From IMG/VR virus record IMGVR_UViG_3300037063_000214: a stretch of 64,000 bases of DNA; one strand, 5' to 3'. Shown here piece by piece: positions 1 through 64,000 of this stretch. This DNA comes from a virus. Under the pieces are notes generated by a model. The model was not told where the DNA came from, made no database searches, and worked only from the letters and a program-made list of their open reading frames with translations. The position numbers and the translations under genes were made by a program. Numbering within the stretch: the first letter of the stretch is position 1; each line of letters begins with the position of its first letter.

Positions 1-1068
1 TTACACAATAGAGTATCAGAACTATCCGATCAATTTCAAAAAAGCGTGGTTACAACTGCGGAACAAGGAGCACCTAAATCTCCAGAAAGGAGATCGTCTT
101 TAAAAGAACTGGTTAATATGTTCTGGAATCTTAAAGATCGAGGAGGATTAGCTATAACCCTATCAAAAAAAGGAATAATGTCTATGGAACAAGTCATGGA
201 TAAATCTATGACTCAAGAAAAATTGATAGACGCTTTAGATTCTGTAGACAAAAACGGACAAGGTTTGATACAGCAGGGGGATATCAATAATGATATAAAT
301 AACGATGGATTTAACGCTATGAAAAATAGCGAAGAGTTACTGTACCACATAAATGAAAGACAAAAAAAAGACAAAATTACAGACAAAGACAGGGAGAAAG
401 ATTTAGATGTAGCCAGAATGCTGCAAAGACGAGAAACTACTCCAGCGGATGCAATTGGAGCAATCTTTCAACCTTGGATTTTTGAACTTATTCATGGGGT
501 TGAAAAATTAGTAGACTTAGCTACCTTAGGAACTAATGATACAGAGGCACTAAAAAAACTTTACGAGGAAGATAAAGGGTCTATCCAAAAAGAGATAGAT
601 AATACTCAAAAATCCATGGATGATATATCTCAAGGGCTTAAAGATATAGCAGGCATACACACCACAGAAGCCGACAAAAAAAGAAAAGAGTTAGAAGAAA
701 AAGGTAAAAATCTATTAGCTTGGAGAAATAGATTAGACTTGATTAGTGGTAACCAATCTTACAGTACGCCGGTCGAAGCAGCCAGCGTAGAAGCAGGATT
801 GGGGTTACAGCCAATTGCAATGGATTTAACTAGCAGGTTACCTAAACAGTTGGACAATGGTTTAATATTAGAGACTAAGGGGGGTAGTAATCAACCACAA
901 TATAAAATAGATCAAAGTTCATTTATTGTAAATCAGTTTAGCGCTCCAATTAACCAGGATGCTGGGTATAATGACAGCGCAAGCGTGTCTAATGAACAAG
1001 CAGGTAAACAGATGCACCCGGCAATCGCTCCTTGGTTGAATGGGGGACTTCCAAATAGGAATCAATAA
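1..1068 (+). CDS. Hypothetical virion/internal protein, 5'-partial. The frame is open from position 1, so the ORF continues upstream of the window. Charged, coiled-coil-rich.
   Basis: Frame 1 has no stop from nt 1; the track shows 46..1068. Ends TAA at 1066-1068, immediately upstream of the SLT-domain gene, which suggests a tape-measure or internal-protein C-terminus. K/E/D-rich composition. Confidence 0.5.
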   Translation, partial: LHNRVSELSDQFQKSVVTTAEQGAPKSPERRSSLKELVNMFWNLKDRGGLAITLSKKGIMSMEQVMDKSMTQEKLIDALDSVDKNGQGLIQQGDINNDINNDGFNAMKNSEELLYHINERQKKDKITDKDREKDLDVARMLQRRETTPADAIGAIFQPWIFELIHGVEKLVDLATLGTNDTEALKKLYEEDKGSIQKEIDNTQKSMDDISQGLKDIAGIHTTEADKKRKELEEKGKNLLAWRNRLDLISGNQSYSTPVEAASVEAGLGLQPIAMDLTSRLPKQLDNGLILETKGGSNQPQYKIDQSSFIVNQFSAPINQDAGYNDSASVSNEQAGKQMHPAIAPWLNGGLPNRNQ

Positions 1069-1102
1069 TCAATAATCAATAATCAATAATCAATAATCAA
1101 TA
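1061..1102 (+). repeat. Heptanucleotide microsatellite (ATCAATA)x6 at a gene junction
   Basis: Six perfect tandem copies of atcaata at 1061-1102. It contains the TAA stop of the upstream ORF, places stops in all three frames, and its last copy supplies the AT of the ATG at 1102. Confidence 0.9.
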
Positions 1103-2556
1103 TGCCAACAATATATAATTTCAACCAATTAGAGGGTTTTGCAGCTAATGCAGGTTTTACAGGAGATCAAATACCCATCATGGCCGCTATTGCTTTAGCG
1201 GAGAGTAGTGGGAATCCCAATAAATATAATCCAGACGACCCTGGGGGGTCAGTAGGCCTTTGGCAAATAGATGGGCATTATTGGCCACAGTATGACCAAA
1301 ATGTAATAACAGATCCTCAAGCTAATGCTGACGCAGCCTTCGCTATTTTCCAAGCCCAAGGTTACCGTGCTTGGACTACCTTTGGAAGCGGTGCTTTTTT
1401 GGACCATCTAGACCCAAATACAGCAACTCAAGTTGCTAGTACTTTAGGAATTTCCCGGTTTAATGTACTAAATACTCCAGTAGCGCCTCAAGTAGGAAAT
1501 ATTATTGGGCCTAACACAACCGGTACTAATTACGGATTATCAGCGGCTGATCTTACACCGCCTTTACAGGTTCCGGAGCCAAGTCTAAGCGCCACGCCAT
1601 GGTATTTGGATAGAAATTTAGTCACTGGAAATCCTCATGCGCGTGGTATGGTACAACCAGTGAGTTTTGTAGTATACCTGGATCGTAATGACCCCACACA
1701 AACGCTGAATAACCCCACTAATCAGCAACCTATCGTCATTGAACTCAACACATCAATGACTACATTTGAAATAGCAAGTAAGCATGTTTACAATCGCACC
1801 CCATCGCGTACAGGTATGCATATCACCCTCTGGGGTATGCAACCGGATCTCATCAATGGTAGCGGCACTACGGGAGTGTTTATGAATCAATACGGTATTA
1901 CAGATTGGTTCAGCACCGCTCAAATTAATGATGAGATAGCTAAATTGGTAGGAGCTGGTTTTAGTAACAATCCCGATACAGAAAGGGCTATTAACCAAAA
2001 CCCAGAAGCCTATCGAGTAGCGGCACAGGATTGTTTTGTAGAATTTTTGAAGTTATTCCAAATGAACGGTAATGTGTGGTATCACACGGATAGTTATAAC
2101 GGAACTATGGGCGAACAAGAACAACAAGCCCCGAATGGTTGGTCTACCAAAGTAGGAGCCAGTTCATTTCAACAACATGGGCGTAACAATGATGTTATGA
2201 CACGCGGGTATGTGGGGATGAAGTATAGAAACAATGTTTATTTGGGGTATTTCAAGTCTTTGAATTGGACCCAAGATGCGGACAGCCCGTTTCAATGGAA
2301 ATTTTCTTTTACATTTCAAGTTGAGAATACCTATACATCATTGTATTATCCCAATTTCCAAGTTACTCAACCTCTCCCTAAGATTAATTTACTGGCTCAA
2401 GCTACAACGCAGCCGATTGTTACATTGACAGAACGTGGGGGATCCGCAAGTGTAGGAGGTCTTACCACAACTATGGTTACATCTGCAACTAATACCATAG
2501 CTCAAACTTTAGGTCCAGTACAAACTACAACTTCAGGACCCGTGGGAGATATTTAA
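1102..2556 (+). CDS. Virion-associated peptidoglycan hydrolase with an N-terminal SLT / lytic transglycosylase (GH23-like) domain
   Basis: N-terminus ...AAIALAESSGNPNKYNPDDPGGSVGLWQIDGHYW has the SLT catalytic Glu-Ser and GLxQI motifs. No SD; start overlaps the upstream repeat. The C-terminal 45 aa are shared with the 3723..6827 protein. Confidence 0.7.
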   Translation: MPTIYNFNQLEGFAANAGFTGDQIPIMAAIALAESSGNPNKYNPDDPGGSVGLWQIDGHYWPQYDQNVITDPQANADAAFAIFQAQGYRAWTTFGSGAFLDHLDPNTATQVASTLGISRFNVLNTPVAPQVGNIIGPNTTGTNYGLSAADLTPPLQVPEPSLSATPWYLDRNLVTGNPHARGMVQPVSFVVYLDRNDPTQTLNNPTNQQPIVIELNTSMTTFEIASKHVYNRTPSRTGMHITLWGMQPDLINGSGTTGVFMNQYGITDWFSTAQINDEIAKLVGAGFSNNPDTERAINQNPEAYRVAAQDCFVEFLKLFQMNGNVWYHTDSYNGTMGEQEQQAPNGWSTKVGASSFQQHGRNNDVMTRGYVGMKYRNNVYLGYFKSLNWTQDADSPFQWKFSFTFQVENTYTSLYYPNFQVTQPLPKINLLAQATTQPIVTLTERGGSASVGGLTTTMVTSATNTIAQTLGPVQTTTSGPVGDI

Positions 2557-3722
2557 TGGCAAGCACAAATACAAACAACTCCAATATTGGATCAAATGTA
2601 AGTACCGATTTTAGTGATTTCAATATAACTGCGGGAAATTCGGCGCAAACATCCCCTGTTCAACTGCCTATTCGCGGAGAGAAACGCATCATTCCCTGTC
2701 CTATTAGCCCCAGCGATACCAGTAGTCAGATTGAAAAAGCATATACAGCACGGGGACAAAAATCCCCTCAAGATAAGGGTTACGCTGCCACCGGTCGAAC
2801 AAGTCTTGTGCAATATAGCGATTTTTTTACAGCGGGGGCGATGAAACCCTTCGTGGATTATGTACTCGTTCGTATACCACATCGCGGAGTTACATCCACA
2901 GGACAACAAAATGGTAATGCACCAGCAGCTATTTTTCGATTTCTCATTAACCCGTCTCAGGTTCAAGTCAATCGACAAACTTTAGATGGGCAAGCTATGA
3001 CTCGTGCTGGCTGGCAGATAGGTGTGTGGGGAGAAGATTCTTTCCAAGTAAATCTCAGCGGTAAAACCGCTGGCCAATATTTTGCCTTTGGAGTTACAGA
3101 TCAGTTTCAACCATTTTCAGATTCCTATCGGAATTTAGAGTCTTTGGTCATGGTGTTTGAAAATAACGGATACTGGTTTGAAGGAGAGCAAGCAGCTGAA
3201 GGCCCACTCGCAGCGGATTTCACCAGACGTAGAATCAAAATGCACCAAGATGTCGAATTGTGGGTAGGAAATTTTATTTGGTACGGTATGTTTGATTCCC
3301 TTACTATTAGTCAATCGGCGGAAGCACCTTGGCTGATGAATTTTCAAATCAGTTTTATCGCGTGGAAAGAGAGATTTCGCTCCACATCCCCGTATCAAAA
3401 TTTGATTCTCAATAATGTACAACGAGGGCATACTTATGGAGCATGGGCTTCGGCTGCTACCACTTCACAAAATGGTACAACTACAGTATCATCGTTGGCT
3501 AATTTACCTCCATCAAATATACCAGGAACCAATATTTCTAGTGTTGGGTTTAGTACATTGAATAGTCAACCAGCTTTAGTCTCCCCATCTGTTGCGGCTG
3601 CTAATGTTAACAATACCCTGCCACAAGTAGCTCCTACATCCGTAGATAATATGGCAAATACATCTTTTCTTTTAAACCCCACTAGTGTGGCAGCGTCTAA
3701 TTTTTATAACGGAGTTTCTTAA
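2556..3722 (+). CDS. Hypothetical structural protein (388 aa)
   Basis: TAATG overlap with the upstream gene; Ser/Thr/Asn-rich C-terminus; same operon. Confidence 0.6.
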   Translation: MASTNTNNSNIGSNVSTDFSDFNITAGNSAQTSPVQLPIRGEKRIIPCPISPSDTSSQIEKAYTARGQKSPQDKGYAATGRTSLVQYSDFFTAGAMKPFVDYVLVRIPHRGVTSTGQQNGNAPAAIFRFLINPSQVQVNRQTLDGQAMTRAGWQIGVWGEDSFQVNLSGKTAGQYFAFGVTDQFQPFSDSYRNLESLVMVFENNGYWFEGEQAAEGPLAADFTRRRIKMHQDVELWVGNFIWYGMFDSLTISQSAEAPWLMNFQISFIAWKERFRSTSPYQNLILNNVQRGHTYGAWASAATTSQNGTTTVSSLANLPPSNIPGTNISSVGFSTLNSQPALVSPSVAAANVNNTLPQVAPTSVDNMANTSFLLNPTSVAASNFYNGVS

Positions 3723-6700
3723 ATGGCTATTCCAGTTCCATTTGATCCGAATAACGCAGTTACCGTTACAGGTACAGGTGCAACAGTAGAAACGCAGAAT
3801 TCTACACTCCCGAATCAACTACCTATCTCCAATACATCACCCACAGGAGTTACGGGTACAGTTCCATCCCAAACTCCGGCTACTACTATTAGAAATTTGT
3901 CCCAAAGTTGTCAAGAAAGAGAAATAATCAAGACCGCTCCCGATGTTATTGTGTATTTAGAGGGAACCCCCTATTTGACAAATTACTTTATCGACGATCC
4001 AAAAACCAAAGCTAGTAGTACTTTAGTGAATTTTAATGACCATGTCACAGCATTCAACGCTTCTTATGATACAGATATAATGGTACCCAACGCCACTATC
4101 GGTTTGCAGGTTCCAAATTTTTTAAGGTACTTGTATAAAATGCCAGGGGGTAACAATCTTTTAGACACTATGATGCAGGTACAAGTATATGCTAAAGGAT
4201 ATTACTTAGCATCAAACGGAGATACAGTATATCGCCGGGTTTTCAAGGGAATCACATCTCACATAAGTTATAACGACAATGGAAAAACTCTGGAGATATC
4301 AATTCAATGTCAAGGGTCAATGCACTTACTTGAAAAGATGCAAATTAATGTTCACCCATCTGCAATGGCAGCGGTAACTTTAGGGAGTATGTTAACCTGG
4401 CAGCAAAGTATTTTTGGAGATAATAATTGTTTTACTATCTTAGCAAAAGCTTTCACAACAGGTTTTCAATCGGATGGATTTCAAGCTAGTTCAGTTAGGA
4501 GCACAGATGGAGGTTATTTAACTCCAAGTGATATGTTTTATTCCGCTGTTACTAGAGGTTACATGGCGAAATGGCAAGCCATTTTGATGAATATGATTAA
4601 AGATGTACATATTTATGGGCCAGACAAAGATACTTTAGGGCAATTAGATCAATTACAAGAAGATGAAAATAAAGGGAAGATGGACAAAGATAAGAAGTAT
4701 GCTAGTGTTACATCTCATCCCGTAAAAACTTTTACTGAAACGATTACTGATAACTCCCCTTATTATAAAAAAATACAACAATTTTTACCTTTTAGAACTC
4801 CCGCTAGTTTACAGCTTACTGAGAGTGTTATTGTTAATAGATTGGATATTATTCGTGAAGTAGTTAAGAAGATGGATTTTGAAGCATATCAAGATATTGA
4901 TGGTAAGATTATTATCAAACCACCTTTGTACAATCTGGATGTCACAAACTTAGGTACTCGGTCTAAACAAACTAGTTCCAGCCCTCAAAATTTTGACAGT
5001 TTAGTTCAATCATCTATATCTACTGCACTTAGTGGAGGCTCGACGCCAACAACAACTACCTCTAGTAATTCAGTGTCTGCTAGTAGCATTAATCCACCAT
5101 CTACTAGCAATAGTATGACGAATCCTCTGACTCAAATTTACCCGCAAAATAATCCTTTTGTGGTTTATTTATCAGAAATGTTAACAGAACAGGAAACAGA
5201 AGATCAAAGCGCCATTCGACGCACGCGCACCACTATAACAGGAAATATTATGCCGTGGCAGGGGAACAATTTTCCGGCACCCGCAAAGCCAGTAGCGGAG
5301 TATATTGATGTCACAAAACTAGCAAAGTTTGGTCTTAGGGAAGAACCCATGCAGCAAGTACCCTGGCTTACAATGGGAGACAAATATACTCTATTCGCTC
5401 ACGCTGCCGCAGAAACAGCTAGGACAAATAGAGGGTACCGTACTTACTCGTTTACTATTCCCATGCGCCCTGAATTGAAATTGGGATTCCCCGTATTTAT
5501 ACCCCACAAAGATATGTACGCATACATAAAATCTGTAGCTATAAATTATCAGGTTGGGGGGTCAGCTACAATGTCCATAGTATGTGATACAGTCCGACCT
5601 AGAGTTTTGGTTAAGACAGCTCAAACATCTACTACGGGCAATGTTAGTAATTCACCGGCCACAAAATTTTCCGCTTATACCACAGCCCCTAATTTAATTT
5701 ATATGTGGACAAATAATCCAGTCGCAGCTACGGTGTTTGATCCCGCGCAACCCCAAAGTTACAATCAATATATTCAACAAACCGCTGGGGGTAATCAAAA
5801 TACAAACACTAATATGACAAGTGAGCTAAATGTATCTCAATCTTTACCCGCTGTTACGAAAAACATTGACGGAACAAAATTTGGTCCAACAGATCAACAA
5901 ATAAAAGTGTATTCTTATCTATCCACTACCTTAGCAACAACCGTAGGTAATAAAGCCAGTACTCCTACATCTACTTATGTTATCGTAAATGATACGGGGT
6001 ATTTTAATGGAAGAGCAAAAGACCCAAATTATCCAGGCCGACCAGCGGATGGAGATTATGTAAAGGATATTTGTGGTAATCCAAATTCTGTTATTCCTTA
6101 CACAGATGATAAAGGATATGAATTAATATCCCCATTTCCATGGGGGAGATGGAAAGATCTCAACACAACCATCAGTGAAATAACCGAACAGGGGTGGATT
6201 AATATTCCTCAGACTAACGGGTTAAATGGGCAAGATTTACAAGATGAGACAACTTTTCAAAGTACGGAGGCTTTTTTGTTTGCTGGTTTAGGTACTCCAA
6301 CGGCTACAAGTGACCCATCGACTATGTTATCCACGGCCATGGCTACCCAACAAAGTACAAATACTACACCTACATCGGTTTCACCAGCTTCAGCATCAGC
6401 TCCAAATTCACCGAATACCGGGGGAAATTCGACAAATACCATACAACCAGATGTTACTGTAATAGTATTAGATTACAGTCAACCAGGTTCTAATAGTAAT
6501 TTGTTAAATGCAGCTCAACCAGAAAACGCCTTGGCCGCTAGTTTAGTTAGCGCTAAAAACGCTGGATTGGCCGAACAGCAGCTAGTTAGCGTATTAGTAT
6601 CTGGGACTGTAGCTCCAATCCCAGCGGTGCAAGAACAATTATTAATTGCTCAAAACAGTGCGGCTAATGCACAGCAGTCATTTGCTACACTGACCTTACC

Positions 6701-6827
6701 AGGGGGATCCGCAAATGCTGGGGGACTTACTACAACTAAGGTTACAGCTTCAACTAGTACTATAGCTCAAACTTTGGGTCCAGCGCAAACTACAACGAGT
6801 AATTTACCAGTAGATATAACACCATAA
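3723..6827 (+). CDS. Large structural protein (1034 aa), Thr/Ser/Asn-rich, with a C-terminal module shared with the SLT protein
   Basis: Long ORF coupled to its neighbours. C-terminus LTLPGGSANAGGLTTTKVTASTSTIAQTLGPAQTTTS is about 80% nt-identical to the end of 1102..2556. Confidence 0.65.
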   Translation: MAIPVPFDPNNAVTVTGTGATVETQNSTLPNQLPISNTSPTGVTGTVPSQTPATTIRNLSQSCQEREIIKTAPDVIVYLEGTPYLTNYFIDDPKTKASSTLVNFNDHVTAFNASYDTDIMVPNATIGLQVPNFLRYLYKMPGGNNLLDTMMQVQVYAKGYYLASNGDTVYRRVFKGITSHISYNDNGKTLEISIQCQGSMHLLEKMQINVHPSAMAAVTLGSMLTWQQSIFGDNNCFTILAKAFTTGFQSDGFQASSVRSTDGGYLTPSDMFYSAVTRGYMAKWQAILMNMIKDVHIYGPDKDTLGQLDQLQEDENKGKMDKDKKYASVTSHPVKTFTETITDNSPYYKKIQQFLPFRTPASLQLTESVIVNRLDIIREVVKKMDFEAYQDIDGKIIIKPPLYNLDVTNLGTRSKQTSSSPQNFDSLVQSSISTALSGGSTPTTTTSSNSVSASSINPPSTSNSMTNPLTQIYPQNNPFVVYLSEMLTEQETEDQSAIRRTRTTITGNIMPWQGNNFPAPAKPVAEYIDVTKLAKFGLREEPMQQVPWLTMGDKYTLFAHAAAETARTNRGYRTYSFTIPMRPELKLGFPVFIPHKDMYAYIKSVAINYQVGGSATMSIVCDTVRPRVLVKTAQTSTTGNVSNSPATKFSAYTTAPNLIYMWTNNPVAATVFDPAQPQSYNQYIQQTAGGNQNTNTNMTSELNVSQSLPAVTKNIDGTKFGPTDQQIKVYSYLSTTLATTVGNKASTPTSTYVIVNDTGYFNGRAKDPNYPGRPADGDYVKDICGNPNSVIPYTDDKGYELISPFPWGRWKDLNTTISEITEQGWINIPQTNGLNGQDLQDETTFQSTEAFLFAGLGTPTATSDPSTMLSTAMATQQSTNTTPTSVSPASASAPNSPNTGGNSTNTIQPDVTVIVLDYSQPGSNSNLLNAAQPENALAASLVSAKNAGLAEQQLVSVLVSGTVAPIPAVQEQLLIAQNSAANAQQSFATLTLPGGSANAGGLTTTKVTASTSTIAQTLGPAQTTTSNLPVDITP

Positions 6828-6828
6828 T

Positions 6829-9213
6829 ATGCCGCTACTAAGAAAAAATACGGATTTTTATCCACCTACATCATTTGAAAGAACAAATGAAAGCCTCCAC
6901 CGCGATATTTTCATTGTAGAAGTTCTTACTGTTGACTATGAGCGTAAAGTAATGACAGTAGAAGATGTCAAAGATGGCCTTATTTATGGTAATGTTCAAG
7001 TATTTCCATCCGCGTCCACTTCATCACAAGGATACGATATGGTAATGCCCGAACAAGGTTCTATGGGAATTGCTTGTAATTTTGCTTACGATAAAGGTTT
7101 TCGTCAGGTGATGATAATTAGCTGGATTCATATGGATAGGTATCTTGGGATAGATGCTGTTGGGGTTAGACAAATATCCGGCACCCGAATCCAAGGTTAT
7201 AGCGACCGTCTGAGAGGTGTATATCGAAAGGCGTTCCCAGGGCAAAAAACATCAGCTTATACAGGTGGGGCGTCAGAAAAGGTGGATACCGGCTGGGATA
7301 GACAAGCAGCCGATTATAGCAGAGATAAAACGGATGCGGATAAGCGTCAATGGACTCAGATAGCGGCCCGTAGGGTCTCCTATACCGATGCTGGGGTATC
7401 TTTTGAGGGGTCAGTGAATCGCCCTCTGGCATCAAATTTAATCCCTGTGATTCTCCCAGATGGGACAATGGAATATGTAGCCTACCTGCAACCCGGAGCC
7501 CAACCATCAGATCGATATGTTAGCGGGAAGCAGGATGTAATTCCTTTCGCTGAACACACAGAATTGACGCAGGAATTCTCTCTTGATTATCCCATGCCTT
7601 ATGAAGTATTACAGACCAGTTTGTTTAACACCGTATTAGGTTCTACCGCAGACCCATGGGCACGCACTAAGGTAACCTCTCCCAGCGGTCAAGTAGCTTA
7701 CGATAACGAAACTTACATGATTACCCAGACTTGGGATGATCCGTTTGATGATAGAGCAAAAGCCGTGGGTCCAACACTTAATGAAGGACCTACCCCGCAA
7801 CGTAGAGCTTTTATTGTAGAAAAATCTCAAGGCACCTTGGTTGGATATAATATTTTTGACCAGGCAACTTACGGTCATGTGTTGAAGCCTGTTCTATTCC
7901 CTTATAATTACTGCGGGCGTTTTGGAGCAGATGTGGAATCAGGATATTTGCCAGTTGTGGATTCCGCGGATCATGAAGAAGCTCGTTTAGCAGCATCTTG
8001 TCTAGCCATACGATTCCCTTATGACCAAAACACTACGCGATTGGATGTAACGAAAGAGGGTTTTATCAGCTTGGAAATCGGATCGACTTTACCTAAAGAA
8101 AATATTCTAAAGCATTGGCAAGGTGGATATGAACACCCCCACGGTGCTGGCCGTTCTTTAGAAGCGCACCTTGTAGGTAGTGCAAAAATTGTTATCGGTA
8201 AAAATAGAGATGAAGAAGATGCTTTGGACGCTCAAATTTTAGGGCAATCTGTAATTCGTCTAGGGGCGGATGATGCATCTCTTCCGAATTCTCGTCGCAC
8301 AGTACAGACTCAAATTCGAAGTAATGGAGATATTCCGGCGACTCGTACTTTACAGTTCTGGACCGAACACAAATTGAATCCAGGGGACGCCGGTAGCCTA
8401 ACTATGAAAACGGGTGCTGAGAATATATCTCTTCGCGCTGCTACGGATGGAGGCGCTGTACTACGCTTGGGGGCTAAGAATCCAGCATCTTTACGCCGTC
8501 ATTTGATTAATGGGTACTCCGATGGTCCTGGTAAAACCGCTTATCCAGAATCTCCTACAGGACCTTATGGCGGAGGTACTGATTGTGGGGAACCTTTCCA
8601 TGGTCGCATAGACTCCAAGAGCCCGGGTCGTCCCACCTACGGAGCCGGGGATAATATTTATCGGTTCCATGATCTTACTCAAGTAGGAACACCCCCGCCA
8701 AATTCGGGGACAACTGACTTTAATCCTTTTCCCCCATACGCATGGAGTGGTTCTCCAGTAATCAACATGGATGCTCATGGGCAATCTCTTGATTTGCATG
8801 CTGTGCGAGATGCTTTATTGCGTTTGGGTTCAAATCCAGATTCTGGGCAATCGTTGCTTTTAGACTTAGCCGGTGGAATAGTTGCAGCACTGGGAAAAGA
8901 CAATCAGGGGCGTTCTATTACCGCGGCCTTAGACGGCGGGATTGAGATTACTATACTTCCTAACGCACAAGGAAAAGCCATGCGATTAAATATTATTGGT
9001 GATGTTGACATCTCTCATAAAGGGCACCTTCAGTACAACTGTGGGGGAGATATAATTACAGAATGTACAACAGCGAGAAGTATTGTAAAAACAGATCGTA
9101 TTGAAACACAGATGAATGCGATTAGTGCTTCTCTTGTTAGCGATAAGAGAGAAGCTCCAAATTCTGTGGATAATAATGGACTTTATGTCAGCAATGAAAA
9201 TCAAATTTCTTGA
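6829..9213 (+). CDS. Hypothetical structural protein (794 aa), possibly a baseplate or tail-tip component
   Basis: Long ORF starting immediately after the upstream stop; no recognisable catalytic motif. Confidence 0.6.
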   Translation: MPLLRKNTDFYPPTSFERTNESLHRDIFIVEVLTVDYERKVMTVEDVKDGLIYGNVQVFPSASTSSQGYDMVMPEQGSMGIACNFAYDKGFRQVMIISWIHMDRYLGIDAVGVRQISGTRIQGYSDRLRGVYRKAFPGQKTSAYTGGASEKVDTGWDRQAADYSRDKTDADKRQWTQIAARRVSYTDAGVSFEGSVNRPLASNLIPVILPDGTMEYVAYLQPGAQPSDRYVSGKQDVIPFAEHTELTQEFSLDYPMPYEVLQTSLFNTVLGSTADPWARTKVTSPSGQVAYDNETYMITQTWDDPFDDRAKAVGPTLNEGPTPQRRAFIVEKSQGTLVGYNIFDQATYGHVLKPVLFPYNYCGRFGADVESGYLPVVDSADHEEARLAASCLAIRFPYDQNTTRLDVTKEGFISLEIGSTLPKENILKHWQGGYEHPHGAGRSLEAHLVGSAKIVIGKNRDEEDALDAQILGQSVIRLGADDASLPNSRRTVQTQIRSNGDIPATRTLQFWTEHKLNPGDAGSLTMKTGAENISLRAATDGGAVLRLGAKNPASLRRHLINGYSDGPGKTAYPESPTGPYGGGTDCGEPFHGRIDSKSPGRPTYGAGDNIYRFHDLTQVGTPPPNSGTTDFNPFPPYAWSGSPVINMDAHGQSLDLHAVRDALLRLGSNPDSGQSLLLDLAGGIVAALGKDNQGRSITAALDGGIEITILPNAQGKAMRLNIIGDVDISHKGHLQYNCGGDIITECTTARSIVKTDRIETQMNAISASLVSDKREAPNSVDNNGLYVSNENQIS

Positions 9214-9300
9214 AAAGATAAGGGGATATAGTGGAGACAGCCTACTCTTTCAAGACGAGCAGAATACGGCGTGCTTAAACGTAAGGCAGAGAGAATATAA

Positions 9301-12300
9301 ATGGGCAGCATACCAGGACTAACACAGGCAGAAAATAACGCGCTTTTGTGGCCGATCAAAGCCAAAGGACAAGTGAATCGTTTAAATCCTCTTGGGGATC
9401 CTACGATTGAGCAATACTACCACTCTGCCATGGAGCAAGGTCGTTTCCTAGAAAAAAGTATAGCTGACGCTAATAACTGGATTCTTCAGAAAAAACAACA
9501 AGCCTTAAAGTACATTCAAACCTACACCCATATGAATTCTTTAGCTGTAGACGGACAGCTCCAACACGGTCCTCGTGCGGTTAAATACATCGCGGACTCT
9601 ATCAGTATCCTAAAAACTGTAGCCCAATTTGAAAAAGAAATTACTGGACTTGCTCAAGCAATTCAGCAGAACCTTACTATGCTTCTGTCTATTGAACAAA
9701 GCATGCTGCAAATGGTTCAGACTAATTCAAATGCTTTAGCAAATTTGCTGAACAATGTTTGTAACTGGGGACTGCCAGCTCGTCCATCAATCCCCAATCT
9801 TTTACCTGAGGGTATGTGGAATTGGAACGGTTTTAATTTTGCTCCGTTAGCTAATTTTGCTAAAGCGTTTGCTACGCCTCCATCATTCAATTTCAATTTT
9901 TCTTTCAGTCAATGTTCGTTGTCTATTCCTGGATTATTTAATTCAGGGGCATTGGGGAATAATATTCCGATATCTGTTACGACTAATAGTGGATTAATGC
10001 TCGGTACGGCGCAGTATATTCCACCTTTAGGGGGTTCTTCATCCTCAGCACCAGGGGCATCCCCAGTTTATGGACCTACATTTAATCCTAATACATCAAT
10101 GAATGGAGCGGTACCCGACCCCCATACTATTGTTGATAATTATTTAATGCCCGCAGCTACTTACATGAACAACATTGTATCCATTACACCGGTGTTGAGA
10201 GGGGATACAGTAGAACCTACAGATGCTGATTACTCAAACCCCAATTATACAGTTAGGGCAGCAGGGTTGCGCAAAGACCTAATTCATTTCATCACATTAG
10301 GTAATATCGTAGCCAATAATTATGATCCGTTTATAACCAGCGCGTGGATTTTATACCTCAATGCTACGCACATCGGGCGGGGTGGCAATTGGTTACCAAA
10401 TTTTGAATCCGTGTACGAACAATACATTCAACCGTCCATCACTTATTTGCAGAACACTCCTGTGCCTTACAATAATGTCAGTGGAAATGGTGTAGAGTAC
10501 ATGAGTATTTGGGGAACTACAGTAGCATACCAAGTAAATGACGTGGTAACTTACAATGGAAATTTGTATATAGCTCTGCAAATCAATACAGGGTATGAAC
10601 CAGACACGAATCCCACATACTGGCAGACACCTATTCCTCTAAATACTGTGTATGAAAACGCCCCAAACAACATACCTCTGATCGCTACCCTTAACAGCTT
10701 AAGTTTAGGAGATAGAAATACGCTGCTGTGGAAACTTTCATATATCGAAGCTTCTTTATTAGGTTACACCAGAAATCAAACATGGGATGCTTATCAAAAC
10801 GCCAATTACCTTTCGAATGTAACTGGATCAGATTTGGATTACACACCTACGGCTATTTCAACTACAACTAGCACTTTGATTTTAGGAGAGGGTGTAGCAG
10901 ATTTTCCTACGCCTATTACATTCCCTAGTTCTATGACAGTGCAATTGAACGCTGTCATAGCAGCCGCAACTATAAATATTCAAAACGATGTTGGATATCT
11001 ATCAGTTCGTTTGGGGAACCGGTACACTTACAATCAGTTTGCACAAGCAACCTTAGTCGATAGATTTAGCCAGTTTTGGCGCGATTTTGCTACCAATCTT
11101 AAAATTCTTCTGGCTCAAGATCCTTATCTTGTTCAATTTGTAATCACATATTTTGGTACATTGAACGGAGCCTTAAACCCCCTAGCTGATGCTACGGCAT
11201 ATAACGCCCTACAAGTAGACACTTCGAGTAGAAATCGATCCTGGACGCCTGGAACCCCCTTGCTGAGTATCCCAATCGCACCTATAGTATCCTACACTGA
11301 CAATGGTTCTCCCCCATCTACAGGGGGTTGGATCAATCCTCCAATAGATTTTGACCCTAATACTTTTCTTGCACGCCCCGATGTACAGGGACAACCTATT
11401 CCAGTGCAGATGGCCATGCTACGTACAAACATAAGCTACGCCGCCCTACAAACTTTCAAAAACAACTTCCAAAATGAAATTGCGGGACAAATTGCAAATG
11501 CTCAAAGTATCTTGGCACAATCCCAACAAATAGGGTTTCATGTGACGGCTGTGAATGATACCACAACCGTACCCTCGGGGGCGAGTATTCCTGTTCTATT
11601 TGATGACAGTACAAATTCAGCTTTGGGGGATTACGATTACACGGGAAATGTAACTAATCCCACTACTTTTACAATTCAAGCCGCAGGTGATTATGCTGGT
11701 TATGGACAATTGGATTGGGTTGCGACAGTTGCCGGAACTTATAATGTTACGATAAATCAAAACGGTGTTGGAATATTTACTACATCTGTAACTACGACAT
11801 CAGCCAATGCAAGTTTAACATTGCCATTTTCGTTTGCGGGTAGTTTTGCTCAAGGAGATGTGGTGCAAGTTATCGCCAATCAAGATAATGGGGTACCCCA
11901 AAATGTTATACCCCAGAGTTTTTTTAGCCTGGTTCAAACAGGAGCTCAAACTACTAGCAGCGGTTCTCCTCCTGTAACTCCTAGTGATACTACCACCATG
12001 TTTACTATGGTTAATTCCTTACCCACTTGGGTAAGCAGTCCCGTACCCGCGGCTACGGTTGTACAAGTTATTCAACCAAATGGAAATGTAGTACCAGTGG
12101 ATCCATTTGTTCCTGGTGTTTCTTTAATTCAAATCACGAACCCTAATGTGGTTATGATTACTGTAGATACTACACATCATTTCTTTATGGGGCAATTGAT
12201 AGTATTTTCTGGGTTTGATGCAGCCAGCTTTGTTAATAATCAAGTCGCTCTTATTACCGGAATTACAACAAATACATTTACAGCTACCTTTATTTCATAT

Positions 12301-12657
12301 ACTCACGCGAGTTACGGTCCAGCATCAGACACAGGGAATGTGTATTTAGCGATTGATGATTCCGGATCAATTTTATCTCCGAATCCTGATGGAATTACAA
12401 TCGCTTCCGCAGCTGCGGGGAGTATGGTAAGTGTTAATACGATTTACGGAGAATCGGTGCAGATACCAGGTCTTACTTTAACTGTTGGACAACCTGTTTA
12501 TGCGGGGTTGAATGGTGTATTGACTCAAGACTATACAACTCTCATCACTCAAGTAGGGTGGGTAATGTATATAGGAATGGCCATACCTGGAACTTTAACA
12601 TTACCGCAGACTGATACTATACTTTACGAGCCGCACATTCCAACAATATATATATAG
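9301..12657 (+). CDS. Tail fibre/receptor-binding-like protein (1118 aa) with a CBM5/12-like motif and one GF-x-N...FTA module
   Basis: VAYQVNDVVTYNGNLYIALQINTGYEPDTNPTYWQ resembles chitin-binding CBM5/12 (aromatic...GD.V.Y.G..Y...W). Later SGFDAASFVNNQVALITGITTNTFTATF is the recurring module. GAGAG SD before the ATG. Confidence 0.65.
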   Translation: MGSIPGLTQAENNALLWPIKAKGQVNRLNPLGDPTIEQYYHSAMEQGRFLEKSIADANNWILQKKQQALKYIQTYTHMNSLAVDGQLQHGPRAVKYIADSISILKTVAQFEKEITGLAQAIQQNLTMLLSIEQSMLQMVQTNSNALANLLNNVCNWGLPARPSIPNLLPEGMWNWNGFNFAPLANFAKAFATPPSFNFNFSFSQCSLSIPGLFNSGALGNNIPISVTTNSGLMLGTAQYIPPLGGSSSSAPGASPVYGPTFNPNTSMNGAVPDPHTIVDNYLMPAATYMNNIVSITPVLRGDTVEPTDADYSNPNYTVRAAGLRKDLIHFITLGNIVANNYDPFITSAWILYLNATHIGRGGNWLPNFESVYEQYIQPSITYLQNTPVPYNNVSGNGVEYMSIWGTTVAYQVNDVVTYNGNLYIALQINTGYEPDTNPTYWQTPIPLNTVYENAPNNIPLIATLNSLSLGDRNTLLWKLSYIEASLLGYTRNQTWDAYQNANYLSNVTGSDLDYTPTAISTTTSTLILGEGVADFPTPITFPSSMTVQLNAVIAAATINIQNDVGYLSVRLGNRYTYNQFAQATLVDRFSQFWRDFATNLKILLAQDPYLVQFVITYFGTLNGALNPLADATAYNALQVDTSSRNRSWTPGTPLLSIPIAPIVSYTDNGSPPSTGGWINPPIDFDPNTFLARPDVQGQPIPVQMAMLRTNISYAALQTFKNNFQNEIAGQIANAQSILAQSQQIGFHVTAVNDTTTVPSGASIPVLFDDSTNSALGDYDYTGNVTNPTTFTIQAAGDYAGYGQLDWVATVAGTYNVTINQNGVGIFTTSVTTTSANASLTLPFSFAGSFAQGDVVQVIANQDNGVPQNVIPQSFFSLVQTGAQTTSSGSPPVTPSDTTTMFTMVNSLPTWVSSPVPAATVVQVIQPNGNVVPVDPFVPGVSLIQITNPNVVMITVDTTHHFFMGQLIVFSGFDAASFVNNQVALITGITTNTFTATFISYTHASYGPASDTGNVYLAIDDSGSILSPNPDGITIASAAAGSMVSVNTIYGESVQIPGLTLTVGQPVYAGLNGVLTQDYTTLITQVGWVMYIGMAIPGTLTLPQTDTILYEPHIPTIYI

Positions 12658-12660
12658 TAA

Positions 12661-13797
12661 TCAGTATTCATATCCAATTAGAGTAAAAGTGACATTTGCG
12701 GTTGTTGTATCACTCAACTGACTGATACCAATTTCTTGTCCCCCGGCAATCTCTAAACCATCTGGAATACTAATCTCTCCGTAGCCCGCGTTGTTTGTTA
12801 CACCAGAAGTACTTAGTAACAATCCAAGAACAACCGGAGAAGAAGCATTTACAGTGCTCGCTGATCGTATACGCAATTTCACATATTCTACAACAGAACT
12901 AGGTTCTTGAATTGACGCGCAAAAAGACTGTATTCGTAAAGTTTTCCCAGTTGTCACAGTATAAGTAGTAGCTGGAGAACTAACGGTTCCTGCGCGATTG
13001 GCACCAACATTAATCAAAGTCTCGGATGTAGTGGTAGCGATAGAATCAATAAACCATACGCAATAAACCCTTCCTGTATCTTTGTATTCTATTACAAAAA
13101 GATTTTTATTTGTATCTAAAAATAAAGGTTCCAGTACATTACTAGCGTTTTGCCCCATCGCTACTGTGCCTGTAGGTGTGGTTACGGATGCTCCAGCGGT
13201 GTATTGGGTTCCTCCCCCACCCCCTGAATCTACGATTACATGCTGAGCACTGGGAAAAACAACTGTGGCGTTTAAACCGGCCGCTGCGGGTTGAGATACA
13301 ATAAGATCGCCGTCACCATTCACTGAGATATTAAGCATAGCCCCGGCAGCATCCACTCCAGCGACTAAAACGGGATTAACTGTAGTTGCACTTGTACCCG
13401 CAGCTTGAATTCCCTGCACTAAAGGATCAGCCCAAACAGCCGTTGCATTACCTGGTTGCGAAATGGGGATTTGTCCAGCATGGGTTAGGATTCCAATAAT
13501 TGGTATGCCATTGATCTCTGTGGCGTTGATGACACCAGAGCCAGTAGGGCCTAAAGTAGCACCAGAGCCTACAACTAGATTCGCTGTGGTGTTTATCCCA
13601 CTGAGAATTCCATTAAATGCTATGGATCCCGTGGGGGAAATGAGGGTAGGGTCAATAATTCCCAACGCATTTAAAGAGACGATTTTACCTGAATCTGCAA
13701 CGCCGCTACTGGTGACTACCACCCCCACTAGCTGTTCTTTTGACGGACCGCCAGGAACAGATTGGGTTATCGAGAAAGTTTTATAAACATCAGGCAC
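12661..13797 (-). CDS. Tail fibre-like protein (378 aa), Gly/Thr/Ser-rich, encoded on the opposite strand
   Basis: GTG start at 13797 with GAGGA SD (revcomp cgaggataaaattGTGcct). Repetitive G/T/S/N-rich composition typical of fibres. Convergent with 9301..12657. Confidence 0.6.
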   Translation of the reverse strand: MPDVYKTFSITQSVPGGPSKEQLVGVVVTSSGVADSGKIVSLNALGIIDPTLISPTGSIAFNGILSGINTTANLVVGSGATLGPTGSGVINATEINGIPIIGILTHAGQIPISQPGNATAVWADPLVQGIQAAGTSATTVNPVLVAGVDAAGAMLNISVNGDGDLIVSQPAAAGLNATVVFPSAQHVIVDSGGGGGTQYTAGASVTTPTGTVAMGQNASNVLEPLFLDTNKNLFVIEYKDTGRVYCVWFIDSIATTTSETLINVGANRAGTVSSPATTYTVTTGKTLRIQSFCASIQEPSSVVEYVKLRIRSASTVNASSPVVLGLLLSTSGVTNNAGYGEISIPDGLEIAGGQEIGISQLSDTTTANVTFTLIGYEY

Positions 13798-13873
13798 AAT
13801 TTTATCCTCGTTTAAAGAAATGAATAGTCAAGCTACATTAAGTTGTTGAAAATAAAGACATTCAAATAAAATA

Positions 13874-13903
13874 TTGACAATTTTCCCCATTTTAGGGTAT
13901 TAT
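13874..13903 (+). promoter_or_regulatory. Consensus sigma70-like promoter TTGACA-N18-TATTAT
   Basis: ttgaca at 13874-13879, tattat at 13898-13903, in a 250-nt non-coding gap. A leader of about 148 nt precedes the 14052 ATG. Confidence 0.6.
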
Positions 13904-14051
13904 ATTCGATGGGGAGCTTCAGGTCATTGATCGACCGAATGGCTCCTAAAAGTGTTTATGGAGGAAAACAAAATATAAGTCCTACCAATTCAATGCTTTA
14001 CGGTGGACGAAGTAGCTACAAAATCTTGTAATTCAGAATAACGGAGATTAT

Positions 14052-14573
14052 ATGAGAGCATTACTGTTGCTCGTCACCATGTGGGTGCTTCCCGCTTTGG
14101 TGGCTGCACAAACGTATGACAAGCAAAAGATTGACTCATTCGCATCTGCGATAGCACACGCAGAAGGATTCAATGTTAAACATTCTATTCCAGCGAAATA
14201 CCATAACCCAGGTGACATAAAAAGTCGCCCAAACTTCCATCCTTTTCCAGGTCAAAAGGCTATAGGTAAAGGTGGACACATTATTTTCAAAACAGATAAG
14301 GCCGGATGGGACGCTTTGAATGATCAAATCAAAAAAATGATTGATGGTCGATCAAAGCACTTCAATCCCAACATGACAATTGTTCAAGTAGCAAAACGTT
14401 ACGCGCAAAACTGGAAACCTTGGGTTAAAATTGTGACGCATGAATTGAATGTCAACCCAAATATAACCCTAAAAAAGCTGCTAACCTCCGATGAGCCTGA
14501 GATTTTTCTACCCTTGACAGCTTTTAATTTACCTCCGCCTACGCTAATGCTCCCAACATTAGCGAAAAATTAA
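14052..14573 (+). CDS. Secreted hypothetical protein (173 aa) with an N-terminal signal peptide
   Basis: GGAG SD 9 nt upstream. MRALLLLVTMWVLPALVAAQ is a signal peptide with an AxA-like cleavage site. Confidence 0.6.
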   Translation: MRALLLLVTMWVLPALVAAQTYDKQKIDSFASAIAHAEGFNVKHSIPAKYHNPGDIKSRPNFHPFPGQKAIGKGGHIIFKTDKAGWDALNDQIKKMIDGRSKHFNPNMTIVQVAKRYAQNWKPWVKIVTHELNVNPNITLKKLLTSDEPEIFLPLTAFNLPPPTLMLPTLAKN

Positions 14574-14594
14574 TCTCGCACAGTATTAGTATGC

Positions 14595-14888
14595 ATGCGC
14601 GTAATCCAATTACCGGATGTACTATTCGAATATCTCGTCCATGTAATTGAGAAGCACTCCTCTTCCGGCATCCATCCGGAAGAGGGTCTAGCTGTTTTTC
14701 AATTATGGGACATTCTAAAAAATAGGTCTACTCACATTGATGATGCTGCTATAGAAAAAATGACAGCAGCTGGTTCCCCAGTAGGGCAATCCCCAGCTGA
14801 CCCTTTAGGGAAAATACGCCACCCAGAAGATGAGTCTGATATTCTTCCCAACACAAAAGGAAAAGCTACTGGAGTGTGTGATTTATAA
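14595..14888 (+). CDS. Hypothetical small protein (97 aa)
   Basis: ORF only; acidic; no SD checked; convergent with the lysozyme gene. Confidence 0.3.
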   Translation: MRVIQLPDVLFEYLVHVIEKHSSSGIHPEEGLAVFQLWDILKNRSTHIDDAAIEKMTAAGSPVGQSPADPLGKIRHPEDESDILPNTKGKATGVCDL

Positions 14889-14908
14889 ACCGTGGGGCGT
14901 AGCGTAAA

Positions 14909-15337
14909 TCATTGCCAAGTTCCGGTTATGAGTTGGGTAGCTAAACGGCCGTATCTGGCTGGGAGTTCTTTAGCGGCGGCACTTTGTAGCAAGTTTGACG
15001 CTGCTTCGTCCCATTCCCCTCGCTGCATATATGATAAGGTGTTGTGAAAAGCGAGTAGTCCATGGACGCCTACATTAAATCCTACATTAATAAGAACACC
15101 TTGTCGTACTACATCTAATTTTGAGAACCAGGGTAAATTAGCGTTGAGATTAGCCACGACACTTGTCACATCATCATTCAAAATAGAGTTGCTTTGAGCT
15201 AAAGTAATACCGCACCCCCGGCGTTTATCAATACAATGACCTGTTCCTATTGTCCAATAACCATCATCATCTGGGTATGCGTATAAAACTGTTCCTTCAT
15301 CCCGATCGAGCTGTGAAATAATATCTGTAATTGCCAT
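14909..15337 (-). CDS. T4-type lysozyme (glycoside hydrolase family 24), endolysin
   Basis: DEGTVLYAYPDDDGYWTIGTGH ... LINVGFNVG ... WDEAASNL ... ITGTW matches the T4 lysozyme catalytic E/D/T core and the C-terminal WDEAA..TGTW signature. 142 aa. Confidence 0.85.
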   Translation of the reverse strand: MAITDIISQLDRDEGTVLYAYPDDDGYWTIGTGHCIDKRRGCGITLAQSNSILNDDVTSVVANLNANLPWFSKLDVVRQGVLINVGFNVGVHGLLAFHNTLSYMQRGEWDEAASNLLQSAAAKELPARYGRLATQLITGTWQ

Positions 15338-15351
15338 TGTTATCTTCCTAT

Positions 15352-16137
15352 TTATAAAGCTACATCCACATACACTTGATCTAAAGCAAAATTTATTGTT
15401 AAAATCATATGGGATTGTGCGGGAGTAGGATTGATAGCTGCTTCCCCTAACGAACTAGCTGGGGAATAACCCTCTATTACTCCCATCGGATTTGCTAAGG
15501 TTAACGTAGTAGACGATGATCCCAGACAGTTAAATGTCCCGTTATTACCAGCGTTTACAAAACCCTTGATTGTAAGGGAGTACCCTGTATAAGCGTTGTT
15601 AATCCCTCCGGGGATAGTTCCTATATATGTTGTACTATCGGGTGGAGAGCTTAGTTTTTCCACGGATACTAGAGAAAACAACCCTAGTTGGTTGCCTGCA
15701 TCAGGTGAAAAGATAATTGAAATAACACCGTCTGCATAGGTTAGTCCTTGAGGGGAAAATCCTTGGAGTGATCCGTTGTAGTTATCGCTTAAAGCAAATC
15801 CATCAGCTAGTAAAAATTGCATCCACATCGGTAATTCTGAGGCTTGAGTAACGGGAACACTTTGATCTAAAATTACCAAGGATGCTAAGGAAAGCAGTAC
15901 TAAACCATAGGTAGGAAAGGCTGCTGTGCTTCCTCTGTATGGATTAGGGCTGTTAGCAAATTCTGTGTACCAGGAAGCGTATACAGGACCTATATCCTGC
16001 ACACCATTGGTGTAGTGAGTTCCGTCAAAAGAAAATCCGGTGTGGTTATTTGCAACTGGAAAGTAAAACCCATCATTTGTTCTGGGTTGTAAATCCAAGG
16101 AGGCTACTGTATCGATATTTAGGTAGTTGTAAGCCAT
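15352..16137 (-). CDS. Hypothetical protein (261 aa) carrying one AYTGY...GF-x-N-x-x-NNGTF-x-C...TLTL module
   Basis: AYTGYSLTIKGFVNAGNNGTFNCLGSSSTTLTLANPMGV parallels two repeats in 20643..26258. 4-nt gap to the lysozyme gene, so co-transcribed with it. Confidence 0.55.
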   Translation of the reverse strand: MAYNYLNIDTVASLDLQPRTNDGFYFPVANNHTGFSFDGTHYTNGVQDIGPVYASWYTEFANSPNPYRGSTAAFPTYGLVLLSLASLVILDQSVPVTQASELPMWMQFLLADGFALSDNYNGSLQGFSPQGLTYADGVISIIFSPDAGNQLGLFSLVSVEKLSSPPDSTTYIGTIPGGINNAYTGYSLTIKGFVNAGNNGTFNCLGSSSTTLTLANPMGVIEGYSPASSLGEAAINPTPAQSHMILTINFALDQVYVDVAL

Positions 16138-16191
16138 ATCTAATAACTATTTTGTTAGTTGATTTGAAAAACCCAACTATCGTTTCCTAAA

Positions 16192-16599
16192 GTGATGCGG
16201 CAGAAAAAAGAACTTAAAGGATTGAAGTTTGGATTTTTATCAGTACTAGGTCTTGGGCTTCCCCAAGGAACGCGGAATAGACCTACTTGGATAGTTCGTT
16301 GTATTTGTGGTAAAGAGAAGTCTATTCGTGAAGATGTCCTTGTGTCTAACAGAGTTAAGAGTTGTGGGTGCGCCTCCGGCCGATTAAAAAAATCAAAAAT
16401 GGAAAAACGATATGGTCTTACGAATAAAAAATTTGGTCGGCTCTGGGTTGTATGGCGTATTGGATCTGTTCAAATAGGGAAATCTTATCATTCTCTTTGG
16501 ATGTGTAAATGCATTTGTGGGACATTTCTTACTGTGCAGGGCGGGAAACTTACCAGTAACAAAACTACAAGTTGTTCAGCTTGTGCGATGGAGGATTAA
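16192..16599 (+). CDS. Tandem zinc-ribbon protein (2x LTVL...WxCxCxCG...SCGC motif), putative DNA-binding/regulatory
   Basis: Two copies of the motif: KFGFLSVL..WIVRCICGKEKSI..SCGC and KFGRLWVV..WMCKCICGTFLTV..SCSAC. First gene of the long + operon. Confidence 0.6.
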   Translation: MMRQKKELKGLKFGFLSVLGLGLPQGTRNRPTWIVRCICGKEKSIREDVLVSNRVKSCGCASGRLKKSKMEKRYGLTNKKFGRLWVVWRIGSVQIGKSYHSLWMCKCICGTFLTVQGGKLTSNKTTSCSACAMED

Positions 16600-19500
16600 A
16601 TGTCAGACCAATATGATCAGAAACAATACCCACTAATAGTAAGTCGTACACTTAATCCCTCGATGAAAGCCCTCGCCACCGTGGTGGCGCGGCACGACGC
16701 GGAAATCACTGACGCGGATATCAATTTAATCCAAGATCTTCAAGATTTAAAAAGGTCTCAGATACTTCAAGATAAATCGTGTGTAAGCGGCTGTTTGACT
16801 TACGCACCTCTGCAATATAATACAGCCATTGCTAATACTTTTTTCATCCCCACCTTTGATGTGTTGTGGAACAATATTGAAATACTAACTATCGCTGGTA
16901 ATATGAGTCCCGATTTAACTCAAAACCGTGTGCAAATACCCACACCCCAAAATTGGACGCCAGGTGTTAACGCTCAAGATGCTCAGATATATGTTGTATT
17001 TCTTGAGATATGGTATCAAGCCCTTAATCCAGTTACCGGGCAGGGGTATTATCAAGATCCTATTACCGGTTTGAATTATTTTTATCCTTACGGAGGAGTC
17101 AATCCCGATCCATCCAATGCTGAAATTGTACCTGATGATTCTATTGATCCGTTTGAGGGGTTGTTTACAACTGAGAGAGCACAGATCCAATGGCGCATCA
17201 ATGTTCAACCTGTAGCTCTAACTTATAATTTTCAGACCTACCAATTTGGTCTAGACCCTGATACCACAGATGCCTCACCTTATGGTGTTCCTCTTAATGT
17301 ATACGCGCAAGCTGGGCAACCAGCCCCTATAGCAGCATCTCAGTACCAATTTTACAACATGGGGAATGTAAACGGGGATACAGGTTTATGGCGAGCTGGG
17401 TCTCCTCCATGGAATTCAATAACTACTTACAATCAAGGAGATGTTGTTACTTATTCCGGTTACACATATTCTAGCACTCAAGGTAGCAATCTCAATAATA
17501 TTCCGTCATCTAATTCATCGTGGGTAGTTACTAGTACAGGAAACGTAAATAATTCTTTGGGTACAATGGATGGTTACAGTTATGCAATGCCGCTGGCTGT
17601 TATCTTTCAACGTAACACCGGAATTTTTGATGTGAACTCCAATATATTTGGATGCGCGAGCGCTACTACCCCCAATTCCGGGGTATTGGCGAATCCCGTT
17701 TCTGGACGTTTTGATTCTCGATTAGCCGACCAGATATTTTCTGATAATGTAGTAGACACTCGTATCATAAACACTTTAGATGCTTGGGATGGAGAACTTC
17801 TTTTAGGGAATGGATTTGGAGATTTAGTACAAGGTAAAACACAGTTAGCGCTTTCTCGTGGATTATCATCGGGCAATAAAGCAGAAGATTTAGGTTCCAC
17901 TCTTCCTTACTATGTATCTATTGGCACAACCCCATCAGGAGGTACAATCCCTAATACATTCCCCGCTGGGTTATTTGATGGTTTTATGAACGGGTTTAGT
18001 AGTGATGCACGAACTTATGAATCCACCTATCAAATTACTACGAGTCAAAAATCTACAGGCATCTCAGGAAATAACTGGGTGTTGGGGGATTCCTTTACTA
18101 TTACTTTACCTTCTACATCTCAAGCTACAATTACCGATATTAGTGTAACGGCTCTTGTAACTCAAGGTACAACCAAAGTGCCCGCAGCTTTGTTACAGGG
18201 TCAGATTACTATTACAGGGCTAGGGTCTTCATCCGCCACAGTTACCTTTACTACAAATCTTACCGGTACACTCTTTGATCCGGGGTCTAATAATCTTTAC
18301 GCCACTATTAGCACAACTTATGCAGCTGGTACGAATGTAAATCTTCAGCAAATTCCATTTACTGTGGATGGTGGAAGTATTTTTGACGCACAAGCAGGTG
18401 CAACAATGCCTGTGTTTGGTATATCAGAATATGATGTACAAGTGCCACAAGTAGTCCTGGCACCGTCGAATCCTGTATATCAAACGGGGGGCGCTTCATT
18501 TGGTGTTTCAGCTAACTCTGTATATGCTATAAGTCCGAAATATTCTGATATTGTATTGGGTACAAAAATTTGGCTGGCAGTACCAGGTTCTCTGGGAACA
18601 TCCCAGACGATAGGTGGAAATTCTGTAACTACTTTCATGCTTCCAATGACCGGCATATCCGGACAACTAAATGGTTTGTACTGTACCTCAGCATGGGATT
18701 TAGCTTCTGACGCACCCTATACAATATCTTCCTGTGTTATGACATCTACGACCCCAGCGGGAATTATGCTTGTTGTTCAACTCCAAGCTTCTGTATCCCC
18801 AAGCTCTACTATTATTTTTTCAATCTTAGCTCAAAACACTGTTCAAACTACTTACAACGCTCCGGTGAAAGGTATTACATCAATTGAAGAAACTGTTATG
18901 TTTGGTAACTATCAATTGAACCAAAACGCAAGCCAAAACTTTCCTTGTGATACGCGAGTCGTGGTAGAAAATGTAAGTCAACCCGGAGGATCAGGCACAC
19001 CCACTACAATAGTTTTAGGGGCTAATGGATGCACTATAAAGGGAATATCCGGAAATGATGTGTCAAGTTTGATTTGGGTAGCAGATAATTCAGGAAATTT
19101 AAATTCCCTTCCAATCACCAGTATCAATTTTGTAAATGATGTAGTAGTTGTAGTTGTGCCAGGTACTGTAAATCTAGTAGGAAATTCTGCTCAACCATTT
19201 TTATTTTGCGGTAGTATTTTGCCCGCCTTATCTGCTACATCTACCTTTATTGTAGAAATTCGTTACATACCTTATCAAGGGGAGGGTGTGATTAATAGAG
19301 ATTATGAAATTTTAGCATCAGAAGATAACGCACTGGTGACATCTAACGGAACGGGTTCCGCCCCAATTATTGGATTAACAGATGTTTATCCCTATAACAG
19401 AGAACTGCCAATTATTACCACGCTCCCAGCGCAATCAAGTTGGGGAGATGCCGGTCTGACTAACACTCCACTAGCTTCTGTATTCGATTCAAATTATGTA

Positions 19501-20640
19501 GCTATGCGAGCAGACAATGTAGAAACTACATTTTTGGTTCCTTTACATACAAATGATTTTATACCCCCTATCAATAAAGATACTCGTAAAACTATACGTT
19601 TTATAACCCCAGGGCAGCGTGGCTTTGCTACAGCAACTCCCCACATCGGGTTCGCTATTACAGCCCCCACCCCTCGTACAGTATTAGGACAGAATCTACA
19701 GAACACTACTGCACCAATTACTTTATACGTGGACAACTCCGGAGCTGGGAACGACAATAACAGCGGATTGACGGCGCTTGAAGCTAAGGCTACATTTGCT
19801 GGGGCTATGGCCGAACTTCCTCCAGTATTGAGTTTCCCTTGTGTAATTATTTTCAATTCAACTGGGGTGCCTTATAGTATTTCAGCTCTTCAAAGTTCCC
19901 TGCAAACAGTAGCTTTAGGGGATGGTGATATTCGCTCACAGAAACAGTACTGTTTGGGAAATTTGTCTCGGACTATTCAAGGAGAAGGCAGGTTAGTAAT
20001 TTCTCAAGCCCCGCTTGCTTCGAGTCCAGTGATAATTACAGCATCAGGATTCGCAGGATTTGGAGATGGGCCTACGGCTGCTTTTTACATTGATACCAGT
20101 CGAGTAATTTTAAATGGTATACAGTTTGTAGGGTTCACCAATCCAGCTATTGTAGCGTATAACGCTGATATTGATATGGTTGGATGCTCATGGATTGGTA
20201 ATGCACAAGCAGGGTCGTACATTGGTTGTGACAGCGTTATTCTAGATGGTGGATATACATCCTTGGCAGATAACACCACAGGACATGTATGTGTGCAGTC
20301 AAATTTAACTTCTTCGAATCATAATCTCATAGTTAGCGGACCATCTGTCCCCCCAGAGCCTGGTATTTTTTATGTAGGAACTAGAGGGTCTACCGTAAAT
20401 CTGCAAGTACATGCAGCTGGTTCTTCATCGCAGACAGATGAAAATTGGACAGTACCCACACCTACATTTATTGTAGTAGAAGCTCAATTGAATTCCAGTG
20501 TAGCAGTATCATCTACTTTTCAAACTAATGGATCGGCTGTATTACAAGCCAATTCTGTATTACAACAAACAGCAGTTACTAATTCGTTTTTAGGTGGGGT
20601 GGTGGTAGATGCTAGTTCGTCAGTAGTGACCCAAGTATAA
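16600..20640 (+). CDS. Giant fibre/adhesin-like structural protein (1346 aa) with a CBM5/12-like motif
   Basis: TAAATG coupling. WNSITTYNQGDVVTYSGYTYSSTQ...SSW is a CBM5/12-like motif. Thr/Ser/Asn/Gly-rich. Confidence 0.65.
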   Translation: MSDQYDQKQYPLIVSRTLNPSMKALATVVARHDAEITDADINLIQDLQDLKRSQILQDKSCVSGCLTYAPLQYNTAIANTFFIPTFDVLWNNIEILTIAGNMSPDLTQNRVQIPTPQNWTPGVNAQDAQIYVVFLEIWYQALNPVTGQGYYQDPITGLNYFYPYGGVNPDPSNAEIVPDDSIDPFEGLFTTERAQIQWRINVQPVALTYNFQTYQFGLDPDTTDASPYGVPLNVYAQAGQPAPIAASQYQFYNMGNVNGDTGLWRAGSPPWNSITTYNQGDVVTYSGYTYSSTQGSNLNNIPSSNSSWVVTSTGNVNNSLGTMDGYSYAMPLAVIFQRNTGIFDVNSNIFGCASATTPNSGVLANPVSGRFDSRLADQIFSDNVVDTRIINTLDAWDGELLLGNGFGDLVQGKTQLALSRGLSSGNKAEDLGSTLPYYVSIGTTPSGGTIPNTFPAGLFDGFMNGFSSDARTYESTYQITTSQKSTGISGNNWVLGDSFTITLPSTSQATITDISVTALVTQGTTKVPAALLQGQITITGLGSSSATVTFTTNLTGTLFDPGSNNLYATISTTYAAGTNVNLQQIPFTVDGGSIFDAQAGATMPVFGISEYDVQVPQVVLAPSNPVYQTGGASFGVSANSVYAISPKYSDIVLGTKIWLAVPGSLGTSQTIGGNSVTTFMLPMTGISGQLNGLYCTSAWDLASDAPYTISSCVMTSTTPAGIMLVVQLQASVSPSSTIIFSILAQNTVQTTYNAPVKGITSIEETVMFGNYQLNQNASQNFPCDTRVVVENVSQPGGSGTPTTIVLGANGCTIKGISGNDVSSLIWVADNSGNLNSLPITSINFVNDVVVVVVPGTVNLVGNSAQPFLFCGSILPALSATSTFIVEIRYIPYQGEGVINRDYEILASEDNALVTSNGTGSAPIIGLTDVYPYNRELPIITTLPAQSSWGDAGLTNTPLASVFDSNYVAMRADNVETTFLVPLHTNDFIPPINKDTRKTIRFITPGQRGFATATPHIGFAITAPTPRTVLGQNLQNTTAPITLYVDNSGAGNDNNSGLTALEAKATFAGAMAELPPVLSFPCVIIFNSTGVPYSISALQSSLQTVALGDGDIRSQKQYCLGNLSRTIQGEGRLVISQAPLASSPVIITASGFAGFGDGPTAAFYIDTSRVILNGIQFVGFTNPAIVAYNADIDMVGCSWIGNAQAGSYIGCDSVILDGGYTSLADNTTGHVCVQSNLTSSNHNLIVSGPSVPPEPGIFYVGTRGSTVNLQVHAAGSSSQTDENWTVPTPTFIVVEAQLNSSVAVSSTFQTNGSAVLQANSVLQQTAVTNSFLGGVVVDASSSVVTQV

Positions 20641-20642
20641 TT

Positions 20643-23600
20643 ATGTCAAATCCAAATGTACCTCTTTATAATTCGGCTCCAGCAACGGCGATTGTAGACC
20701 AAAACTACAATCTAACTTTAAGTTGGGTACCAACACCAGATCCAAACACTGGGTTGTATACGCTCTATGATCACTGGGATATATCATCTACTGTTGATTC
20801 TCTCCCCACTCAATTGGTTAAGTTTTCCCCACCCGCTGGGTGGAGTACGGCGGGTGGTAGTTTAACTTTCACACAAGTTCTATCGGCAGGAAATGTTGTT
20901 ACTTTAAGTATGCAAGCATGGTTAGATACAGCAGAAACTACTTATCTAACTAATCCATGGGAAATTTCAGACCTTGCAACCCCAAGATTTTTTCCCAACG
21001 CTTTAGTGTCTTCTACTTTAACCTTTTACAACGGTACATCAAATTCTACATCCCTAGAGTTGGGACAACCTCTTACTGTAACTCTCAATCCAGCTTATGT
21101 AGCTGCCGGTCAATGGCAAATACTTTGGCCCGATGGAACTAATACAGGTTGGTTACCTTTGTCTATTCGAGCAATTACTAAATCTTTCTCTACACCGGGA
21201 GCTGGAAATGTAGTAATTCAAACTCGTTATAGCTATTCTGGAAGTCAATATGACCCGCCCACTACACTTATTCGTCAATTTACCCAACAAATTTATGTAG
21301 TTGATCAACAGTCTCCCCAAACACAAGGAACCACCGTAGGGTTAACTGGTTATTTAGGTATCAGTGGACAACAAGGATTTGAAATTGTAACATCTTCCAC
21401 ACCAGGATATACAATTCAACCTTGGGAAGTCATCGCACGAGCAATTGTCAGAGACACAATTACTAATGAATTAAAACTTCTGGTTGCGACATCCAGATAT
21501 TCCAATGCTAGTTCTTTATTTGGCACTATGGCGGTGGATGTGTTTCCACTGGAGGGTCGTCCTCACGCAAAAGGGCTGATTACTCCTCCGTACGAATTGA
21601 CAACTACATCACAAACAGAAACATCGCCTGTAGTAATATCTACTACATCTCTTCCAAATTTGATTGTAGGTAAATCTGTAACTCAAATATTGGGGGGAGT
21701 ACCACTGCAATTAACTACGAGTGCGGGAAGTGGCATAGCTCCTTTTATTTGGAATTCTACAGGACTGCCAAATGGCATTGTAATGAATACTAGTGGAGTA
21801 GTTAGTGGAACACCATTGGAATTAGGATTGTTCTACGCAACTTTTTCTGTGCAAGATTCCAGTATTCCATTCTCTATCGCAGAAGTAACCTTACCTCTAT
21901 TAGTAACAACTGATTTGTTAGTTGAAATAGCTCCGGGGCAGACTGACGCTAACGGTAATACTTTAGTACAAACTGGAAGCACTTTGGGTTGGGCTCAAGT
22001 TAATACACCGTATGCTGTTCAGATGCAGGTTGGAAATATAAATACTTCAGTGTCTATTCCTGGAGGACTTCCTCCTTATACTTGGAGTATTCCAGCGGGC
22101 GCTTTACCAGTTGGTTTGAGCATCAACCCCAATACAGGATTGATATCGGGAAGTCCTTGTACTTATAACTCAACCACAGACTTTTCTACTGTTTATTCAG
22201 CTACAGTTCAGGTAACAGATGCTATTGGTGCTAAAGCCACTCAAACTTACACTATGCAACTAGAGCCTGCAATGTTGACTTTTGGGCAACTAGATCAACC
22301 AGTGATATACGCTACACAACAGTTTAGATTAGTGGTTCCCGTTTTCGGTGGACTGTCCCCTTATGTTTTGTCTGATTTTTTAATTCCATCATCTGATTCT
22401 TCTTACTACAGTACCGCTAGTTTGATCGATGGACAGGTGATACTAGATTGTAATTTCCCTCAAAATGCTACGGGGGTTCACACGTTTTCTCTTATCGTAC
22501 GTGATAGCGCATCTCATACTGCTAACTCGTCTTTCAATGTTAACGTAGAGTCGCAAACAAACGAGTCATTTTTAGTGCCAGGTTTCTTAGATTATGCGTG
22601 GCAAAGCTCTACTGATGTTTCTAAACCCACTCCTATACCAGTCACAGGTAATTTTTCAGGGTTTATTTTAAACGGATTGATTGTTGAACTAGATGCCGTT
22701 GCCGCGGCAGCGGGGGGAACTACAATCTATACAGATAGTGGATTTGGGTGTTCTTTTGGTGGAGGATCAGCAAACGCTTATGCTGGGTATACTTTTGCCG
22801 TATCGGGATTCCAAAACTCAGTTAATAACGGAACTTTTTTATGTACTGCATCTACAACTAGCTCTTTGACTTTGAATAATCCAAACGGAGTAGCTGAAAA
22901 TCTGTTTCCGATTACATTCACTTTAACTTCAACTTCGCCAGTTACAGGTGTTCTTACTAATGTTGATTCCCCTTTTATTACAACTACAACATACACTGGA
23001 ACTGTTTCTGGGGGTGCTGGCAACGCTTATGCTGGGCAATCCTTTGAAGTAAGCGGATTTCCAACCGCCGCAAATAACGGAACATTCTATTGTACTAATT
23101 CTTCATCAACTACTCTAACATTATCAAATCCTAACGGTGTAGCAGAAACTGGGATATCATCTCCACCTGCGACTGCTGTTCAATCTTCCGCTAAAGCTCT
23201 ACAAGTTCAAAAAGGAGCCGTCTTATCAAACGGCATCACTGTAGCAATCGATCCTAATGTACCGGAAATTGAATTTTCTGGCCCACCGTCTGGAGTTATC
23301 GGAAATGCACAATACATCGTACCTCTCCAATTTCAATTAGAATTTGAAGGGAGTATACAGGCTACTATTTCACAAACCTTTACAACCTTAGCGGCTAATG
23401 CTATATCACCTCCTTGGCTCACCGGAGATATTGGGGCTATATCAACTACTACTCGTCCTTATTTATTTGGGGCATCGCAAAATGAACTGGTTGGATTAAA
23501 TCCTCGTAAACCTTTTTATAATTCACCAAGCATTCCTGCTTTTAGTCCTACACCCACACCCACGGATGGTCCATGGGTAGCAGCCGTCCAGAGCGGTTCC

Positions 23601-26258
23601 GGACTTCCTCCTGGTTTGTCTCTTGACGCTAATACAGGATTGATTTATGGAACTCTGGTTGGTTCATATTTTAGTCCAAGTGTGATACAGTATGTAGGAA
23701 CATCAGGGACAATTCACGGTACGGTGACAATTTCTTGGACAGTCGTCCAAAGTATGTTCCAGTTACAGGATAACATTATCGATAGTGAATTACTAGGTAC
23801 AATGTATCCATCAAATAGTAATATCTCTGTTCCTGGGGGTATTATTCCACAAACAGCTTCTATATTATACGGAAGATTGCCCTCTGGATTAACCCTCAGT
23901 GGTACCCCAACAGGACAAAATTTCTTGATCACCGGCACCCCACTGGAGGCTGGATACTTTGATGTCTGGTTTCAGATAACATCAACAAATAATCAATCAT
24001 CATATTTACACCACCGTTTTTCAATTAATTTTATTAATCCTTTGACAATTGTTACGACATTATTACCCAACATCAGCGCTCAATCTTTCGCTCCTTATTA
24101 CGCGCTTTTACAGGGATTCGGTGGAGTACCGCCCTATACTTGGTCGTCAAGTAACTTCCCCGGAGGTACGGGTATCGGGAACTTCTCAGGGCTGACTTTA
24201 TCTAGTAGTGGTGTAATATCTTCAGCATCTCCTTGGACGCAAGCCCCAGCTACTCCTACGGATTTGGGGGATATTTCTATAACTTTAACAGACTCTCGTG
24301 GTAGTAATTCGTCTGTAAACACATCTCTGGATTTATACTACAGTAATAGTTTGACTATTATAACTCCATCGCCTCACGGAATTGCAATAGTGACTGATGA
24401 TCCTAATGGGTACGCTTTTATCATGCAAGCAGCGGGTGGAAATCCACCGTATTCCTGGAGTTATTCTGGTGGTACTTTGCCTAGCGGTATATCATTTAGT
24501 TCTTTAGGTGCGTTTTCAGGTATATGGACTGGAAGTCCATATGTCGCAACTCCAATTACGATTACAGTACAGGATAGTACTTCCCCGACCCCTGTTACTA
24601 CATCGGCGGTTTTCAATATACAAACCGGATCACTTACAGCGGGGATTGAATTTTCAACTGGTAGTTTTAGTTTATTTAAGCCTCGTGTTGGAACTGTAGG
24701 GTTTATTCCACGAGGAGAACCATATCAAGGAACTCTTATAGGGATATGTACTCAGCCCCCAGTAGCATGGCAGATAGCTCCAACAGCAGCTTATTCCAAT
24801 ACTTTATTATCTGGATTAACTTTACAAGCTAGTGGTAACGGGGCTACGGCTACTATTTCTGGGACATACTCAGGAGTGCCTCATGTAGCTACAACTATAG
24901 ACGGAATATCTATTACACAAGTAGCTCGATCTGGAACCTTGACTACTATCACAGCTAATAATACATTACAAGTGGGGGATTATGTTATAGTAACATCTTC
25001 ATCTAATTCATCACTGAATGGAACATGGCTTGTAACATTTGTAGATGGTACATTCCCAGCATCTAATACATTATTCAAATTTAATACTGTGGCCTCAGGT
25101 ACAATTCTTCCCACAGCGGATACAGGAACAGCTACGGGATTGGGGTATATCATACGAGTAATCGCTGTCGATAATTTAGGTGATACAGCGGAGGCTCTGA
25201 TACCCCTTATAACAGGAACTAACTTAGTTGTCATAGGGTGGGATACTATACCTCCATCGAATTCCCCCTTCGGATATTCTTTTCCTTTACCGAATGATAT
25301 TATTACAGCACCTTATGGTCCTCTTCAGCTTATCGCAACCCACGGAGTACCGGTTGGTACTAATACAGATGGTTATAATCAATACACCTGGAATAGCCCA
25401 CAGTTTCCGTTAAACGGCCTCATACTCGCAGCGACAGGAGCAACATCAGGTCAAATATCTGGTGCAGCCTCATCTTTATTTAGTCCAAATCCTTTGAATT
25501 GTAGCTTTACAGTTACGGACAGTATCTATAATCAATCTACAATTATTTTACCCCTATTTTCACAAGTATCTGGACTAACTATTACAACGGTTGTACTACC
25601 TAATGTAATAGCCGGTCGAGCTTACGGTCCGATACAGATTACCGCGGCACTGGGTACCCCTCCTTATACATTCTCTGTGTCTCCGCGTACGGCTAGCCCT
25701 CTACCAACCGGAATCACTCTAACAAGTACAGGTGTTTTATCTGGTACTACTACTTTAGGTGGATACACAGAAAATGTGACACTGCGAGTTACGGATAGTA
25801 TCGGTGCTTATTCAGATACGACCTTCCCTCTGGTCGTTAAAGCTGGGTTGAATTTACAGACAGGTATCGACTATACGGACAGCACAAACACTTTGTCTTT
25901 AGGGTATATAACAGCGGCGGGTAATACTAACGATATAACCCCCAACCCAAATTTGTCTTTTTATGTTATAGCAACAGGGGTAATTTCCACCAGTTTGTCA
26001 AACCTTGTAATTACATTAAGTAACCCCAATGTTAATGCAAATCCCATCAGTCTAGTTAACGGGGTAGCTACATTTAGAATAAGTGAAACAACATCAGAGG
26101 GATTGAGCTTAGCATCTTTAGGTGTCAATAATTTAAGTGTAACAGTAGTGGATTCAGGAGTTAGTGTTACCAAAACATTTACATGGACAGTATACAACGA
26201 TGGAGTCATGGTGGTAGCCCCCGCAACGGGATCACTGCCAACACAAACAGTAGGATAA
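20643..26258 (+). CDS. Giant adhesin/fibre protein (1871 aa) with multiple putative-Ig (He_PIG / dystroglycan-type cadherin-like) repeats and two AYAGY...NNGTF-C modules
   Basis: Repeats such as GGLPPYTWSIPAGALPVGLSINPNTGLISGSP, SGLPPGLSLDANTGLIYGT, GGNPPYSWSYSGGTLPSGISFSS and GTPPYTFSVSPRTASPLPTGITLTSTGVLSGT. Also ANAYAGYTFAVSGFQNSVNNGTFLCT and GNAYAGQSFEVSGFPTAANNGTFYCT. Confidence 0.65.
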   Translation: MSNPNVPLYNSAPATAIVDQNYNLTLSWVPTPDPNTGLYTLYDHWDISSTVDSLPTQLVKFSPPAGWSTAGGSLTFTQVLSAGNVVTLSMQAWLDTAETTYLTNPWEISDLATPRFFPNALVSSTLTFYNGTSNSTSLELGQPLTVTLNPAYVAAGQWQILWPDGTNTGWLPLSIRAITKSFSTPGAGNVVIQTRYSYSGSQYDPPTTLIRQFTQQIYVVDQQSPQTQGTTVGLTGYLGISGQQGFEIVTSSTPGYTIQPWEVIARAIVRDTITNELKLLVATSRYSNASSLFGTMAVDVFPLEGRPHAKGLITPPYELTTTSQTETSPVVISTTSLPNLIVGKSVTQILGGVPLQLTTSAGSGIAPFIWNSTGLPNGIVMNTSGVVSGTPLELGLFYATFSVQDSSIPFSIAEVTLPLLVTTDLLVEIAPGQTDANGNTLVQTGSTLGWAQVNTPYAVQMQVGNINTSVSIPGGLPPYTWSIPAGALPVGLSINPNTGLISGSPCTYNSTTDFSTVYSATVQVTDAIGAKATQTYTMQLEPAMLTFGQLDQPVIYATQQFRLVVPVFGGLSPYVLSDFLIPSSDSSYYSTASLIDGQVILDCNFPQNATGVHTFSLIVRDSASHTANSSFNVNVESQTNESFLVPGFLDYAWQSSTDVSKPTPIPVTGNFSGFILNGLIVELDAVAAAAGGTTIYTDSGFGCSFGGGSANAYAGYTFAVSGFQNSVNNGTFLCTASTTSSLTLNNPNGVAENLFPITFTLTSTSPVTGVLTNVDSPFITTTTYTGTVSGGAGNAYAGQSFEVSGFPTAANNGTFYCTNSSSTTLTLSNPNGVAETGISSPPATAVQSSAKALQVQKGAVLSNGITVAIDPNVPEIEFSGPPSGVIGNAQYIVPLQFQLEFEGSIQATISQTFTTLAANAISPPWLTGDIGAISTTTRPYLFGASQNELVGLNPRKPFYNSPSIPAFSPTPTPTDGPWVAAVQSGSGLPPGLSLDANTGLIYGTLVGSYFSPSVIQYVGTSGTIHGTVTISWTVVQSMFQLQDNIIDSELLGTMYPSNSNISVPGGIIPQTASILYGRLPSGLTLSGTPTGQNFLITGTPLEAGYFDVWFQITSTNNQSSYLHHRFSINFINPLTIVTTLLPNISAQSFAPYYALLQGFGGVPPYTWSSSNFPGGTGIGNFSGLTLSSSGVISSASPWTQAPATPTDLGDISITLTDSRGSNSSVNTSLDLYYSNSLTIITPSPHGIAIVTDDPNGYAFIMQAAGGNPPYSWSYSGGTLPSGISFSSLGAFSGIWTGSPYVATPITITVQDSTSPTPVTTSAVFNIQTGSLTAGIEFSTGSFSLFKPRVGTVGFIPRGEPYQGTLIGICTQPPVAWQIAPTAAYSNTLLSGLTLQASGNGATATISGTYSGVPHVATTIDGISITQVARSGTLTTITANNTLQVGDYVIVTSSSNSSLNGTWLVTFVDGTFPASNTLFKFNTVASGTILPTADTGTATGLGYIIRVIAVDNLGDTAEALIPLITGTNLVVIGWDTIPPSNSPFGYSFPLPNDIITAPYGPLQLIATHGVPVGTNTDGYNQYTWNSPQFPLNGLILAATGATSGQISGAASSLFSPNPLNCSFTVTDSIYNQSTIILPLFSQVSGLTITTVVLPNVIAGRAYGPIQITAALGTPPYTFSVSPRTASPLPTGITLTSTGVLSGTTTLGGYTENVTLRVTDSIGAYSDTTFPLVVKAGLNLQTGIDYTDSTNTLSLGYITAAGNTNDITPNPNLSFYVIATGVISTSLSNLVITLSNPNVNANPISLVNGVATFRISETTSEGLSLASLGVNNLSVTVVDSGVSVTKTFTWTVYNDGVMVVAPATGSLPTQTVG

Positions 26259-26262
26259 AAAT

Positions 26263-28440
26263 ATGCCAACAGTAACAGAACAAATTAAAGTAACAGTAAC
26301 CGGAGCTAATCCAAATACTTATACATATTCTTTACCTGTGGATGTAACTACTGGATCTGGTGGTCCTCTAAGTATTACATTAACCGGCGTAAACCCAGGT
26401 CTGGACACAATTACGGCATCTATGGCATCTCACGGATATACATCAAATCCGGTAGAAGTAGCATGGCAACAAACAAACGGAACAGTGGCGGTAGGTCCTA
26501 TTTCCATAACTACTTACTCTTGTCCTAATGGATTTGTGGGTTATCCTGGTTTGACCGGTATTCTAGGGGGTCCTGTGATAGGTAATTCCCTAGTTCTTAA
26601 CCAAGAAAATGAAAACTGGCCGATTTCAGGATTTAATGACACTTTGGTACCTTGGGGCGCTTCGCATCCTACTCCTGATGGAGGTGGGTATAAATTAAAT
26701 CCAATGATCGTCGTAGAGCAAACATCATCGGGTGCTTACGCTAGTTATTTGGCAATACCTGGAACCGGTGGGAGTTTCACTTTAGATATGACGGGTAGCT
26801 TCGTGGTTAGTACCCCAGGAACTTACACTTTCTTTGTGGCTTTTGTGAACAGTGGCAACTACGGGGTATACATTGGAGGCGGGGCTACGGTAAGTTCCGC
26901 AACTAATGTTATTGGTCCCAACCCTTTTCCTTCTGTTGGACCTGTTAGTGGATTTCCTCTAGCTAGTCAAGTAAGTACAAACCTGGGTACTTATCCTCCA
27001 TACAGCTATATATATGTAAATTTTCCAGCGCCCGGGGTCTATCCATTCGAGGCAATTTATGTGCAAAGAACTTCAATTGATCCGGGGGGGTCTTCAAACG
27101 GAGCTTTTCAAATAGTTTATTTAGCTGGTACGCAACCAGATAATAATACCAATGTTGGATACCAGTCATATCCAGTTTCCCTAATATCAACACCGCCGAA
27201 TAGCAATCCCGGCACGGCACAGTTAGTGTTAACACCAACTGGTAGTGTAGCCCTGCAAGGAACATCTGATACACTCACTCTTGTAGTTCAAAACGTAATT
27301 TATACATCTTTTCCTTATTGTCCAATTTTCGAAGGAGTAAAGGGGTCTCTGTATGTGTCAAATGGGGTTAGTTCCGTTAACCCGAATTATTTTATCTATC
27401 CCACATACAACGGGAACAGCGTCAGCTTGACCGCCGCCGCTACACAAGGGGTTATAAATCTACAAGGAAATAACACATCATGGCAGGGTCGTTTAAGTCT
27501 TGCAGCCGATCCATCAAACAATTGGTTTGACTTAAATTACGGGGGTCAAAGTTTTGATTCCGGCGTAGCAAATACTCAACTTACAGTATATGCTGATGAT
27601 GTGGCATGGTATAATGCAGCAAATAAATCCTTCGATTCCTACGCGCCTCACTACCATGGGTACAACGGGGCGATTAGTTTTGGATTAGAAGTAGACTACA
27701 TGGTTAATCCGGGTTTGAATTCTCCTCCGGTTACATCATCTACGACATCTTTTTGGAGTTCAAGTTTCCCTCTAGGGTGTACAATCACTCTTAGTAAGCC
27801 CTTTTCACCTCAACAACAGGGAACTTTAGGGGACACGGGGAATTCTATTAGCTCGTCTATCACAGCCTCTGGAGGTGTGGTAATAACATCGACTAAACCA
27901 AATATTAACAGCTCTGGGTTTTTGACAGGTTGGACTCTTTATTTGCAGACCCCTCTTACTACCACAAACATTAATTTCAACATCATCGTTAATATTAGTG
28001 GTACGCTTACTTATTTGAATGGCACAAATTTTACTACGAAAGTTCTAACCTATGTTAATAACTACGCCATTCCATGCCTAGTTGTTGGCAGTCAATATCA
28101 AGCGCCAGTGTCTTACAGCTTTAGTACTACACCAGCATCTGGAAATGTTGCTGGCACATTTCAGTTATCAGCAACGGTGTATACAACAGACACGGGATCA
28201 GTGACTTTGAACTTTTTTAGGCAACCTTATCTTGGTGGAACATCTACTATATTGGGTGCTGGTATTTTAGGTACTCCGTATACAGGTACCGTGGGAGGTA
28301 AGACTGTATACTATAAACCCTTTACTCTGACTGTTACTATACCAACCGGGTTAGGGGATATGCTTATGGGATATATAGCAACTGATACTCTTAGTACCTT
28401 GTTTACCACTTATTACAGTTCCACGGAGTATAGTAGCTAA
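26263..28440 (+). CDS. Structural protein (725 aa), Thr/Ser/Gly-rich
   Basis: Long ORF coupled to neighbours; TAATG overlap at its 3' end. Confidence 0.6.
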   Translation: MPTVTEQIKVTVTGANPNTYTYSLPVDVTTGSGGPLSITLTGVNPGLDTITASMASHGYTSNPVEVAWQQTNGTVAVGPISITTYSCPNGFVGYPGLTGILGGPVIGNSLVLNQENENWPISGFNDTLVPWGASHPTPDGGGYKLNPMIVVEQTSSGAYASYLAIPGTGGSFTLDMTGSFVVSTPGTYTFFVAFVNSGNYGVYIGGGATVSSATNVIGPNPFPSVGPVSGFPLASQVSTNLGTYPPYSYIYVNFPAPGVYPFEAIYVQRTSIDPGGSSNGAFQIVYLAGTQPDNNTNVGYQSYPVSLISTPPNSNPGTAQLVLTPTGSVALQGTSDTLTLVVQNVIYTSFPYCPIFEGVKGSLYVSNGVSSVNPNYFIYPTYNGNSVSLTAAATQGVINLQGNNTSWQGRLSLAADPSNNWFDLNYGGQSFDSGVANTQLTVYADDVAWYNAANKSFDSYAPHYHGYNGAISFGLEVDYMVNPGLNSPPVTSSTTSFWSSSFPLGCTITLSKPFSPQQQGTLGDTGNSISSSITASGGVVITSTKPNINSSGFLTGWTLYLQTPLTTTNINFNIIVNISGTLTYLNGTNFTTKVLTYVNNYAIPCLVVGSQYQAPVSYSFSTTPASGNVAGTFQLSATVYTTDTGSVTLNFFRQPYLGGTSTILGAGILGTPYTGTVGGKTVYYKPFTLTVTIPTGLGDMLMGYIATDTLSTLFTTYYSSTEYSS

Positions 28441-29108
28441 TGGCAGACAATCTTGTTTACGGATACGCGGGACCACCATTCAATTTTTTGGGGCATTTCA
28501 GTGCAACGCAATGGAAGGCTTTTCAGAGCTACGTTAACGCTCGCACTAAAAATTTCCCAGCGATTCAACAACATTATCAAATTCGTGCCGCCCAACTGCG
28601 GAAGACCGCTGGTTTACTTGAAAAATTCTACGCCACAGTAAATGACATCCCACTTAACCCAACTTTCAATAAATTGGTTTGGAAACCAGGACCTCAAGGA
28701 CACTTTTACTACCCATTTCGGGATGATCATCTACCCATGGTCGCTATGTCCCAAATAAAATCGTATATGAGAGAACAATTTCAACGAATGGATGAAAGTG
28801 TATTTTCAATGAATCAGCTTCGCAATATCATTGAGAAAACAGAAGATAAAGCTCAAATTGCTAACATAGCTACTACTGATACTACCAGGGATATAGCTTC
28901 ATTAATTACTCAAATCAACAGTTATTTTAAGCAACCTCGCTTTGAGACTGTACTTGTAGACGATGTTTCAAATGTTTATCCAGCCGGGACGAGTAATCCT
29001 CGTTATAGCTGGCATAATTTAAACCCTCGTACACAATGGGAGATTGAACAAGTAGCAAATCCAGCGGGTACAGGAGCGTCTGTAAATATGCAGGATTTAG
29101 GGACATAA
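28440..29108 (+). CDS. Hypothetical structural/assembly protein (222 aa)
   Basis: TAATG overlap start. Non-repetitive composition, unlike the fibres, consistent with a baseplate or assembly protein. Confidence 0.55.
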   Translation: MADNLVYGYAGPPFNFLGHFSATQWKAFQSYVNARTKNFPAIQQHYQIRAAQLRKTAGLLEKFYATVNDIPLNPTFNKLVWKPGPQGHFYYPFRDDHLPMVAMSQIKSYMREQFQRMDESVFSMNQLRNIIEKTEDKAQIANIATTDTTRDIASLITQINSYFKQPRFETVLVDDVSNVYPAGTSNPRYSWHNLNPRTQWEIEQVANPAGTGASVNMQDLGT

Positions 29109-29109
29109 A

Positions 29110-29904
29110 ATGGGTACATATGATTACAATGTATTGACTAGCGACCCAATGTCTAAAGCTCCCATTGGAGCATGTAACCACGTTATCTCCTTTGAGCGGA
29201 TGGTAGTAAATCAAAACGATTTCCGTACTTTGAACTACGCTGGAAACACCACTCTCAATATGAGAGGTCCAATTAACGGAAGTACGAATGTGCAAATTTG
29301 GATTAGTGGAGAAGAGATTTTCTCCGATGATCCCGTTTACGGCTGGCAAGTTGTAATAGACCCAAATCGGATAGATACTTCAATACCGGCGGGTATTTTT
29401 TACAAAATAGTATTTAATCAATCGGTCAGATTAGTAATCCCACTAATTGAGGTATCTTATATTACTATACAAGGGTTCTGCTTAAAGTGCAGCGCTACGG
29501 GGTATGTGAATGATTTAAAACCATCTACTTCAGGTAATTTTTTACATGTTTCTGGAGCTAGTAAGTTAGTGCAAAAATCATTTAAATGGATTCTTGCATC
29601 AATGTGTCCCTTTTACCCTACTTTTATATGTCAGATTAAAAATTATCTAGGGAGAAAACTAGGGGCTCAAATTACAGATACCGATATTCAAACAGAAGTA
29701 GTGAATACTCTTAGTACGATGCAACAAGTTCAACAAGCGCAGGGAACAGTACAAAGTCTTGACCCACGGGAGATTCTAAAAGATATCATAAATGTAGTCG
29801 CTATTATTAGCCCAACTGATCCGACCACAATTTTACTGACAATTACGGTATCTAATTATAGTGGGCAGACGGTACCAATGAATTTTGAATTACCAATGAA
29901 TTAA
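29110..29904 (+). CDS. Hypothetical structural protein (264 aa)
   Basis: Starts 2 nt after the upstream stop; same operon. Confidence 0.55.
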   Translation: MGTYDYNVLTSDPMSKAPIGACNHVISFERMVVNQNDFRTLNYAGNTTLNMRGPINGSTNVQIWISGEEIFSDDPVYGWQVVIDPNRIDTSIPAGIFYKIVFNQSVRLVIPLIEVSYITIQGFCLKCSATGYVNDLKPSTSGNFLHVSGASKLVQKSFKWILASMCPFYPTFICQIKNYLGRKLGAQITDTDIQTEVVNTLSTMQQVQQAQGTVQSLDPREILKDIINVVAIISPTDPTTILLTITVSNYSGQTVPMNFELPMN

Positions 29905-29908
29905 ATAT

Positions 29909-32900
29909 ATGTCATCACCAGCCACAACATTATCGCCGTTTATATTGGTCACCCCAGTTCTTCCTCCGGGTACAACGGTATTGTCTACGGATTCTTCGGT
30001 ATTGCCGTTCATTATTAACGCTAGTTTAGATACAACGAGAATAGAAATAGGCATCTACAATACCGTTTATGGGGTTGATACTTACACTACAAACACCAAT
30101 CAAAATCAGTTTACCTTAAGTGTACCTTTAATTCTTACGACAGCAAATACTAATGTACAGATAATTGGGCGTAATTATGATCCCACACAATTTCCTAACG
30201 GCTGGCTCGCTAGTACATCCGTAGCTCCAAATTTTGATTTTGCTGACCCCAACGGAAATGTTCAAGTGGTGTTGGGTACTTTAGTAAATAATCCTTTATC
30301 TTTAAATATCACATCTGGCACTACGGGAATCGTTCAACCATCATGGAATACCGCTATTCCAGCTAATATCACATATGTGAGCCTAGCTTATGGAACTTCA
30401 GTAATAGCTACACTCACAGCCGCTAATAATTTTGTAGCGGGACAATATGTTTACCTTACACGATTGACCAACGCTTCATTTTTGAACGGGCAACTGGTGG
30501 TAGTTTTACCGGGAGTAACACCTACTCAATTTCAAGTAGCTGTAATTAATACCCCTCTAACCTATTTGGCTCAACCGGATACGGGTTATGCCCAATCCAT
30601 TACCCTAGATAATGGGGTTGTATGGACAAACATAGGGCCTATAGCTGTCACCCCCATTGTTAAATTTTCATTACTGGCGTATCAAAGTAATTTATCTATG
30701 GCGATTTCCCCGCCCTCTGGTATTACCGCTAGTAAAAATCAATCAGAGTGTTTAATACAGTGGGTTACTCCAAATTATCCGGGCTTCATCGGGGTCAGAG
30801 TGATGCTGTCTACTGATCCAGCTGGAATCAATCCCCCATACACTCAGTTTGGGGATTTAGTTTCAAACATCAGCAGCACCGCACCTACAATTATTGATAC
30901 TGAAACCACCAGTGCAACCAATGTGTCTGAAGTTATTATTACCGGCATTGGTATTTTTAACAATGTCTTGACGGTACAAGCACAAAATACATTCACCCCG
31001 GGTACAGTGGTTCAGTTTTCTAATATAGCCAACGCAGATTTTCTTGATAATGAAACGGTCACTATATTGACGACCACACCGTCTCAATTCACAGCTAGTT
31101 ATACATCTTTGAATTATCCTAACCCTACCACTTCATCCCTCTTTATTGCAGCAGATACAGGACAGGCTACAAGTATCGTATCCACAAACATTGTTACAAA
31201 TACAAGCACAGTAATGGAGACAAATTATAGCAGTGTAGAGATTCCGTATACAACTATTAACAATTCCATATTTTATGCTCTGTTTTCCACGATAATTCAA
31301 GACCCAGGAACAAATACAATGTACGAGTCTGTGCAAAACGGACCTTTAACCTGCGGCTTTGTAAACCTACAACTGGCTAATCCTACAGATTTTCCCGTTC
31401 TACAACGCAAAGAAGACATTGCCGGTAGATTGATTACTCAAATTACTCGGCAACTTCCGAATTTGGATTTGTCACCCCGTTCAGAAATCCGTGATATGTT
31501 TATCGATCCTTTTTCGATTGAGCTAGCAAGTATGTCTGTGCGTGAATGGTTCGCCAGGGTTTCAGAATCTATCTCCGCTATTTCTCAAGTTGATAATGTT
31601 AGTGGAAACGGCGTATCCGACCCATTTCAATCATCACCATATAAACAACAAATCGCTAGGGCTTTTGGTTTATCCGCAATAAGCACTCAAACCCTTATCA
31701 ATCAGCAGTTTGATTTATTGGGTGGGCAGGCTGGGTTAACTCGTTTGGGGGCTTCTACAGCTACCGGAGTTGCTACATTCTACGCCTATCAGCAACCGCA
31801 GTCCAGCATTACGATTCCCGAAGGGGCAGTGATCGCCACATCTCCGGATTCTAACACTGCCGCGGTGAGTTTCACTACTCTAGGGCAAGGGGTTATTAAT
31901 TTATCTAATCTATCCGCGTTCTACAACTCCCAATCTGGCTGGTGGGGAGTAAGCGTACCCATACAATGTACGCAACCAGGTTCAATCGGCAATGTAGGCG
32001 CTGGTACAATTACTCAAACAGTCACAGGTGTTCAGGCTGGGGTGAGTGTTACTAATTTAACCGCCGCACAATACGGAACAGACCAAGAAACCAATGCTGC
32101 ATTTGCTGCTAGAATTCAAGCTCGTTTGGTAACTGGAATTGATAATAGCTCACGAAATGGGTATTTGGTCAATGCTTTAAGCACTCCCGGTATCATTGGG
32201 GCTCAAATTGTGGCAGCTGGTGATTTGGACATGCTCAGAGACTGGGATCCTACTCGACAAAAGCATGTCTTTGGCTGCGTGGATATTTATGTGCGAGGTA
32301 CTACATACTCAGAGCAAAATGAGTTTGTCCCATTTCAGTACGCCAACAACGGAACGTACGGCATCTATAATACCTATTCTTCACTCGTTTACCAAGCGGG
32401 GACACTTCAGTTTCAAATTCAAGGTTATAATACTTTGGCGTATCCTCCATACGATGGTGTGGAACTACTGGTATCTCGTTCATCTACTCAGAGTTTTTAT
32501 CTGTCATTAGATAGAGCCCAATTCGTGAATAACACTGTTATTCTAAACCCCAATGATATAGCATATCAATATGCAGGTAACTCAATTACATATGCTAAGG
32601 TTGCGCTGAATATTAATAATGTTCCAGCCACAAATCAAGCCGCCTTAGCAGCTATCTCTGGTGCTTTGGTTAATACTTACACTTTTCAGTTGTTATTCCG
32701 TGAAAAATCAACTTTTATCCATGCTCCTGCGTTACAGCCTATAATTCAAGTGAATTCTATTACAGGGGAACCTACTCCTACTGGCACAGGCGTGGTTAAT
32801 TCGAATATTGTGAGTTTGATTCATACATCAGATTTTTTACTCAACGGTGGATCAAACAACGCTGGGGATCTGGTTGAAGTAGCAATACAAAGTCAACCTA

Positions 32901-34657
32901 TTACAAATGTTATTACAGCCAGCACTATGAATCCGGTGTTGATTGACACCGCGATGGATGTCCCCCTGAATAATAATGGAAATCCTTTGAATGTTTTATC
33001 TGTTCTTAGTCAGGATATGTCAACTTCTTATATTTATGGAACAGACTACACTATCGTTCCCTACGGTCCTTATCATCAGTATGGTTTGCAAGTTCTTACT
33101 TCTACTGTCGTAGTCACGGGAGTGAATATAAGTAATAATGTGATTACAGTCATAGCAAATAATGAGTTTGGTATAGGATCTTCTGTAACATTAAACGGGT
33201 TTACAAACTCATCTTTCTTGAACGGCCAAGTTCTTACAATCGCCACAGCAACGTCTTCATTTTTTACAGCTACCTTTACTTATCCCAGCTATGTCGGTAT
33301 AGATAGCGGTACAGCGATGGGCAGCGCCATTCAAAATAATCAACAGGTATCTGTAACATATAACAAATTTGTCTTATATGAACGCCTGAACTTTGTAAGC
33401 GAAGAAACTCAGATACTTACCGGGTCTCTTCCTACTATGTTGGATAACGATGGTTTTGTATATAATGTATGGTTGCCTCAGAGTTACACAACTGGGATAC
33501 CTACTTTTCCCGTTACTCAGCTTGGGTATTCTTTGCTACTTGATGGATGGGACGGGCAGTATAACACTATAGACGGTGGTTTGGATACAGGGGGTTCTTT
33601 AACTTTTGATCCATCTGGTCTAGTGGGTAATCAAGTTCCTTATGCCTCTAGATATATCAAGGTGACATATAATAATGGAATTTTAGATGTAGTGATGCAA
33701 GAAGGTTTAGATTTTACTTTAACCGTCGATCCTACAACAAAGGCAGCAACCATTACTCGTATTCTTACTGGTAAGATACCTGACGGCGCTACAGTTAATG
33801 TATCGTATTTTACCTTGGAAACTTTTACATTTTCTACCCAGTATCCATCTTTTGTACAAGTTTTAGCAACCGCCATCGCTCAAACTCAGTCTGCTTGTGC
33901 AGACGTAGCGATTAAAGCTATGGTAAGTAACCCTATTGATATTACACTTACAGTTACCCTTAACGCCAGCACATCTCCAGCAACTGTGGATCCTATTATT
34001 CGTACAGTCATTGATATTGTGCTAGATAACGCCGTAGGTACATTATATCAATCTGAGTTGATTACACAAATCCAGTCGATTACCGGAGTGCAAAATATTG
34101 AAATACCTCTTTTGAGATGCGCTAAATCTGATGGCAGTTATGATATCGGGGTTGTAATTCCCACAGGCACGAAATGGATTCCACTTTCATCTGACTCAGC
34201 TTTCGCCGGTATTAGTACCCCAAAAAATAGTTGGATTACAGCGGACCCCGTGCTGCCGGATACTACGATTCCATCTGGAGGGGCGGTGGATGCTATTGTA
34301 GATTTTCTTTATCAAGGACAGGCTTTTCAAAGAGCTTTATCTATTCAAAATTTTCTAACCAATCCTGTGACAGTTCAAAATATCGCTGTTCCTCCAGGTG
34401 CTACTTATGATACTCCCGGCTCATTTTATATCATAGGGCAGAATGATGAGATTAGTTCCACGGTGTCTTTACCCAATTCTTATTCTCAAAGAATTATCGC
34501 TACAGTCCCTGAAAATATTTTGAATCCGTCTTATTATAGTTACTTCTGTACTTATCAAGTTTATAATGAAGGGGGTGCGTCCGATGTAACTGTATCGCCC
34601 ACAGAATATCTATCCCCCGGGACTGTTACGATCGCATATCAAATAGCGGGGCAATAA
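29909..34657 (+). CDS. Giant structural protein (1582 aa) with three or more GF-T-N-x-x-F-L-N-G...FTA modules
   Basis: AGQYVYLTRLTNASFLNGQLVVVL..TQFQVAV; GTVVQFSNIANADFLDNETVTILTTTPSQFTASY; SSVTLNGFTNSSFLNGQVLTIATATSSFFTATF. Confidence 0.65.
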   Translation: MSSPATTLSPFILVTPVLPPGTTVLSTDSSVLPFIINASLDTTRIEIGIYNTVYGVDTYTTNTNQNQFTLSVPLILTTANTNVQIIGRNYDPTQFPNGWLASTSVAPNFDFADPNGNVQVVLGTLVNNPLSLNITSGTTGIVQPSWNTAIPANITYVSLAYGTSVIATLTAANNFVAGQYVYLTRLTNASFLNGQLVVVLPGVTPTQFQVAVINTPLTYLAQPDTGYAQSITLDNGVVWTNIGPIAVTPIVKFSLLAYQSNLSMAISPPSGITASKNQSECLIQWVTPNYPGFIGVRVMLSTDPAGINPPYTQFGDLVSNISSTAPTIIDTETTSATNVSEVIITGIGIFNNVLTVQAQNTFTPGTVVQFSNIANADFLDNETVTILTTTPSQFTASYTSLNYPNPTTSSLFIAADTGQATSIVSTNIVTNTSTVMETNYSSVEIPYTTINNSIFYALFSTIIQDPGTNTMYESVQNGPLTCGFVNLQLANPTDFPVLQRKEDIAGRLITQITRQLPNLDLSPRSEIRDMFIDPFSIELASMSVREWFARVSESISAISQVDNVSGNGVSDPFQSSPYKQQIARAFGLSAISTQTLINQQFDLLGGQAGLTRLGASTATGVATFYAYQQPQSSITIPEGAVIATSPDSNTAAVSFTTLGQGVINLSNLSAFYNSQSGWWGVSVPIQCTQPGSIGNVGAGTITQTVTGVQAGVSVTNLTAAQYGTDQETNAAFAARIQARLVTGIDNSSRNGYLVNALSTPGIIGAQIVAAGDLDMLRDWDPTRQKHVFGCVDIYVRGTTYSEQNEFVPFQYANNGTYGIYNTYSSLVYQAGTLQFQIQGYNTLAYPPYDGVELLVSRSSTQSFYLSLDRAQFVNNTVILNPNDIAYQYAGNSITYAKVALNINNVPATNQAALAAISGALVNTYTFQLLFREKSTFIHAPALQPIIQVNSITGEPTPTGTGVVNSNIVSLIHTSDFLLNGGSNNAGDLVEVAIQSQPITNVITASTMNPVLIDTAMDVPLNNNGNPLNVLSVLSQDMSTSYIYGTDYTIVPYGPYHQYGLQVLTSTVVVTGVNISNNVITVIANNEFGIGSSVTLNGFTNSSFLNGQVLTIATATSSFFTATFTYPSYVGIDSGTAMGSAIQNNQQVSVTYNKFVLYERLNFVSEETQILTGSLPTMLDNDGFVYNVWLPQSYTTGIPTFPVTQLGYSLLLDGWDGQYNTIDGGLDTGGSLTFDPSGLVGNQVPYASRYIKVTYNNGILDVVMQEGLDFTLTVDPTTKAATITRILTGKIPDGATVNVSYFTLETFTFSTQYPSFVQVLATAIAQTQSACADVAIKAMVSNPIDITLTVTLNASTSPATVDPIIRTVIDIVLDNAVGTLYQSELITQIQSITGVQNIEIPLLRCAKSDGSYDIGVVIPTGTKWIPLSSDSAFAGISTPKNSWITADPVLPDTTIPSGGAVDAIVDFLYQGQAFQRALSIQNFLTNPVTVQNIAVPPGATYDTPGSFYIIGQNDEISSTVSLPNSYSQRIIATVPENILNPSYYSYFCTYQVYNEGGASDVTVSPTEYLSPGTVTIAYQIAGQ

Positions 34658-37116
34658 TGGCTAATCTTATTAATAATAACCCAGATTTACTATATATCCG
34701 TAGCCGAGAAGATTTACTACAATTTTCTGACAGTCGGCTGAACTCACTTTTACAAGCTGTGGCGAATTTTTACACTACTCGTAATGACCAATCTACGTGG
34801 GGTAATTTTCTTCGAGCCTTGGCGGATGAGCTAGCAACCCTAGATTATGATTATGCCTATGATATCGTCAATAAAAGTCCCAGCTTTCTCACTCCCACGG
34901 ATATTCGTCGCCGCTGGGCAGCACCTTTGTATGTAAGTTCTAACTGGCCCAGCCAAGGGCAGTTTGATTTGGCGTTTAAAGCCATGCTCGTAGAGTTGAT
35001 TGCCGCTTATCAGCAAGGCACCACAGTGGCAGCTATTCAAGATGTAATTTATGCCTACACAGGTATTGATATTCAGGTACAAGAATTGTATAAACAGATA
35101 GGGAACGGAGTTTACGATCAATCTGATAGGAATTCTCTTCTGGTTAGTGTGAATGTGGGAAATGCGGGTTCAAATCCTCTTACAACTATTACATCTCTGG
35201 CACAGCTTCAAACTATCATTCAAAGTTTATATACAGCCATTGATCTAGCAAAACCAGCACATGTGGGGTTGGAATTTACTACAGTATTCAGTGAAGGGGA
35301 GCAATTGGACTGCATACTAAGTCCAACATACTTGACCCAGCAGCAGTACATTACAATGACCCAGGGTGTACAAGCGTACTATGTTAAAACTGGGTATGTT
35401 CCGACCAATCCCCCATTATTTTGGTTGGGAAATACAACCTATTTATTAAATAGTTTGGTTCTAGATTCGAATCAAAATTTTCAGTTAGTGACCGGTTCTA
35501 CAGGATTGGGGGAGACAGGGGTTACTGTACCAGTTTGGAATACCTTATCAGAAGGTACGACAAATGATAATCAACTCACATGGACAAATATTTCCCCCGC
35601 GGTGACAAGTATTGAAATACAAAACAATATAGTTACTGTTAGCCTTAATTTTTCTGCCCCTTTGAGTTTGGGAAATATAGTTACTTTGATAAATTTGGGG
35701 TACGCTACTTTTTTGAACGGTGTAGCTCTTACTGTACTCTCTGTAACGGGTAATACTTTTACAGCTGCCTACAATTATATCAACTCCCCGCCAAATTATG
35801 GACCTACTACCGAAACTCAAGGTACCGCAACTTTTGTTTTTCCGCCAGTGATTACAGCGACTCAGTGGCTTGCCTTACCGTTACAGTGGCAGGCGTTATA
35901 TCAGTTACAGTACACAAATGAGAATTGTCAATCTACCGGAATTAACGATATCTTGCGAATTTATGTGCGCCAAGTTGAAACTCCACCGTGGGGACCGATG
36001 TTGATACAAGCTCCTGTGCTAGACCCAGCGAATCCGTCTACTACAATTGCGGCGTATGGAAGATTATTAAGTCCTACGCTTACACCGAGCGCCTGGTCAA
36101 TATTGCCTAATATTTTTGTAGATGTAACAAGCGCCTATTCTGATGGTATGAACGCTACCTATACTTATATTCCTCGCACTCAATTTCTCCATGATGGGGA
36201 ACAGCTAACCATAACAGGGTTTACAAATCCAGCGTTAAATGTAACCGCTAGGATACATAAGGTTACAAATTTAGTTGCCAATGTGACGGGAGTAAATATC
36301 ACTACTATGGGCTCGCCTCCTGTTAGTACTTTAACTGTAAGTACCGACTCTAATTTTTTATACCCAGGGGCTATTGTTAATTTTGCTAATACCGCTGAAT
36401 CTTTTTTGAATGATACAGAAGTGGTTGTACTTACCGCCAGTCCAACAGGATTTACCGCTATTGCGCCATTGAGTGCTCCAACTTCTTATATTAATTCAGC
36501 GGATACAGGTACAGCAGAGGTTACGTCCTTTCAAATACCTTTAGCTCAAGTTATAGCATTGGAAACTCAGGACGGAACATCGGCAGGGTTAGTAACCCCA
36601 ACTCTGCAATCTGCGTATTACTACTCGGACGGAAATTATATACTAGGGCAAGCTCCAATTAATACAACAGGAGCGGGACAAGGAGAAAGCTGGAATCCTG
36701 GGGAGAGTGTGTTTATCGGACAGTTGATTGTAGATTCTAATGGATACACTCAAATAGCCTTAAATAGTGGAACTACAAATTCCGTTAGTCCTATTTGGTC
36801 TACAGAATTAGACGCAACTACTGAAGATAATGGTGGTGGTGGGTTTGACCTAGTTCGTTTACCTCATCCTATTATTACATCACAAGGAGTTACATGGCAA
36901 AATTTGGGTATGAGTACATTATCTGATCCAAAAAATTGGGTCGGTATATTGAATTTTAATGTAGAAATAATTCCTCCAGCACTTGTTCCTTTTACCGGAG
37001 AAGTAGGTAATTGGGACATTCTACATCTTTATGGTTTAGTTGCTCCCAGGCTTTCGCAGACTTGGGAGATATCGGGTGATCCGCAGGATCAAGATTTCAT
37101 ATTTGGGCTTTTTTAG
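34657..37116 (+). CDS. Large structural protein (819 aa) with three GF-T-N...FTA modules
   Basis: TAATG overlap. NIVTLINLGYATFLNGVALTVLSVTGNTFTAAY; QLTITGFTNPALNVTARIHKVTN; AIVNFANTAESFLNDTEVVVLTASPTGFTAIA. Confidence 0.65.
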   Translation: MANLINNNPDLLYIRSREDLLQFSDSRLNSLLQAVANFYTTRNDQSTWGNFLRALADELATLDYDYAYDIVNKSPSFLTPTDIRRRWAAPLYVSSNWPSQGQFDLAFKAMLVELIAAYQQGTTVAAIQDVIYAYTGIDIQVQELYKQIGNGVYDQSDRNSLLVSVNVGNAGSNPLTTITSLAQLQTIIQSLYTAIDLAKPAHVGLEFTTVFSEGEQLDCILSPTYLTQQQYITMTQGVQAYYVKTGYVPTNPPLFWLGNTTYLLNSLVLDSNQNFQLVTGSTGLGETGVTVPVWNTLSEGTTNDNQLTWTNISPAVTSIEIQNNIVTVSLNFSAPLSLGNIVTLINLGYATFLNGVALTVLSVTGNTFTAAYNYINSPPNYGPTTETQGTATFVFPPVITATQWLALPLQWQALYQLQYTNENCQSTGINDILRIYVRQVETPPWGPMLIQAPVLDPANPSTTIAAYGRLLSPTLTPSAWSILPNIFVDVTSAYSDGMNATYTYIPRTQFLHDGEQLTITGFTNPALNVTARIHKVTNLVANVTGVNITTMGSPPVSTLTVSTDSNFLYPGAIVNFANTAESFLNDTEVVVLTASPTGFTAIAPLSAPTSYINSADTGTAEVTSFQIPLAQVIALETQDGTSAGLVTPTLQSAYYYSDGNYILGQAPINTTGAGQGESWNPGESVFIGQLIVDSNGYTQIALNSGTTNSVSPIWSTELDATTEDNGGGGFDLVRLPHPIITSQGVTWQNLGMSTLSDPKNWVGILNFNVEIIPPALVPFTGEVGNWDILHLYGLVAPRLSQTWEISGDPQDQDFIFGLF

Positions 37117-37136
37117 CTAACAAAATCTTAAATAGG

Positions 37137-38579
37137 ATGATAAAAGCAACTAAAATCGCTTATGTAAGCCCCCCACATGGAGAATTGGTTCTTACCCTAA
37201 TCCATGACGCTAATCCCCGCGCGACCCTCACTTTAGACTTGGGGATTCCCAATTTCACCGTTTTTTCTATGACCTTACCTCTAGCTGAAGGGGAACCTAA
37301 AGCTATGTCAGAACTCATAGCGGAATCTGTCCATGTGCTCCTGGATGAAGTAGCCTCTTTTATGCTTAGCATGGAATATGAAGATGCAGTAATCAAACTT
37401 ATTTATGCAACTGTACTTACATGTTTTAAGGGCATGAGTCAAGAAGCGGATACATCTAAAGAACAAGATGAATCGGGACAAGATCCAACGGTGAAAATGT
37501 TTGAAGGAACATTCGATATTCCGATGGACTTCATCAATGAAACTCAGCGCAAGGTGGTTACAGCTTCCACATCAGCTACAGCATCGTCAAAAATACGCCG
37601 TGATCCACCAACTCGTCATATTGAGTTTACTTACTCTCCGAAAGAGAAGATCAAAGCTATTGATACAGCGCGTGTTATACGGCAGTATAGAAATCGCAGC
37701 CTCAAGCAGCAACCTCGTCCTATGTATGTAATCGTGTATAATCAAATGGGTAGACCCACCGGTACTATTCTCGTTGGCCCCGGTAAAAATTTCAAAAATG
37801 AACTGCTGCATAAGATGAAAAAGAGCAGTGTGGATTTTACTGAGCCCGTAAGTTTTGTCAATGAACAAGAAATGAAATCGTCTCCGCTTAACGGTATTCC
37901 CCGCACTATATCTGTTGGCGGAATGACTTACCAACCGGAGTCTGTTTCTGGGGGAGATATGTGTTTGTATCACGGACCGCAAGATTACATCGTCAAGTTC
38001 GTAGATGGTCGTTCCCAAATATTCCCCGGTCGCCCCACTTTCCGTAAAATGCGGCAATTAAATTTCCCCGTACCCACTAAACGATATCGCTGGACAACTA
38101 TTCCAGAAAATTATTTGAAACAGCCAAAACCTCATATCCCCGAAGAAGAACCGAAAGAAGCGGCCTATGAGGATTCAGAAAAACTAAAAAATACAGTTCA
38201 AGCAGAATCGGTGGATAAGGTAACAAAAGATTTAGTGTATTTAAAACCTATGAAAACCTATGATGATTTAGTACCCTTGGATATTTTGAAGAAACGACTT
38301 CTGCGAGATAAGTTAGCAGATAGACCTATTTTTGAAGGTAAGATGGTAATTGACCGTATTGGGCATAGGGGAGTATATGAAGGTCAATTTAAATTGATCA
38401 TCCCACAGTATTTTATTCGAAGATATGGGGTACAGCGTGACGATGGTACTTTTTCAGTGTATCATTTAAGAAGGGATGGAAAAGCAAGGCGCGTAGGCTT
38501 ACGCCCTGTTCCAGCGGAAGAATTTCGAGAGGCAAAACCCATTGGAGAAGATGATGCAAACGCAAGTGGAGCTGTATAA
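37137..38579 (+). CDS. Basic (K/R-rich) hypothetical protein (480 aa), possibly an internal or DNA-associated virion protein
   Basis: Composition changes sharply from the preceding fibre proteins. Confidence 0.55.
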   Translation: MIKATKIAYVSPPHGELVLTLIHDANPRATLTLDLGIPNFTVFSMTLPLAEGEPKAMSELIAESVHVLLDEVASFMLSMEYEDAVIKLIYATVLTCFKGMSQEADTSKEQDESGQDPTVKMFEGTFDIPMDFINETQRKVVTASTSATASSKIRRDPPTRHIEFTYSPKEKIKAIDTARVIRQYRNRSLKQQPRPMYVIVYNQMGRPTGTILVGPGKNFKNELLHKMKKSSVDFTEPVSFVNEQEMKSSPLNGIPRTISVGGMTYQPESVSGGDMCLYHGPQDYIVKFVDGRSQIFPGRPTFRKMRQLNFPVPTKRYRWTTIPENYLKQPKPHIPEEEPKEAAYEDSEKLKNTVQAESVDKVTKDLVYLKPMKTYDDLVPLDILKKRLLRDKLADRPIFEGKMVIDRIGHRGVYEGQFKLIIPQYFIRRYGVQRDDGTFSVYHLRRDGKARRVGLRPVPAEEFREAKPIGEDDANASGAV

Positions 38580-38862
38580 CGAAGCAACAAATGAATTTAG
38601 AGTTTACTGGCTGGTGGACATGGATCATGAGACTCAATCCTGGCTAGTAAGAGGTCGCAAACTAGCCGTAGCATGGTTGAATTCTTCTCAAGACATAGAT
38701 TTAGGCGGTTTTGCACCATTATGTGTATCCAGAGTTTTTATAACGATACCCGATGACGCGGATTTACCACCAAACGCTCGTAAACTAACTTTATGGACAC
38801 AGTTAGAGGGCGATAGTATGTATGCACTGAATAAAGTGTGTCCTTATATCGGAACGGTTTAA
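38551..38862 (+). CDS. Hypothetical small protein (about 103 aa)
   Basis: Track ORF 38542..38862 begins at a TTG; the first ATG is 38551. Overlaps the upstream gene's end by about 29 nt. Confidence 0.4.
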   Translation: MMQTQVELYNEATNEFRVYWLVDMDHETQSWLVRGRKLAVAWLNSSQDIDLGGFAPLCVSRVFITIPDDADLPPNARKLTLWTQLEGDSMYALNKVCPYIGTV

Positions 38863-38865
38863 AAA

Positions 38866-39543
38866 ATGGTTTATAAAGAGGTTTCAATGCCAATTCAATA
38901 TAAAGATGAGTTTTATACACAAAAGCCACCTATCGACTCGGGTTATATTCGTATCATGAGGGCGGATACCGGAGAAATTCTCTGGCAGCAAAAAAATGTC
39001 ATAACGAATACCGTAAAATGGCTTTTTGCACGGCTCATGGCAAATGCCCTTCCTAACGCTCCGCAGCCGCCCTATACGCTAGGGCAATCTGGGGTGTATG
39101 CTGACCCCCTTTATGGCATCTGGGGGCTTGCAATAGGCTCTGGAAGCCCTAGCTGGGCCCCTGAGACGCAACCTGACCCGACTCCTACTCAAACCGCCTT
39201 GATTTCTCAATTCCTGCGTAAAAAGTTGACCCGTATCAATTATGTGGACACGAATTTTACCCCATTGAACACATTCAGTACCATGGTTGATTTTCAAACT
39301 ACGGTAAATGCGACCACAGATAATATCACGCAAGCAATTAGAGAAATGGGATTGATTGGAGGCGGGACTTTAATTGGAGCAGGGGGACAACCCACTGACA
39401 TGCAAACAGCTCCATATTTTAATCCTACGGGAACCCCCCCAGGACCAGCTGATAGCGTAGTGCTTATAAACTACAAAACACTGCCACCATTGATTCTTCC
39501 GAGCGGAGTTGATATAATTTTCAGCTGGATCCTACAATTTTGA
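38866..39543 (+). CDS. Hypothetical protein (225 aa)
   Basis: ORF starts 4 nt after the upstream stop; last gene of the + late operon. Confidence 0.5.
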   Translation: MVYKEVSMPIQYKDEFYTQKPPIDSGYIRIMRADTGEILWQQKNVITNTVKWLFARLMANALPNAPQPPYTLGQSGVYADPLYGIWGLAIGSGSPSWAPETQPDPTPTQTALISQFLRKKLTRINYVDTNFTPLNTFSTMVDFQTTVNATTDNITQAIREMGLIGGGTLIGAGGQPTDMQTAPYFNPTGTPPGPADSVVLINYKTLPPLILPSGVDIIFSWILQF

Positions 39544-39562
39544 GAACGGTAAGTACTTAATT

Positions 39563-39784
39563 ATGGATTCTCCAGAATATATAGATGATTGGGGGCTTTC
39601 TCCCAAAGATATAGCTACCATCAAACGCGCCGTGCAAGACGCTAATGATGGGCTCACTTATACATTGATCCCGGGATCCTCATTGAGATTTCGTTGCAAT
39701 CCCTGCGGTAGAGAAGCAGATATTGATGAAAGGCCATTTCCCCACAAATTAAATTGTCCTATGAAAAAGTCAATACACCGCTAA
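39563..39784 (+). CDS. Small Cys-containing hypothetical protein (73 aa)
   Basis: ORF with CNPCGRE...NCP, a possible zinc ribbon. Confidence 0.35.
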   Translation: MDSPEYIDDWGLSPKDIATIKRAVQDANDGLTYTLIPGSSLRFRCNPCGREADIDERPFPHKLNCPMKKSIHR

Positions 39785-39820
39785 AACGGGGGGCTTCCGC
39801 TTGGCAAGTTCAGGTGAATT

Positions 39821-40117
39821 ATGAGAGTACAACAAAAAATGCCCGCTCCTATTCGTATATACACACAATTGGGTTGTGCGCCCTGTGACGCTACGAAAAA
39901 ATATTTCCAAGATCGTGGTGTACCCATTGAAGTGGTTATTGTAGATGAACTCCTAAAACAAGGTATTGCTCGTTCTCTAGAAGTAAAAGAATTACAGACT
40001 CCTATTACTATGTGCTACGCTGGGGAAGCAACTCAACTCGTTATTGGATACAGTCCGGAAGCTTTTGACAAATTTATCGAAGATTCTAAAGATTTCAAGA
40101 TGCCACATGTTTTGTAG
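39821..40117 (+). CDS. Glutaredoxin/NrdH-like redoxin (98 aa)
   Basis: IRIYTQLGCAPCDATKKYFQDRGVPIEVVIVDE has the CxxC thioredoxin-fold motif with an NrdH-like layout. Confidence 0.5.
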   Translation: MRVQQKMPAPIRIYTQLGCAPCDATKKYFQDRGVPIEVVIVDELLKQGIARSLEVKELQTPITMCYAGEATQLVIGYSPEAFDKFIEDSKDFKMPHVL

Positions 40118-40129
40118 TATAATGATAGT

Positions 40130-41923
40130 GTGGAAGAATCTACAGTAGTAGCGCCAACAGTAAAAAATCTTATCTCGGAAAAATCCGCCGATCTGCGTGA
40201 CCATTTCCCCTTTAACACTATACGGGAAAATCAAAACGAGACTCTAGATAAGCTTGCAATCTGGAATAAAAGCAATAAAAAATTTTTCATTCTTGAGGCG
40301 GCCACCGGGTTCGGGAAAAGCCCAATAAATATCGCGGAAGCATCTTGGGCTAAAACATCAAAAGGACAATTTAAACCTGGTGCCTACATTCTCACCCCTC
40401 AAAAAACTCTAGCCCAACAATATATGACTGATTTTGAACCTTTGGGTTTAGTTGAACTCAAAGGGAGAACCAATTACACCTGCGCGAGCTGGTCAAAACA
40501 AATGGGGGATAGAGTAAATTGTGAAGATGGGGCATCTATGAATGAAGCCCAGAGAAAGAAGATATCCGATCAAGATAAAAATCCTTCAGAGGAGCCAGAC
40601 AATTTCGTGGATCAAAATCCCTCTCCAGAGGAGCCAGACGATTTCGTGGATCAAAATCCCTCTCCAGAGGTACGTTGTGGTTCCTGCCCATACCGCATTG
40701 CTAAAGATAAATTCATGCATTACCCTTTTGGTACAACAAATTTTGCATACTATTTGTACGAATCAAACCTCTCTGGTCAATTACCAAGAAGAAATACACT
40801 AATTTTAGACGAGGCTCATAACACAGAAGAACAAATTTTAGGCTTAACGGAAACAGTAATTACTCAAAAAGATTGTACTAAAAATGGTGTATCTGAAAAA
40901 CTTCCCATTTTTAAAGATAATGATTCAGATGCGGTTATGCTTTGGCTTGATAATATTTTGGTGCCCGCTATTTCTAAACGATTAATGCATCTGGCTTCGC
41001 AGCTAACATCTGAAAAAAACAGAGTAGCATTAGACGCGGCAAGAAAAAAATCAGCACTGGAGAATTTTATTTTACGCTTGAATTTTTTTCGTTACGCAAA
41101 AGATAAAAGTGAGTGGTTTGTTTGGTCCGACTGGAATGAACAATTTAAACAGGGTACAGGAGATTTGTGTATTAAGCCTTTAACCGCACGTTTATTTGCG
41201 CATGATCTTCTGTTCTCTAAAGCCCAAAAAATATTGATTACATCCGCTACGATTCTTGATCCCAATACTTTCATGCGTAGTTTAGGGATACATCCAAACG
41301 ATGCAGAGTATCTTTCTATTGGTAGTGAATTTCCCATAGAAAATCGTCCTCTATTTTATTGGCCGGTAGGGAATATGCGCCAAAAAGATATTAAAGAAAC
41401 TCTCCCAAAAATGGCAGAAGAGGTAGAAAAAATTTTAAAGTACGCTCGATATTCAACTAAAAAAGGAATTGTACACACACAATCCTATTACATCAATAAT
41501 TATTTGGTGCGATATTTGCGGGATAGAGGACTTGGGAATAGAATTATAACTCATGATTCGAATTTTGGAGCAAGGGAAGAAGCGCAATTTCAACATATAG
41601 TAGCTAGAGAAAAAGACCCTACTATTTTATTTTCTCCGTCTATGACAGAGGGGCTCGACCTTAGGGAGGATTTAAGTCGATTGCAAATAGTTTGTAAGGT
41701 TCCTTATCCAGCGCTTACGCCGTACAATAAAGCTAGAATGCAACGTGACCCTGCATATTATCAATGGCAAACCGCTTTAAAACTGGTTCAGCAAACCGGC
41801 AGAAGCAACCGAAGCGCAACTGATCGTTCCCATACTTTTATACTAGATTCTGGCTTTAGTACTTTTATTCAAAAAAATAATCATATCCTACCCAAGTACT
41901 GGCTCGATGCGATCCACTGGTAA
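40130..41923 (+). CDS. Superfamily-2 DEAH-box helicase, XPD/DinG-like with a Cys-rich (Fe-S) insert
   Basis: GTG start. Walker A EAATGFGKS; motif II LILDEAHN; motif VI QQTGRSNRS. Cys cluster YTC..NCED..RCGSC lies between motifs I and II. Confidence 0.7.
   Translation: MEESTVVAPTVKNLISEKSADLRDHFPFNTIRENQNETLDKLAIWNKSNKKFFILEAATGFGKSPINIAEASWAKTSKGQFKPGAYILTPQKTLAQQYMTDFEPLGLVELKGRTNYTCASWSKQMGDRVNCEDGASMNEAQRKKISDQDKNPSEEPDNFVDQNPSPEEPDDFVDQNPSPEVRCGSCPYRIAKDKFMHYPFGTTNFAYYLYESNLSGQLPRRNTLILDEAHNTEEQILGLTETVITQKDCTKNGVSEKLPIFKDNDSDAVMLWLDNILVPAISKRLMHLASQLTSEKNRVALDAARKKSALENFILRLNFFRYAKDKSEWFVWSDWNEQFKQGTGDLCIKPLTARLFAHDLLFSKAQKILITSATILDPNTFMRSLGIHPNDAEYLSIGSEFPIENRPLFYWPVGNMRQKDIKETLPKMAEEVEKILKYARYSTKKGIVHTQSYYINNYLVRYLRDRGLGNRIITHDSNFGAREEAQFQHIVAREKDPTILFSPSMTEGLDLREDLSRLQIVCKVPYPALTPYNKARMQRDPAYYQWQTALKLVQQTGRSNRSATDRSHTFILDSGFSTFIQKNNHILPKYWLDAIHW
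40578..40670 (+). repeat. 39-nt tandem direct repeat (two full copies plus partial flanks) inside the helicase Fe-S region, encoding PEEPD(N/D)FVDQNPS x2
   Basis: cagaggagccagacaatttcgtggatcaaaatccctctc at 40587-40625 and again at 40626-40664 (1 mismatch), with partial copies on both sides. Confidence 0.85.
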
Positions 41924-42014
41924 ATATTTTTTAACACGCTGAAAACAAAAGGTTTAAAAATATACTTTTTCGGTATTCCTAATGTATACTAGGAGTGGAG
42001 GGAACAACACCCCT

Positions 42015-42563
42015 ATGATTACATCTTTGGACAAAAACAATCTCAAGACTCTACGCAGCGCAATGGAATCCGCTCTGGAGCAGGTAACCAAGCAATATGG
42101 TGTGAAGTTCCGTGTTGGCAGCGCCCGATTTTCTCCTGATGCGGCAACCTTCAAAGTTGAAGTGGCTACCGTTTCTACCGATGGAGTAGTCAACACCAAG
42201 AAAGTGGCTGAATTTAAGCATTGTTGTCATCAATACGGCTTGAAGGAAGAGCACCTTGGGGTTTACATTACCTATAATGGGATGCAGTATAAAATTAGCG
42301 GACTATCCCTCAGTTCGTGGCGTTATCCCATCCTTGCCGATCGTATATCTGACGGCAAAACCTTCAAACTTCCGGAAAGCGCAGTTGCCAGTTTAACATC
42401 CGTTGTTTCGCCTTCTTTTGGGGCTTGTCAGAATACAAGCTGCGCCGGTTTGGCTTCTGAACGGCGTAAGATCGGCGGCAAGGTGGTTACTTTGTGTGAA
42501 TCCTGCGCAATCCTGCACGATGAAGCGATGGCTGAATTGAAATCCGAAGCAGCGGGGAGTTAA
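42015..42563 (+). CDS. Hypothetical protein (182 aa from the first SD-supported ATG)
   Basis: GGAGTGGAGGG SD before the ATG at 42015. The track ORF starts earlier at 41982. Confidence 0.5.
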   Translation: MITSLDKNNLKTLRSAMESALEQVTKQYGVKFRVGSARFSPDAATFKVEVATVSTDGVVNTKKVAEFKHCCHQYGLKEEHLGVYITYNGMQYKISGLSLSSWRYPILADRISDGKTFKLPESAVASLTSVVSPSFGACQNTSCAGLASERRKIGGKVVTLCESCAILHDEAMAELKSEAAGS

Positions 42564-42565
42564 GT

Positions 42566-42889
42566 ATGGCAGCTAAAATTTGTTGTACACCAGCAAGTAT
42601 CGTATGCCCGGAATTCTCGGATTTTTCCGATTACAAAGTATATAATGCCGCGTGCGAGAAATATGTTAAAGCTACGCAAGAATGGACGAAAGCGAACGGC
42701 TCTAGCGAATGCGCCGGAGAGATTATTTTCTTTGGTGTAGGTGACGGCAGTGCGCGTTATGTCGTTTTTTCACTCAAGCCAGTGAAATTAATTCACCTGG
42801 ATGATGGGGATTCGTACCATTTTCCATACGCCCATCTTTTGACCGCGAAAGCTGTTCGTGAAGAAGTCCGCAGAAACAAGGGGGAGTGA
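42566..42889 (+). CDS. Hypothetical protein (107 aa)
   Basis: ORF 3 nt after the upstream stop. Confidence 0.45.
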   Translation: MAAKICCTPASIVCPEFSDFSDYKVYNAACEKYVKATQEWTKANGSSECAGEIIFFGVGDGSARYVVFSLKPVKLIHLDDGDSYHFPYAHLLTAKAVREEVRRNKGE

Positions 42890-43062
42890 TGACAATAGAA
42901 GAACGAGCTGATTGGATAGAAGCAAAGATGCAGGCTAATTGCAGAAGTCTGGACGATCATAGCTGCATTGAATATGGATTAGCTCTGCTTTGTGCTTTAG
43001 CCCATCTAAACTATACTGATGAGCAATGGGAACAAGCTGAGAAATTAATTCAATCAAATTAG
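42889..43062 (+). CDS. Small hypothetical protein (57 aa), below the track's 60-aa cutoff
   Basis: ATGA overlap with the upstream stop (gtgATGAcaat). Reads MTIEERADWIEAKMQ... Confidence 0.35.
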   Translation: MTIEERADWIEAKMQANCRSLDDHSCIEYGLALLCALAHLNYTDEQWEQAEKLIQSN

Positions 43063-43143
43063 AGGCATGAAACGACCAAGAAATGTTGATCCCAACGATA
43101 GGCGGAGCCCGATGCAGCGATTGTTGGAGGGGAAAACAACGCA

Positions 43144-43731
43144 ATGACAATCTACTATAAACTCACGACACAAGAAGGAATGACCCAAAACAATACCCAA
43201 TGGGGCGAGAATGTAACTCATGAGGCTACGGGAGACATTGAGCAAGATTTATGCTCCAATGCATGGATACATGCGTACACCCATCCCTTACTCGCCATAC
43301 TCATGAACCCGGCTCATGCGATGATAAAAAATCCCATCCTTTGGGAAGGAAATGGAGAAGGGGAAGCAAAATTTGAACCCCTTAAGTGCGGGTTCAGAAA
43401 GTTTACTACGCTTCGACAAATTCCTCTTCCCGAAGTAACCAATGTTCAAAAGGTAGCCTTTGGTATTCTCTGTGCTAAAGAAATAAATACGGACTCAAGT
43501 TGGAACCAATGGGCAGATAAGTGGTTAAGCGGGGAGGATCGTACTAAATCTTCTGCTTATTATGCTGCTTATGCTGCTGCTTCTGCTGCTTCTGCTGCTT
43601 ATGCTGCTTCTAATGCTGCTAAGTATGCTGATGCTGCTGCTTATGCTGCTTATGCTGCTTATAATGCTGCTTCTAAAGGCAAAGAATTAGATTTTGTTTC
43701 GATTGCCCTTAAAGCCATGGAGGTGAAATGA
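43144..43731 (+). CDS. Hypothetical protein with a C-terminal Ala/Tyr-rich repeat (AAYAA)n
   Basis: C-terminus SAYYAAYAAASAASAAYAASNAAKYADAAAYAAYAAYNAAS is encoded by a GCT-rich microsatellite at 43549-43680. Confidence 0.55.
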   Translation: MTIYYKLTTQEGMTQNNTQWGENVTHEATGDIEQDLCSNAWIHAYTHPLLAILMNPAHAMIKNPILWEGNGEGEAKFEPLKCGFRKFTTLRQIPLPEVTNVQKVAFGILCAKEINTDSSWNQWADKWLSGEDRTKSSAYYAAYAAASAASAAYAASNAAKYADAAAYAAYAAYNAASKGKELDFVSIALKAMEVK

Positions 43732-44012
43732 TGAGTAAACAGGCGGGGTTGATGCGTGAAATGGTGTGTTCGAAAGGGGATGTAATTCTAAAAAAAGAGA
43801 GTGATCTGCTGGTCAAAGATACGAAATTGACCACTTTATTTTTCCATATCTTCAATTGTGGTGAATGTAAAAAACCCGCACATTTCGGTTTGACTTTGAT
43901 GGCTTTGGCTGTAAGGGGTGCTACGGATATTGCTTTAGAAGAAGTCGCTGGACAAGGATATCAGGAGATTGTGAATGAAGAAGCTGGAGAAGCTGGAGCA
44001 GCGAGAAGCTGA
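43728..44012 (+). CDS. Hypothetical small protein (94 aa)
   Basis: GGAGGTG SD; ATGA overlap with the upstream gene. Confidence 0.4.
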   Translation: MMSKQAGLMREMVCSKGDVILKKESDLLVKDTKLTTLFFHIFNCGECKKPAHFGLTLMALAVRGATDIALEEVAGQGYQEIVNEEAGEAGAARS

Positions 44013-44634
44013 AAATTTGGTGGTTATGCTTTTAGGATGCAAGCTACCTCTGACTCACGAGGCACTTAAAGCTGCGTATCGAAATGCTGTGAGACGCCTT
44101 CGCCCTGACTTAGCCAACAATAAGCAGAATGACGAAGAATTCATTCACATGAAGGATTTGTATTCAGCGTTGCTGGATCAAGAGCCGATTTGGGCGTTTG
44201 TAGACAGTCTTCCCTTAACAAAAACTGTCGAAGGTACTCCCCTAAATGACCTGGGTTTGGGTCTGGGTTCTCGAAAAAACGGAACTGATTGCAAGGATTG
44301 TAACCACAAAGGGTACACAGAACATCATCCTACGGGCTACCAGCGCTGCTCTTGGTGTTTTGCGGGGTTTGCCTACTCGCAACCTTGTCTACGCTGTAGC
44401 GGCACTGGAAATGGCCCTAAGCAGGTTCCTAATACTTGTCCCCAGTGCCTGGGTCGGGGAATTAAGGAATTTTCTCGTGTTGTGCGGTGCGGACAATGCG
44501 ATGGAAGCGGCGGGAAGCAAATTAAAGAAAAGGCAGTTGAATATCACACCTGTTACAAATGCTTAGGAACGGGTGAAATTGAAATTTTCAATCCAGTGAT
44601 TCCAAAAGGGGTTTTAATAGGAAAAGAAAGGTAG
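43975..44634 (+). CDS. DnaJ-like protein: degenerate J-domain (HPD replaced by RPD) plus a DnaJ-type zinc finger (4x CxxCxGxG)
   Basis: THEALKAAYRNAVRRLRPDLANNKQNDEEFIHMKDLYSAL is J-domain-like. CLRCSGTG, CPQCLGRG, CGQCDGSG, CYKCLGTG are the four zinc-finger repeats. AGGAG SD present. Confidence 0.7.
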   Translation: MKKLEKLEQREAENLVVMLLGCKLPLTHEALKAAYRNAVRRLRPDLANNKQNDEEFIHMKDLYSALLDQEPIWAFVDSLPLTKTVEGTPLNDLGLGLGSRKNGTDCKDCNHKGYTEHHPTGYQRCSWCFAGFAYSQPCLRCSGTGNGPKQVPNTCPQCLGRGIKEFSRVVRCGQCDGSGGKQIKEKAVEYHTCYKCLGTGEIEIFNPVIPKGVLIGKER

Positions 44635-44640
44635 AAAAAT

Positions 44641-44904
44641 ATGGCGGAACATATGAATCAAACAGTAGAGCCAGAGTTGGATGGTTTCAATCGCATGGGT
44701 AAGCCGCTCAGTGAACAAGCAAGGAGCGCAGCCTATGAGCATTGTAAGGCAATGGGACTTAATTCAGCGCGGGCGTGGGAATGCGTCAGCTCAATAGCAA
44801 ATCAACTGGAGCATGATAAGCCTTATGAGGCTCAAGCTGCCGGGATGAGGTTTCTCGATTTGACTGGAACCTATCGCCTGATGGCTGTTCTACTAACAGC
44901 ATAG
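44641..44904 (+). CDS. Hypothetical small protein (87 aa)
   Basis: ORF with upstream GGTAGAAAAAT then ATG. Confidence 0.4.
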   Translation: MAEHMNQTVEPELDGFNRMGKPLSEQARSAAYEHCKAMGLNSARAWECVSSIANQLEHDKPYEAQAAGMRFLDLTGTYRLMAVLLTA

Positions 44905-44939
44905 CAAAAGAAGGGTAGAAAAATATGGAGAGAAACTAA

Positions 44940-45320
44940 ATGATAGTCACCATCTTGGCATACAAGTCGGACGGCGTGGATGTCTGCCATGGCTGTGTCA
45001 TGGCACACTATTCCTCGGACTTTCAATGGAAATCCTCTATGGATCGAGGAGAGATCGCCGAGTTCCTCGCGGGTCTCATGTTCGACAACAAGCATCTCGA
45101 CACAAACGAGGGCGGGTACGAATTCACGTTCCTCTTCAACGGCGAAGAGAATAATGGTGAATGGGATTCGGCCGTCCTCAGAAGTGAGATAGAGGAGAAA
45201 GCCACAGCGCTTTACAATCTTAAGGAGATCGACTTCCAACGGAAGGACGCCGAATCCAAGAAGCGATCCGCCGACAATGTTGGGCAAGAGGCAAATGGTG
45301 GAATCGTTAGTATTCAATAG
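44940..45320 (+). CDS. Hypothetical protein (126 aa) in a GC-rich, atypical-codon island
   Basis: Local GC is visibly higher (about 50%+) with GC3-rich codons (ctc, ttc, gac, atc, ggc), unlike the flanks. An antisense ORF 44871..45317 also exists; the + frame is preferred on operon polarity. Confidence 0.45.
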   Translation: MIVTILAYKSDGVDVCHGCVMAHYSSDFQWKSSMDRGEIAEFLAGLMFDNKHLDTNEGGYEFTFLFNGEENNGEWDSAVLRSEIEEKATALYNLKEIDFQRKDAESKKRSADNVGQEANGGIVSIQ

Positions 45321-45322
45321 AC

Positions 45323-45616
45323 ATGCTTCCTACGCGTCGTCAAAAAAAGCGAATCCCTAAAGCAAAAGATATTGTTCTGATGATGCGAGCCTTATCCGCA
45401 TGTATTCCTATGCACGCTCGTCCGAACCATGGTTTGCGCGAGTCTTTGAAAGGGGTTGTAAACTACCGTTTTCAATGCATTACCTATGATGTGGATTGGA
45501 CGGTTGATGTATATCATGGAGATTTTTTTGTTGTAGGGGCTCGCAATTTTAATCAACCCTGTCCTTCGGTGTCATCTGCTATTAAACATTTGCGGCGTAT
45601 GTTAGGATTAAAGTAA
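45323..45616 (+). CDS. Hypothetical protein (97 aa)
   Basis: ORF only. Confidence 0.4.
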   Translation: MLPTRRQKKRIPKAKDIVLMMRALSACIPMHARPNHGLRESLKGVVNYRFQCITYDVDWTVDVYHGDFFVVGARNFNQPCPSVSSAIKHLRRMLGLK

Positions 45617-46191
45617 TGCTCATTCCTCTCGCTATAAACACAGAAGACGATATCAAAGTCATTTTAGCCCATCAAACCCTTATAACTAAAACAGCTCAAG
45701 CAGAATGCGTGCAAGAAGCATTGATCGATGGTGTACCTAAAGCCGCTGAACAATACATAAAAGATGAATCTAAAGTGTTGGAGAAATACGCCAGGTACCC
45801 CACTCTTACAGAATACAGCCTTATGCCCAACGCCTCCAGCGCATTTAAATGGGGGGCTACTTTTGGGGTTACAGCGTTAGTAGGTATTTTGATTCTTGAC
45901 GCTACTAAGCAATTGTTTGATGAAAAACCCGATTTAAAAGATGCGTATTTGCGTTATTTGATACAACTGGATGACCGACAAAAAACAATCAATTTAAACG
46001 ACAAAGTAACTAAAGTATTTACTGTATTATCTGAACATTTTGGGATTATCTGGGGAAAAAATGATACCATATCGCTTACAGTTGTAGGTCGGAGAGTACT
46101 GCTTCATTTGATAGATGCTCAAAAATTTGTTGAAGAGATCATTGAAGCTCATTCCCATTTACAGCCTAAAATCCCAGATACTAGTATTTAA
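45616..46191 (+). CDS. Hypothetical protein (191 aa) with one predicted TM segment
   Basis: ATG overlaps the upstream stop; hydrophobic stretch GATFGVTALVGILILDA. Confidence 0.45.
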   Translation: MLIPLAINTEDDIKVILAHQTLITKTAQAECVQEALIDGVPKAAEQYIKDESKVLEKYARYPTLTEYSLMPNASSAFKWGATFGVTALVGILILDATKQLFDEKPDLKDAYLRYLIQLDDRQKTINLNDKVTKVFTVLSEHFGIIWGKNDTISLTVVGRRVLLHLIDAQKFVEEIIEAHSHLQPKIPDTSI

Positions 46192-46195
46192 AGAA

Positions 46196-46669
46196 ATGAG
46201 GAAGGTATATTTAGCAGCTCCATTTGAGTGGATTGATCGAATGAAAGTATACGCACAAGAATTGCGTACACTAGGGTTTGAAGTAACTTCTCGTTGGCTA
46301 GATGAGCAATATAAAGGCGGGGAAACGGATATAACAAATGAAGACGGAGGCACCCAGTTAGATAAAAAAGATATTGCTATCAGTTACGCGATCAGAGATA
46401 TGCGAAATATTCTTGCGTCTGATATTTTAATCGAATTTAATCCTGGAAAAGCTCTGGTGCGAAATACCCGTTTAGCAGAATTTGGAGGCGCTCTCTTTTT
46501 AGGGAAGCAATGTATTGTAATTGGTCCTGAAAATCCAAAATATAGAGACCATATCGATACCGTTTTTATATTTTTGCAGGGTGATGCGCTCCCCGATGAT
46601 TTGAAGGCCGCTGGCATTAAACCAGTGAAGCATTTTCATACTTGGGAAGATTTTAAACAAACTATATGA
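46196..46669 (+). CDS. Nucleoside 2-deoxyribosyltransferase / DNPH1-like (Nuc_deoxyrib_tr superfamily) protein
   Basis: MRKVYLAAPFE... and NTRLAEFGGALFLGKQCIVIG resemble the YLAGPF and E-containing xGTxfElGyA motifs of this family. Confidence 0.55.
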   Translation: MRKVYLAAPFEWIDRMKVYAQELRTLGFEVTSRWLDEQYKGGETDITNEDGGTQLDKKDIAISYAIRDMRNILASDILIEFNPGKALVRNTRLAEFGGALFLGKQCIVIGPENPKYRDHIDTVFIFLQGDALPDDLKAAGIKPVKHFHTWEDFKQTI

Positions 46670-47448
46670 GCGTGAAGAAAACCGGTGTAATCGGAGTAGA
46701 ATATCCCACCACCCCGCTTCTTTTAGAGCGAACTGTAAAAATGCACAATATTTTGATCGGCAACGACACTACACAGATTCGTTTTGCTGAGCAATTTTTG
46801 TCTACCGTACACAACACCAAAATTTACCATCAGGAAATGCCTGTAGTTAACGATAGTCATCTTTTAGGTAAAGATGAACCTCAACTATATCTTGTAGAGC
46901 GTTCCGGCCTTATCGATATATCCCCACATGTTAAAACAAAAACAGGCATTTTTTCCACTGATATAATCCGGAAAGGTAGCACTGGCGTTCACGCTATTGT
47001 TCGTTTTGCGGCCCAACTTTTAGATATTAAAAAACCCGATAAAATTATAACTCAAAAAATAGCTGATGAAATTGTAGATGACATTTATGATATAAAAGCA
47101 AGTATTTGGTGGGCCGCTTGGCTTTTAAGCGGATCAGTGGTAGAAAAGAATAAATGGGTAAGACCTTGGGAAAATTGGTTAACTTGGATGCCAAGGGATG
47201 AAGACCCCAGGTATCGACTTAATTCCCTTTACTGGGAGTTAGTAATGTGGGTTTTTGCGGCCTTAGGAGACGAACGTGGATACAAAAAAACAAAAGGGCG
47301 CTGGAACCAAAAAAAATTTGAAAATTTAATACAATTAGCTTTGCCTAAAGATAGAGTTTACAGTAGCTTAGAGGTGCTTAGTATATGGCGAGAACGCCAA
47401 TATGACCCATATATTTGTATAATGAAAATATCTCAAATTTGGCGATAA
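46666..47448 (+). CDS. Hypothetical protein (260 aa)
   Basis: ATGA overlap with the upstream gene. Confidence 0.5.
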   Translation: MSVKKTGVIGVEYPTTPLLLERTVKMHNILIGNDTTQIRFAEQFLSTVHNTKIYHQEMPVVNDSHLLGKDEPQLYLVERSGLIDISPHVKTKTGIFSTDIIRKGSTGVHAIVRFAAQLLDIKKPDKIITQKIADEIVDDIYDIKASIWWAAWLLSGSVVEKNKWVRPWENWLTWMPRDEDPRYRLNSLYWELVMWVFAALGDERGYKKTKGRWNQKKFENLIQLALPKDRVYSSLEVLSIWRERQYDPYICIMKISQIWR

Positions 47449-47510
47449 TTTTTTGACTATGATACTCTTAGATATGTCGTTTGGTTACTAAGATAATCAA
47501 GCGGCATATT

Positions 47511-47539
47511 TGATTAATACAGCCAAGTGCAGTATTATC
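47511..47539 (+). promoter_or_regulatory. Sigma70-like promoter TTGATT-N17-TATTAT
   Basis: ttgatt at 47511-47516 and tattat at 47534-47539 in a 125-nt non-coding gap, about 35 nt before the GTG start with GAGGAG SD. Confidence 0.5.
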
Positions 47540-47573
47540 ATGCTATGGGGATTTTTCCCCGAGGAGAAACACA

Positions 47574-48236
47574 GTGAATAAATTCGCTAATATCTTTGCG
47601 GTAATCGTCCTCATGGTCGGTGTCGCTTTTGCACAAACTACTCCAACCACAACTGCTACTGAGTATTATGGTAGCCACTTCGCTCCCTATGTTGAAGGTT
47701 TTATCACTAATACCCCCACATCCAATAACACAGTAAACGGCAGCGTAGGGGCTGGTGTGGAATCTAACTATGAGCATCTGTACGTGGATGCTAATGGTCT
47801 TTTCAATACAACCCAAGCTACAGGCGGTGGGTACTCTGGTAGTTTTACAGCACAAGCCTATGCCAAGTTCGGATATGTATTGCTCGGCGGGGGTGCTAGT
47901 TTTGTAGAAAACTCAAACAGTTTTAGCACTTACTTCAATCATTGTGAAAAAGCGGGTGTAAAGGGTTGCGCTGTACTAGTCCAAAATTCCGCTAATCCAT
48001 TCGTGGGTGGTGGTGTTCAAGTTGGTCGTTTGCGCTCTATCTTTACTTACACAATTCCTGCGGCTAATGCACTTCCTGGACAACAGCAATTCAATGTTAA
48101 TACAGAATTCGCTGCAACCAAGCATATCCGTGTTGTAGTACCTGTACAGTTTACAACGTATTATGATGGTATTGTAAGCCCCACGCATTCTGCAACTGTC
48201 GGTCAATACGGCGGCGGTGTAAAGTTGGTGTGGTAA
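47574..48236 (+). CDS. Secreted outer-membrane beta-barrel-like protein (220 aa), a moron candidate (Lom/Ail/OmpX-like architecture)
   Basis: GTG start with GAGGAG SD. Signal peptide MNKFANIFAVIVLMVGVAFAQ. Alternating hydrophobic/polar, Gly/Tyr-rich segments; C-terminal aromatic ...GGGVKLVW. Own promoter and terminator. Confidence 0.55.
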   Translation: MNKFANIFAVIVLMVGVAFAQTTPTTTATEYYGSHFAPYVEGFITNTPTSNNTVNGSVGAGVESNYEHLYVDANGLFNTTQATGGGYSGSFTAQAYAKFGYVLLGGGASFVENSNSFSTYFNHCEKAGVKGCAVLVQNSANPFVGGGVQVGRLRSIFTYTIPAANALPGQQQFNVNTEFAATKHIRVVVPVQFTTYYDGIVSPTHSATVGQYGGGVKLVW

Positions 48237-48255
48237 TTGTACTTGTTTCTTCCCT

Positions 48256-48287
48256 AAGCCCCGGATCAAACCGGGGCTTTTCTTTTT
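48256..48287 (+). terminator. Rho-independent terminator
   Basis: aagccccgg-atcaaa-ccggggctt hairpin followed by TTCTTTTT. Confidence 0.8.
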
Positions 48288-48332
48288 GCCTATAATCCCT
48301 GCAAAAGCAGTATTAAACCTAAGCAGGAAATT

Positions 48333-48698
48333 ATGGCTACAAGCAAGTCTAAAATCGGGCGTGAAGAGTTAGTATCTAAAGTTCAAAGTAGACTCAAACT
48401 CAAAACCAAGAAGGAAGCTGATTACATCATAAACGAAGTAGTAGCGGCCCTTGAGTCTACTCTTTTAAGTAACCTCCAAACAAAAGATTTCACCTTGAAG
48501 CTGAGTTCCTTCGGGAAATTTACAGTACGGCATAAAACCGGCATTGTAAGATTCATCCCATTTACCCGTGAAGTAAAACAAACAAAGAATAAAAGAAAGA
48601 TTAGATTTACTCCATTGGGAGAATTGCGGAGAGCGGAACCAGAACCTGAAAGTGATCCTGTGAATTCAAAAAATGATCCAAAAGACAGTAGTAAATAA
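48333..48698 (+). CDS. HU/IHF-family histone-like DNA-binding protein with a C-terminal extension
   Basis: AGGAAA SD. ...FGKFTVRHKTGIVRFIPFTREV...KIRFTPLGELRR fits the HU arm signature. Confidence 0.5.
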   Translation: MATSKSKIGREELVSKVQSRLKLKTKKEADYIINEVVAALESTLLSNLQTKDFTLKLSSFGKFTVRHKTGIVRFIPFTREVKQTKNKRKIRFTPLGELRRAEPEPESDPVNSKNDPKDSSK

Positions 48699-48717
48699 AA
48701 GTAGGAGAGATACAAAT

Positions 48718-49572
48718 ATGCCAATACAACAATTTGATGATGATTTCGAAAATTTACCCGTTCAAAGCACAACCAAAAGTGCTGCTGCGGCTGCCCCCGC
48801 GGTTTCAACCAAAACACATACACAAAAACCAGTAGAAAACGAAGAAGAAGAAACACCAAAACCAAAAGTAAGTGATGATGAAGATCTTGCTACGGATTTT
48901 GACGATGAAAAAGTATATGCCCGTACGGGACAACTCAATCAATGCAGACCTGACAAGGGTAAAGCAGCACGATTCGCTTTCATCCCTAAGGATTGGTTTG
49001 CTCCACAAACAGCCAAGAACCATTTCATTGAGACGCTGGATGGCAAGGATGTAAAGAAAGGCCGCTATCGTTGTTTAACTCCTATGGGAGCGAATGCAGA
49101 GCCTCAATTTTGCTGCGTGGCCGTAGATAAAGATGGTGATGTAGAAGTTGTAGCTTTGGTTGTACGATACACAAACGCTGACCCTGTATCTGGGAAGTAT
49201 GTTAAGGATGCAGAAGGCAATTGGCCGCCTATTGAGTTTGAGATTCAATTTGTACGTTTGTCTCAATTTAACATGCGCCAGATCAAGAAACTTCCTGATG
49301 AAGATAGCGATCCTTTCAAGATCGATATTGTAATGACAAATGCTGAGGGCAGGGCATTTGGTTATGAATTTAACCGTAAGTCTAACGCCCCGCGCTGGAT
49401 GGGGGATCAAGCAAAGATCGATGAAGTTAAAGCAGCGGCTCAAAAGTTTATCAAGGATAACGGAAGGAAGTTGCGCTCTAAGCTCGGTCAAAAACTCAAT
49501 TTAACAGAATGGAAAGCGCTTCTCTCCAAGCGAGTCGGAGAAAGTAAAATAGAAAACCTAGAAGAGCTATAA
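48718..49572 (+). CDS. Hypothetical protein (284 aa), acidic N-terminus, possibly DNA-binding/SSB-like
   Basis: Strong AGGAGAG SD before the ATG at 48718. The track ORF 48673 starts earlier, inside the HU gene's end. Confidence 0.55.
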   Translation: MPIQQFDDDFENLPVQSTTKSAAAAAPAVSTKTHTQKPVENEEEETPKPKVSDDEDLATDFDDEKVYARTGQLNQCRPDKGKAARFAFIPKDWFAPQTAKNHFIETLDGKDVKKGRYRCLTPMGANAEPQFCCVAVDKDGDVEVVALVVRYTNADPVSGKYVKDAEGNWPPIEFEIQFVRLSQFNMRQIKKLPDEDSDPFKIDIVMTNAEGRAFGYEFNRKSNAPRWMGDQAKIDEVKAAAQKFIKDNGRKLRSKLGQKLNLTEWKALLSKRVGESKIENLEEL

Positions 49573-49590
49573 AACGAGGAGAAATTAAAG

Positions 49591-49620
49591 GGGTCGGAAA
49601 TACTCCGACCCTATTTTTTT
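49591..49620 (+). terminator. Rho-independent terminator
   Basis: gggtcgga-aatac-tccgaccc hairpin followed by TATTTTTTT. Confidence 0.8.
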
Positions 49621-49626
49621 GAAGAT

Positions 49627-50364
49627 ATGCTTATCTGCGGATTAGACTTTGAAAGTTCGGGCTTAAAAATCGAAACAATTGGTGTTACAGAAGTTGGTAT
49701 TATCATATGGGATACAGTAACTCGTTCCCCTATCCGATCATTCTCTACAATTGTAGATCCCGGGCCTGATGTTATTTGGGAACCTGGCGCATTAGAAGTA
49801 AATAACCTCACTCCAGAGATATGCCGTGATCTAGGCATGCCGGATGAGGAAGCAGCTAGAAGGTCACTTCGCTGGTATGGTAGTTCGGATGTAGCTTGCG
49901 CTCATAACGGCAATAAATTTGACCGCCCTCTGTTAGAGAAGTGGGCTAAAAAATATAACTTGGATTGGCAACCCAGTAAAGTATGGATAGATACAAAAAC
50001 TGATTTGGAACTACCAATAGGTAATAGCAATCGTTTGATTTACATGGCAGCAGATCGAGGATTTTGTAACCCTTTTCCTCACCGCGCTATTTTTGATGTT
50101 ATGACTATGTTAAAGGTACTTGACCATTACGATATTGATAAAGTAATGGAAATGGCCAAAAGTCCTAACCTTACTGTTAAAGCTCTTATCACTTTCGATC
50201 AAAATCAAGCGGTTAAAAATCGAGGTTACCACCCAAACTGGGAAACTAAACCCGATGGTTCAAAAGGTAAATTTCTTTACTGGTCCATGCCAATTAAAGA
50301 GTGCAAGTTAGACGCAGAGCGAATAGCTGCGCGAGCCGCGGGTTTTGAAATTGAGGTAATCTAG
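49627..50364 (+). CDS. DEDDh 3'-5' exonuclease (DnaQ-like)
   Basis: Exo I GLDFESSG; Exo II AHNGNKFDRPLL; Exo III PHRAIFDVMTM. Confidence 0.8.
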   Translation: MLICGLDFESSGLKIETIGVTEVGIIIWDTVTRSPIRSFSTIVDPGPDVIWEPGALEVNNLTPEICRDLGMPDEEAARRSLRWYGSSDVACAHNGNKFDRPLLEKWAKKYNLDWQPSKVWIDTKTDLELPIGNSNRLIYMAADRGFCNPFPHRAIFDVMTMLKVLDHYDIDKVMEMAKSPNLTVKALITFDQNQAVKNRGYHPNWETKPDGSKGKFLYWSMPIKECKLDAERIAARAAGFEIEVI

Positions 50365-51242
50365 TGGCGAAAGAAATTCTTGTTATTCCTAATATTCCAG
50401 CTCCTATGGTAATGGATCAATGGCTGGTTTTTGGTTTGGATTTATCTTTATCCCGCACCGGCTGGTCAGCATTGTATGTGAAAAAAACATCCGATCAAAC
50501 CGAAGCAAAATTTTTAAAGATAGGTTCTATCAAACCCGAATCTACTAAAGCACCAGTTTGGGTTAGAAGTAAATTAATAGCTAAAGGGTTGATGGATACA
50601 CTTCTAACTCCCGCAGTACGGAAGATTTTGAACACACCAAATACAGGTGTGTTATTTGTTTTTGAAGCCAGCACCCCAAAAAATGATTTCTTAAACGGTA
50701 TCTCTCAAGTTGTTCGTTCGGAATTTTTTACCGATCATGCGCTTGTTTCTTACATGGAAAATACCCCAGATAAAGGAGACATGCATACCTGTAATAGTCC
50801 GGAATGTTGTTCCGTCGATGCTAAATATATTTACACTTTATTAGTTAACGCCAGCACTCTTCGTAATATGATGCACCTTACTCAAAGAGGGGTTAAAAAC
50901 AAGAAAGAAAACATCGCCAGGGCATACGATTTTTTAAAAAAAGATGAATTTCCAGAAGTGGATAGTGATGCTTGTGATGCTGTTCTATTGGCGATGGTAG
51001 GCCGTTATGTCTGTTCTATTTTCACAGGATTTCCGAATGAGGTTCCTGGTGTTTTCCTGGACAAACTTTGTGATTCAAAACAAGAAATAAAAGGTAAAGG
51101 GCGCAATCAACACACTATCACTAAGGGTATATTGTATAGACCGGAATATTTTTACGCCCACCAGAATCAAAAGAGAACCTTACTCCTTAAAGACGCCAGT
51201 CAACCAGTAAAAAAGCTACAGAAAATATGGTTTGAAGTATAA
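50364..51242 (+). CDS. RuvC-like Holliday-junction resolvase
   Basis: WLVFGLDLSLSRTGWSAL resembles RuvC motif I (GIDPGxxxTGyav). C-terminal DSDACDAVLLAM resembles DAADALAIA. Confidence 0.6.
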   Translation: MAKEILVIPNIPAPMVMDQWLVFGLDLSLSRTGWSALYVKKTSDQTEAKFLKIGSIKPESTKAPVWVRSKLIAKGLMDTLLTPAVRKILNTPNTGVLFVFEASTPKNDFLNGISQVVRSEFFTDHALVSYMENTPDKGDMHTCNSPECCSVDAKYIYTLLVNASTLRNMMHLTQRGVKNKKENIARAYDFLKKDEFPEVDSDACDAVLLAMVGRYVCSIFTGFPNEVPGVFLDKLCDSKQEIKGKGRNQHTITKGILYRPEYFYAHQNQKRTLLLKDASQPVKKLQKIWFEV

Positions 51243-51306
51243 GTCAGTATTAAACTAACAGTCCAACTTAAAACCCATCGGGTAAAGCAGAGACTCAGAG
51301 GATATA

Positions 51307-52587
51307 ATGCCAAAAAAAACAGCTCCCATAGACACCCGCAATTTAACAGTTGAAGCCCGTCGAGAACTTTTTCTTAAAAGCAGAGAAGAAGATAAACCAG
51401 ATTTTCAAGTACTCACCAAAGATTATGTAGATGAATTGACCCCTTACGGGTTGATCACATTTGATACTGTATTAGGCTTGGGCGGCATCGCTCGCCGCGG
51501 ATGTGTGTCGCAGATACACGGCGACGAAGGCGTTGGCAAGTCCACTCTCACCTATACCATCGCTAAAAATTATCAAGAATATACTGGAGAACCATTGGGT
51601 ATATTTGATTTTGAGGGCACAGGTAGACCCGCTTACTTGGAACGCATTGGATGTGACCTAGATATGGTTAAATTGATTCAACCCATTAGCATGGAAGAAT
51701 CTGTCAAGGAAACCATTCGATTGATCCGGCAAGGTTGCCGTTTCTTCATTTATGATTCGATTCCTTGCATGAACTCTATGGTAGAGGAAACCGATATTAT
51801 GAGTGGCAAAGTGTTCAAAGCGAGCTATGGTAAACAAGCTCAAGTCATGGGAAATTTCTATCGAATTTTACGCCCCTATGTTCAACAAGCAGACGGGCAT
51901 ATGTTCATGGTTAATCAAACCAGGGCTCGTATTGACGACAGCAATGAAGCAAAGTATGCCAATGATTACAGCTATACAAATAAAACATACCAGCTTCCAG
52001 GAGGACGTATTTCCCGCTTTACCCCATCCGTGATGATCGAAATGCGCATGGTAAAAGAAGTAAAACCCTATGATGGAAAACCTGGTATAACACCGGATAA
52101 AGATGGTTTCATTGTAGAGTCCGCTACTCCTGAGACTAAAGATAAACCATGTGTCAATAGAGTAAGAGTCCGTACCCTAAAAAATAAAGTAACGGGCGCT
52201 GGGTTTCGTGAGGGGTTCATTTGGGTTCGTCCAGCAACTCATCCTTGTCCTGGTATTGATGATCTGATGAGTGTGCGTGAGCTGGCGCGTCATTATGGTT
52301 TCATTCAAAATAAAGGGGCTAAGTGGTTTGTCGGAAAAACAGCAGATGAGGCTATCCAGGCTTATCCCAACAAAGATGCAGCGATTGATGATTTGGTGAT
52401 AAAGAAAAACCCTGAGGTACATGCGAAGTTAAAATCTCTTGTTGCAGAGGCTGTAAGGTCTGATAGCACTGGTCGTTTTAATACAACTCTTACAACAGAA
52501 GATTTAGAGTTGCTTGAAGGAGATGATGCTCTAGCTCCAGTGGGGGTAGGTAAGAATATCGTTTCATTTGATGAGGAAGAGAACTAA
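51307..52587 (+). CDS. RecA-family recombinase (UvsX/Sak4/RecA-like)
   Basis: GAGGA SD. FDTVLGLGGIARRGCVSQIHGDEGVGKSTLT has Walker A, and the following IFDFEGTG...IYDSIPCM matches the RecA core layout. Confidence 0.7.
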   Translation: MPKKTAPIDTRNLTVEARRELFLKSREEDKPDFQVLTKDYVDELTPYGLITFDTVLGLGGIARRGCVSQIHGDEGVGKSTLTYTIAKNYQEYTGEPLGIFDFEGTGRPAYLERIGCDLDMVKLIQPISMEESVKETIRLIRQGCRFFIYDSIPCMNSMVEETDIMSGKVFKASYGKQAQVMGNFYRILRPYVQQADGHMFMVNQTRARIDDSNEAKYANDYSYTNKTYQLPGGRISRFTPSVMIEMRMVKEVKPYDGKPGITPDKDGFIVESATPETKDKPCVNRVRVRTLKNKVTGAGFREGFIWVRPATHPCPGIDDLMSVRELARHYGFIQNKGAKWFVGKTADEAIQAYPNKDAAIDDLVIKKNPEVHAKLKSLVAEAVRSDSTGRFNTTLTTEDLELLEGDDALAPVGVGKNIVSFDEEEN

Positions 52588-52593
52588 TAACGA

Positions 52594-53766
52594 ATGTCTA
52601 CGAGCATCAAACTATCAGGGAAAAATTTCCAGAGCTGGGATGCATTTGATTTAACGCTTGCTGGATTGACTGTATTAACTGGTCCTTCAGACACTGGGAA
52701 AAGCGCCATTTTTCGTGCTTTAAAAGGCGTATTACGAAATGAACTCCCTATTGACTGGATACGAAATGATCAAGATGAATCTTTAGAAGTTCGACTTGAA
52801 TTAGATAACCACATTGTTACAGTGAAACGCCCTCTTAAGGGTTCTACTACATACACCATTGATGATAAAGTTTTTGCTAAACTCGCCGGTGCTATACCAG
52901 ATAAAGTAAAAGAGCTTAAATTTGGTGATGTGGTTATCGGAGAATATGATGTAGACCCCATATTTGGGCGGCAGAATAGTCCTCAGTTTCTTATTGATCC
53001 TGATACATTCAAACCTCCGGAAGTAAATGCTATTTTAGGGGCATTTGGGGGTACTGAAAAACTTGAACACGGTAAGAAAGAAGCCAATCTACGCAAGACT
53101 CAAAAAGATGCTGAAGCTCGCACTCTAGCTGTTCAGATACGAGACGCTGAAGAACGGAAGGCCGCTTTAACCGTCCTGCAAACTCAAGGTGACAGTTTAG
53201 AGACTGTTTTGCAGGAACTGGAAGCGACTATTTTAATCGTGGAACTGGAAAATCATTGGTTAGAACAGGCTATTGCATGTCGCCAGCGTATAATCCCCCT
53301 TCGAGAAATTCAAGAAACTCTCATTTTACCCGATATTTCGGATTTAGAACTGATGTACCAGCAAATTCAAAAGGCAGACCAGGCAGCAGAAGCAACAGCT
53401 TACGCTAAATGGCTTAAAAAACCGTCTACAATCACTTCTGCGGTCGTTGGGCAGTGGGATGAGGCTAGACGGCATTGGAACCTGATCGAAGCGCTAGGAA
53501 GCACTGTAGAAGCAGGAAAGCACATCGTATCCACAGATAAGCTAAAAGCAGCTTTACAGGGCATAGAAACTCTATATTCTGATACTGTTGGGCTTTGGGG
53601 CGGTATTAAAAGACTTGAGGTACTTGGAGCGCTACTAGACGAACTATCGGATTCGACTAATCGATTGGTCGGGGTTGAAGGTGAACTTCTGGTAGCGCAA
53701 ACCGAGGCTCAAAAAGGGCTTTGCCCCAAATGTGGATCCCCAATGTTTCATGTTTGTAAAGGATAA
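52594..53766 (+). CDS. SbcC/Rad50-like SMC-type ATPase (short form, 390 aa) with a C-terminal Cys pair
   Basis: N-terminus KLSGKNFQSWDAFDLTLAGLTVLTGPSDTGKSAIFRAL matches the AAA_23/SbcC N-terminal Walker A. Coiled-coil middle; ends CPKCGSPMFHVC. Confidence 0.5.
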   Translation: MSTSIKLSGKNFQSWDAFDLTLAGLTVLTGPSDTGKSAIFRALKGVLRNELPIDWIRNDQDESLEVRLELDNHIVTVKRPLKGSTTYTIDDKVFAKLAGAIPDKVKELKFGDVVIGEYDVDPIFGRQNSPQFLIDPDTFKPPEVNAILGAFGGTEKLEHGKKEANLRKTQKDAEARTLAVQIRDAEERKAALTVLQTQGDSLETVLQELEATILIVELENHWLEQAIACRQRIIPLREIQETLILPDISDLELMYQQIQKADQAAEATAYAKWLKKPSTITSAVVGQWDEARRHWNLIEALGSTVEAGKHIVSTDKLKAALQGIETLYSDTVGLWGGIKRLEVLGALLDELSDSTNRLVGVEGELLVAQTEAQKGLCPKCGSPMFHVCKG

Positions 53767-53768
53767 TC

Positions 53769-54068
53769 ATGTCAGAAATAACACAAGAAAATCTAAAGAA
53801 AATTCAAGCCAGGGTAAAGGCCTTACAGAGCAGTAGAGACGAAATCATTGGAACTCTTAAGGTTCAGGAGAGCAAAAGAGATGAAGCTTATGTTAAACTG
53901 AAAGAGTTGGGTATCGCTAACCCTGAAAAAATGACGGCGAAAGAACTACAAGCACTGGCTGATCAAAAGAAAAATGAATTAGCAGAAAAAATAGACGCTT
54001 TGAATGATCAGCTGGCGCAGGGCGAGAAGTTGATTCAACAATACGAAGAATTGCAACAGGAGAATTAA
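53769..54068 (+). CDS. Coiled-coil hypothetical protein (99 aa)
   Basis: ATG overlaps the upstream stop; heptad-rich E/K/Q sequence. Confidence 0.45.
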   Translation: MSEITQENLKKIQARVKALQSSRDEIIGTLKVQESKRDEAYVKLKELGIANPEKMTAKELQALADQKKNELAEKIDALNDQLAQGEKLIQQYEELQQEN

Positions 54069-54069
54069 T

Positions 54070-54621
54070 ATGTCAATAATACCGATGGTAAAACCAGCCG
54101 TGGTAGAAAAGCAACCGGATGGCACATATGTGGTAAGAATTCAGCATACTGAAGGGGGAGATGTATCTCAAGTTTCTTTTGGTCACTGGACTTTTGGAGA
54201 ATCCCTAGCAAATGCTTATGCAGCCTTCATTAACGGAGCTTCAAATATAGATTCAAAAATAGATAAACTGGCTTCTGAGATGGAAGCCGCGGCACCAGAT
54301 GCTAAGGCTGATATTAAAAAGGCTACGGAACTAGCTCAGGATCAAGCTAAAGTTATTATCGCTGATGCTAAGGTAGAAGCGGATAAGCTTGTGGCAGCGG
54401 CTAAAGAAGAAATCGTAAAGGTAACAGCAAATGCTGAAGCTTTTTATGAAGATACAAAAAATGAAGCTCGTCAACTTTTAACTGAAGCCCGATCGGAAGC
54501 AGCTAAAATATTAGCTAAAGCTGCGGAAGCTGTAAAGCCTCTTGTACCAGATCCAGTACCGTTCCCCACTAAACCAACAAAGCCATCAAAGTCAACTAAG
54601 CCAGAAATTGATGAGGAATAA
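54070..54621 (+). CDS. Coiled-coil hypothetical protein (183 aa), Ala/Glu/Lys-rich
   Basis: AGGAGA SD; AEAxK repeats. Confidence 0.5.
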   Translation: MSIIPMVKPAVVEKQPDGTYVVRIQHTEGGDVSQVSFGHWTFGESLANAYAAFINGASNIDSKIDKLASEMEAAAPDAKADIKKATELAQDQAKVIIADAKVEADKLVAAAKEEIVKVTANAEAFYEDTKNEARQLLTEARSEAAKILAKAAEAVKPLVPDPVPFPTKPTKPSKSTKPEIDEE

Positions 54622-54647
54622 TGTCGATTTTACCGGAGTTGTTTTAA

Positions 54648-55199
54648 ATGGACGATAAAACCCCGTTTGGTAAAATGGTTTATCTAGCATCGCCATATAC
54701 CCACGAAAACAGAGAAGTAGAAACAGAGCGCTTCATCGCGGCTGTTAAAGCTTGTGGGTGGTTGATGGTTAACATTTCAGATGTTCAAATGATTTACTCT
54801 CCCATCGCTCATACACATCCTATCGCTGATGTATGTACTCTTCCTGGTTTTTGGAGTTTTTGGGAAGCTTGCGATAAATGTATGCTCTCACGCTGTGATG
54901 AAATTTGGATTCTCACGCTCGATGGTTGGGAGACCTCTACGGGAGTAACAGCAGAACGGCAGATTGCTTCGGAGTACGGATTGAAAGAAAAATTCGTGGT
55001 TCCTCAATCTGATGGTGGATATGCAGTGGAGGCTTACGAGAAAAAACAAAAAATAAAAGGTAGATCATTTCTTGGATTTCATTTACATGACTGGTCTAAA
55101 TGGGAAGTTGTAAATAGAGGTGAAATTAGATCCGGGATAAAACAAAAGAGAGTTTGTTTAACCTGCAATACAAAGCAAGTTGATATAGAGTGGGTATAA
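54648..55199 (+). CDS. Nucleoside 2-deoxyribosyltransferase-like (DUF1937-type) protein
   Basis: GGAG SD. KMVYLASPYTHENRE... and TSTGVTAERQIASEYGLK fit the YLAsPY...E motif of the family. Confidence 0.5.
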   Translation: MDDKTPFGKMVYLASPYTHENREVETERFIAAVKACGWLMVNISDVQMIYSPIAHTHPIADVCTLPGFWSFWEACDKCMLSRCDEIWILTLDGWETSTGVTAERQIASEYGLKEKFVVPQSDGGYAVEAYEKKQKIKGRSFLGFHLHDWSKWEVVNRGEIRSGIKQKRVCLTCNTKQVDIEWV

Positions 55200-55432
55200 A
55201 GGTGCATAAATATTTACGAATACCTTCTTCCAAACGCATAGAAATGCTCAAAAGTAATATTAGTATCTGTGAAAACACTCTTCAGCATGTCAATAATTGC
55301 ATCGAATGTCAAGAAGCTAAAGATGAAGAATTGTGCCCTTTGGGTCAAAAGATGTTTGATGAATTTTTAGTATTCCAAGCTCGTTGTAAATATTTAAACT
55401 TGATTGGAGAAAATGCTGATGTCATTTTTTAA
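55190..55432 (+). CDS. Small Cys-containing hypothetical protein (80 aa)
   Basis: ORF overlapping the upstream gene's end; CIECQEAKDEELCP. Confidence 0.3.
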   Translation: MGIKVHKYLRIPSSKRIEMLKSNISICENTLQHVNNCIECQEAKDEELCPLGQKMFDEFLVFQARCKYLNLIGENADVIF

Positions 55433-55718
55433 TGAATTTCATATAGCGGATGAAAAAACATGCAAAGCTCGCTGGAGTTGCGGCAAACCTGGGTTGTTGT
55501 TTTTCTGTGCCTTTTGTGGGTATAAGTTCGTTGTTGGAGATGAATATCGAGTAACTTATACGAATGACACTGATGCTGGTGGTAATCCCCTTACATGTAG
55601 ACCTTGTGATACTAAATTTGGTGGTTTAGACGGGTGCCGTAAAGTTTGGATAGAAATGAATGAAGAATACCGTACCAAGTTCAAGTATTTCTACTACAGA
55701 GATTTGTATGGTGATTAA
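55413..55718 (+). CDS. Zinc-ribbon small protein (about 101 aa)
   Basis: GGAG SD 5 nt before the ATG at 55413 (track TTG start 55404). CKARWSCG...CAFCGYKF...CRPCDTKF. Confidence 0.45.
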   Translation: MLMSFFNEFHIADEKTCKARWSCGKPGLLFFCAFCGYKFVVGDEYRVTYTNDTDAGGNPLTCRPCDTKFGGLDGCRKVWIEMNEEYRTKFKYFYYRDLYGD

Positions 55719-56715
55719 ACTCCAAGATCCAAAAAACAGAGTAAACTTAGTTTGGTCAACTGACTGGCACCTTACTGACATCCCACCCGCTAGGCGTAAA
55801 GATGATTATCGTAACGCTATCTTAGCAAAAATAGAATTCATTCGTGATCTAGTAGAAAAACTTAACGGAGCCGGTTTATGTGGAGGTGACGTTTTTCACT
55901 ATAAAATCCCTAAACATGCTGGAAACAGCATCCGTTTGATTATCGATTTGATGCACGCTTTAAGAAAGTTTCCTCAGGGTAAAGTATTTGGTTCCATTGG
56001 AAACCATGATTTATCCTGGGATCGTATGGATACACTACCTCGTCAACCATTGGGTTTATTGATCGCTGTAGGCGCTTACCATGACCTGAATACTGAACCT
56101 GTTATTTTTACTAATGCTGATGATACTGTACGAGTATCCGTTGAAACTTTTCCATTTGCTGAAGGGGATGTTACGATTCAAAATATCAAAAACGCGGATC
56201 CTAGGCAACCTCATGTAGACCATAGAATAGGCATTGTACACGCTTACGGGTATCCTGGAGACGCTGGTTCAATGTTTGGCACCCGAAAAATAGGCTATAA
56301 TGAATTGATTGGTACAGACTTTGATATACTGCTGTGGGGGCATGATCATTCAAGACATGAAACTATAGAAGTGGGCGGCTGCACCCATATAAATTTGGGG
56401 AGTTTGGCTCGTGCAGCGTTTACTTATGATGAGGTTGAACGCCCAGTGTGCGCAGCTATTCTTTCCTTTGAACCAAGCGGTGCTTTCAAATATGGAGAAA
56501 AAGAAATTCCGGTGAAACCCTTGCAAATAGCTTTTGCAGCCGCAGATAAGGGTGTAGAGCAAATAGCAAAGTCTGATGATATCACTTCGTTTTTTGCGGA
56601 TATGGATGCTGCGGTACAGGGAATTGAAGTCAATGATCCTAAAGTAGTTATTAAAGAGTTGTGTGCTGGGGATATCAATTTAGAGAATTTGATTTTAGAG
56701 CTGTGTGATTTATAA
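55708..56715 (+). CDS. SbcD/Mre11-like calcineurin-fold nuclease (metallophosphoesterase)
   Basis: VWSTDWHLTD (DxH), GGDVFH (GD), GNHD (GNHD/E), GHDH motifs in order. ATG at 55708 inside track ORF 55660. Confidence 0.65.
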   Translation: MVIKLQDPKNRVNLVWSTDWHLTDIPPARRKDDYRNAILAKIEFIRDLVEKLNGAGLCGGDVFHYKIPKHAGNSIRLIIDLMHALRKFPQGKVFGSIGNHDLSWDRMDTLPRQPLGLLIAVGAYHDLNTEPVIFTNADDTVRVSVETFPFAEGDVTIQNIKNADPRQPHVDHRIGIVHAYGYPGDAGSMFGTRKIGYNELIGTDFDILLWGHDHSRHETIEVGGCTHINLGSLARAAFTYDEVERPVCAAILSFEPSGAFKYGEKEIPVKPLQIAFAAADKGVEQIAKSDDITSFFADMDAAVQGIEVNDPKVVIKELCAGDINLENLILELCDL

Positions 56716-56736
56716 ACACTAAGCATCCCTCTTAAC

Positions 56737-56958
56737 ATGGAGACTCGCCGCAGCGATGTAGTGGAAGAACGAGTATATAAGGCGGCTTGGCATATACTCA
56801 TAGCTGGAATTGGTTTTTACGAATTTCGTCACCATCGGACAACTGCCTCCAAAGTATTGGCCTGTGGGTTAATGGCTTTTCATGTTGATGGAGCAATATC
56901 CGATATTCTGGACTCCAAACCCCTATCTCAAAGACTTTTAGATCGTATTCTTCGCTAG
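56737..56958 (+). CDS. Small two-TM membrane protein (73 aa); holin-like topology is possible
   Basis: Hydrophobic segments AAWHILIAGIGFY and KVLACGLMAFHV with a charged C-terminus. Confidence 0.35.
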   Translation: METRRSDVVEERVYKAAWHILIAGIGFYEFRHHRTTASKVLACGLMAFHVDGAISDILDSKPLSQRLLDRILR

Positions 56959-56998
56959 TCTTCCAATCCTTGGTATTAACAATCTGAAAGGATTTTTT

Positions 56999-57355
56999 AT
57001 GCTTGAAAAAGTTAAGTATGATGCTACACCTCAACCTTTACCAGTGGGAGGAACTATAGATGTAGCAATTGAAGTTGCAAAAGACCTAAAAGCGATGGGG
57101 CTAGAAAACATTGCAGAATGTGTTGAAGCTCGTATTCGCTTAGGTGAAAAAAAGTATGGAACTCGTTTAAAAGCGCATAATGGTAGAGACGCAATGACCG
57201 ATTTATTTGAGGAGCTTCTCGATGCTTTGAACTATTCAAAACAAATTCAACTTGAAAGTACTAATGGCGACACTTATTTTTACCCAGAACTTCTTAAATT
57301 AGTCATTAAGGTTAAAGCCAGTCTTGACCTAAAACATTCAACTAAAGTAGAATAA
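56999..57355 (+). CDS. Putative all-alpha NTP pyrophosphohydrolase (MazG-like)
   Basis: ENIAECVEARIRLGEKKYG ... DAMTDLFEELLDALNY resemble the ExxE...E/DxxD metal-binding helices of MazG/HisE-type enzymes. Weak. Confidence 0.3.
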   Translation: MLEKVKYDATPQPLPVGGTIDVAIEVAKDLKAMGLENIAECVEARIRLGEKKYGTRLKAHNGRDAMTDLFEELLDALNYSKQIQLESTNGDTYFYPELLKLVIKVKASLDLKHSTKVE

Positions 57356-57369
57356 AACCAGGAGGAAAT

Positions 57370-59541
57370 ATGAATCGTATTGTATCCGCACTTATCGTTT
57401 TTGTATTATTTGTAACCCCAGTTTTTGCTAGAAACCATCCATTGAAACGTCATGTCCGCAAAGAAGTTACATCGGCTGCTCGTGTAAGTGACCTTCCAGC
57501 AGATCGTCAATTGATTATGGCTATTATGTTGCCTCTCCGCAATGAGTCAACTTTAACAGCTCTTTTACAGCAAATAAACACCCCATCAAGTCCTTTGTAT
57601 CACCAGTTTCTAACGCCTGAACAATTCACTAAAGAGTTTGGTCCAACGGAACAGGATTATCAAGCGGTAGTTCGTTTTGCTATAAAGCAGGGGTTTTTTG
57701 TGTACAAACAACACACTAATCGTATACTTGTTGATATCACTGGATCTACAGCACAAATAGAAAAAGCTTTCAATGTAAAAATGGGGTTATATAAACATCC
57801 TATTGAAAATCGTAATTTTTATTCTCCAGATGTAGAACCGTCTCTTGATTTAGATGTTCCAATCTATCGTATTGCTGGTTTAAATAATTTCTCTATTCCT
57901 AGTCGTAGATTGATTAAGCGTTCATTTAACGCTCGTCTATCAGATGTAGTTGCAGGGTCTGGTCCTAGCGGTTCTTTCCGTCCATCGGATATGCGAGCGG
58001 CATATTATGGATCAGGTACTTTGACAGGTACCGGTCAATCTGTGGGCATGTTAGAGTTCGATGGTTATAATATCGCAGATGTAAATTCTGATATGGGGGG
58101 TGTTGCTTATACCGTACCTGTACAGAATATTCTTGTCGATGGTGCAAGTGCTGGCTCTGATGGAGATGATGGAGAGCAAGCTTTGGATATCGCTCAAGCT
58201 ATCGGTATGGCACCGGGGTTAACTTCTGTACGGGTTTACATCGCCCCAGGCAATTCCGCCATAGGTACCGGAGATGTGGATATTTTTAATCAAATGGCTG
58301 TGGACAACATTTCCAAACAATTGAGTTGTTCTTGGGGTTGGAGTCCCGATGATATAACTGATGATGACCCTATTTTTAAAGAATTCGCAGCACAGGGTCA
58401 AAATCTTTTTGTAGCCTCTGGAGATGCTGGTAAGTATACGGGAAATAACAATAATGATAGCAGCTACCCAGCTGAAGATCCGTATGTTGTAGCTGTTGGC
58501 GGTACGGATTTAACTACAAATGGTGCTGGAGGAACTTGGCAAACAGAAACGGCTTGGTCGGATAGCAGTGGTGGTCCAGCGGACGATGGTTTTGCAATTC
58601 CTAGCTGGCAAGTAGGAGTAGCAAATTCTAATGGTGCTTCTACAGCAATTCGTAATGTTCCGGATGTTGCCGCAGAAGCAAATTTCGATAATATTATGTG
58701 TGATGATGGCGCTTGCACTTACAATCAAACTGGGGGTACTAGCTATGCTGCGCCTCGCTGGGCTGGCTATATGGCTTTAGTGAATCAGCAGAACATGACT
58801 AATCATGGTACTACTTTAGGTTTCTTGAATCCCTTGATTTATCCCATTGGTTTCGGTGCTGCGTACACTATTAATTTTCACGATATTACAAGCGGGAGCA
58901 ATGGGCATCCGGCTACTGTTGGGTATGATATGGTAACTGGTTGGGGTAGTCCTAATGGGGCAACTTTAATCAATACTTTAACAGGCGCTCCAACCGGAGT
59001 AGGATTACAAGCAACTTATAATCCAACCTATAAAACTCCAGCATGTACAGTTGTCAGTAATTCCTGTGATTCAGGCCCAACTCTACTTTTAGGTCGCGGA
59101 AATGTGCATAACGGTGCGGAACAAAATCACCCCAATACAATCAATAACTCTTGCGGGGATGGGAACTCGGGGGTATTTCACTCCTATGAATCAAATGATC
59201 GCCTTGCGGTAGCTTCTGTATCTGGTGGGTTGTTAACCGCGGGTACAAAAGCAACGATAACAGCCACAGTATGGGCTCGAAAGGATTTTGAAAGCGATTC
59301 TCTTGACCTTTACGTTACTTCAAATGTTGTAAATCCTACTTGGGTTTATATCGCTACGCTTAAGCCCACTAAAGATGCACAAAATATTTTATCGACTACA
59401 TTTACTCTCCCAGCCTCCGGCAATTTACAAGCTGTACGAGCACATTTTCGATATGAGGGACATGTGAATCCATCGGCTTGTGGTAATTCTTCTGGTGGAG
59501 AGTATGATGATTATGATGATTTAGTTTTTGCGGTGAATTAA
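57370..59541 (+). CDS. Secreted S53-family serine peptidase (sedolisin/kumamolisin-like) with an N-terminal pro-kumamolisin activation domain
   Basis: AGGAGG SD. Signal peptide MNRIVSALIVFVLFVTPVFA. Pro-domain QFLTPEQFTKEFGPTEQDYQAVVRFA. Catalytic Ser motif GGTSYAAPRWAG; Asp/Glu-rich catalytic region. Confidence 0.8.
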   Translation: MNRIVSALIVFVLFVTPVFARNHPLKRHVRKEVTSAARVSDLPADRQLIMAIMLPLRNESTLTALLQQINTPSSPLYHQFLTPEQFTKEFGPTEQDYQAVVRFAIKQGFFVYKQHTNRILVDITGSTAQIEKAFNVKMGLYKHPIENRNFYSPDVEPSLDLDVPIYRIAGLNNFSIPSRRLIKRSFNARLSDVVAGSGPSGSFRPSDMRAAYYGSGTLTGTGQSVGMLEFDGYNIADVNSDMGGVAYTVPVQNILVDGASAGSDGDDGEQALDIAQAIGMAPGLTSVRVYIAPGNSAIGTGDVDIFNQMAVDNISKQLSCSWGWSPDDITDDDPIFKEFAAQGQNLFVASGDAGKYTGNNNNDSSYPAEDPYVVAVGGTDLTTNGAGGTWQTETAWSDSSGGPADDGFAIPSWQVGVANSNGASTAIRNVPDVAAEANFDNIMCDDGACTYNQTGGTSYAAPRWAGYMALVNQQNMTNHGTTLGFLNPLIYPIGFGAAYTINFHDITSGSNGHPATVGYDMVTGWGSPNGATLINTLTGAPTGVGLQATYNPTYKTPACTVVSNSCDSGPTLLLGRGNVHNGAEQNHPNTINNSCGDGNSGVFHSYESNDRLAVASVSGGLLTAGTKATITATVWARKDFESDSLDLYVTSNVVNPTWVYIATLKPTKDAQNILSTTFTLPASGNLQAVRAHFRYEGHVNPSACGNSSGGEYDDYDDLVFAVN

Positions 59542-59548
59542 CCAGAGC

Positions 59549-59624
59549 GCTCTTGTAGCTCAGTGTAGAGCATTCCGTGTGCAACGGAAGGGTCGGATGG
59601 TTCAACTCCATCCCAAGGGCTCCA
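59549..59624 (+). tRNA. tRNA-like element, possibly a degenerate tRNA (anticodon loop tgTGCaa implies UGC/Ala) with an encoded 3' CCA
   Basis: Acceptor gctcttg/caagggc (one U-G) then t, CCA. D-arm gctc-agtgta-gagc (6-nt loop). Anticodon stem ttccg/cggaa. T-arm ggatgg-ttcaact-ccatcc. Non-canonical G at position 33 and a 6-bp T-stem. Confidence 0.5.
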
Positions 59625-59629
59625 AATTT

Positions 59630-60595
59630 ATGAAGGAAATCTATGAACGAGTAGCGGCAGATTTCGCAGAGAAAATTGACCATCTGTTTGAATCTGAAAA
59701 ATCCCTAGAGACCACATTTAAACAGTATTACGAAGGTTTGCCCTTTGATCGTACAGAGCACTGGAGCGGTATCATCCACAAAATTTTATCTGATTCCTGG
59801 AAAGACAAAGGACCTGAAGTAAAGTGTGAACCTACAGGAATGGATAAACTTCAAATTATGCGTTATCTTCATCATCTTCTGGATTACAATATTTTTACTC
59901 AAGTACTTCTCAATCTCCAAGGATACACCGGTATGTTTTATATGACCGGAGATGCCCAAGCTGAGATTGAGCGAATGAAATCAGCATGGTCTTCAGCATA
60001 CAAACTTGACCCCTTTGCTCCAAAGGCTAAAATGCTGAAACAGGCTGAAGCGATTACCGAAGAACAAAAACAATACAATCAAACTATCAGTGCTCTTCGT
60101 GCCCTGCGTATCATCACTCAGTTTACTCCACAAATTAGCTTCAGAGTGAGCCCAAAAGGGTCTACACCGGCCTTCGCAGACAGTCGTAATATCAGTATGA
60201 TAGGGTTGGGGGGAGATCGCTTTCTTAAAACGATATCATCCCTCAAACCGTATTACATTACTTGGAATCAAGTTCCTCAAATAGCCCAATTTATCGGGAT
60301 TACCACACCACCAGGGCACGATGTTCCTGTCTCTACATTTAAAGCAGACGGCATATCATATGAATTCCATTCAAAATCTGGTGGAGAAGTGATTCAAGAT
60401 GTTCTTTTTGCTAGAAAAATCATGTATGAAATCTTCCGAGATGTTAATATAACCAGAGAGACTTGTATCATGATTCCTCGTATGAATTCTATTTTGATTG
60501 TTGGGGATGTAGTATTTGAGAATCTACAAAAGGCATACGAGCGCCTGTACAAGATGTATCCGGTCATTAGTTTTGTGGATGGGATTCGTGCCTAA
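59630..60595 (+). CDS. Hypothetical protein (321 aa)
   Basis: First ATG downstream of the tRNA-like element. Track ORF 59579 would start inside the tRNA. Confidence 0.5.
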   Translation: MKEIYERVAADFAEKIDHLFESEKSLETTFKQYYEGLPFDRTEHWSGIIHKILSDSWKDKGPEVKCEPTGMDKLQIMRYLHHLLDYNIFTQVLLNLQGYTGMFYMTGDAQAEIERMKSAWSSAYKLDPFAPKAKMLKQAEAITEEQKQYNQTISALRALRIITQFTPQISFRVSPKGSTPAFADSRNISMIGLGGDRFLKTISSLKPYYITWNQVPQIAQFIGITTPPGHDVPVSTFKADGISYEFHSKSGGEVIQDVLFARKIMYEIFRDVNITRETCIMIPRMNSILIVGDVVFENLQKAYERLYKMYPVISFVDGIRA

Positions 60596-60770
60596 AAAAT
60601 GTAGTATTCATCTCTGTGAAAATCAAGCAACTAACTCTCTTCTGTTTAGTGATGATTCCATATCATTTTATTGCGCAAAACATTATGATTCCATAACCAA
60701 GCGTTGGCTGAAACAGGCAGCGGAAGACTTAGATTGTTTAAAAGCGGTGAAAAGGAATAAGCTCAGATGA
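60579..60770 (+). CDS. Small Cys/His protein, paralog 1 of the ...FYCAKHYD... family
   Basis: MGFVPKKCSIHLCENQ...SFYCAKHYDSI. The start is uncertain; it overlaps the upstream gene. Confidence 0.45.
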   Translation: MGFVPKKCSIHLCENQATNSLLFSDDSISFYCAKHYDSITKRWLKQAAEDLDCLKAVKRNKLR

Positions 60771-60964
60771 AAAAATGTGATTATACTCGCTGTGAAAATT
60801 CAACTGTCGCACATATCGATTATTATAATAGTAATTTAAAATTTTACTGTGCGAAGCATTATGATTTAATAGTTAAACATTTGGCCAAATATGCCCAAGA
60901 CCCCGATGAATGGGGGATTCAAAGGTGGTTTACAGAAATTCTAAGAAGGAACGGGATCAGATGA
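60767..60964 (+). CDS. Small Cys/His protein, paralog 2 (MKKCDYTRCEN...KFYCAKHYD...RRNGIR)
   Basis: ATGA overlap with paralog 1; strong aa and nt similarity to paralog 3. Confidence 0.55.
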   Translation: MKKCDYTRCENSTVAHIDYYNSNLKFYCAKHYDLIVKHLAKYAQDPDEWGIQRWFTEILRRNGIR

Positions 60965-61173
60965 AAAAATGTGACTATAATCGTTGTGAAAATTCAGCTG
61001 TCGCACATATCGATTACTGCGGGCAAACAGCTCAGCCAATCTGTGGGCCCGCAGTAAAGTTTTACTGTGCGAAGCATTATGATTTTATAGTTAAATATTT
61101 AGCTAAAGATGCCCTAGACCCCGATGATGATGGGTGGTCTACAAAAATTCTAAGAAGGAACGGGGTCAGATGA
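60961..61173 (+). CDS. Small Cys/His protein, paralog 3 (MKKCDYNRCEN...KFYCAKHYD...RRNGVR)
   Basis: ATGA overlap. The same junction sequence aagaaggaacggg(a/g)tcagATGAaaaa recurs. Confidence 0.55.
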   Translation: MKKCDYNRCENSAVAHIDYCGQTAQPICGPAVKFYCAKHYDFIVKYLAKDALDPDDDGWSTKILRRNGVR

Positions 61174-62153
61174 AAAAGATATTTCTGTTGGACACAATGA
61201 GTTTTATCTACCGCGCTTATCATGCTGCGGCACATCAGTCCATTATGATGAGTACTAAAGCAGGATTTCCTACCGGGGCGAGTTATATTTTTTGTAATAT
61301 GCTTCGTAAATTACAAAAAGATTTTAATCCCGAGTACCTCATCGCCATATGCGACACCCCGGGCGAAACCTTTAGAGATAAACTATCCCCTGATTATAAG
61401 GCCAATCGCAAGGGCGAAACTCCTTACGACTTGGTACGCCAACTTCCTCACATTTTTAAGGCGATTGAAGCTTACGGCATCTCTAAAATGGAGTTGGCTG
61501 GATATGAAGCAGATGATATTATTGGTACCTTGGCGCGTAAAATTTACGCCGAAGATCCTGAAAATCAAGTATACATTGTGACCGGTGATAAGGATATGTT
61601 TCAGTTGGTAAACGACAGAACATTTACCATCAATCCTATGAAAGACTTGGTGTGTGATGTAGAAAAAGTGACTGAGATTGTGGGTGTGCCCCCAGAACAA
61701 GTTGTAGATGTCATGGCTTTACGTGGAGACACCACAGACAATGTGCCCGGAGCCCCGGGAATCGGCAAGAAGGGGTCTGTAGACATCATCAAGCAGTTTG
61801 GTTCTTTAGAACAAGCTTTTGTACGAGCGGATGAATTGAAGCGTAAATCATATAAAGAGTCCTTAAAAAATAATCAAGCTCAAATCCTACTCAGCAAACA
61901 ATTAGTGACCATAGAAATCAATGCTCCCGTAGAACTTAGTATTTCGTCTATGAAAATAGGGGAAACTAATACTGAAGCTCTGAGTTCTTTATACAAAGAA
62001 CTAGAGTTCGCCACTCTTTTGAAAAGAGAAGGTTTAGGAGCGCTGCCTGAAATTGTAGATGACTTCGCAGAAATCGTACCTCCTGATGACATTCTCACCC
62101 AAACCACGATGACCAAAGAAGATGCGGATGATTTGATCGACAGTATTTCATAG
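61170..62153 (+). CDS. 5'-3' exonuclease / flap endonuclease (Pol I N-terminal-domain-like, FEN)
   Basis: FLLDTMSFIYRAYHA; GYEADDIIGTLA; IVTGDKDMFQLV; the H3TH region TDNVPGAPGIGKKGSVDII. Confidence 0.8.
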   Translation: MKKIFLLDTMSFIYRAYHAAAHQSIMMSTKAGFPTGASYIFCNMLRKLQKDFNPEYLIAICDTPGETFRDKLSPDYKANRKGETPYDLVRQLPHIFKAIEAYGISKMELAGYEADDIIGTLARKIYAEDPENQVYIVTGDKDMFQLVNDRTFTINPMKDLVCDVEKVTEIVGVPPEQVVDVMALRGDTTDNVPGAPGIGKKGSVDIIKQFGSLEQAFVRADELKRKSYKESLKNNQAQILLSKQLVTIEINAPVELSISSMKIGETNTEALSSLYKELEFATLLKREGLGALPEIVDDFAEIVPPDDILTQTTMTKEDADDLIDSIS

Positions 62154-62155
62154 AT

Positions 62156-62587
62156 ATGGCTAAATATAATTGTAGCTGCGGTGAACCAGCGTTTGCTGTT
62201 ATATGCGGGGAAGAAGGTTTTCCTGTTTGTTTTGATCATTTTTTCAAACAGATAAAAGAAGATGTTGAATATTATTTAAAACAGGCAGTTGGAAATACTG
62301 AAAGGTTTCAAATCCATTGTTTTTTCAAGAATGATGAACCTATTTATCTTCCTTTTGCGAGCTATCTTCAACTAGGAGAGAACCAACACTGCTGGGATAA
62401 ATCTGATAACTGGAAAGATATTACTCCCTGTAAACATGAGAAATTTCATATAGCAAAAGCATTCGAGAATGACCCGGTTTATAGCGATGATGACCAGCTT
62501 AAATATTGTGATTCCTGTGGAGTAAATAAACTACAGGAAAGAAAAGCCCGCGGCAGAATTTTTAATACTGGAAAAAGAAATGATTGA
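62156..62587 (+). CDS. Cys/His-rich small protein (143 aa), distantly related to the FYCAKHYD paralogs
   Basis: NCSCGEPAFAVICGEEGFPVCFDHFFK parallels C-x4/5-C...C-x2-H of the paralogs. Confidence 0.5.
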   Translation: MAKYNCSCGEPAFAVICGEEGFPVCFDHFFKQIKEDVEYYLKQAVGNTERFQIHCFFKNDEPIYLPFASYLQLGENQHCWDKSDNWKDITPCKHEKFHIAKAFENDPVYSDDDQLKYCDSCGVNKLQERKARGRIFNTGKRND

Positions 62588-62688
62588 TGTTAACATATCG
62601 ACCTATTAGCGGGTATTGATCAAAATTAGTTAGGGGTACAAAATCAATCCCGAAATTTTCAGACTTTCAAAATTATATTCATACAACC

Positions 62689-62716
62689 TTGAAATTTAAC
62701 CTCACTGTGGTATTAT
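62689..62716 (+). promoter_or_regulatory. Sigma70-like promoter TTGAAA-N16-TATTAT
   Basis: ttgaaa at 62689-62694, tattat at 62711-62716, in a 200-nt AT-rich non-coding gap upstream of 62791. Confidence 0.45.
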
Positions 62717-62790
62717 AAATATATAGCAAACATTTATCGATGAAGCCACTTTATTGTGGTAAACCATAACAATTCAACCCCAGAGGAAAT

Positions 62791-63444
62791 ATGAATAAAT
62801 CAATTGTTACCGTTCTTTCACTAGCACTTTTTATGACTCCCCTTATTGCACAAGAAGAAAAAGGTGGACATGAATCGGCTAGACCCCAAGCAGCGCAACA
62901 TGAAGGCGCAGCAAAACAAACAGCACCAAAACAAGAAAAAGTTCCAAAGGCTGAAAAAGTAGCCAAAGTTCCGAAGGCTGAGAAACAAGAAAAGGCCCCA
63001 AAGACAGAGAAAGTAGCTAAGACTCAGGCTCCAAAAGCTGAGAAGCAAGCAAGATCTGAAAAGCCTACAGCTGTAAAGGCCCAAAAGCAGGAAAAGGCCC
63101 CTAAACAGGAAAAAGTAAAGGCTGAAAAACCAGAGACTCAAAAAGAGGATCGTACCAATGAGATAGCACATCAAAATTGGAACGGTAAGAATTTTAAGCC
63201 AGAATACTTTAAATCTAACTTTGGTGAATCGCACGGTTTTGGTATTCGCAGTGCTCAATGGCAGGGAAATCAATTCCATTCAGGCTCACGCTTTATGTTC
63301 GGCGGTGCGTGGTTTGTACTAGGAGAGGATCTACCTCTAGATTGGTACAGCTGCAACACCTATATCAATGAATATGAAGGCGGATATGCTCTTTACTGCC
63401 CTGAATATCCAGGCGTTCCATTTGGAATCACTGTAGTATTCTAA
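62791..63444 (+). CDS. Secreted/anchored protein with a Lys/Pro/Glu-rich (PKxEK)n linker and a C-terminal globular domain ending in F (TolA/TonB-like architecture)
   Basis: GAGGAAA SD. N-terminal hydrophobic MNKSIVTVLSLALFMTPLIA. Repeats KVPKAEKVAKVPKAEKQEKAPKTEKVAK... C-terminal 100-aa domain ...GVPFGITVVF. Confidence 0.6.
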   Translation: MNKSIVTVLSLALFMTPLIAQEEKGGHESARPQAAQHEGAAKQTAPKQEKVPKAEKVAKVPKAEKQEKAPKTEKVAKTQAPKAEKQARSEKPTAVKAQKQEKAPKQEKVKAEKPETQKEDRTNEIAHQNWNGKNFKPEYFKSNFGESHGFGIRSAQWQGNQFHSGSRFMFGGAWFVLGEDLPLDWYSCNTYINEYEGGYALYCPEYPGVPFGITVVF

Positions 63445-63465
63445 TAACCGTTAACATTAACATCA

Positions 63466-63500
63466 ATATAGCCACTAATATAGTGGCTATATTTTTTATC
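63466..63500 (+). terminator. Rho-independent terminator
   Basis: atatagccact-aat-agtggctatat hairpin followed by TTTTTT. Confidence 0.7.
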
Positions 63501-63518
63501 GTGGCTATATTTTTTATC
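63483..63518 (+). repeat. Perfect 18-bp tandem duplication gtggctatattttttatc x2 overlapping the terminator's 3' half
   Basis: Identical copies at 63483-63500 and 63501-63518. Confidence 0.85.
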
Positions 63519-63706
63519 GTTACACTTGTTAAATTTTTATCGGACTTTTCATTTCATAAGTAGATACGAGAACGCGAAGAAAAATTATTTGAAATACTAG
63601 GATGAAATAATTGGTCTGCTGCGAAACTCGTAGCTTTCAAAACCCCACAACTAACAGGGTTCGCCGTGGAAACTACAGTCAACCAACCAAAGACAAGGAG
63701 AATTTA

Positions 63707-64000
63707 TGAATTTCGATTATACCCCAAAAGCATCAGGACCAAAGAAAGCAATTGGCCTATCTGTTACACAAACCATCAATAATGACGGCACAGCTTCAAC
63801 AAACGCAATTTTTCAAGACAGCGATGGATTACCGATCACTGCCGCTCAGTTCAACAATTTATACCCAGTAGGTGTAGCGCTTCCAACGGTTACCGCTGGC
63901 GACAGTACACCAGGCCCTTCAGCATTTAAAGTTGTAGCAGTTACTCCTCCAACTGCAAGCACTGCGGTCCCTGGGGCCTTTGTTGTAGCTACAACTTCCG
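63707..64000 (+). CDS. Hypothetical protein, 3'-partial (runs off the window end)
   Basis: AAGGAG SD 7 nt before the ATG at 63707; open to position 64000. Reads MNFDYTPKASGPKK... Confidence 0.5.

Follow-up and report, generated by a model that had tools for sequence, protein, structure and literature searches.

What are the small Cys/His genes that stand in a row directly in front of the FEN (5'-3' exonuclease) gene of a giant soil phage, and why does the same sequence recur at each of their junctions? The question arises within a stretch of 64,000 nucleotides (IMG/VR record IMGVR_UViG_3300037063_000214, hereafter the window), in which an earlier note, made from the sequence alone, had described a tandemly triplicated zinc-binding family with a conserved ATGA junction and a fourth relative behind FEN, and had suggested a rapidly evolving regulator or anti-defence family. 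We refer to the three genes as A, B and C, to their products as finger proteins, and to the gene behind FEN as D.

Organization of the operon around FEN

Three consecutive small Cys/His genes with ATGA junctions were present upstream of FEN as had been described (Table 1). They are preceded by a conserved gene encoding a 321-aa protein, for which no match was found in Pfam, NCBIfam or the PDB, including a search of the PDB with a profile of the protein, and whose homologues occupy the same position in L005, L006, L009 (the sister phage), L014 and L016. A longer ORF call for this gene, from 59579, extends into a tRNA-Ala. Gene A can be read either from an ATG at 60579 (60579-60770, 63 aa) or from a GTG at 60588; because the overlap of this GTG with the upstream stop, GTGCCTAA, is kept in L005, L006, L009 and L014, the GTG is more likely to be the conserved start.

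Table 1. Features of the array and its flanks (positions in the window).
Feature	Coordinates	Strand	Remarks
321-aa gene, conserved	59630..60595	+	its stop codon and the GTG start of gene A overlap
Gene A, zinc-finger paralogue 1 (predicted)	60588..60770	+	60 aa from GTG; family HMM E=2.4e-15
A/B junction	60748..60775	+	AAGGAA Shine-Dalgarno and AGATGAAAAA stop/start overlap; identical junction in L009
Gene B, zinc-finger paralogue 2 (predicted)	60767..60964	+	65 aa; family HMM E=7e-19
B/C junction repeat copy	60924..60968	+	45-nt repeat family D4
Gene C, zinc-finger paralogue 3 (predicted)	60961..61173	+	70 aa; found by the family HMM
Palindromic insertion, gene C only	61014..61057	+	encodes CGQTAQPICGPA; inverted repeat I2
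C/FEN junction repeat copy	61133..61177	+	45 nt, 93% identical to the B/C copy; carries the FEN start codon
FEN / 5'-3' exonuclease gene	61170..62153	+	327 aa
Gene D, Cys-rich ORFan	62156..62587	+	143 aa

ATGA stop/start overlaps link genes A, B and C to one another, and the A/B, B/C and C/FEN junctions all read AGATGAAAAA, with AAGGAA upstream of each. Every junction of the operon is a stop/start overlap of 1-17 nt, such overlaps being present in the window and in L005, L006, L009 and L014. The codons for the C-terminal ...RNG(I/V)R of each finger gene contain the Shine-Dalgarno of the gene that follows, the junction being dual-coded. Judged from its sequence, the repeat conserved at the junctions combines the Shine-Dalgarno with the stop/start overlap by which translation is coupled along an operon that runs from the 321-aa gene through the finger genes to FEN. 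The finger proteins would be produced along with the products of the phage DNA-metabolism genes. A scan for promoters and terminators gave no signal exceeding shuffle expectation.

The FEN gene was confirmed by Pfam, both the N-terminal resolvase-like domain (PF02739, 5_3_exonuc_N; 7.5e-49, 166 bits, cut-off 34.3) and the C-terminal SAM-fold domain (PF01367, 5_3_exonuc; 1.7e-28, 99.4 bits, cut-off 40) being found above threshold, and NCBIfam also calls the product of 61170-62153 a 5'-3' exonuclease. Its N-terminus reads MKKIF in the window and MSAKKIF in L009. Sequence comparison with L009, L005, L006 and L014 showed that the MKKIF start, supplied by the last junction copy, is the derived state, in agreement with the earlier claim that the final copy of the shared junction forms the start of FEN.

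The finger family and its predicted zinc site

A profile search retrieved 38 homologues, all of 58-85 aa and none with a Pfam domain, and a full HMM scan of 1.84 billion representatives yielded 3 further true matches; P0007 was rejected as a repetitive false positive of that scan. Used alone as queries in a word-indexed protein search, A, B and C matched only proteins of the same phage population, the motif WYCAEHYD was found in only two IMG/VR contigs, the region had no blastn match among INPHARED phages, and no family of Pfam, PHROGs or NCBIfam reached threshold with A, B, C or D. On sequence grounds, A, B and C belong to a phage multigene family, not described before, whose proteins measure 58-85 aa and which we analyzed over 42 members. 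Columns C4, C9, C28, Y32 and D33 are invariant, and the H31 column holds Cys instead of His in two members (P0006 and P0030), the swap expected for a metal ligand. As the Cys/His columns are invariant in about 40 homologues and omega is below 1, the three genes are coding, contrary to the non-coding alternative that the earlier note had allowed for.

The homologues occur in jumbo phages that form an uncultured clade, their hosts being probably Acidobacteriota of peat. The slot between the 321-aa gene and FEN holds one to three family members across five phage lineages, which supplies the copy-number comparison in relatives that had been proposed: L009 also has three genes there, and as many as three different paralogues are present in distant relatives, whose FEN is about 60% identical, indicating that the tandem array is old. 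Unrelated small genes are found in the slot as well, namely a membrane peptide (L006), another Cys-rich ORF (L005) and a helical ORF (L016), and in L016 a true family member lies directly after FEN. Since further members occur elsewhere, at 500-784 of L014 and in a Candidatus Acidiferrum MAG, where an unrelated acidobacterial element has an independent triplet coupled by ATGA, the family is not tied to FEN.

The AF2 model of B (pLDDT 89.8) shows a hairpin (15-18/24-27) and two helices (29-44 and 51-61). Together with the alignment, it suggests that each protein is built round one zinc site, C-x(1-16)-C ... C-x2-(H/C), the putative order being an N-terminal zinc knuckle and beta-hairpin, a helix starting at [FWY]-Y-C-A-[EK]-H-Y-D, and a second helix. 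The top PDB profile match was the ClpG N1 domain (8p66_B, E=0.0093, 19.3 bits), in which C6, C9, C31 and H34, zinc ligands by NMR (PMC10641755), align with C4, C9, C28 and H31 of the family. The zinc-binding module proposed earlier is thus predicted to be of the C2-C-H type, with ligand columns matching those of ClpG N1. Like ClpG (ClpK) N1 (PDB 8P66), the finger proteins have a single predicted zinc site C...C...C-x2-H, the sequence C-G-x-P-A-x-x-x-[VI] after the second Cys, a C-x2-H-Y that opens the helix, and a similar size (about 50 aa in ClpG N1). On the other hand, ClpG N1 forms the N-terminus of an AAA+ disaggregase (an Hsp100 ATPase), whereas the finger proteins all stand alone at 58-85 aa and add a second helix, and the first Cys pair is C-x2-C in ClpG N1 but ranges from C-x1 to C-x16 in the finger family.

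DUF7455 and DUF3499, families of small actinobacterial and actinophage Cys/His proteins that lack known function, show the same C...C...C-x2-H layout and size, but belong to other hosts, and most finger members match neither. DUF7455 weakly matched 2 of the 42 members (best E=4.4e-4), the window proteins not among them, and DUF7455 phage proteins were among the Foldseek matches in BFVD; DUF3499 was matched by C alone of the window proteins, at 15.3 bits (E=0.032), below the gathering threshold of 25 bits. In the literature, DUF7455 led to a paper whose title and abstract deal with a mycobacterial SigD regulon. With E up to 1, no member of the 42 had a Pfam match to the ClpX-type zf-C4_ClpX (PF06689) or to THAP (C2CH). 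The zinc domain of ClpX is a treble-clef C4 finger, dimeric and protein-binding, with a knuckle, a hairpin and a ligand pair at the helix start; its YICDECV resembles the FYCAKHY of the finger proteins, but its ligands are C4 and the predicted ones of the fingers C3H.

The earlier description is weakest where it counts D as a fourth relative. The 469-nt segment 62159-62627, in which D lies, is missing from the sister phage, which identifies this gene as a strain-specific insertion. The family HMM found no match in D (hmmsearch --max, E up to 10), and its AF2 model (pLDDT 33) was unusable. A weak hhalign alignment to the family (P=0.0018, probability 15%) places C8, C25 and H28 of D on ligand columns, and its N-terminal CxC...CxxH could represent a diverged version of this finger.

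Divergence and probable turnover of the array

Between the window and L009, the flanks share 97% protein identity (dS 0.17-0.21, omega 0.08), whereas the three finger genes share 32-56% (dN 0.36-0.79, dS 0.65-2.3, omega 0.34-0.55). The rapid evolution that had been surmised is therefore borne out, and the dN/dS comparison proposed along with it shows dN and dS both raised in the finger genes; the raised dS indicates that some of their divergence came about through recombination that replaced cassettes and not through selection. Within the array, B and C are 74% identical at the protein level and about 90% in nucleotides, the loop insertion in C aside, compared with 37% protein identity between A and B. 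The palindrome specific to C folds as a stable RNA hairpin (dG -25.1 kcal/mol, z=-4.9), and a second repeat pair is formed by 71-nt copies at 60752-60822 and 60946-61016 (89% identical). Recent tandem duplication, as had been claimed, thus holds for one part of the array only: sequence identities support a young B/C pair, arisen by duplication or gene conversion, but the array itself is old, with three paralogues in distant relatives.

Of the nine SNPs in L003, six lie within B and C (binomial P=0.008), and in five of these six the base has become that of the other paralogue; these conversion-type SNPs were seen in metagenomes assembled from short reads, where they could be chimeras induced by the repeats. 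One-to-one orthology with the three orthologue types of high-GC relatives was also tried, but A, B and C gave no clean assignment, so that it was rejected and turnover or concerted evolution preferred. Each gene unit would carry its own junction, and unequal recombination or gene conversion could therefore change copy number and homogenize copies. Turnover of this kind, shown in part, would account for the young B/C pair and also for the finger-gene-type start of FEN. In L001, gene C carries a nonsense variant (codon 49, 61105 A>T), implying that at least the C-terminal third of C is dispensable.

Possible roles of the finger proteins

With repeat units of 176-218 nt, near short-read length, the array might be suspected of being a repeat collapsed or expanded in assembly. 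B and C are about 10% different and are further set apart by indels, the sister phage likewise has three genes here, and contigs of ENA, JGI (two) and Logan, obtained from other samples, repeat the order and spacing at 99.5-100% identity. As four independent assemblies reproduce the array, the assembly duplication against which the earlier note had warned has a negligible probability. It is also very improbable that the genes are decaying duplicates or neutral filler, produced by slippage at the junction repeats and kept only as a translation-initiation region for FEN. The nonsense allele in L001, the indels and palindromic insertion of C, and the higher omega of the fingers relative to the flanks would fit such decay, but omega stays clearly below 1, neither the ligand columns nor the YD motif vary over deep divergence, the fold prediction is confident, and the family has also been retained where the genomic context is unrelated.

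Two functional alternatives concern partners within the phage. The finger proteins could be accessory subunits or adaptors of the phage replication/repair machinery that bind the 321-aa protein and/or FEN, produced at a fixed ratio through translational coupling and perhaps forming hetero-oligomers among paralogues. The GTGxCTAR overlap between the stop of the 321-aa gene and the first finger gene is constant, the last small gene invariably overlaps the FEN start, and synteny is kept down to about 60% FEN identity; against this, the supposed partners are 97% identical between sister phages while the fingers are 32-56% identical, the slot also houses unrelated genes, copy number ranges from one to three, and members are found away from FEN, so that we consider such a role fairly unlikely. 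We are more doubtful of a role as nucleic-acid-binding regulators, such as operon autoregulators or binders of flap or branched DNA beside FEN. The position next to a nuclease gene, the basic tail ILRRNG(I/V)R and pI of 8.3-9.0 of A, B and C, weak matches of 4 of the 42 members to Pfam zf-C3Hc3H ('potential DNA-binding domain') and the JGI name 'predicted RNA-binding protein' of one homologue speak for it. However, the dual coding of the AAGGAA Shine-Dalgarno and ATGA explains the basic tail, most members are acidic or neutral, no basic surface column besides K2 and K3 is conserved in the family alignment, and no curated DNA-binding family of Pfam or NCBIfam reached threshold.

We favor a translationally coupled zinc-finger family with junction-driven turnover and a protein-binding role on variable targets, an explanation that, taken as a whole, has about an even chance of being correct. 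The finger proteins would be small zinc-stabilized protein-binding modules like ClpG N1, not DNA binders, and their targets would be variable and probably host proteins. Protein binding is favored over DNA binding because the family is mostly acidic (median pI 6.15; 25 of 42 members net acidic) and because ClpG N1, its nearest characterized relative, binds proteins (Katikaridis et al. 2023, PMC10641755). The most basic members of the family are A, B and C, which leaves room for nucleic-acid binding by these three. Accessory subunits of phage proteins would likewise fit the strict synteny of the fingers with the 321-aa gene and FEN and their coupling to both.

In T7, the small host-directed genes 5.5, 5.7 and 5.9 lie just before the FEN-type gene 6 exonuclease. 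The two loci are alike in having several tiny accessory genes packed directly upstream of a 5'-3' exonuclease in a DNA-metabolism operon, but the T7 proteins have no sequence or fold relation to the fingers and are neither zinc fingers nor paralogues of each other. A bolder proposal, which we regard as speculative and on balance unlikely, is that these ClpG-N1-like fingers are fast-diversifying inhibitors or adaptors directed against host proteins (nucleases, proteases, defence effectors) in jumbo phages of Acidobacteriota, the junction serving as a built-in recombination handle with which the array could grow, shrink and swap cassettes like an accordion while coupling to FEN is kept. If the favored explanation is right, the fingers would constitute an uncatalogued family of zinc-finger mini-proteins, specific to this clade of phages, that outpaces the neighboring replication genes by far in its changes of sequence and copy number, a defined place to seek new host-takeover or anti-defence activities, and a clear example of a dual-coded translational-coupling junction that drives tandem gene turnover. 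Should they prove no more than common accessory proteins, the family would still have gained a signature motif, a confidently modelled fold and a known distribution.

Gene order and genomic setting

The window looks like a segment of a large tailed-phage genome; nearly all its genes lie on one strand, and they include those for a Baseplate_J protein, an SLT lysozyme, very large Ig- and CBM-bearing proteins, a DEAD/ResIII helicase, a RecA/UvsX-like protein, an SbcC-like ATPase and a metallophosphatase. Because relatives of its 5'-3' exonuclease gene (FEN, whose identity is certain) were found by an IMG/VR search on contigs of 332, 171 and 269 kb, we assign the phage to a jumbo-phage clade. Three small tandem Cys/His finger genes (A, B and C) lie between FEN and a conserved gene for a 321-aa protein, and a Cys-rich gene (D) follows FEN. 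The true start of the 321-aa gene is probably ATG 59630; an ORF call at 59579 is too early, because it overlaps a tRNA-Ala. The peptidase encoded further upstream, which has a weak C-terminal GEVED-domain match, is also encoded by a sister phage (L008/L009), and in loci L005, L006 and L014 both its gene and the tRNA-Ala are missing from the stretch just 5' of the 321-aa gene. Downstream of D, the repeat region of a 217-aa protein differs in length from its L009 homologue (211 aa, 86% nt identity).

Features of the window and of related loci (A to D and FEN from the ORF list and raw sequence)
Locus	Feature	Coordinates	Strand	Remarks
Window	Sedolisin-like peptidase	57370-59541		S53, pro-kumamolisin activation domain; secreted, 723 aa
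Window	tRNA-Ala (anticodon TGC)	59549-59624		Between peptidase and 321-aa genes
Window	321-aa gene	59630-60595
Window	Gene A	60579 (ATG) or 60588 (GTG) to 60770
Window	Gene B	60767-60964
Window	Gene C	60961-61173
Window	Insertion in C	61014-61057		Palindromic
Window	FEN	61170-62153
Window	Gene D	62156-62587
Window	Segment with D	62159-62627		469 nt
Window	217-aa protein	62791-63444		Signal-peptide-like N-terminus; Lys/Ala/Pro-rich repeats (AEK..APK)
L005	63-aa Cys-rich ORF	5817-6008
L006	48-aa hydrophobic ORF	5671-5817
L006	73-aa Cys-rich ORF	6990-7211		After FEN
L005	Tyr and Leu tRNA array	7215-9957
L006	Tyr and Leu tRNA array	7412-9607
L009	Tyr and Leu tRNA array	6648-7539
L016	Tyr and Leu tRNA array	6254-7944
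L009	Sequestin-domain protein, Fic-domain protein	6199-6420 and 8814-9290		Downstream of FEN region
L020	Finger-gene triplet	6246-6801	minus	Near fucose isomerase gene; also L017, L018

The tandem array with ATGA junctions described in the earlier note is real. An assembly artefact was ruled out, as the array is reproduced in an ENA contig (L001, 99.93% identity across 11.5 kb), a Logan contig (L004, 100%) and a JGI contig (L003, 99.5%), and its order and spacing recur in a second JGI contig, which is full of indels (L002; 40 gap openings in 2.7 kb, taken to be sequencing or assembly error). The genes are coding, and dN/dS values below 1 show them to be constrained.

Copy numbers were obtained from a family-HMM scan of every fetched locus together with ORF maps. 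Between the 321-aa gene or its homologue and FEN there are three members in the window, L001, L004 and the sister phage; in L014 a 325-aa gene is followed by types 1, 2 and 3 and then FEN. L005 has two members and then a different Cys-rich ORF, L006 has two flanking a hydrophobic ORF, and L016 has one, followed by an unrelated helical ORF, with a second true member directly 3' of FEN. More members occur elsewhere in L014, and a Candidatus Acidiferrum MAG contig (Acidobacteriota, SPRUCE peat; L020), which may be a prophage and gives the sole hint of a host, carries an independent triplet with ATGA and GTGA overlaps and no adjoining FEN. Arrays across these loci and the triplet away from FEN show that tandem copies are an old feature that has recurred, and that the link of the family to FEN is not strict. 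The recent duplication proposed earlier thus applies to one young pair, B and C, within an array that is old and dynamic. In relatives, unrelated mini-genes also occur around FEN, and Tyr and Leu tRNA arrays lie shortly 3' of FEN in four of them; the window ends upstream of any counterpart.

An uncatalogued family of putative zinc fingers

When A, B and C were used as queries in a word-indexed search, nothing beyond the window's own phage population was returned; three further true members came from a full scan of 1.84 billion representatives by HMM. Inspection of the loci around related FEN genes showed that L005 and L006 carry homologues at the equivalent position, and a profile including these homologues recovered 38 proteins, all of 58-85 aa and none with a Pfam domain or an informative name. 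In a 42-sequence alignment C4, C9, C28, Y32 and D33 are invariant and Y27, A29 and H31 nearly so, giving the signature C-x(1-16)-C-x-x-P-A-V-x-x-I ... [FWY]-Y-C-A-[EK]-H-Y-D. Two homologues, P0006 and P0030, have Cys in place of His (FYCAVCYD, WVCAECYD), a change that a metal ligand would tolerate.

A confident AlphaFold2 model of B built from the family alignment (pLDDT 89.8) has a beta-hairpin (15-18/24-27) and helices at 29-44 and 51-61. The top profile match among PDB sequences was the N1 domain of ClpG/ClpK (8p66_B, E=0.009), aligned across the entire finger. In ClpG N1, zinc is coordinated by C6, C9, C31 and H34 (PMC10641755), and these ligands align with the invariant columns of the family. 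A Pfam scan of all members gave sub-threshold matches only (zf-C3Hc3H in four members, DUF7455 in two, DUF3499 in one). On the basis of this match, the ligand alignment and the sub-threshold Pfam results, we classify the family broadly as zinc fingers of the single-site C3H knuckle-plus-helix type, with ClpG N1 as the nearest relative, and do not assign it to any curated family. The predicted zinc binding, already suspected in the earlier note, is indicated by the alignment to solved ligands and by the His/Cys swap.

Gene D, previously taken for a fourth relative, is a less clear case. Its segment is missing from L008 and L009, a clean presence/absence difference, and among 5.8 billion clusters its only homologue was P0043, an allele that differs only by an in-frame insertion of 10 aa (YGNYVYKSQK); the SNPs in D in L001 and L003 are both non-synonymous (I16M, Y40N). 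The family HMM did not detect D and its AF2 model was unusable, whereas hhalign aligned the finger core with its CGEPAFAVI..FPVCFDHF at P=0.0018, although with a probability of only 15%. Kinship is nevertheless plausible, given the C-x-C knuckle within the family in P0030 and the L016 member after FEN.

Divergence and junctions

The finger genes are syntenic, with variable copy number and hypervariable sequence, in agreement with the rapid evolution suggested for them: between sister phages they share 32-56% of residues, compared with 97% for the flanks. As both dN and dS are raised, cassette replacement or long-diverged alleles contribute in addition to relaxed or diversifying selection.

Divergence of finger genes and flanks (finger-gene values are rough estimates from about 60 codons per gene; c1-c3, small genes of L009)
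Comparison	nt identity	Protein identity	dN	dS	omega
Upstream flank to 60623, window vs L009	94.5%	97%	~0.015	0.17-0.21	~0.08
FEN, window vs L009	94.9%	97%	~0.015	0.17-0.21	~0.08
A vs c1	67-77% or unalignable	47%	0.46	0.92	0.49
B vs c2	67-77% or unalignable	56%	0.36	0.65	0.55
C vs c3	67-77% or unalignable	32%	0.79	2.3	0.34
B vs C, window	~90%	74%	0.16	0.29	0.54

Within the window, A and B share 37% protein identity. A repeat finder picked out a 71-nt repeat shared by the 5' ends of B and C (89% identity) and a 45-nt repeat shared by the B/C and C/FEN junctions (93%), and the DNA alignment concurs. Type-specific HMMs gave no assignment of A, B and C among the three orthologue types found in the high-GC relatives. 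In L003, six of nine SNPs fall in B and C (binomial P=0.008); four convert the B 5' end to C sequence and one shifts a C codon to the B state, a pattern indicative of gene conversion, barring a chimera of short reads. In L001 (ENA WOOD18), 61105 A>T (L001 10145) creates a stop at codon 49 of C, ending translation 66 nt upstream of the FEN start. The palindromic insertion, present only in copy C, adds two Cys in the hairpin loop. At the RNA level it folds into a very stable hairpin (dG -25.1 kcal/mol, z=-4.9), with AAAGUUUUAC after it. This element might serve in attenuation or RNA processing upstream of FEN, or it may simply be a templated-insertion scar.

The A/B, B/C and C/FEN junctions each read ...AAGGAA(N7-8)AGATGAAAAA, with the stop TGA overlapping the next ATG. 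Across all lineages, a GTG located in the final codons of the 321-aa gene (GTGCCTAA, GTGCGTAA, GTGCGTAG or GTGTCTAG) serves as the start of the first finger gene, and the FEN start is overlapped by the last small gene; the L014 type 2/type 3 junction (AGCGGCGTGAGATGAAG) has the ...G-V-R-stop and AGATGA of the window. Because these overlaps are common to the lineages and the L014 junction matches, we read the repeat as a putative translational-coupling signal, dual-coded as the C-terminal ...[RK]RN[GK][ILV]R; overlaps and Shine-Dalgarno positions likewise suggest coupling of the array genes. The proposal that the last junction copy forms the FEN start was borne out. FEN starts with MSAKKIF in L009, with an 11-nt overlap with the third small gene, and with MARIF or MPKRIF in other relatives. 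Since MKKIF preceded by a perfect finger-gene junction is unique to the window among the relatives compared, the C/FEN junction is derived. Most simply, a recombination event would have put a B-like unit directly against FEN at an A-rich microhomology, and units would turn over by recombination at junctions.

Proposed binding partners

The window's own A, B and C, the most basic copies in the family, could possibly act on nucleic acid. However, most members are acidic (median pI 6.15; 25 of 42 net negative) and dual coding accounts for the basic tail; since, in addition, the nearest characterised domain, ClpG N1, binds protein aggregates via a hydrophobic beta-strand (PMC10641755), we infer that protein binding is favoured for the family.

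Which proteins would be bound is a separate matter. The strict coupling of the fingers with their neighbours fits the main rival reading, in which they are accessory subunits of phage proteins; yet the fingers differ strongly between sister phages whose neighbouring proteins are nearly identical, small genes of unrelated kinds can occupy the slot, and some members lie elsewhere than beside FEN. These observations favour variable targets, so that the family, an uncatalogued one within a known general kind of zinc finger, would act on changing, probably host, proteins rather than on conserved phage neighbours.
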